Shown: positions 1 to 5,181 of the stretch, in pieces | Layout: every line of letters starts with the position of its first letter | How positions within the stretch are numbered: the stretch's first letter is position 1 | Source of the DNA: a virus | DNA length: 5,181 nucleotides | Direction: 5' to 3' (one strand) | Virus genome (UHGV): UHGV-0205084 | The notes under the pieces: model-generated | What the model saw: the letters and a program-made list of their open reading frames with translations, nothing else | Database searches by the model: none | Told to the model about the DNA's origin: nothing | Position numbers and translations under genes: made by a program

Positions 1-939
1 ATGCTATGTGTTAACCAAATACAAGTTCTGAATCCCAAGACGGGTAAATTTATTAAAGTCCCTTGTGGTACTTGTTACGCTTGTCAAAGTAATAAGCGCT
101 CGTCCTGGATGTTCCGTAATACGGTTGAACTAGAGTACTCACAGAGTGCGTTCTTCTGTACTCTTACATACAATGATACTGCCTTGCTGGGTCTTCCGTA
201 TCACGCTTCTTCTCAACTGCGAATGCCCTTGAAATATCATTATCAACGCTGGCTTAAGCGCTTGCGTAAAGCGTTACAGCCTGCTAAAGTTCGGTATTTC
301 TTGTGCCACGAGTATGGCGATGAGTCTCTACGTCCTCACTATCACGTTATACTGTATTTAGATCGGTCTATGTCTCTCACAGATATGCGCCGTCTTATAT
401 CTGATACTTGGACTAATGGTAATATACAGTGTGATTATGTTACCCCTGCTAGGATACATTATCTATCTAAGTACGTTACTAAGCAGTTCCGCAACGTGAA
501 AGTATCTGGTCGCTCAGTCGATTATATATTTAATCATGTGTGGGCAAATAGAGCTCTTCAGCATCGTTATATAGTCGAATTCTACCTCAAAAAGTTCTCG
601 TTTGTTGTAGCAAGTCAAGGCTTAGGTTGTCAGCTCCTGCGGGAGCCTGCTTTTATACGCTGGTTTTGGGATCACCTAGAGCCAGGTGAATCGTATCCTA
701 CTTATGTTATCGGAGGTCACTCCTATACGCTACCACGTATCTATTTGAAAAAGCTAGTGCCAGAGATATGGCGCGAAGCTATTACCCCCGATATATCGCC
801 CGAGGCTAAATATGCCCGTATGTCTGATATCGCGTCTGACGCTAATTTAACCGTAAAACAGTATGTGGAAAATGCGCGCTACATACAAGACCGTAAGTCT
901 ACCATTATCCGCGCTAATAACAAAAAATCCCCTTTGTAA
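1..939 (+). CDS. Replication initiation protein (Microviridae VP4 / phiX174 gene A-like superfamily I rolling-circle endonuclease)
   Basis: The 312-aa ORF carries a zinc-finger-like CGTCYAC (aa 22-28, nt 64-84), RCR motif 1 FFCTLTY (aa 51-57, nt 151-171) and HUH motif 2 HYHVILY (aa 113-119, nt 337-357). Motif 3 YLSKYVTK (aa 154-161, nt 460-483) has two tyrosines in the Y-x-x-K-Y-x-x-K arrangement seen in phiX174 gpA (YVAKYVNK). The ATG is at window position 1, so in a circular genome the upstream context lies at the window end. Confidence 0.9.
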   Translation: MLCVNQIQVLNPKTGKFIKVPCGTCYACQSNKRSSWMFRNTVELEYSQSAFFCTLTYNDTALLGLPYHASSQLRMPLKYHYQRWLKRLRKALQPAKVRYFLCHEYGDESLRPHYHVILYLDRSMSLTDMRRLISDTWTNGNIQCDYVTPARIHYLSKYVTKQFRNVKVSGRSVDYIFNHVWANRALQHRYIVEFYLKKFSFVVASQGLGCQLLREPAFIRWFWDHLEPGESYPTYVIGGHSYTLPRIYLKKLVPEIWREAITPDISPEAKYARMSDIASDANLTVKQYVENARYIQDRKSTIIRANNKKSPL

Positions 940-941
940 CT

Positions 942-1070
942 ATGAAGTTATCAAATCGCAAAGTCGGTTTCTTCGCTAGGTTGCGTAAGTTCCGAATCCC
1001 TGTGCTACTGCTATTGCTGGCAGTGGTTGTTGTCTGTGTTGCTTTCGGATGGTTTTCCTTTTTAGTCTAG
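942..1070 (+). CDS. Small hypothetical protein (42 aa): basic N-terminal 18 residues followed by a 22-residue hydrophobic helix, MKLSNRKVGFFARLRKFRIPVLLLLLAVVVVCVAFGWFSFLV. Candidate membrane/lysis protein or J/ORF8-like basic DNA-binding protein
   Basis: Not in the supplied ORF track (probably below its length cutoff). I translated it by hand: ATG at 942 is 2 nt after the Rep stop (937-939), and stop TAG at 1068-1070 is 6 nt before the next ATG at 1077. It therefore fills the Rep-to-ORF132 gap exactly, in a genome where every other gene is similarly abutted. It has 7 K/R in the first 18 residues, then a poly-Leu/Val segment of transmembrane length. Confidence 0.45.
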   Translation: MKLSNRKVGFFARLRKFRIPVLLLLLAVVVVCVAFGWFSFLV

Positions 1071-1076
1071 TATCTT

Positions 1077-1475
1077 ATGAACACTTGTAAGTATCGAAAT
1101 AATCCGTTTAATATACGGTATAATCCCGATAACAATTGGAAAGGTCAGACAGAGCCAAAGAATGGTTTCTGTCAATTTTCGGAGCTAAAGTACGGAGTTC
1201 GTGCCGCTTTTATTCTTGTCTATAACTATCGTAATCTTCACGACGCAAAAACACCTCGTGATATAATACGATATTGGGCACCGAAAGAAGATGGTAATGA
1301 TACCGCTGCTTATATATCCTTTGTCTCTCAGTTGTTGAATGAAGATGAGGATATAAATACTACCCTCGAGTATGTCGTTTTGCTGTACTCGATGTGGCAC
1401 GTTGAACAAGGTTGGACTCCTAGTATTTGGGAGTTTGCCCGCCTACTGAATTACTCACTTATTGAAGATCTATAA
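1077..1475 (+). CDS. Hypothetical accessory protein (132 aa), function unknown. N-terminal motif NPFNIRYNPDNNWKGQ (aa 9-24), basic N-half and acidic C-half
   Basis: An ORF with ATG start lying between Rep and VP1 on the coding strand. Its stop at 1473-1475 is 3 nt before the VP1 ATG at 1479. This position corresponds to the variable VP5/ORF8 region of gokushovirus genomes. I cannot place the sequence in a family from memory. Confidence 0.6.
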   Translation: MNTCKYRNNPFNIRYNPDNNWKGQTEPKNGFCQFSELKYGVRAAFILVYNYRNLHDAKTPRDIIRYWAPKEDGNDTAAYISFVSQLLNEDEDINTTLEYVVLLYSMWHVEQGWTPSIWEFARLLNYSLIEDL

Positions 1476-1478
1476 ACT

Positions 1479-3389
1479 ATGCCAAACCTAACTAAGTATT
1501 CACTTGACCACGAAGTTCGGTCGAGTTTTGAAATGGGTCAACTCATCCCATTTTTGTGCCAAGAGGTTGTACCAGGCGATAAGTATCGCGTGCAGTCTAG
1601 TACGCTCGTGCGTCTCCAGCCTATGTTATCCCCGCTGATGCATAGACTTGATTACTATCAAAGGTACTATTATGTGCCTTATCGTCTTCTCATACCTAAC
1701 TATGAGCAGTTACTGACAGATCCCGATAGTGGTAACACTGTTCCAGGTATGGATAAGTATCTACAATATACTGCGCATACCCTAAAGGATTTGTTCCTTG
1801 AAAAACCTCTGTTGGAGTATTTTGGTCTTGCATCGTCATTAGATGGTACTCACCCCGATAATGTGATTAAGGATCTTAATGCTACTCCTCTACTTGCTTA
1901 TTACCTTATATATAATCATTATTATATGAGGTCAGACCTTGATAAGCGTTATATTGACCAATTGCGCCCCGAAAACTTTACTAGTGCTGAGTTGCGCAAA
2001 TACATTGGTAATGTGATGTACGTTAATGAAGGACTTGATTATTTTACTTCTGCTAAGACTTCCACGCAGTACGGCAATATGGTACAGTTGGATATGGACG
2101 GCAATAATACCATTACTGTTCCTGAGATGCGTCTCGCTGAGCGTTTGCAGTCTTTCCGAGAGAGGTTGTTGAGAGTTGGTGGTAAGTACGTGAATTATAT
2201 TAAGGAGTTCTTCGGAGTCGAACCCCTTGACGCGAGAGTGCAAATACCTAAGTATCTAGGTGGTGACTCTTACGTGCTTAATGTGTCAGATGTTGACCAG
2301 ACAGCTCCCTCTGAACTTGGTTCAGTTGGTGAGAGTTATGGTAAGTCAGTGTCTGTTAATCGTACGGGTCAGATTCAATATGACGTTTACGAGCATGGTC
2401 TTATTATTGGTCTTCACTTTGTGCGCCCCCGTCCGTCAAATATAGGTGGCTGTCCTAAGCTATTTACTAGACGTACGTATTTTGATTTCTTCAATCCTCA
2501 CTTCTCCGCCTTGGGTTATCAAGAGATACAGGCGCGTGAACTTGATGTTGCACGACCAAAAGATGAAGCTTTCGGGTATGTACCGAGGTATGACGAGTAT
2601 CGTTATGGTAATGATATAGTTTCAGGTGATTTCAAGCGGTCTCTTGATTATTGGCATATGTCTAGAGATATAAGTAAGGAGAAGCTATCAGTTGACTTTG
2701 TGACTTGTCACCCAGATAATCGTGTGTTCTCGTTTCAAAATTCTAGGCCAGATCTTTGTCGTATTCAGATGACTGGTAATATCATTGGTGTTGGTGCTGT
2801 TGGTACTTCGAAGTTCTTGCTAGATGGTTATGCTTGGATTCCAAAGAGTGCTTTGACGCAAGGTTCTGATATCATGTTCTCTATTTCTAAGGAATCTATA
2901 GCTAATGATTCTAAGTTATTATTTATGGGTAAACTCTCATCTTTTCAAGATGTTGATAGTGTTAGTTTAGTTCCTGGTCGAGTTGATCAAGACTCATTAT
3001 TTTTTAATACCTGGACTAAAGGTACTGATGTGTCTAATCGGTTTGATTTGGATAGAAATACTATCATTGAGATTCACGAAGATGATTATTCAAGTAGAGC
3101 TTCATTAGGTTCTTTATCTTATATTTCCTTTGGTGGTGAGACTTATCCGTTTTTGCTTGATGTTCGTAAGACTATACAGTTAACTAATGCGATGGATTCC
3201 TCTTCTATTGCTATTTTTAATGATGGCGAGAATGGTTTTAAGCAATTAGTTTCTTTTCCTCTAGGGTTTTATACTCTTATGCCTTATGATACTGCTAAGC
3301 CTATGGATAATCACGTATTGTCTGTGACTTACAATAATGTGGACGTATTGCGTCCTCTAGCTCGTTATGACGGTAATGTGTTAAGATGA
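1479..3389 (+). CDS. Major capsid protein VP1 (phiX174 F-like) of Microviridae
   Basis: The 636-aa ORF has an N-terminal region (...FEMGQLIPFLCQEVVPGDKYRVQSSTLVRLQPMLSPLMHRLDYYQRYYYVPYRLL, aa 17-71, with the PGD at aa 32-34) that matches the conserved N-terminal beta-strand region of gokushovirus VP1. Size and position (immediately upstream of VP2) fit as well. Confidence 0.88.
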   Translation: MPNLTKYSLDHEVRSSFEMGQLIPFLCQEVVPGDKYRVQSSTLVRLQPMLSPLMHRLDYYQRYYYVPYRLLIPNYEQLLTDPDSGNTVPGMDKYLQYTAHTLKDLFLEKPLLEYFGLASSLDGTHPDNVIKDLNATPLLAYYLIYNHYYMRSDLDKRYIDQLRPENFTSAELRKYIGNVMYVNEGLDYFTSAKTSTQYGNMVQLDMDGNNTITVPEMRLAERLQSFRERLLRVGGKYVNYIKEFFGVEPLDARVQIPKYLGGDSYVLNVSDVDQTAPSELGSVGESYGKSVSVNRTGQIQYDVYEHGLIIGLHFVRPRPSNIGGCPKLFTRRTYFDFFNPHFSALGYQEIQARELDVARPKDEAFGYVPRYDEYRYGNDIVSGDFKRSLDYWHMSRDISKEKLSVDFVTCHPDNRVFSFQNSRPDLCRIQMTGNIIGVGAVGTSKFLLDGYAWIPKSALTQGSDIMFSISKESIANDSKLLFMGKLSSFQDVDSVSLVPGRVDQDSLFFNTWTKGTDVSNRFDLDRNTIIEIHEDDYSSRASLGSLSYISFGGETYPFLLDVRKTIQLTNAMDSSSIAIFNDGENGFKQLVSFPLGFYTLMPYDTAKPMDNHVLSVTYNNVDVLRPLARYDGNVLR

Positions 3390-3395
3390 TAAGTT

Positions 3396-4430
3396 ATGGA
3401 TCCCGTTACTATTGCAGGTCTTGCAGGTGCAGGCGCTAGTCTTGTCGGAGGTCTTATAAATAATGCTTGGTCTGATGCTCGTACAGAGAAACAGTACAGG
3501 CAAATGAATGAGATGCAAGATAAGATGAACGCATATAATGCGCCCGTTGCTCAAATGGCTCGCTTGCGTGCGGCTGGATTGAATCCTAATCTTGTGTATG
3601 CGAATGGTGGTGCTGTTATGCAGTCCGCTGTCGGTAATGCTCCGAACCCTCCTAACTCTGCCCCGATTGACACTCAGGGAGTGTTACAGATGGTGCAGAC
3701 GATTGTCGGTGGTATGCTAGAAAAGGATAAGATACAAGCTCAGAAAGATATGCAGTCAGAGCAGATTACTGCTAATAAGGATTTGCAGACTGAGAAGATT
3801 ACTGCCGATAAGGATATGCAGTCTACTCAGATTGGTGCAACTAAGGATTTACAGACTGAGCAGATTACTGCTAATAAAGAGATGCAAAAAACTCAGATTG
3901 ATTCAACTGAAAAGATTGCTTCTGAGAATCGTGCTGAAAACGCTCGTCAGTTTGATTTGTCTTTTGAACAGCAGAAGCGTGTTGATGCTATGCGTTTATC
4001 TATTGATAGGAGTTTGGCAAATTCTCAAATAGCTTTGCATTCTTCTCAAATTGAGATTAATCGTTTGTCTGCTAATTTGTCTCGCCAGCTTGAACCTTTT
4101 TTGGTTGATAAGGCTAAGTTAGATTCTTTGTCTTCTCAGTTTTCTTTTAGTAATGAAAAGTTAGAGACTTTTCTTTCTCGTCCGTATGAGATTTCAGTTA
4201 CTGATTTAGAGAACGCTTATAAAGATGCTGGTTTGTCTGTTCCTAGTGCTTTTGGATTGTCTCAAATGGTAGATTATCATAATGAGGCCGTTAAAGCTTG
4301 GAATCAAGAAGTTAAAACTAATAGGACAAAACTTTCTGATGATGAGTTTTATTCTGGTTGGATGCATCTTTGGAATGCTATTTCTGCTCCTACTCAGATG
4401 GCTACTTCTTTGCTTTTCAAGAAGAAGTAG
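3396..4430 (+). CDS. Minor capsid / DNA pilot protein VP2 (phiX174 H-like)
   Basis: The N-terminus is Gly/Ala-rich and hydrophobic (AGLAGAGASLVGGLI, aa 7-21). The hallmark AQMARLRAAGLNPNLVY (AAGLNP at aa 59-64, nt 3570-3587) is found in Microviridae VP2 proteins. A central tandem 11-aa repeat predicted to form a coiled coil resembles the phiX174 H tube domain. The ORF sits immediately downstream of VP1. Confidence 0.8.
   Translation: MDPVTIAGLAGAGASLVGGLINNAWSDARTEKQYRQMNEMQDKMNAYNAPVAQMARLRAAGLNPNLVYANGGAVMQSAVGNAPNPPNSAPIDTQGVLQMVQTIVGGMLEKDKIQAQKDMQSEQITANKDLQTEKITADKDMQSTQIGATKDLQTEQITANKEMQKTQIDSTEKIASENRAENARQFDLSFEQQKRVDAMRLSIDRSLANSQIALHSSQIEINRLSANLSRQLEPFLVDKAKLDSLSSQFSFSNEKLETFLSRPYEISVTDLENAYKDAGLSVPSAFGLSQMVDYHNEAVKAWNQEVKTNRTKLSDDEFYSGWMHLWNAISAPTQMATSLLFKKK
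3747..3911 (+). repeat. Five tandem 33-nt repeats (hendecad 11-aa units DMQSEQITANK / DLQTEKITADK / DMQSTQIGATK / DLQTEQITANK / EMQKTQIDSTE) inside VP2, with degenerate flanking copies extending to about 3723..3941
   Basis: Direct reading. Units are 3747-3779, 3780-3812, 3813-3845, 3846-3878 and 3879-3911. Unit 1 and unit 4 are 28/33 nt identical. Odd and even units alternate (gatatgcagtc... versus gatttgcagactgag...), which suggests a duplicated 66-nt higher-order unit. Confidence 0.9.
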
Positions 4431-4462
4431 TATATTTGCCTTGTACTAATCAATTTAAGTGT

Positions 4463-4603
4463 ATGAATATATTTATCAACTATGTTCTTTATCCCTTGTT
4501 GGTGATATTTTGGTTCCTTGTATTCGTATGGCTTGTTTTGCTTCTTGCAAGGTCTATATGTCGTATTATTAAACAATTTCGTAATGGAAAAGAGAAGTTA
4601 TAA
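4463..4603 (+). CDS. Small hypothetical membrane protein (46 aa): MNIFINYVLYPLLVIFWFLVFVWLVLLLARSICRIIKQFRNGKEKL. One transmembrane helix followed by a basic C-terminal tail. Candidate lysis/holin-like protein
   Basis: First ATG after the VP2 stop (4428-4430) in the frame that the track lists as 4358..4603. It occupies the otherwise unexplained 150-nt VP2-VP3 gap and overlaps the VP3-like start by about 20 nt. Caveat: the region is T-rich, so hydrophobic translations appear in more than one frame. Confidence 0.35.
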   Translation: MNIFINYVLYPLLVIFWFLVFVWLVLLLARSICRIIKQFRNGKEKL

Positions 4604-4880
4604 GTATGTGGCTCGTGTGCCACAGAGTGTAGTGTCTGACACTTTACCGAATCAGACTGTAGACTTGTCTGTACTTGTTAAGCAGTTAATGGACGGTCAA
4701 GCACTTAATGTTGGATTATCATTGTCTGAGGACACTTCGGACACTCTAGACACTCCAGATATTACTAAGTATGATTTCCGTCATATGACAGTATCTGATG
4801 TAGATAATCTATTGTCTAAGGTTCAGCCGGTGCAGGTTGATGTGCCAGCTGAGACCGGTACGGCTCCCGTAGCCGATTGA
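4584..4880 (+). CDS. Putative internal scaffolding protein (VP3-like), acidic, 98 aa from ATG 4584. The track's longer version starts at TTG 4518
   Basis: Position after VP2 matches the gokushovirus VP1-VP2-VP3 order. It is acidic (D/E-rich: SEDTSDTLDTPDITKYDF...), as scaffolding proteins are. The first in-frame ATG is at 4584 (MEKRSYKYVARV...), whereas the track start at 4518 is a TTG. I do not recognise any sequence motif, so the call rests on position and composition only. Confidence 0.4.
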   Translation: MEKRSYKYVARVPQSVVSDTLPNQTVDLSVLVKQLMDGQALNVGLSLSEDTSDTLDTPDITKYDFRHMTVSDVDNLLSKVQPVQVDVPAETGTAPVAD

Positions 4881-4890
4881 TATTAATGGG
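4875..4890 (+). promoter_or_regulatory. Candidate (+)-strand replication origin nick site: gattgatattaatggg contains TTGATATTAAT, identical to the core of the phiX174 gpA cleavage site (CAACTTG^ATATTAATAAC)
   Basis: Exact 11-nt identity at 4877-4887 to the phiX174 origin as I remember it. It overlaps the VP3-like stop codon (TGA 4878-4880) and sits at the 5' edge of the structured intergenic region. The predicted nick would fall between G4879 and A4880. Confidence 0.4.
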
Positions 4891-4989
4891 TGCGGGGGCT
4901 GATGGCTTGTCCATTGCCCCCCTCACCTCTTTTGAGGTGGGGGCAATGGCATTTTGCCGAACCAGTCCTTCGGACTGCCCCCCCGCCCG
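4888..4989 (+). repeat. GC-rich island with nested inverted repeats built from four homopolymer tracts: G5 (4894-4898), C6 (4917-4922), G5 (4939-4943) and C7 (4978-4984). An outer imperfect stem (gggtgcgggggc 4888-4899 with gcccccccgcccg 4977-4989) encloses the 4911-4949 hairpin and a 6-bp hairpin cagtcc-ttc-ggactg (4963-4977)
   Basis: Direct reading. About 10 of 12 positions of the outer arms are complementary. The G and C tracts can also pair in the alternative register G5(4894) with C6(4917) and G5(4939) with C7(4978). Confidence 0.6.
4911..4956 (+). terminator. GC-rich hairpin (16 bp with a 3-nt bulge, TTTT loop) followed by cATTTTg. Possible intrinsic terminator after the VP3-like gene and/or ssDNA structural element
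   Basis: Left arm ccattgcccccctcacctc (4911-4929), loop tttt (4930-4933), right arm gaggtgggggcaatgg (4934-4949), T-run 4952-4955. Pairing was verified base by base. Confidence 0.45.
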
Positions 4990-5009
4990 TTAATTATCAC
5001 GAGAGAGCA

Positions 5010-5040
5010 GGCGATTACTCTTACTTGACATGTAATCGCC
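5010..5040 (+). promoter_or_regulatory. Perfect 9-bp inverted repeat ggcgattac / gtaatcgcc with a 13-nt loop tcttacttgacat carrying a consensus -35 hexamer TTGACA (5025-5030). Possible Rep promoter or operator element
   Basis: Arms are 5010-5018 and 5032-5040, verified base by base. No well-spaced TATAAT follows; the nearest -10-like hexamers are tgtaat at 5031-5036 (wrong spacing) and tatatt at 5061-5066. The promoter role is therefore tentative. Confidence 0.3.
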
Positions 5041-5181
5041 AAGTGACACCACGATACAAATATATTGTGGTGTTGTCTCTCTAAATAATTTGTAGTACAT
5101 TTGTGCCAGAGCTAGGTAACAATTCATTCTTAAATTTATTGATGCCTGCTTTTGGACTAAACGTATAACTCATTCTGACAA

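Follow-up and report, generated by a model that had tools for sequence, protein, structure and literature searches.

A 42-residue predicted membrane peptide encoded upstream of an Enc34-type endolysin gene in a temperate Porphyromonas microvirus: a candidate holin-like protein

Protein E of phiX174 has an N-terminal transmembrane domain (TMD) with a conserved Pro and a basic C-terminal part, and the L protein of MS2 has a basic region, a hydrophobic region and a conserved Leu-Ser dipeptide. The model holins have 70 amino acid residues or more and are longer than the 42-residue peptide described here. Outside the phiX174 group, little has been described of the way in which microviruses lyse their hosts, and among their accessory peptidases and lysins one, Gp7 of the microvirus Ebor, has been shown to be active. 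Lysis-associated accessory genes are known in several microvirus families (PMC3394797, PMC9239249, PMC11980548). The Ebor genome carries a dif motif and encodes, in addition to the experimentally active lysin Gp7, a 45-aa predicted membrane protein of unassigned role, Gp1 (PMC11980548). Searches of the accessible literature on Microviridae turned up no earlier account of a holin and no proposal of a membrane partner for the accessory lysins or peptidases. Two further systems are important for comparison. In phi6 the holin P10 and the endolysin P5 are encoded separately, and small TMD ORFs nearby may contribute (PMC12819732). In the Enc34 endolysin the catalytic domain (family PHA02564) carries a C-terminal TM segment; this domain is muralytic by experiment, and Glu131, Trp79 and Tyr95 are its proposed catalytic residues (PMC8943055).

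The window, i.e. the whole stretch of 5,181 nucleotides that was analysed (UHGV-0205084), looks like a complete microvirus genome, and its genes all lie on the + strand. Rep, the rolling-circle initiator (PF23343, phrog_942), is encoded at positions 1..939, the major capsid protein (Phage_F) at 1479-3389 and the DNA pilot protein at 3396-4430. Between Rep and the capsid gene are ORF42 (942..1070), the subject of this study, and ORF132 (1077..1475). A 46-aa membrane ORF at 4463..4603 overlaps the start of ORF98 (4584-4880), an acidic 98-aa ORF that is scaffold-like by position. The remaining part, about 4881-5181, is a non-coding stretch of about 300 nt with G+C-rich hairpins. No Shine-Dalgarno-like sequences were seen upstream of the genes in the window, in keeping with Bacteroidota.

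An integrated copy of this virus is present in "Uncultured Porphyromonas sp. UMGS166", 92% identical to the window and colinear with its positions 1-5178. Other integrated copies adjoin Bacteroidales-type genes, for example those for fimbrillin and conjugative-transposon DUF4133/4134. A dif-like attachment sequence, ACTAAACGTATAACTCATTCT, is located at 5156..5176 (+ strand), just upstream of Rep, and occurs as one copy in the window; it was matched in none of 200 shuffles. On both sides of the prophage copies there are imperfect direct repeats of ACTAAACRTWWAWCYCATTCT, of which L019, a Porphyromonas contig, has two copies. Integration of this dif-like, integrase-free type is known for Bacteroidales microvirus proviruses of the "BMV"/Alpavirinae group (PMC3091885). 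Judged from these sequences, the virus is a temperate microvirus that integrates at dif-like sites in Porphyromonas and is not a classical lytic gokushovirus. A reading made from the window sequence alone, before any database search (below, the sequence-only reading), had treated it as a gokushovirus, a group said to have no recognised lysis gene. This description is not supported, since the virus integrates at dif-like repeats in Porphyromonas and lysis-associated genes are known in microviruses. As the prophage copies lie in Porphyromonas, the host is taken to be a diderm member of the Bacteroidota.

ORF42 starts with an ATG at 942 and ends with a TAG stop at 1068-1070; its product is the 42-aa peptide MKLSNRKVGFFARLRKFRIPVLLLLLAVVVVCVAFGWFSFLV. 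In the window the Rep stop ends at 939 and is separated from the ORF42 ATG by a 2-nt spacer, and a second spacer of 6 nt (1071..1076) leads to the ATG of ORF132 at 1077, with which ORF42 is in frame in this genome. The sequence-only reading had proposed an ORF at 942-1070 filling the gap between Rep and ORF132, with a basic N-terminus and a C-terminal TM tail. Its coordinates, peptide and both spacers are exact. Residues 1-20 contain seven K/R and no D/E, the 22 residues that follow are hydrophobic, and the layout of a basic N-terminus and a C-terminal TM helix is kept in every variant.

The relatives used for comparison comprise GenBank genomes (L001-L005), IMG/VR genomes (L006-L009), metagenome assemblies with identical or similar peptides (P0001-P0004, L022-L027) and further contigs reached via ORF132 and Rep (L012-L015, L019, L033-L038). 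The GenBank relatives are five microviruses from human samples with 81-88% nucleotide identity to the window. ORF42 is intact in every one of the 30 assessable related loci, which represent 20 distinct nucleotide versions, and ORF132 is directly downstream in every genome that has ORF42. The ORF has 42 codons, except in the most divergent subclade (64% identity in ORF132), where it has 44. Indels in the 30 loci are confined to the spacers flanking ORF42 and none is found inside the ORF. The spacer between the Rep stop and the ORF42 ATG is 1, 2 or 6 nt across the relatives, and that between the ORF42 stop and the ORF132 ATG is 4, 6, 7 or 8 nt in the 31 sequences (the window and the 30 loci). 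The stop codon of ORF42 also varies, TAG, TGA and TAA all being used.

Two possible fusions were considered at this point. Because the spacer to ORF132 is variable and three stop codons are used, a conserved stop-codon readthrough or SAR-type fusion of ORF42 with ORF132, which the in-frame TAG of the window and the TM-fused enzyme of L020 had suggested, is excluded. An extension of Rep into ORF42 is likewise rejected, since with a variable spacer the frame relation to Rep is not conserved.

The basic segment of ORF42 corresponds to codons 1-20 (942..1001, + strand). It consists of a variable tip, residues 2-8, and a conserved juxtamembrane motif, G9-F-F-x-x-L-R15-K/R-F/Y-R18-I/V-P20; residues K7, G9, F10, F11, R15, R18 and P20 are invariant. 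A Tat signal at the RR/RK motif was rejected, because the motif departs from the consensus, the hydrophobicity of the h-region is too high and a passenger domain is lacking. The TM helix, codons 21-42 (1002..1067, + strand), is hydrophobic without interruption up to the last residue, with C32 and F35-G36-W37 invariant. The C-termini are ..FGWFSFLV or ..FGWSVILI, and the protein ends inside the hydrophobic helix. Replacements among the variants are hydrophobic-for-hydrophobic throughout this segment, and each variant retains the TM strength and the charge distribution. The best 19-residue Kyte-Doolittle mean (KD19) of ORF42 is 2.88 (residues 19-37), whereas phiX174 E reaches 2.79 and phiX174 J -0.95. 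The summed Hessa-scale value of the TM segment is -3.3. AlphaFold2 predicts one helix spanning residues 7-41. The invariant Cys32, the only Cys of the peptide, was considered as a lipoprotein or u-spanin site and rejected: V or L at position -1 gives no lipobox, ten residues follow, and there is no periplasmic domain.

It is important to establish whether such a short ORF is a gene. An ATG ORF of at least 40 aa appeared in 94 of 20,000 shuffles (0.5%) of the 137-nt gap between Rep and ORF132. The T content is 33% genome-wide and 41% in this gap; since chance hydrophobic off-frame ORFs are common in the T-rich DNA of related microviruses, hydrophobicity alone is not evidence. The case for a gene rests instead on conservation and on the pattern of substitutions, as read from the aligned sequences. 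For ORF42 pS is 0.52 and pN/pS 0.32; in the same genomes the values are 0.47 and 0.19 for Rep and 0.50 and 0.17 for ORF132. Read in the +1 and +2 frames, the ORF42 region gives pN/pS values of 1.05 and 2.4, respectively, with 1-5 stops per sequence in each. The variable alignment columns are distributed over codon positions 1, 2 and 3 as 25, 12 and 38 (of 42 codons). Within the ORF, pN/pS is lowest in residues 9-20 (0.22, the most constrained part), 0.29 in the TM helix and 0.63 in the loose N-terminal tip. A pS close to that of the neighbours together with a pN/pS of 0.32 points to constraint at the protein level and not at the DNA level. The sequence-only reading had left the matter to frame conservation and to the balance of synonymous and non-synonymous change in relatives. 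Both speak for the gene, as the frame is intact in 30 of 30 loci and pN/pS is well below 1. ORF42 is thus very probably a translated gene. The reverse-strand frame across the ORF42 region was found to be stop-free in all sequences, with a pN/pS of 0.48, above that of ORF42; it contains no ORF of at least 25 aa with a start codon, and the other identified genes are all on one strand.

ORF42 is not annotated in any of the five GenBank relatives (L001-L005), which suggests that 40-codon genes are systematically absent from GenBank microvirus annotations. It was called by automatic gene callers on metagenome assemblies. Searches of Pfam, NCBIfam and PADLOC with ORF42 gave no match, PHROG gave a single match (E 0.08) to a family of unknown function, and ORF42 belongs to no holin family described in Pfam, PHROG or NCBIfam. 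A word-indexed search of 5.8 billion proteins returned four ORF42 clusters, all of 42 aa and 81-95% identical. A full HMMER profile search of 1.84 billion representative proteins found only the cluster of ORF42 itself, so that no distant family can be claimed for it.

The closest outgroup, L016/L028, has an ORF132 homologue of 60% identity whose start is overlapped by the Rep stop, and ORF42 is absent. Because this outgroup is without ORF42, the gene appears to have been inserted recently into one clade or to have arisen there de novo; its loss in the L016/L028 sister clade would be a less parsimonious origin. The retention of the endolysin in L016/L028 also indicates that ORF42 is not required for an enzyme of the ORF132 type to be useful. 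ORF42 would illustrate how a very short gene can arise between tightly packed genes and come under purifying selection.

The gene downstream, ORF132 (1077..1475, + strand), encodes a lysozyme-like peptidoglycan hydrolase of the Enc34 type (PHA02564) with neither a signal peptide nor a TM segment. [quoted passage not shown] The AlphaFold2 model has a pLDDT of 84 and aligns by Foldseek with 7Q47 over the full length (prob 1.0, TMq 0.68, 151 aligned columns); no other PDB entry was found below E = 1. Residues W67 and Y79, which are conserved in the family, align with the WAP and AY positions of Enc34. Glu110, in the sequence HVEQG, is nearly invariant in the family and resembles the HENG of Enc34, and we infer that it may be equivalent to the catalytic Glu. 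Taken together, sequence and model indicate that ORF132 is an Enc34-type endolysin. Its best KD19 is 0.88; a hydrophobic segment is absent, and with it any export signal. In L020 the same catalytic domain is part of a 181-aa protein with an N-terminal TM segment.

The arrangement of these two genes allows us to propose, tentatively but as a quite plausible reading, that ORF42 is the holin-like membrane component of a two-gene lysis cassette, ORF42-ORF132. In a diderm host such as Porphyromonas a cytoplasmic endolysin needs a route through the inner membrane. In addition, the genome encodes a muralytic enzyme, which is more readily reconciled with a holin and an endolysin than with an Sgl that works without an enzyme. 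ORF42 is small with at least one predicted TM domain, and its gene is located upstream of the endolysin gene in 31 of 31 sequences, as expected of a holin. The charged hydrophilic C-terminal domain that is also expected is lacking, all charge being in residues 1-20. The sequence-only reading had likened ORF42 to single-gene lysis proteins such as MS2 L. A lysis-related role is indeed the most plausible one, but the single-gene analogy is not supported, since an endolysin gene, which that reading had not recognised, adjoins ORF42 and the conserved Leu-Ser dipeptide is absent from the ORF42 alignment.

The proposed mechanism is as follows. ORF42 would be a tail-anchored peptide of the inner membrane. 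By the positive-inside rule its basic 20 N-terminal residues would remain in the cytoplasm, probably flat against the membrane, while residues 21-42 would cross the bilayer and the C-terminus would just enter the periplasm. As the whole peptide is about as long as the ribosomal exit tunnel, we infer that insertion is post-translational, either spontaneous or assisted by YidC. The tight spacing is compatible with coupled translation, and the 4-8 nt between the two genes suggest that ORF42 and ORF132 could be made together. Late in infection, or upon prophage induction, ORF42 would build up in the inner membrane and permeabilise it in the manner of a holin, and the signal-less ORF132 would then reach the peptidoglycan. 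The product of 4463-4603 may act alongside ORF42 as a co-holin, an antiholin or an outer-membrane disruptor. Other microviruses with Enc34-type lysins (L017, L018, L029-L032) have no consistent small TM ORF directly upstream of the lysin gene, so the ORF42-ORF132 arrangement cannot be generalised to them.

A role of ORF42 in the membrane but outside lysis is the first alternative to be weighed: superinfection exclusion by the prophage, anchoring of replication or assembly to the membrane, or control of burst size as by phiX174 K. The virus is temperate, ORF42 directly follows Rep in the way that K follows gene A in phiX174, and a clade-specific recent addition that is dispensable in relatives would resemble the accessory "moron"-type genes. 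However, ORF42 is embedded in a tight unidirectional gene string with 1-8-nt spacers and no promoter-sized gap, PADLOC gives no match for it, and its co-occurrence and adjacency with the endolysin gene are complete. Such a role is unlikely, although it deserves to be kept in mind.

The second small membrane ORF of the genome raises a different question, namely whether the true holin is the product of 4463-4603 and ORF42 is a regulator or accessory of lysis (an antiholin, a co-holin subunit or a disruptor of the outer membrane or envelope). The 46-aa product has a KD19 of 2.88 and the classical holin layout, an N-terminal TM helix and then a highly basic C-tail, which is more holin-like than the layout of ORF42. 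An ORF of this type is annotated in GenBank (L001) and was called by metagenome gene callers. Of 16 genomes scanned, nine showed the ORF98 landmark motif, and all nine have such an ORF in the corresponding place; the motif was not detected in the other seven. The nine include the L016 clade, which lacks ORF42, and in L016/L028 there is no small membrane ORF besides this counterpart. For phi6, holins of several components and small TMD proteins in their vicinity have been discussed (PMC12819732). Nevertheless, it is ORF42 and not the 4463-4603 ORF that adjoins the endolysin gene, and the sequence of ORF42 has changed far less among relatives than that of the 46-aa ORF, whose TM sequence is hypervariable. 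As an envelope disruptor ORF42 would be poorly suited, since its extramembrane part of 20 residues is too short to cross the periplasm like a spanin and a lipobox is absent. We regard this assignment of roles as distinctly unlikely.

It is quite improbable that ORF42 acts as a stand-alone single-gene lysis protein or membrane toxin while ORF132 serves as a virion-associated entry enzyme. The peptide has the small size and the basic and hydrophobic layout that this would require. In many phages Enc34-type domains are annotated as virion or structural proteins, so ORF132 could be an enzyme of entry instead of an endolysin, and the Ebor lysin was found in virions in trace amounts (PMC11980548). 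However, a muralytic enzyme is encoded directly downstream of ORF42, the sister clade L016/L028 manages without ORF42, and the architecture is inverted relative to phiX174 E, with the L-type Leu-Ser motif missing.

The substitution data given above bear directly on the view that ORF42 is not a gene at all, being either a chance open frame under DNA-level constraint or the remnant signal-anchor of a once-fused endolysin. Hydrophobic off-frame ORFs do arise frequently in T-rich microvirus DNA; in the window only TAG and 6 nt separate ORF42 from ORF132 and the two share a frame, and the L020 enzyme has an N-terminal TM fusion. Against the chance frame, the pS of ORF42 is similar to that of its neighbours, with no extra DNA-level constraint apparent, pN/pS is 0.32, and third positions vary in 38 of 42 codons while second positions vary in 12. 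Against the remnant, the length of ORF42 is fixed while the 4/6/7/8-nt spacer does not conserve the in-frame relation, and the outgroup microvirus lysins have no N-terminal TM segment. Either form of this view is very improbable.

Finally, a DNA-binding packaging protein of the J/VP8 type, which the sequence-only reading had offered as an alternative (J/ORF8) and which the strongly basic 20 N-terminal residues and the lack of any other small Arg/Lys-rich ORF in the ORF list of the window might recall, is scarcely credible, since a 22-residue segment with a KD19 of 2.88, equal in hydrophobicity to the TM segment of phiX174 E, would enter the membrane, J (-0.95) and the Arg-rich VP8-like ORF of the distant relative L040, MAYYRKRGSYGRRSYGRRRRYGTKPLRRYYVSRGGVRL, have no hydrophobic span, and the sister clade L016/L028 does without ORF42.

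The holin-like reading of ORF42 is therefore retained as the most likely of those considered. A wider form of it, in which ORF42 is a recently born gene between Rep and an acquired Enc34-type endolysin gene, is the first holin of a microvirus and, with the 4463-4603 ORF, part of a multi-component lysis of the tailed-phage style, is possible but more doubtful. If true, ORF42 would be among the smallest holins, with an N-terminal charge and a C-terminal TMD that place it outside the usual holin classes, and lysis by an ssDNA phage would be multi-component, replacing the single-gene lysis known from phiX174. With ORF42, ORF132 and ORF 4463-4603 the locus offers a compact and testable set of three candidates; the phage is temperate, and its host genus, Porphyromonas, is clinically relevant.

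Comparison with the known systems shows where the locus stands. Like phiX174 J and the gokushovirus VP8, ORF42 is small with a basic N-terminal half, but those proteins have no membrane-spanning segment. Like phiX174 E and MS2 L it is a tiny membrane peptide of a phage that combines a single hydrophobic helix with a basic region, and its gene, like theirs, is young and lineage-specific. However, the order of the two parts in E, an N-terminal TMD and a C-terminal basic part, is reversed in ORF42, and neither E nor L is accompanied by a muralytic enzyme of the phage, while the genome of ORF42 encodes one next door.

Ebor is likewise a microvirus with a dif motif, an accessory peptidoglycan hydrolase and a predicted membrane protein of about 45 aa. 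It differs in its microvirus lineage and its host, Rhodobacter, and the best HHpred match of its lysin is another structure, 6SSC. By gene numbering Gp1 and Gp7 are not neighbours, and in the paper Gp1 is not described as a holin; the ORF42 profile search matched its own cluster only. The phi6 pair P10/P5 is similar in that a small non-tailed phage has a separate holin and muralytic enzyme with no outer-membrane disruptor identified (PMC12819732). However, phi6 is an enveloped dsRNA virus, its P10 and P5 are encoded on different segments, and there is no sequence relationship to ORF42. The Enc34 enzyme, ORF39, has its catalytic domain in common with ORF132; it is tied to a TM element, and the cassette has a small holin-like protein (PMC8943055). 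There the TM domain has two helices at the C-terminus of the same polypeptide, whereas here one TM helix is encoded by a separate upstream gene.

The holins, a functional class of many unrelated families that includes lambda S, T4 T and T7 gp17.5, provide the remaining comparison. ORF42 differs from them in its single TMD at the extreme C-terminus, its N-terminal basic domain and its lack of a family match. It resembles them as a small, putative inner-membrane protein with low sequence constraint except for hydrophobicity, whose gene directly precedes that of a soluble endolysin without a signal sequence, the host of the phage being a diderm.

By its sequence and predicted fold, ORF132 (1077-1475) is a lysozyme-like endolysin of the Enc34 type (PHA02564). 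It was an unnamed ORF in the sequence-only reading, and in GenBank relatives it is a "hypothetical protein" or is left unannotated. Only the TAG stop codon and TATCTT (1068-1076) part it from the small basic, membrane-spanning ORF42, and the two genes are in the same frame. A membrane-anchored endolysin produced by readthrough of this TAG would resemble a 181-aa protein encoded at 570-1115 of contig L020, in which an N-terminal basic-plus-transmembrane (TM) segment is fused to an Enc34-type lysin domain. This possibility was rejected, because the frame relation varies among relatives, and the shared frame is therefore regarded as a coincidence. The context in L020 is not that of a microvirus, since this 3.4-kb contig is binned as Mycobacteriaceae and the lysin gene adjoins a PIN-like toxin gene.

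The sister clade is represented by a prophage within a 55-kb contig (L016, 3066-4384 and 6389-7566), with which L028 is grouped. In the L016 locus the lysin start is overlapped by Rep (ATGA) and ORF42 is absent. The pilot gene of this prophage is split into a 177-aa and a 204-aa ORF, suggesting either that the prophage is decaying or that the assembly is wrong here. A distant relative, L040, with a Rep 41% identical, has a classic VP8/J-like Arg-rich ORF of 38 aa just upstream of Rep (1317-1433); no comparable small Arg-rich ORF is present in the ORF list of the window.

A dif-like sequence, ACTAAACGTATAACTCATTCT, is located at 5156-5176, shortly before the start of Rep. Where the virus is integrated, in contigs of Porphyromonas and of other Bacteroidales type, the copies are bounded by imperfect direct repeats of this sequence, as at 4893-4913 and 10079-10099 of the Porphyromonas contig L019. 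These copies occupy several different chromosomal sites, and the virus is therefore temperate; it probably uses the host XerC/D. The linear ends of the window and the ends of the prophage coincide. The adjacent non-coding region (4881-5155) contains G+C-rich inverted repeats with 11-nt arms at 4911-4921/4939-4949 and 5046-5056/5063-5073, and may be an origin or terminator region. A 64-aa "hypothetical protein" annotated over the equivalent stretch of the GenBank relative OP549878 looks spurious.

An internal repeat, offset by 66 nt, is present in the pilot protein (3744-3908, QKDMQSEQITANKDLQTEKITADKDMQSTQIGATKDLQTEQITANKEMQ...) and was seen as off-diagonal BLAST hits between the window and L019. 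The 3' end of the pilot gene carries, in a different frame, an overprinted hydrophobic ORF of 55 aa (4282-4449, MRPLKLGIKKLKL...LLLLRWLLLCFSRRSSIFALY). L019, which is 92% identical, retains this ORF, but the equivalent stretch reads quite differently in the relatives L005, L023 and L024. T-rich sequence has probably produced the ORF as a side effect.

A second small membrane ORF, of 46 aa, is found at 4463-4603 and overlaps the start of the acidic ORF98. Of the 16 genomes scanned, nine yielded the ORF98 landmark motif, and all nine, among them the clade without ORF42, have a counterpart of the 46-aa ORF at the unchanged position. The TM sequence is almost completely different even where genomes share 80-90% identity overall. 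The arrangement of an N-terminal TM helix, Pro11 and a basic C-terminal tail (..FRNGKEKL) is similar to the layout of phiX174 E and of classical holins.

Follow-up and report, generated by a model that had tools for sequence, protein, structure and literature searches.

A tandem array of hendecad units, variable in number, in the VP2 pilot protein of a Porphyromonas-associated microvirus clade

The VP2 gene of the microvirus analysed here carries five overt tandem units of 33 nt, or 11 aa (u1-u5; 3744..3908 on the + strand, as are all features described below), which were delimited with TRF and a unit matrix. The most probable explanation, to which a probability of about 0.7 is assigned, is that the repeat represents the hendecad section of the VP2/H pilot-protein coiled coil, which in a Porphyromonas-associated clade has become an array that varies by whole units. 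Hendecads are known from phiX174 H; the overt hendecad array of variable number is a feature of the VP2 proteins of this clade. Literature on varying hendecads or repeats in VP2 was sought, and what came up was the work on phiX174 H alone.

Genome context and the conserved parts of VP2

The window, meaning the whole 5,181-nucleotide stretch of DNA that was analysed, is a complete 5.2-kb microvirus genome, circular and ssDNA, and a provirus form of the same virus is also found in Porphyromonas-like Bacteroidales. Genes are arranged in the order VP1-VP2-VP4, with Rep at 1-939, a major capsid protein gene at 1479-3389 whose product matches Phage_F (E=3.6e-56) and, directly 3' of the latter in the placement typical of microviruses, the VP2 gene (3396..4430, 344 aa). 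The preliminary description of this DNA had named the gene as that of the VP2 pilot protein, in agreement with the match of its product to phrog_8689 (E=8e-17), one of the PHROG pilot-protein families, and with the label 'DNA pilot protein' carried by the orthologous CDS in five GenBank relatives. Matches to four further PHROGs annotated as 'pilot protein for DNA ejection', including phrog_31272, phrog_8693 and phrog_11693, were also obtained. The Pfam model of the Bullavirinae H family (Microvir_H, PF04687) gave no match to VP2 at E<=0.1, which places the protein outside the strict H family and inside the wider VP2/H group. As a member of that group, VP2 would be a virion component required for genome delivery.

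The hallmark of VP2/H proteins is an N-terminal transmembrane segment followed by a coiled-coil region (PMC3091885), and VP2 of the window has this layout, with a predicted helix of 154 residues downstream of a hydrophobic, Gly/Ala-rich and putatively membrane-inserting N-terminus (residues 1-26; 3396..3473; MDPVTIAGLAGAGASLVGGLINNAW). Within the latter, G11, G13, G18 and G19 are invariant in an alignment of 76 homologs, as are nearly all positions of a conserved core motif at residues 40-68 (3513..3599; MQDKMNAYNAPVAQMARLRAAGLNPNLVY). A search of 1.84 billion representatives with the N-terminal 116 aa matched 4,726 proteins at E<=0.001. Two further conserved elements bracket the array and served as anchors for measurement of its length, namely EKDKIQAQ on the N-side (residues 109-116; 3720..3743), where E109, K110, D111, I113 and A115 are invariant in the 76 homologs, and ARQFD on the C-side (residues 183-187; 3942..3956), where R184 and Q185 are invariant. 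The C-terminal domain of VP2 shows indels of 7, 1 and 3 aa among relatives.

The array and its variation among relatives

Analysis with TRF described the repeat both as 4.2 copies of a 33-nt period (3747-3886, 71% matches) and as 2.5 copies of a 66-nt period (3744-3908, 78%), with scores of 154 and 197. In the register that begins at 3744, the array reads KDMQSEQITAN, KDLQTEKITAD, KDMQSTQIGAT, KDLQTEQITAN and KEMQKTQIDST, followed by EKIASENRAEN, and these are graded as four clean units, a diverged fifth and a degenerate sixth; a partial unit of seven residues, KDKIQAQ, precedes them at 3723-3743, within the upstream anchor. The sixth hendecad (3909..3941) is in register and conserved, is not repeat-like in sequence, and closes the array. 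Five of its residues, I174, N178, R179, E181 and N182, do not vary between the window and the five GenBank relatives, while among the 76 homologs E181 is invariant and I174 nearly so. The location given in the preliminary description, 3723-3941, is thus upheld; of the five repeats that it called clean, four fit its consensus and the fifth differs from that consensus at four positions.

Nucleotide identity among units 1-5 ranges from 52 to 88%, and the term 'near-identical' used at first was therefore too strong. The best pair is u2/u4 (29/33 nt), and the unit matrix reproduces the 28/33 reported earlier for u1/u4. The alternation of odd and even units that had been proposed is real but not clean, since u1 resembles u2 (26/33) more closely than it does u3 (24/33). 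Maximum identity within the VP2 gene reaches 0.68 at a lag of 33 nt and 0.79 at a lag of 66 nt, as against a mean of 0.395 (sd 0.026, maximum 0.51) in 1000 codon shuffles, confirming that the tandem hendecad repeats are real and lie far above chance. Where units have the same amino acid at the same position they also use the same codon in 43 of 60 pairwise comparisons, compared with 29.4 expected from genome codon usage, and this excess indicates duplication of DNA as opposed to convergence at the protein level alone.

The duplication had been taken to be a recent event involving 66 nt, a view that does not survive comparison with relatives. Each unit of the window most closely resembles the one that occupies the corresponding place in the arrays of relatives (30-33/33), and matches neighbours within its own array at no more than 29/33; this position-by-position orthology indicates that the five-unit arrangement is older than the split of genomes that are ~85% identical in DNA. 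A perfect 33-nt duplicate is present in one relative (L001, in which u1 and u3 are identical at 33/33). Unit 4 of another (L011; KDLQTEQITST) was considered as a recombinant of u4 and u5, and is suggestive, although without a clear crossover point.

That repeat number varies between relatives, as the preliminary description had anticipated, was established by measuring the distance between the anchors. In all 119 homologs the spacing is 53, 64, 75, 86 or 97 aa, corresponding to 4-8 hendecads and always equal to 9 mod 11, with none out of register. Arrays of 4, 5, 6, 7 and 8 units are present in 2, 45, 52, 19 and 1 proteins; the array of the window has six units. Differences in number are found between very close relatives, for example between proteins with flanks that are 100% identical (P0080 and P0083, with six and seven units) or between pairs 98% (P0004 and P0012, six and four units) and 97% identical (P0107 and P0111, six and five units). 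Indeed, among pairs in which both 60-aa flanks are at least 90% identical, 88 of 375 differ in unit number. Head-to-tail repetition above chance and polymorphism between close alleles, two traits of a coding VNTR, are thus both observed.

The sequence of the array varies as well as its length. It is the most variable part of VP2, with a median pairwise identity of 0.36 compared with 0.88 upstream and 0.68 downstream, and at least four unit types (KD[ML]Q.., EGMQEKSIQSQ, ERNVDVQTKSS and a 22-mer) have been expanded separately. In two pairs of proteins (P0038/P0080 and P0109/P0111) entirely different arrays lie between flanks that are 96-97% identical. Out-of-register indels were not seen within the array in any of the 119 homologs. 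When 145 distant and diverse VP2 representatives that share the N-terminal domain with VP2 of the window were inspected for overt lag-11 repeats, recognisable units were seen only in the two nearest outgroups (P0121 and P0146), indicating that the overt array is specific to the clade.

Helix periodicity and similarity to phiX174 H

An AlphaFold2 monomer model built from the 76-sequence alignment predicts a single alpha-helix at residues 93-246 (154 residues; 3672..4133), in keeping with the alpha-helical coiled coil proposed earlier for the repeats, and its confidence is highest (pLDDT 82-90) over residues 110-190, which cover the array. Two periodicities follow one another along the sequence. 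Residues 116-203 (3741..4004), comprising the array and two non-repeat units, are phased as eight hendecads in which positions 4 and 9 are each occupied by strongly hydrophobic residues in seven of eight units; the modulus-11 statistic was reached by none of 5000 shuffles, and no modulus-7 signal was detected. In residues 204-262 (4005..4181) a phase-count test revealed heptad phasing, with one phase hydrophobic in eight of eight heptads (L, L, I, L, F, L, F, L); the modulus-7 value was reached by 4 of 5000 shuffles, and no modulus-11 signal was detected over the same residues.

The hydrophobic-moment spectrum of the array (periods 3.0-4.2) showed a weak moment and no peak at 3.67, which is attributable to the disposition of the two hydrophobic positions, ~130° apart and flanking a polar stripe. 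With only two strongly hydrophobic residues per unit, this pattern fits a barrel with two seams, and fits a solvent-exposed single helix also. The AlphaFold2 model of the eight-unit variant (P0119) had pLDDT <50 over its array, with a break of 10 residues at 155-164; this is probably due to the gap-rich alignment there, and the model carries no information on whether the helix lengthens with unit number. A Foldseek search of the PDB with the model of VP2 returned no matches at E<=0.001, a lone long helix carrying little information in such a search.

Comparison of the 76-homolog profile with 177,635 distinct PDB sequences gave the coiled coil of phiX174 H as the two best matches (4JPN, E=6.6e-4; 4JPP, E=9e-3), with Q116 of VP2 aligned on Q151 of H, the residue that begins hendecad 1 in the published hendecad table (PMC7354561), so that the alignment falls exactly on the three hendecads of the H crystal structure. 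Alignment with an H fragment in hhalign paired the same columns (probability 74.5%, E=2.7e-5). Only the family profile reached H, since a phmmer search of PDB sequences with the single VP2 sequence gave no match at E<=10. A matrix derived from 264 distinct family units placed the three hendecads of H (Q151, Q162 and Q173) in register with a score of 34 bits, whereas the maximum for shuffled sequences was -11.6 and, of 145 other representatives of VP2, 143 scored below -4. The similarity is modest (E of ~1e-3 to 1e-5, hhalign 74.5%), and coiled-coil composition can inflate scores of this kind. Nonetheless, the profile, hhalign and matrix comparisons all align the repeats in register on the H hendecads, bearing out the resemblance to the H tube helices noted at the outset, and the hendecad section of VP2 is probably the homologous counterpart of H hendecads 1-3.

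The unit logo of the family, with N/Q at position 1, K/E at 2, E/D at 3, I/M/V/L at 4 (91% hydrophobic), A/Q/T at 5, Q/R/N/K at 8 and S/T at 11, agrees with QKEIAEMQNET of H, so that H and the clade of the window share the pattern Q/N-K-E/D-hydrophobic-small-x-x-Q/R/N-x-x-S/T. The second hydrophobic position differs, being 9 in the family of the window and 7 in H. On an 11/3 wheel, hydrophobic positions 4 and 9 flank positions 1 and 8, which are never hydrophobic, are Q/N in 52% and 48% of units and, for position 8, Q/N/R/K/H in 84%. The lumen of the H tube is lined by amide and guanidinium groups (PMC7354561), and the pattern in VP2 is consistent, at the level of sequence, with a tube lumen lined by Gln, Asn and Arg.

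Both proteins are pilot proteins encoded by a gene adjoining the capsid gene, and in both a single long helix passes from hendecads to heptads. In phiX174 H (4JPP/4JPN), a decameric DNA-delivery tube, three hendecads are followed by an 11-residue transition and 11 heptads, whereas VP2 of the window has eight hendecad-phased units in a region of which four to eight units form the variable array in the clade. Sun et al. (2014) are said to have described the H hendecads as the N-terminal, right-handed part of the decameric tube. No report of hendecad-number polymorphism in H was found in the literature searched. A survey of H homologs gave 3,558 matches. Nearly all of the best 120 shared 84% identity or more with phiX174, and most of them were fragments or chimeras; the survey is evidently dominated by contamination from phiX174 used as a sequencing control, and is hence unusable for hendecad counts.

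Proposed mechanism, rival explanations and significance

In the proposed mechanism, each hendecad would contribute 11 residues per three helical turns and the heptad section would follow, as in H. Slippage or unequal recombination between repeats of 33 and 66 nt would act on the DNA to add, remove, homogenise and exchange units. Only whole-unit changes would survive, because, it is proposed, other indels would rotate the downstream face of the helix and break helix-helix packing. Each added unit would lengthen the helix by ~16 Å. The helix would presumably oligomerise into a multimeric tube like that of H, with Gln, Asn, Arg and Lys at positions 1, 5 and 8 lining its lumen, and the number of units may then have functional meaning, for example in setting the span of envelope that can be crossed.

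Variation by whole units could also arise without any such function, if the array were a neutral, slippage-prone VNTR acting as a permissive helical spacer that drifts on an ssDNA/RF genome, with multiples of 11 reflecting repeat size and unit number being non-adaptive. The occurrence of different unit numbers in otherwise identical proteins, of perfect 33-nt duplicates such as that in L001, and of four unit counts side by side in one clade would be expected under drift, and it is conceded that quantisation could partly reflect a whole-unit slippage mechanism rather than selection. However, arrays too diverged for slippage (median identity 0.36) are still free of 1-10-aa indels in all 119 proteins, indels of this kind do occur in the neighbouring C-terminal domain, and the position-specific pattern is kept across all unit types; neutral drift is possible, but not the favoured account. 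It is unlikely, too, that the array is a hypervariable cassette under diversifying selection, seen by the host (for example by a defence system, or by a factor in the periplasm or membrane), diversified through turnover and recombination of units, and using the hendecad frame only as a scaffold. The excess variability of the array over its flanks and the exchange of whole arrays between near-identical flanks would suit this idea, as would heavy host immunity, 21 of the 29 spacers of one CRISPR array being directed against this virus family; CRISPR targets DNA and not protein, however, and weak constraint on outward-facing positions may account for the variability. In L009, a CRISPR array of a type I-C system also appears to carry the provirus inside one of its spacers. 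Somewhat less likely again is a low-order coiled coil or single-alpha-helix stalk located inside the capsid, with a role in spacing or DNA organisation as opposed to DNA conduction. Polar and charged units (K, D/E, Q, T) with sparse hydrophobic residues and a weak 3.67 moment do resemble stable single helices, and cryo-ET of Ebor, a microvirus from outside the Bullavirinae, revealed no periplasm-spanning pilot tube (PMC11980548), which also weighs against the tube component of the preferred reading. Set against a stalk are the in-register similarity, which points specifically at the hendecads of the H tube and not at coiled coils in general, the shared hendecad-to-heptad architecture, and positions 1 and 8, which are rich in amide and guanidinium groups like the H lumen (PMC7354561). 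The interpretation of the array as the hendecad section of a VP2/H coiled coil accommodates these last observations, although the unmatched PF04687 model and the single-sequence phmmer result count against it.

Two other origins of the repeat are far less probable. Overlapping genes are common in the Microviridae, and an open frame of 103 codons does span the array, including a listed alternative-frame ORF with a TTG start that encodes a Leu/Arg-rich product of 66 aa (3832..4032); it is very improbable that the repeat exists in order to encode it. The stop-free run is not significantly long (69±21 codons under synonymous resampling, p≈0.07), the frame is bounded differently in relatives, where it runs to between 54 and 147 codons, no obvious Shine-Dalgarno-like motif was seen by eye in the 26 nt upstream, and a product of such low complexity is a trivial consequence of the repeat. 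The ORF was accordingly rejected as a gene and, given that its limits differ among relatives, is judged a by-product of the repeat, as had been suspected when it was first listed as spurious. Tandem repeats are also easily mis-assembled, yet the chance that assembly or sequencing created or collapsed these units is negligible, since the same six-unit array is present in independent assemblies (P0001/L008 from Logan; L013, a genome bin labelled uncultured Porphyromonas sp.; and L009 from ENA), typical read pairs exceed the 165 nt of the array, and the frame is never broken.

Related arrangements are known elsewhere. VP2 proteins of the Gokushovirinae and Alpavirinae, including those of the Bacteroidales proviruses BMV1-7, share with the window the VP1-VP2-VP4 order and an N-terminal hydrophobic segment with a predicted coiled coil (PMC3091885), and viruses of the BMV type, like the virus of the window, occur in Bacteroidales genomes as proviruses that lack an integrase. 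In the literature searched, these VP2 proteins are credited with 'coiled-coil regions' only, and neither an overt tandem hendecad array nor copy-number variation of one is described. Tail tape-measure proteins are long and helical, and in-frame insertions or deletions in them scale the length of a DNA-delivery structure; the analogy with lambda gpH is functional and does not imply homology, the role as a ruler being demonstrated there and hypothesised for VP2 of the window. In streptococcal M proteins and the stalks of trimeric autotransporters, tandem repeats in DNA encode coiled-coil units that vary in copy number and sequence while register is kept, but these are bacterial adhesins under immune selection, whereas VP2 belongs to the interior of the virion of an ssDNA phage with a genome of 5 kb. 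The array also showed a sub-threshold similarity (E=0.007; 16.8 bits, the gathering cutoff being 27) to Pfam PF03035, which we take to be the calicivirus VP2/ORF3 family; the match is probably compositional and no relationship to calicivirus VP2 is claimed. Calicivirus VP2 is itself a minor capsid protein that forms an alpha-helical conduit lined by amide and guanidinium side chains (PMC7354561).

How DNA crosses the envelope is unsettled for microviruses outside the phiX174 group, and the clade provides evolutionary evidence that VP2 of a Bacteroidales-infecting microvirus keeps an H-like coiled coil of hendecads followed by heptads. A register that is fixed in 119 proteins, combined with freedom of sequence and length, is the pattern predicted by helix packing in an oligomer. 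It is conceivable, if doubtful, that the array serves as an evolvable molecular ruler, in which whole units (~16 Å each, over a total range of ~65 Å) tune the length of a genome-delivery conduit so as to suit particular Bacteroidales hosts, through the dimensions of their envelope or periplasm, and exchange of arrays provides a mechanism for changing host range or evading defence. If this were so, variation within the clade would offer a direct genetic handle on whether microviruses outside the Bullavirinae form a pilot tube that spans the periplasm. The clade also provides a natural allelic series of four to eight units, in which some pairs are identical elsewhere, and this could be used for testing whether conduit length matters. 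In practice, the 11-aa quantisation gives annotators of VP2 in gut, oral and vaginal microviruses an easy means of spotting mis-assembly or frameshifts.

The repeat array in the VP2 gene

Tandem repetition within the gene encoding the pilot protein VP2, to which the preliminary description had drawn attention, was borne out by TRF, which returned a period of 33 at 3747-3886 (71% matches) and of 66 at 3744-3908 (78%), and by a codon-shuffle test in which identity at lags of 33 (0.68) and 66 (0.79) exceeded that of all 1000 shuffles (mean 0.395, maximum 0.51). In register from 3744, and preceded by a partial unit, KDKIQAQ (3723-3743), five overt units (3744-3908) read KDMQSEQITAN, KDLQTEKITAD, KDMQSTQIGAT, KDLQTEQITAN and KEMQKTQIDST, and a sixth, EKIASENRAEN (3909-3941), closes the array. 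Units 1 and 4 are identical at 28/33 nucleotides, as originally counted, and units 2 and 4 at 29/33. The units had been called near-identical, with five clean copies of a consensus; measured similarity is 52-88% and four units fit that consensus, while the odd/even alternation is real, if imperfect. Identical residues in different units share a codon in 43 of 60 cases versus 29.4 expected from codon usage, indicating that the units arose from common ancestral DNA. The alternative-frame ORF at 3832-4032 was rejected as a gene and, in agreement with the first reading, is regarded as a spurious by-product of the repeat.

The recent 66-nt duplication previously proposed finds no support in the window, since its units match same-position units in four relatives (loci L008, L009, L007 and L012) at 30-33 of 33 nucleotides and their own-array neighbours at 29 of 33 at most; the arrangement is therefore older than the divergence of these genomes. 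Recent duplication is seen elsewhere, units 1 and 3 of OP549878 (L001) being identical (33/33).

Relationship to the phiX174 H coiled coil

We consider it probable, at roughly 0.7, that the repeats make up the hendecad part of a pilot-protein coiled coil resembling that of H, and that in this clade this part has expanded and come to vary in copy number. The tube formed by H comprises, by crystallography, three hendecads (QKELTKMQLDN, QKEIAEMQNET and QKEIAGIQSAT), a kinked transition and eleven heptads, with Gln, Asn or Arg accounting for 18 of 23 inward residues (PMC7354561). The two best matches of the VP2-family profile among all PDB sequences are to the H coiled coil (4JPN, E=6.6e-4; 4JPP, E=9e-3), with window Q116 on H Q151, residue 1 of the first H hendecad, and hhalign paired the same columns of the VP2 family and H (probability 74.5%, E=2.7e-5), these E-values being modest and the segment compositionally biased. 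A matrix built from VP2-family units alone (264 distinct) located the three H hendecads in exact crystallographic register at 34 bits (shuffled maximum -11.6), and 143 of 145 diverse VP2 representatives with the shared N-terminal domain scored below -4 on it. H agrees position by position with the VP2-family logo, which is N/Q at position 1, K/E at 2, E/D at 3, I/M/V/L at 4 (91% hydrophobic), A/Q/T at 5, Q/R/N/K at 8 (never hydrophobic) and S/T at 11. The Pfam Microvir_H family does not match VP2, which argues against strict membership of the H family.

The array also has a sub-threshold match at 3729-3884 (residues 112-163; E=0.007, 16.8 bits, cutoff 27) to PF03035, which we take to be the calicivirus VP2/ORF3 family; the match is probably compositional. 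Calicivirus VP2 forms an alpha-helical conduit (PMC7354561). Copies of phiX174 H that are fragmentary, chimeric or error-laden number in the thousands in the protein database (P0266-P0385 among them); evidently derived from sequencing-control spike-in, they swamped a survey of natural H diversity.

AlphaFold2 (76 homologs) predicted one continuous helix over residues 93-246, with peak pLDDT (82-90) falling exactly over the array and the remainder of VP2 poorly modelled (mean pLDDT 62). When strongly hydrophobic residues were counted by phase against 5000 shuffles, residues 116-203 were phased modulo 11, with strong hydrophobics at positions 4 and 9 in 7/8 units each (statistic reached by 0/5000 shuffles), and residues 204-262 modulo 7, one position being hydrophobic in 8/8 heptads (4/5000). 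Along the helix, a hendecad section thus gives way to a heptad section, and the hendecad periodicity first noticed in the sequence is upheld. The predicted model of an 8-unit variant was of low confidence, and a fold search with the VP2 model returned nothing informative.

Variation in unit number and its interpretation

To obtain unit number, the spacing of two invariant anchor motifs, EKD.I.A and RQ[FA][DN], was measured in the window and in 120 homologs from the database. The spacing is 53, 64, 75, 86 or 97 residues and in every case leaves a remainder of 9 on division by 11 (119/119 proteins with both anchors), corresponding to 4, 5, 6, 7 or 8 hendecads in 2, 45, 52, 19 and 1 proteins, so that the variation among relatives anticipated earlier does occur. 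Outside the array, homologs P0080 and P0083 are 100% identical, but within it a single ERNVDVQTKSS unit separates them; P0004 and P0012 (98%) differ by one 22-residue double unit, and P0107 and P0111 (97%) by one EGMQEKSIQSQ unit. Judged from such sequences, copy-number variation is recent in places, and four or more distinct unit types have each expanded independently. Since flanks that are 96-97% identical can enclose entirely different arrays (P0038/P0080, P0109/P0111), cassette-like recombination is also suggested.

No part of VP2 varies more than the array (median pairwise identity 0.36, versus 0.88 for the upstream 60 residues and 0.68 downstream), and among 375 pairs whose two flanks each reach 90% identity, unit number differs in 88. 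Such variability might mean that the array is a permissive spacer holding a neutral VNTR, which we regard as possible if rather unlikely, or, with somewhat less probability, that diversifying selection acts on it as a hypervariable cassette. However far the arrays have diverged, none of those in the 119 homologs with both anchors shows an out-of-register indel, while the C-terminal domain carries indels of 7, 1 and 3 residues; we take this as evidence for selection on helical register, besides a whole-unit mutational mechanism. The neutral and cassette readings are both compatible with an H-like coiled coil.

A stalk that is not a conduit seems improbable, more so than either. Plotted on an 11/3 wheel, the hendecad has a polar stripe rich in amides at positions 8, 1 and 5, bordered on one side by position 4 (with 11) and on the other by position 9; judging from the wheel, this would be expected of a helix with two neighbours in a polar-lumen barrel. 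No periplasmic tube was seen in cryo-ET of Ebor, another non-Bullavirinae microvirus (PMC11980548). The helix may oligomerise into a DNA conduit, and the length of such a conduit might matter for envelope crossing. Each unit adds ~16 Å of predicted helix (11 residues at 1.4-1.5 Å per residue, derived from the 170 Å that 121 residues of H span), and the observed range from 4 to 8 units changes helix length by ~65 Å. Coiled-coil regions had already been described in VP2/H (PMC3091885), as had the three H hendecads (PMC7354561); the searchable literature yielded no account of a pilot protein with a tandem hendecad array of variable copy number, and almost none of the other VP2 representatives has an overt array.

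Genome, host and proviral relatives

The window is a complete circular microvirus genome of 5,181 bases, encoding Rep (1-939; REP_ORF2-G2P, phrog_942), a conserved endolysin-like ORF of 132 aa (1077-1475; phrog_873, E=3.4e-25, without a Pfam match), the major capsid protein (1479-3389; Phage_F, E=3.6e-56) and the 344-aa VP2 (3396-4430), which has hits to five PHROG families of the type 'pilot protein for DNA ejection' (best phrog_8689, E=8e-17) and whose ortholog is annotated 'DNA pilot protein' in five GenBank microviruses from human samples (81-88% DNA identity to the window). Close relatives are carried as proviruses on bacterial contigs. Since one (L013; VP2 96% identical) lies on a 40-kb contig in a genome bin labelled uncultured Porphyromonas sp. 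UMGS166 and another adjoins a Bacteroidales fimbrillin gene, the host is likely to be a Gram-negative Bacteroidales bacterium.

The proviruses (junctions in L006, L007, L011 and L013) lack an integrase gene. The viral crossover always falls in ...TTTGGACTAAACNTATAACTCATTCT(GA), just 5' of the Rep ATG (window 5151-5181 and position 1), and the L011 provirus lies between two imperfect direct copies of the ~26-nt crossover motif, which suggests integration of the Xer type at a dif-like site, the mechanism put forward for Bacteroidales microviruses (PMC3091885).

A complete relative appears, in two assemblies of separate samples, to lie inside a type I-C CRISPR array (L009, 837-8107, with the virus at 1176-6381; repeat GTTTCAATTCACGCACCCCGTGTGGGGTGCGAC, 31 copies) adjoined by cas2-cas1-cas4-cas7-csd1. 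It splits one 34-nt spacer into halves, GATACTTACAAGTATTCATAAGGCATCAT and ACTAA, that flank the virus; the spacer itself derives from the window-virus family, matching the minus strand at the ORF2 start. The same right junction occurs in L010 (4699-4760), and a k-mer assembly chimera is unlikely because only 4 nt (TCAT) are common at the crossover. Within the L009 array (6417-8067), 21 of 29 spacers match the window-virus family, and the PAM beside the matches is in most cases TTC (27 matches) or TTT (14), the motifs expected of type I-C. The spacer at 6823-6856 matches the adjacent provirus at 34/34 with a TTC PAM and is apparently self-targeting. Window sites of spacer matches are 61-93, 2809-2842 and 3687-3720, the last within VP2 just 5' of the hendecad array.

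Directly 5' of the endolysin-like ORF lies a 42-aa ORF (942-1070; MKLSNRKVGFFARLRKFRIPVLLLLLAVVVVCVAFGWFSFLV), below the 50-aa listing cutoff, that encodes a basic N-terminus and a single hydrophobic helix; DNA for both occupies the same position in all 10 relatives inspected, and the pair is a possible holin-endolysin lysis cassette. Non-coding 4881-5181 is GC-rich (55.5% at 4801-5000 versus 30-47% elsewhere), contains stem-loops at 4911-4921/4939-4949 (11 bp, perfect), 5010-5018/5032-5040 and 5046-5056/5063-5073, and may hold the origin or regulatory elements. ORF 4890-5084, listed within this stretch, is unlikely to be a gene. ORF 4518-4880 (120 aa, TTG start, no family match), at whose position relatives encode a 98-128-aa hypothetical protein, contains a 9-nt tandem repeat, GACACTCCA (3.2 copies, 4731-4759), encoding the acidic DTSDTLDTPD.

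Follow-up and report, generated by a model that had tools for sequence, protein, structure and literature searches.

The viral-strand origin of phiX174 lies on the coding (viral) strand inside gene A and comprises the 30-nt recognition sequence CAACTTG/ATATTAATAACACTATAGACCAC of gpA, an HUH initiator whose two tyrosines lie four residues apart and which cuts between G4305 and A4306. No hairpin is formed (z -0.4), and a fixed AT-rich spacer separates the cleavage core from a box reading TAGACCAC, the GAC of which is located 18–20 nt 3' of the cut. Double-strand origins of the pC194/pUB110 type are likewise served by an HUH initiator and display the nick core CTTG/ATA, which in pC194, according to our own reading, is situated at the loop/stem junction of an inverted repeat (TTAT-CTTG-ATAA). 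The pC194 Rep pairs its one catalytic tyrosine with a glutamate. A third arrangement is found in CRESS-DNA viruses (geminiviruses, circoviruses and nanoviruses), where the nick motif TAGTATT/AC resides in the fixed loop of a conserved intergenic hairpin with covarying stem beside rep. Their Rep is of another superfamily, combining one tyrosine with an SF3 helicase, and its binding iterons are located 5' of the hairpin.

To our knowledge, the phiX174 group is the only one among the microviruses with a mapped replication origin. In viromes from the gut and the environment, the remaining microviruses rank among the ssDNA phages of highest abundance. Full-text literature searches, the scope of which did not extend to the original Chp2 and phiMH2K papers, retrieved no described origin of the type presented below, including for Chp2/phiMH2K-type phages.

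A hairpin module in the intergenic region

The window, by which the whole 5181-nt genome analysed here is meant, carries the module between its last structural-module ORF and rep (Table 1). A sequence-only reading of this DNA had placed a phiX174-type origin in the same intergenic region, at an 11-mer at 4877–4887. The general idea is retained, but the site has to be moved to the CTTGA core at 5024–5028 in the loop of the hairpin 5010–5040. The viral-strand origin is probably represented by a hairpin module about 147 nt downstream of the 11-mer, with the 11-mer itself being a chance match; the probability of this reading is estimated at roughly 0.7.

Table 1. Features of the window discussed in the text.
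Feature	Position	Strand	Evidence or remark
Rep, HUH endonuclease	1–939	+	PF23343, 1.4e-18
Helix 1, 5' strand (basal helix of domain 1)	4874–4899	+	MFE and centroid folds; holds 10 of 11 motif bases
11-mer TTGATATTAAT	4877–4887	+	Exact match to phiX174 origin positions 5–15; judged chance
TGA stop of ORF 4518–4880 (VP3 position)	4878–4880	+	Annotated CDS of OP549878 ends here
Inner hairpin of domain 1, GC-rich, nearly invariant: CCATTGCCCCCCTCACCTC TTTT GAGGTGGGGGCAATGG	4911–4949	+	Terminator-like; helices 3 and 4
Helix 1, 3' strand (partner of motif region)	4977–5001	+	Inverted repeat I1, fold, covariation
Candidate (+) strand origin hairpin	5010–5040	+	Inverted repeat I6, relatives, covariance model
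Hairpin 5' arm GGCGATTAC	5010–5018	+	
Hairpin loop TCTTACTTGACAT, 13 nt	5019–5031	+	
phiX174/pC194-type nick core CTTGACAT	5024–5031	+	Relatives CTTGATAT; predicted cut G5027/A5028
Hairpin 3' arm GTAATCGCC	5032–5040	+	
TGACACC box, candidate Rep binding ("key") element	5044–5050	+	GAC 18–20 nt 3' of predicted nick
Second hairpin, begins inside TGACACC box	5046–5073	+	Inverted repeat I4
Possible Bacteroidetes-type promoter for Rep	5073–5103	+	TTG 5073–5075, 20-nt spacer, TACATTTG 5096–5103; nearly invariant in close relatives
attP core ACTAAACGTATAACTCATTCTGA	5156–5178	+	Duplicated as attL and attR around UMGS166 prophage

The loop of the 9-bp hairpin contains ACTTGACAT. With phiX174 the module shares the core ACTTGAYAT (ACTTGATAT in relatives), the location on the coding strand and the spacing of the GAC, which, counted from the C of CTTG, occupies positions +21 to +23 in both genomes. 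In contrast to the phiX174 origin, the module is intergenic, core and box are separated by the 3' arm of a lineage-specific hairpin, and the box reads TGACAC(C). The core CTTGATA is common to pC194 and the module, although the stem of pC194 is much shorter and no TGACAC box is evident there. In the window itself the loop core is CTTGACA, a single mismatch to CTTG/ATA at the second base after the cut, where OP549878 has an A in place of the C of CTTGACAT. Six relatives (L215, L275, L010, L133, L134 and L132) display CTTGATA, and their loop ACTTGATAT is identical to the phiX174 core. To the origins of CRESS-DNA viruses the module is similar in its intergenic position beside rep and in the combination of covarying stem and fixed loop, but not in loop sequence. 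In the second hairpin, L133 and L275 differ in sequence from the window and nevertheless retain the hairpin.

As had been noted from the sequence, gpA and the Rep of the window have a two-tyrosine motif in common (FYVAKYVNK and HYLSKYVTK, respectively). The catalytic-type tyrosines Tyr154 and Tyr158 lie within YLSKYVTK, four residues apart as in gpA, and together with the HUH histidines His113 and His115 they show no variation among 17 Rep homologues.

By analogy with phiX174 gpA and pC194 RepA, we infer that Rep binds and cleaves the module, with the nick predicted between G5027 and A5028. On the supercoiled replicative form, Rep would bind the TGACACC box together with the arm next to it, and melting or extrusion of the inverted repeat would render the loop single-stranded. 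The 9-bp hairpin would thereby present ACTTG/ACAT in its 13-nt loop, with TGACACC following 3 nt past the 3' arm. Either Tyr154 or Tyr158 would then cut at G5027/A5028 and remain bound to the 5' end, while a host polymerase would extend the 3'-OH. After one round, the second tyrosine would cut the site thus regenerated, with ligation of the displaced strand to a circle.

Conservation of the module

The module forms a covarying hairpin that is conserved across the family. While a single Rep protein as query retrieved close relatives only, an alignment query gave access to a wider set. At 55–60% Rep identity the module is the only intergenic part that can still be recognised, and in comparison with L133 and L134 (Reps 55–56% identical) intergenic similarity detectable by blastn is confined to positions 5010–5050. 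Within 80 contigs (Rep 25–43% identical, plus one close relative at 94%), hairpins of at least 9 bp with a CTTGA loop are present on the Rep strand in 42, compared to 13 on the other strand and one in shuffled sequence. Most hairpin sites are non-coding (37/43), and CTTGA is directly followed by T in 37 of 39. Of 39 hairpin sites, 34 have TGAC at +20 or +21; among 228 hairpin-free CTTGA sites there are 4.

Two-sided changes occur at all nine stem pairs, compensation of A:T by G:C is seen among relatives, and the covariation, calculated for an explicitly given stem, amounts to 0.499 compared to 0.215 in shuffles (0/500). Partial misregister of the 5' arms in a MAFFT alignment of 37 modules left RNAalifold without a predicted structure.

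The training set of a covariance model (R1) was chosen by requiring CTTGA, stem and TGAC, so that conservation in the underlying alignment (A4) is partly given by construction. The model has one match in the window (5005–5052, 47.6 bits, E = 2.8e-10). Further matches are located in the VP3-ORF8 spacer of Chp2 (E = 7e-5) and, intergenic in both cases, in SpV4 (E = 0.025) and weakly in phiMH2K (E = 0.46). The best local match in phiX174 coincides with the true origin but is not significant (6.9 bits). Among sequences outside the training set, 40 of 51 microvirus contigs were matched, and 33 matches, 32 of which lie on the Rep strand, were obtained in 32 of 60 loci from bacterial genomes. The model finds the module in most related genomes and prophages, the fraction of surveyed genomes in which it is undetectable being roughly a fifth to a half. 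In seven contigs the module is oriented opposite to the Rep and VP1 strand. SpV4 and phiMH2K read CTTGT, and the A that follows the predicted cut is accordingly not universal. The same loop and box are found in phages of Chlamydia, Spiroplasma, Bacteroidota, Proteobacteria, Spirochaetes and Firmicutes, whereas the stems diverge.

The folded domain upstream of the module

Folded as ssDNA, region 4870–5130 reaches a dG of -55.8 kcal/mol (z -7.35). Its first part, domain 1 (4874–5001), would adopt a GC-rich branched fold closed by a 23-bp helix. In the alignment of relatives 96.8% of the cells of this helix (helix 1, 23 pairs) are paired, and two-sided changes are observed at 7 pairs. The covariation of 0.164 exceeds that of shuffles (0.100; 0/500 reach the value) as well as that of slid controls (0.03–0.07). 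At helix 1, selection acts on pairing and not on sequence. An outer helix of a second domain (4992–5006 with 5076–5090), predicted in the window, was dropped; relatives keep it poorly (66.7% of cells paired) and show no covariation in it.

Domain 1 most likely serves as transcription terminator, as complementary-strand origin, or both. Like the T_F terminator/ori(-) PriA hairpin of phiX174 and the complementary-strand origin of G4, it represents an intergenic GC-rich structure right after a structural gene, and terminator and (-) origin functions can overlap at hairpins of this type. It differs from them by the lack of sequence similarity, by its three-way junction closed by the 23-bp helix and by the host, which belongs to the Bacteroidota. 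A search of the whole window against Rfam covariance models gave no match up to E = 1.

It is conceivable, though on balance unlikely, that domain 1 including the helix of the 11-mer is only an elaborate rho-independent terminator of the structural operon and takes no part in DNA replication. Its position directly 3' of the last ORF and the invariant GC-rich hairpin followed by CATTTTG would fit such a function, as would the overlap of terminator and (-) origin in phiX174 and the canonical terminators of hairpin and T-run that L133, L134 and L132 (55–60% Rep identity) carry at the same place. However, a terminator needs neither the covarying 23-bp outer helix nor the third hairpin. Moreover, the T-run is missing in several close relatives, and a terminator consensus scan did not call the inner hairpin, its only hit being a weak site at 4861–4875.

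A possible role in complementary-strand synthesis or packaging

Lower still is the probability that the module at 5010–5050 is real but not the nick site, acting instead as complementary-strand origin, used by host primase, RNA polymerase or PriA on the incoming ssDNA, or as packaging signal. Hairpins on the viral strand are a hallmark of the (-) origins of phiX174, G4 and M13, so that a complementary-strand origin would look just like the module, and the strand bias is equally compatible with this function. Conserved Cap-Rep hairpins in other microviruses have been read as complementary-strand origins, without certainty (PMC9865509). On the other hand, the loop of the module corresponds to the cleavage core of phiX174 and pC194, and the spacing of the box to that of the phiX174 (+) origin. 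In addition, loop and box stay constant across phages of diverse hosts while the stems diverge, a pattern for which a phage-encoded reader is a better fit than host enzymes.

The phiX174 match at 4877–4887

The 11-nt match from which an origin had been proposed is real. TTGATATTAAT occurs once in the window, on the + strand, and is identical to part of the phiX174 origin, which had been given correctly (CAACTTGATATTAATAACACTATAGACCAC at 4299–4328, rep_origin annotated at 4306). It also overlaps the stop codon of ORF 4518–4880, for which no protein family match was obtained, and adjoins the strongly folding GC-rich region 4870–5130, both as described. The view that Rep nicks TTGATATTAAT, cutting after G4879, or uses it as a secondary site or for termination, can draw on this exact match across the phiX174 cut site, on the adjoining intergenic region and on the retention of TTGAT in 7 of 10 relatives; certain HUH enzymes, furthermore, cleave at the foot of a hairpin. 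Nevertheless, it is very improbable in view of the following evidence, and the 11-mer was rejected as nick site.

Ten close relatives (Rep 76–97% identical) display six versions of the site (TTGATATTAAT, CTAATTTAAAC, TTGATTTTAAC, TTGATGTTAAT, TTGATTTAAAC and TTAGTATTAAT), and the expectation that the 11-mer would be conserved while its flanks vary did not hold. The G/A dinucleotide of the nick is lost in three of the ten, two of which read CTAAT and one TTAGT. At the same position in L133, L134 and L132 no counterpart exists. Positions 4878–4887 are paired in both the MFE and the centroid fold, and the variable positions of the 11-mer covary with a partner about 100 nt downstream. The pair involving the G of TGA, for instance, is GC in six and AU in three. 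The TGA is kept because of its role as stop codon, the stop of the last ORF being TAA or TAG in some relatives.

With ATTGATA at the proposed site, TTGATA is present but the C of CTTG/ATA is missing. No TGAC is found at +20 or +21, where phiX174 spacing would place the GAC box; the downstream sequence reads GGGTGCGGGGGCTGATGG. Likewise, the origin covariance model gives no match at 4877–4887 even with filters off. The identity cannot be extended on either side, with GCCGA upstream (CCAAC in phiX174) and GGGTGC downstream (AACACT in phiX174).

The chance probability, previously put at about 1e-3, turned out to be too optimistic and ranges from about 0.007 to 0.1 according to simulated first-order Markov sequences with the composition of the window. 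The exact 11-mer is found on the + strand in 0.67% of these sequences, any nick-spanning 11-mer of the phiX174 origin in 2.5%, and a match of at least 11 nt to the 30-nt origin on either strand in 10.7%. When IMG/VR was scanned for exact copies of ACTTGACATGTAAT, 120 loci were found, of which all but one are unrelated chance or coding matches. The 11-mer is judged a chance match, to which the last structural-module ORF contributes its stop codon (three of the bases) and the 23-bp helix its 5' strand.

A stop codon and a structural stem can thus between them generate an attractive 11-mer match.

The least probable proposal, that the hairpin is conserved for its loop hexamer TTGACA (5025–5030) as a sigma-70 -35 element, matches the -35 consensus perfectly but lacks a -10 partner at 16–18 nt spacing in the promoter scan, leaves stem covariation and TGAC spacing unexplained, and meets TTGATA or TTGAAA in relatives as well as a Porphyromonas host, Bacteroidota promoters following a different consensus. 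The sigma-70 promoter scan reported nothing at 5073–5103 and nothing useful in the intergenic region; the possible Rep promoter listed there was assigned by what we take to be the Bacteroidetes-type consensus.

Implications

Tentatively, and at odds somewhat below even, the module (hairpin loop (A)CTTG/AT, 3' arm, TGACAC(C)) may represent a previously undescribed, general viral-strand origin of microviruses outside the Bullavirinae that is homologous to the 30-nt phiX174 origin. If so, a nick could be predicted to one base in thousands of uncultured genomes and the module would define the packaged strand, implying that a clade with the module on the non-coding strand (L193, L194 and others) packages antisense DNA. 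If it is confirmed, the module could anchor the start coordinates of genomes and provide parts for ssDNA-producing vectors in Bacteroidota, and the bipartite architecture of the phiX174 origin would be ancestral to the family.

Lifestyle and affiliation of the phage

The lineage is temperate in Porphyromonas; a 92%-identical prophage is found in Porphyromonas sp. UMGS166. The label "gokushovirus-like" given to the genome is doubtful. In a member of the Gokushovirinae, VP1 and Rep would be expected to group with those of Chp2, SpV4 and phiMH2K, and the genome to be lytic and about 4.5 kb in size. The genome of the window has 5181 nt, its VP1 comprises 636 amino acids, and the nearest named matches outside the clade are unclassified microviruses with 35–48% identity. 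Bacteroidales proviruses of the BMV1–7 type presumably correspond to the Alpavirinae. The lineage resembles these temperate microvirus proviruses, which integrate at dif-like sites (PMC3091885), in its Bacteroidales host, the lack of an integrase gene in the prophage and the short imperfect direct repeats flanking it. An HTH repressor-like gene is present in L131/L132 and L134 and absent from the genome of the window. A folded attP as in CTXphi had been considered for domain 1 and was dropped, because the att core (ACTAAACrTwwAACTCATTCTGA) maps well outside this domain.

Genome organization

The window represents a complete circular microvirus genome with every gene on the + strand (table below). 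Over most of its length it shares 81–88% identity with five GenBank genomes obtained from human vaginal and gut samples. The lysis enzyme is probably encoded by the endolysin-like ORF (a PHROG match) located between Rep and the capsid gene. Within the pilot-protein gene, a tandem repeat (3744–3908; unit of 33 or 66 nt, 4.2 or 2.5 copies, 71–78% matches) encodes 11-residue repeats such as KDMQ(S/T)EQITAN. Upstream of Rep, a block nearly invariant among close relatives combines TTG (5073–5075) and, after a 20-nt spacer, TACATTTG (5096–5103); this fits the Bacteroidetes −33/−7 promoter consensus and represents a putative Rep promoter.

Features of the window and matches of covariance model R1 in the window and in reference phages
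Genome	Feature	Position	Strand	Remarks
Window	Rep	1-939	+	PF23343, E 1.4e-18
Window	42-aa ORF	942-1070	+	no family
Window	endolysin-like ORF, 132 aa	1077-1475	+	phrog_873, E 3.4e-25; no Pfam family
Window	major capsid protein	1479-3389	+	Phage_F
Window	DNA pilot protein	3396-4430	+	PHROG pilot families
Window	ORF at VP3 position	4518-4880	+	no family match
Window	sole long non-coding region	4881-5181		
Window	R1 match	5005-5052		47.6 bits, E 2.8e-10; sole match
Chp2 (L281)	R1 match	2901-2951		E 7e-5; VP3-ORF8 spacer
SpV4 (L283)	R1 match	507-554		E 0.025; intergenic
phiMH2K (L282)	R1 match	3295-3343		E 0.46; intergenic
phiX174	best local R1 match	4297-4309		6.9 bits, not significant; on true origin

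The phiX174-like 11-mer is part of a conserved stem

The sequence-only reading had proposed a phiX174-type nick site in the 11-mer TTGATATTAAT, which occurs once in the window (4877–4887, + strand) and includes the TGA stop codon at 4878–4880. The phiX174 origin had been given correctly: the record contains CAACTTGATATTAATAACACTATAGACCAC at 4299–4328 with the rep_origin annotated at 4306, and cleavage at G4305/A4306 by Tyr343 and Tyr347 is restated in a recent preprint. The likeness of the two-tyrosine motifs is likewise confirmed (FYVAKYVNK in gpA, HYLSKYVTK in the window Rep). The match extends neither upstream nor downstream, and the chance probability assigned to it was wrong. In Markov simulations with the composition of the window the frequency depended on the definition of a match, with the exact 11-mer on the + strand found in 0.67%, any 11-mer spanning the nick in 2.5%, and a match of at least 11 nt to the phiX174 30-mer on either strand in 10.7% of the simulated sequences. 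The observation is real and its significance modest.

Loss of the motif in related genomes had been named as evidence against the proposal, and this is what was found: ten close relatives (Rep 76–97% identical) carry six versions, namely TTGATATTAAT in three, CTAATTTAAAC and TTGATTTTAAC in two each, and TTGATGTTAAT, TTGATTTAAAC and TTAGTATTAAT in one each. TGA is retained because it serves as the stop codon; where the motif departs from this sequence, translation stops at TAA or TAG instead. The idea of a phiX174-like site in this region is upheld, at 5010–5050; the site proposed at 4877–4887 is refuted.

The predicted single-stranded DNA fold of 4870–5130 (−55.8 kcal/mol, z = −7.35) consists of a three-way junction closed by a long helix (domain 1, 4874–5001) and a pair of hairpins at 5010–5040 and 5046–5073. 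The 5′ strand of the closing helix includes ten of the 11 motif bases. According to pair counts on the alignment of close relatives, 96.8% of the cells in its 23 pairs are paired, and seven pairs, several of them within the motif, show changes on both sides. The G of TGA forms a G:C pair in six sequences and A:U in three, alignment columns 29/139 form U:A in seven and A:U in three, and the three pairs directly 3′ of the motif alternate between G:C and A:U. Covariation of the whole structure is 0.164, compared with 0.100 in shuffles (none of 500 reached 0.164) and 0.03–0.07 with slid partners. It is the stem that is conserved at the motif, not its sequence.

Our best guess is that domain 1 acts as a terminator, a (−) strand origin, or both, functions that overlap in phiX174 according to a recent preprint. 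The invariant GC-rich hairpin inside domain 1 directly follows the last ORF, a position at which the contig L133 and the prophages L134 and L132 have canonical terminators of hairpin and T-run. A terminator would need neither the covarying outer helix of 23 bp nor the third hairpin.

A hairpin and TGACACC box shared by the family

Comparison by blastn of the window's intergenic region with L133 (5237 nt) and L134, whose Rep proteins are only 55–56% identical to that of the window, yielded a single conserved patch at 5011–5051. It corresponds to a module composed of a hairpin with a CTTGA-type loop and a TGACACC box, the stem of which shows A:T to G:C compensation.

Candidate origin modules of the window and its nearest relatives
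Genome	Module
Window	GGCGATTAC-TCTTACTTGACAT-GTAATCGCC-AAG-TGACACC
L133	GCGATTAC-CTATACTTGATAT-GTAATCGC-TAAC-TGACACC
L134	GCGGTTAC-ATTACTTGATAT-GTAACCGC-CAAG-TGACAC
L132 (Porphyromonas prophage, Rep 60%)	GCGGTTTAC-TATACTTGATAT-TGTAACCGC-TAAC-TGACAG

Among 80 IMG/VR microvirus contigs, with Rep 25–43% identical to that of the window except for the close relative L135 (94%), 42 carry on the Rep strand a hairpin of 9 bp or more whose loop or 3′ junction contains CTTGA, compared with 13 on the other strand and one in shuffled sequence. Non-coding sequence harbors 37 of 43 such sites. TGAC lies precisely 20 or 21 nt downstream of the C in CTTGA at 34 of 39 distinct hairpin sites but at only 4 of 228 CTTGA sites lacking a hairpin, and the next base after CTTGA is T in 37 of the 39. 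Stem sequences are unrelated between lineages. When 37 modules were aligned with MAFFT, each of the nine stem pairs varied on both sides, with a covariation of 0.499 versus 0.215 in shuffles (0/500) and 0.10–0.19 when slid.

The covariance model R1, built from this alignment and searched with filters off, gave no match at 4877 in the window. It matched 40 of 51 untrained viral contigs and, among 60 untrained loci from bacterial genome assemblies, 32 loci (33 matches, 32 on the Rep strand), including prophages in Treponema, Helicobacter, Intestinirhabdus, Parabacteroides, Phocaeicola and Oscillibacter. Since only sites with CTTGA, a stem and TGAC were admitted to the training set, the invariance of these letters in the alignment arises by construction; independent support is provided by the blastn patch, the excess of hairpins relative to shuffled sequence, the association with TGAC and the matches in untrained sequences. 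Judged from these comparisons, the module is family-wide. The reference gokushoviruses Chp2, SpV4 and phiMH2K all have it between genes; SpV4 and phiMH2K carry ACTTGTT in place of ACTTGAT, a difference in the base 3′ of the predicted cut.

In seven microvirus contigs of 5.5–5.9 kb (L193, L194, L202, L205, L208, L211 and L213) a complete hairpin-CTTGATA-TGACACC module (34–46 bits; 3090–3138, minus strand, in L194) is antisense to both Rep and VP1. If it is the nicked strand that carries the module, the strand packaged by these phages would be the non-coding one. The Intestinirhabdus alba locus (L246) contains two copies on the same strand, 4331 nt apart (4212–4257 and 8543–8588), which could reflect a tandem prophage or a duplicated end.

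Comparison with known rolling-circle origins

The module probably belongs with the known CTTG/ATA rolling-circle origins, here with the core in a hairpin loop. Its loop equals the cleavage core of phiX174 and pC194 (origin TTCTTTCTTATCTTGATAATAAGGG): the sequence ACTTGATAT represents nine consecutive phiX174 origin bases across the cut. The second nucleotide 3′ of the putative cut varies within the close clade, being C in the window, A in OP549878 and T in L215 (the Porphyromonas UMGS166 prophage locus), L275 and L010. The spacing of the box also equals that of the phiX174 (+) origin, with GAC at +21 to +23, counted from the first base of CTTG, in phiX174 (…TAGACCAC) as in the window (…GTGACACCAC). 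The phiX174 origin itself shows no folding (z −0.4), unlike the modules of the window, L133, L134, Chp2 and SpV4 (z −4.9 to −7.1).

The window Rep is a cognate HUH protein with two tyrosines. It may bind the TGACACC box and the adjoining arm on the supercoiled replicative form, whereupon the inverted repeat would melt or extrude and Rep would cut at the predicted site G5027/A5028. Rolling-circle synthesis would follow, and the regenerated site would be resolved by the second tyrosine. The main alternative, which we rate lower, is a complementary-strand origin, as tentatively suggested by Olo Ndela et al. for conserved Cap-Rep hairpins in other small microviruses (PMC9865509). Yet the loop of the module matches a Rep substrate, its spacing is that of a (+) origin, and loop and box are unchanged across phages of very different host phyla. 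Full-text literature searches turned up no account of such an element, nor of any origin mapped in these phages; their coverage did not extend to the first reports on Chp2 and phiMH2K, and an older mention is possible.

Integration and lifestyle

The phage is temperate: a 40-kb contig of uncultured Porphyromonas sp. UMGS166 contains an integrated prophage with 92% identity to the whole window (97% in Rep). This prophage has a fimbrillin-domain gene on one side and dihydroorotate dehydrogenase genes on the other, and its boundaries are formed by AACTAAACATAAAACTCATTCTGA (attL) and GACTAAACATTTAACTCATTCTGA (attR), imperfect direct repeats of the form ACTAAACAT[AA/TT]AACTCATTCTGA (L215 6975–7000 and 12160–12185), which therefore place attP at 5156–5178 of the window, directly upstream of the Rep ATG. 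No integrase gene is present. Rep homologues 55–60% identical also occur in prophages, one in a Porphyromonas assembly; these prophages adjoin a DUF4301 gene, lack an integrase and carry an additional HTH gene, of the HTH_3 (cI-like) type in L131 (5176–5694) and L134 (5622–6095), that is absent from the window genome. The prophage state resembles that of Bacteroidales proviruses, for which use of host Xer recombinases has been proposed (PMC3091885), and differs from the lifestyle of classical lytic gokushoviruses, the likeness being one of lifestyle.

Integration at attP leaves Rep beside attL, apart from its putative promoter and the candidate origin module, which come to lie beside attR (L215 7001 versus 12010–12110; window 1–939 versus 5010–5103). 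Lysogeny may therefore silence Rep by geometry alone.

Follow-up and report, generated by a model that had tools for sequence, protein, structure and literature searches.

A branched GC-rich element between the last operon gene and the putative replication origin of a microvirus is a candidate terminator and complementary-strand origin

Positions 4882-4994 form the only strongly structured GC-rich segment of the microvirus genome contained in the window, by which we mean the whole 5181-nt stretch of DNA that was analysed. This segment, hereafter the island, folds into a three-way junction that is kept in every variant collected from its relatives. We give a probability of roughly 45% to the reading that the island is an elaborated terminator at the end of the operon that also serves as a (-)-strand origin, a function that we infer from comparative analysis of its fold, its position and its natural variants.

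The window is a complete-looking genome of a single-stranded DNA (ssDNA) phage of the Microviridae, with all genes on the + strand. These comprise Rep (1-939, PF23343), a small open reading frame (ORF) of 42 aa (942-1070), an ORF of 132 aa (1077-1475), the major capsid protein (1479-3389, Phage_F, E = 4e-56), a pilot-like protein (3396-4430) and a last operon ORF (4566/4518-4880), whose homologue is annotated as a coding sequence in OP549878. The coordinates of the small, 132-aa, pilot-like and last ORFs come from the ORF list, as does the TGA stop of the last one (4878-4880). The island begins 1 nt past this stop codon, and its end (4994) lies 16 nt before an origin-like hairpin. The sole sizeable non-coding stretch is 4881-5181, which reaches the Rep ATG at position 1 and holds, in this order, the branched hairpin, a phiX-like origin hairpin, a Bacteroidota-type promoter and a dif-like attP.

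Five GenBank microviruses, all from human samples, share 80-87% identity with the window. Close relatives are integrated prophages, for example L025, which lies in an uncultured Porphyromonas genome and has a Rep 97% identical, and L024, a prophage in a 59-kb scaffold with Bacteroidota-type neighbours. Because its close relatives are integrated in this way, we conclude that the phage is temperate and has Porphyromonas as its host, which fits the Bacteroidetes proviruses of Krupovic and Forterre (PMC3091885).

The original prediction, made from the sequence alone, had described G5/C6/G5/C7 tracts in an AT-rich genome, and the tracts lie exactly where it placed them: G5 at 4894-4898 (G1), C6 at 4917-4922 (C1), G5 at 4939-4943 (G2) and C7 at 4978-4984 (C2). 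The GC content is 0.66 at 4888-4989 and 0.59 at 4882-4994, compared with 0.41 for the whole window. Folding of 4870-5045 as ssDNA, which had been proposed as a check, gives a minimum free energy (MFE) of -43.6 kcal/mol, compared with -22.2 +/- 3.0 kcal/mol for shuffled sequences (z = -7.1), and none of 200 shuffles folds as stably. Based on energy alone, the minus strand of this region folds equally well. In a sliding 120-nt ssDNA fold around the whole circle, the island reaches -33.3 kcal/mol compared with a mean of -10.4 (sd 4.6), a distance of 5 SD. The 15 most stable 120-nt windows all overlap the island, which bears out the earlier claim that there is no other strongly structured GC-rich segment.

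In the MFE fold, on which RNA and DNA parameters agree, P1, P2/P3 and P4 meet in a three-way junction on the + strand. P1 is the outer stem, supported by its inverted repeat, by the MFE folds and by covariation; its 5' arm ATTAATGGGTGCGGGGGC (4882-4899) holds tract G1 and its 3' arm GCCCCCCCGCCCGTTAAT (4977-4994) holds tract C2. The 18 positions of P1 comprise 17 bp, with wobbles at T4887·G4989 and T4891·G4985, and one C·C mismatch (C4893·C4983), which is a pyrimidine·C combination, unpaired in all variants and never repaired. Hairpins within an outer stem had been predicted and are confirmed by the MFE fold, with an outer stem slightly longer than anticipated, as its arms extend past the earlier limits of 4888-4989. 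P1 is not a simple stem with a short loop: what it encloses is a "loop" of 77 nt with two hairpins inside.

The first of these is P2, in which CCATTG (4911-4916) pairs with CAATGG (4944-4949), an inverted repeat with covariation; the 5' arm has an alternative partner in GATGG (4901-4905). P2 stacks on P3 in the MFE fold. P3 (4917-4943) is near-invariant in alignments and is built from tract C1, the hairpin ACCTC-TTTT-GAGGT (4925-4938) and tract G2, which gives C5:G5 pairing plus the hairpin, with a small C/TC bulge. The second is the P4 hairpin, CAGTCC-TTC-GGACTG (4963-4977), found in the MFE folds and supported by compensatory pairs. G4977 has two possible partners, C4963 in P4 and C4899 in P1. 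The single-stranded junction between P2 and P4 (4956-4962) is GCCGAAC in the window but GAATA(A)G in most aligned relatives.

We collected 17 distinct variants of the island, representing about six sequence types, from GenBank, IMG/VR, JGI, ENA and Logan contigs. Pattern scans of IMG/VR gave only 3 relatives, and most variants came from Logan/ENA look-ups. Many of the relatives that carry them are Porphyromonas prophages. The original prediction had looked to related genomes for a structured element with covarying stems, and both were found: all 17 variants keep the fold, 92% of the cells in the alignment of the nested structure are standard pairs, and 13 pairs have changed on both sides. The covariation score of the nested structure is 0.247, compared with 0.135 +/- 0.011 for shuffled alignments (0 of 500 reach it) and 0.02-0.11 when the partners are slid as a control; the 17 variants amount to about six types, so that the number of independent events behind this score is modest. 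P1 contributes six compensatory pairs, with 97% of its cells paired across the 17 variants, and P4 two, T-A to G-C and, in L126, C-G to T-A. When RNAalifold was applied to the whole intergenic region, it recovered P1-P4 unprompted.

One-sided changes are all transitions by way of a G·T pair: T·G has become T-A or C-G, and G-C has become G·T. The G·T wobbles at four P1 positions correspond to A·C mismatches on the opposite strand, and the selected fold is thus that of the + strand. Because the packaged DNA and the mRNA share this sense, strand specificity by itself does not tell a role in DNA from one in RNA.

P2 is a perfect helix within each type, with sequences that are unrelated between types, and three unrelated sequences substitute for it. 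The helices are CCATTG/CAATGG, CCTTTG/CAAAGG, GATGCCT/AGGCATC, (TTA)CACGGCT/AGCCGTG(TAA) and GATGCC/GGCATC. The register of P2 differs between types, so alignment columns miss its covariation. Between these swapped arms the P3 hairpin stays invariant. No block of the intergenic region is more conserved than P3 and its tracts: pairwise identity there is 0.94-0.97, compared with 0.93 in the origin hairpin and 0.83 in both the promoter block and attP. There are no compensatory changes in P3, although P1 and P2 vary freely. The invariance of P3 looks like sequence-specific recognition, and conservation of this kind would be explained by neither a terminator nor an origin role.

A covariance model of the island gives one match per genome of the clade and detects no homologue in 94 distant microvirus and host loci and no extra copy in the host flanks. 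On these sequence comparisons, the branched design is specific to a clade whose members have at least 76% Rep identity. The exceptional conservation of P3 and its tracts and this restriction to one clade would suit some other protein-binding role, in replication termination, packaging or prophage control, or a neutral palindromic insertion. In the Microviridae, packaging is tied to DNA synthesis driven by Rep and requires no signal of its own, and a more plausible target for Rep is the family-wide TGACAC box beside the nick hairpin. Compensatory changes would not persist in a neutral insertion, and extra copies in the host flanks are lacking. We regard this group of explanations as very improbable.

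The original prediction had further proposed that the tracts pair in two mutually exclusive registers, a layout that it took to be typical of structural switches. Both registers are physically possible. The nested register is the MFE fold. In the adjacent register G1 pairs with C1, together with an inner GATGG/CCATT helix, and G2 pairs with C2 and encloses P4; the outer stem is the same and the result is a four-way junction. The adjacent form is less stable in the window by 8.5 kcal/mol based on RNA parameters and by 4.8 kcal/mol based on DNA parameters. Across types A-D its cost is 4.5-14 kcal/mol (RNA) or 5-11 kcal/mol (DNA). In 5'-to-3' prefix folding the adjacent form appears first.

The G/C tracts had been expected to vary in length, and length differences are indeed seen between genomes. 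In all 17 variants C2 is G1 + 2 (5/7, 6/8, 7/9) and C1 is G2 + 1 (6/5, 7/6). The same rule holds within types (L006 vs L003, L127 vs the window, L008 vs L001 and L005 vs L004). There is no relation between the lengths of G1 and C1, or between those of G2 and C2, across the 17 variants. The lengths thus track the nested register only, and the adjacent register is backed by one substitution. This is the change from type A to type B, in which GATGG becomes GAAGG, CCATTG becomes CCTTTG and CAATGG becomes CAAAGG; the A-T to T-A swap in P2 is matched in both partners and both alternative helices are kept. The three joint changes constitute a single evolutionary event and the only coordinated substitution that backs the adjacent register. 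The nested fold is clearly under selection.

These results bear on the idea of a regulated switch, in which the three-way nested and four-way adjacent forms would alternate and control read-through into the origin and Rep, or access to the DNA. The shared outer stem, the modest energy gap in types A-D, the early appearance of the adjacent form in prefix folding and the retention of both helices in the A/B substitution are all compatible with it. Against this, the tract lengths co-vary in the nested register only, the A/B change is one event, and nothing found points to a ligand or factor. The adjacent form is weak in types C-E, all of which have a strong nested P2; in types C and D the inner helix of the adjacent form is down to 3 bp and some wobbles. 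In L118 the adjacent form costs 9-25 kcal/mol. The evidence for a switch layout is therefore weak, and we consider regulated switching highly improbable.

The region between the last operon ORF and the origin was compared with that of other microviruses. Relatives with 55-60% Rep identity have a plain hairpin and a T-run directly after the last ORF. The L023 terminator is GGGGGGC-TTCT-GCCCCCCCC (G6C-TTCT-GC8) followed by T7, the L115 terminator is TCCCTCCTC-TCTC-GAGGAGGGA followed by TTTTTATT (T5), and in L021 the hairpin is followed by T9. In many more distant microviruses a G/C-tract hairpin with a T-run lies immediately 5' of the origin hairpin. Since sense-strand T-runs are the mark of intrinsic terminators, the slot that the island occupies is a terminator slot. 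The island itself presents a GC-rich hairpin on the sense strand directly after the last stop codon of the operon, as expected of a terminator. The original prediction had mentioned termination as a secondary role. The role itself agrees with what the slot holds in relatives, but its secondary rank does not stand: because distant microviruses carry hairpin and T-run terminators at this place, a terminator role is at least as well grounded as the candidate origin role.

The island shares with the terminators of related Microviridae, which include those of a marine group (AAAGCCTCC-AGAAAT-GGGGGCTTTTT), L023 and L115, the slot, the strand, a G/C-tract stem, A/T-rich flanks and a similar use of G·T pairs. 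Those terminators are simple hairpins with loops of 3-6 nt and runs of T5-T9, whereas the island has two extra conserved hairpins in its loop, a conserved mismatch and a broken T-rich tail. The core of P1 resembles the L023 terminator and P3 resembles that of L115. This suggests that the island arose by nesting or elaborating terminator hairpins, and it most likely descends from the GC-hairpin-plus-T-run type of its relatives.

Immediately 3' of the GC core the sequence reads GTTAATTAT, with T at 5 of 8 bases from +1 and a longest T run of 2, and this T-rich tail partly pairs with the A/T-rich 5' flank (ATTAAT). The tails that follow the stem in types C and D are GTTTTAATG and GTTTTTATT; types A, B, E, F and G have no contiguous T-run after P1. 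A terminator scan makes no call on the island, since the fold is more than a simple hairpin. The same scan gives no other convincing terminator for the operon, and its only call near the operon end (4861-4875) lies 5' of the stop codon, within the last ORF. The share of G·T pairs is 12.7% in P1 (10 distinct versions) and 9.3% in the terminators of relatives (7), compared with 3.2%, mostly terminal, in 22 DNA-level origin stems (P1 vs origin stems, Fisher p = 6e-4, for samples that are not phylogenetically independent). The wobble-rich P1, the terminator slot, the A/T flanks and the lack of a rival terminator together favour a terminator role at the RNA level.

Termination may be all that the island does. 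It would then be a terminator or 3'-end stabiliser with inner hairpins that keep an expanded loop closed and with no role in DNA, and it may have formed from two nested ancestral hairpins, an outer one with G6/C8 as in L023 and an inner one with CCCTCCTC/GAGGAGGG as in L115. Positional homology with canonical terminators, the likeness of P3 and of the P1 core to the L115 and L023 terminators, and the terminator-like abundance of wobbles in P1 all fit, and the covariation of P2 and P4 is expected if selection acts on loop closure alone. Left unexplained are the near-invariant stem, bulge and loop of P3, the conserved P1 mismatch and the conserved GAATA junction, and the T-run is weak in most types. 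A (-)-strand start signal would still be required, and the genome contains no better candidate. Branched terminators are unusual, and termination needs no branching. The branched design and the near-invariant P3 exceed the needs of a terminator and suggest something beyond one, as do the broken T-tail of most types and the P1 mismatch that is never repaired. We consider a terminator without any further role possible but doubtful.

Support for a second role comes from the surroundings of the island, which adjoins the origin hairpin and is the only outstanding ssDNA fold of the genome. The hairpin at 5010-5040 (+ strand) is likely a (+)-strand rolling-circle origin. It has a covarying stem, GGCGATTAC/GTAATCGCC, followed by AAGTGACAC, with the whole element extending over 5010-5049, and its loop contains the conserved motif ACTTGACAT (5023-5031), which is of the phiX174-like form ACTTGAYAT and from which the putative nick site is deduced. 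Of 84 distant microvirus loci, 37 have the same arrangement on the Rep strand, with a freely varying stem followed by ACTTGATAT and wrTGACAC. Among hairpins of this type in distant microviruses 22 are distinct; their stems covary and the motif is conserved. Motifs of the ACTTGATAT type match the core of the 30-nt origin of phiX174 and G4 (CAACTTGATATTAATAAC...), which is located in gene A. Cleavage at the phiX174 origin takes place between G4305 and A4306 (bioRxiv 10.64898/2026.07.25.740675). In the literature we found nothing on the island, or on the ACTTGATAT motif in Microviridae.

Further features follow the origin hairpin on the + strand. A second hairpin (5046-5073) has a sequence that is swapped between relatives. 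The sequence TACATTTG at 5096-5103, with TTG 20 nt upstream, lies in a block that is invariant among relatives; we take it to be a -7 box of the Bacteroidota type, which makes this block promoter-like. A dif-like att core, ACTAAAC.TA.A.CTCATTCT (5154-5176), is present in attL and attR of L024 and L025. A second outer stem around the origin hairpin (4992-5006/5076-5090) was considered and discarded, as RNAalifold does not recover it. The phiX-like 11-mer TTGATATTAAT at 4877-4887 lacks conservation in relatives and was regarded as a chance occurrence.

Synthesis of the complementary strand requires a start signal in every microvirus. The island has two of the properties expected of such a signal, namely a stable, + strand-specific fold in the packaged strand and a non-coding location just upstream of the putative nick hairpin (island end 4994; hairpin 5010-5040). 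In the preferred reading, of a terminator that doubles as a (-)-strand origin, P2/P3 and P4 would fold first in the transcript, and P1 would then close on emergence of its 3' arm, after which comes the U-rich GUUAAUUAU. The closed fold would end the operon mRNA or protect its 3' end. In the incoming (+) ssDNA genome the same very stable fold would stay free of single-strand-binding protein, and its branched duplex would be offered to the host priming machinery to start complementary-strand synthesis.

A precedent for such a double function is the hairpin between genes F and G of phiX174, which is both the Rho-independent terminator T_F and the PriA/ori(-) site (bioRxiv 10.64898/2026.07.25.740675). 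Like the island, it is a + strand intergenic hairpin of a microvirus directly after a structural gene. Unlike the island, it is a single imperfect hairpin, with no three-way junction and no G/C homopolymer tracts; it is far from ori(+), whereas 16 nt separate the island from the putative ori(+) hairpin downstream of it. We found no sequence similarity between the two, and the host of the island is placed in the Bacteroidota. The phiX n' site and the G4 oric, which had been cited as examples, are analogies only.

Among other replicons, the single-strand origins of plasmids (ssoA, ssoT, ssoU and ssoW) and hairpins B/C of the Ff ori(-) lie just upstream of the nick and are displaced last. The island resembles the plasmid sso and the Ff (-) origin in being long, strand-specific, multi-hairpin, intergenic and upstream of a putative nick. 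It differs from the plasmid sso in that it has neither a conserved RS_B or CS-6 nor similarity to plasmid DNA, and the host phyla are different. A search of plasmid DNA, aimed at the sso regions of rolling-circle plasmids, gave no similarity to the island, and a phage-database search with the island matched close relatives only. No similarity to known priming sites was found, and the ssoA CS-6 sequence TAGCGT is present in type E variants only. Promoter-like hexamers were not recognised in the stems of the island.

The last-gene/Rep region of reekeekee- and roodoodoo-microviruses contains conserved hairpins with compensatory substitutions, for which the authors suggested (-)-strand initiation (PMC9865509). 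Those hairpins are simple, 13-64 nt long and belong to other clades with other sequences, whereas the island is branched and GC-rich. That proposal, made without proof (PMC9865509), would also fit an island that acts as a complementary-strand origin only, the main reading of the original prediction, where folded (+) ssDNA recruits a primosome, a primase or RNA polymerase and termination is incidental or absent. The same is true of the fold being the most stable in the ssDNA of the genome, + strand-specific, branched and multi-hairpin, of the conservation of P3 at the sequence level and of the (+)-origin hairpin immediately downstream. The slot in relatives, however, holds terminators with a T-run that is meaningless for DNA priming, internal G·T pairs are frequent, unlike in DNA-level origin stems, and no known priming-site motif is present apart from TAGCGT in type E. 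An origin without termination is in our view quite improbable.

A bolder version concerns how an origin might work. Here the island would be the ori(-) of a temperate microvirus of the Bacteroidota, in which a mobile three-/four-way junction, made of G/C tracts that can swap partners, imitates a branched intermediate of replication and loads the host primosome, the near-invariant P3 is the recognition site, and the RNA fold is an atypical branched terminator. We regard this version as rather unlikely.

Other identities of the island were examined and rejected. A scan of the whole window against Rfam 15 (E <= 10) returned only Pab91, with E = 9.7 and 18 bits compared with a gathering score of 71, and ARAGORN found no tRNA or tmRNA in the window. 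A hammerhead ribozyme is rejected because types B-E do not keep the hammerhead-like strings CTGATG and GAA, and there is no match to an Rfam ribozyme. The ORFs at 4877-4993 and 4890-5084, which run over the island, are not coding, as tract indels and 5-nt length differences break every frame. A homologue of ORF 4890-5084 is annotated as a hypothetical protein in OP549878. The island is not an att site of the XerCD/dif type, since the att core is at 5154-5176 and the whole of the island is internal to the right prophage end. A G-quadruplex or i-motif was set aside, as there are only three G-runs or C-runs per strand.

The island bears on how second-strand synthesis starts and how the single operon ends in non-enterobacterial Microviridae. 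Such microviruses are among the most abundant phages in gut, oral and vaginal viromes. In a compact intergenic region, a candidate element is now defined to the base pair, and its natural variants constitute a mutational series. A terminator only would be a matter of routine annotation. A demonstrated origin role, or isomerisation of the junction, would raise the importance of the island, and if the ori(-) reading with a mobile junction is true, the enterobacterial phiX/G4 group would no longer be the only one with a defined ori(-). If the dual role as terminator and origin is true, a distant, temperate lineage in a different bacterial phylum would share the arrangement of phiX174.

Downstream of the GC-rich hairpin cluster (the island, 4882-4994), on the Rep strand, the window carries an origin-type hairpin and box (5010-5049), in which a freely variable stem holds ACTTGAYAT in its loop and is followed by a wrTGACAC box. 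Of 84 distant Microviridae loci, 37 conserve this arrangement, again on the Rep strand, and the stems of these 37 are of 22 distinct sequences, nearly all of them Watson-Crick paired. Besides the window, the observation on the ACTTGAYAT hairpin covers loci L021, L023, L028, L030, L031, L042-L113 and L115. The loop motif agrees with the core of the phiX174/G4 origin, CAACTTG|ATATTAATAAC, and by this likeness the hairpin is probably the (+)-strand origin across a very broad set of non-phiX microviruses. No mention of the motif together with Microviridae was found in the literature searched. Another resemblance to the phiX174 origin core, the 11 identical nucleotides TTGATATTAAT that overlap the stop codon at 4877-4887, is probably due to chance, since relatives do not conserve the 11-mer and read TTGATTTTAAC or CTAATTTAAAC at this site.

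Downstream of the origin hairpin, a second hairpin (5046-5073) is swapped among otherwise close relatives, the alternatives being ACACCACGATACAAATAYATTGTGGTGT, ACACTACAAATATATTTGTATCGTGT and CACGATGTATTTGTATCGTG. These variants are spread as a mosaic across the island types, a pattern suggestive of recombination within the intergenic region. Several metagenome contigs from relatives (L124, L125, L129 and L137) end within the island, at G/C tracts or in the loop of its inner hairpin P3. The hairpin cluster appears to break short-read assemblies, and the island is therefore likely under-sampled in databases. A 64-codon ORF runs through the island (4890-5084, + strand; 421-615 in locus L001); GenBank OP549878 annotates it as hypothetical protein UYL88490.1. 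This annotation is probably spurious, as tract indels and length differences among relatives break the frame.

Phages closely related to the window, with 83-97% identity in Rep, are found as prophages integrated into Porphyromonas or Bacteroidota-like contigs; these establish both the host and a temperate lifestyle (prophage and related loci: L025, NZ_UQDF01000014.1; L024; L038; L040; L116; L126; L130-L135). The insertions occupy several chromosomal positions, which differ but have the core ACTAAAC.TA.A.CTCATTCT in common. In the L024 prophage contig, the host flank directly outside attL (6815-6850) contains the tracts GGGGGGAATTCCCC ... CCCCCCCCC, which on the other strand read G9 ... C6 followed by TTTTT; these are possibly a host terminator or the remnant of an earlier integration.

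In the window, the dif-like att core (5154-5176) ends 6 nt before the Rep start and lies downstream of an invariant promoter-like block (5072-5103), in which we take TACATTTG, with a TTG 20 nt upstream, to be a Bacteroidota-type -7 box. RNAalifold predicts a conserved helix, with some compensatory changes, between 5106-5118 and 5145-5155 (CCAGAAGC.../...GCTTTTGG); its 3' arm reaches into the att core at the left edge. The helix may act as a leader structure in the mRNA, or as a DNA fold by which attP is presented. As the att core separates the block from Rep, the two are at opposite ends of the prophages (L024, 6850-6900 and 12030-12085; L025, 6460-6500 and 11655-11685): the block is at the right end and is directed outward to host DNA, and the left end holds Rep and the entire operon, preceded by host sequence. 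In this clade no repressor gene was observed, and integration alone may uncouple the operon from its promoter.
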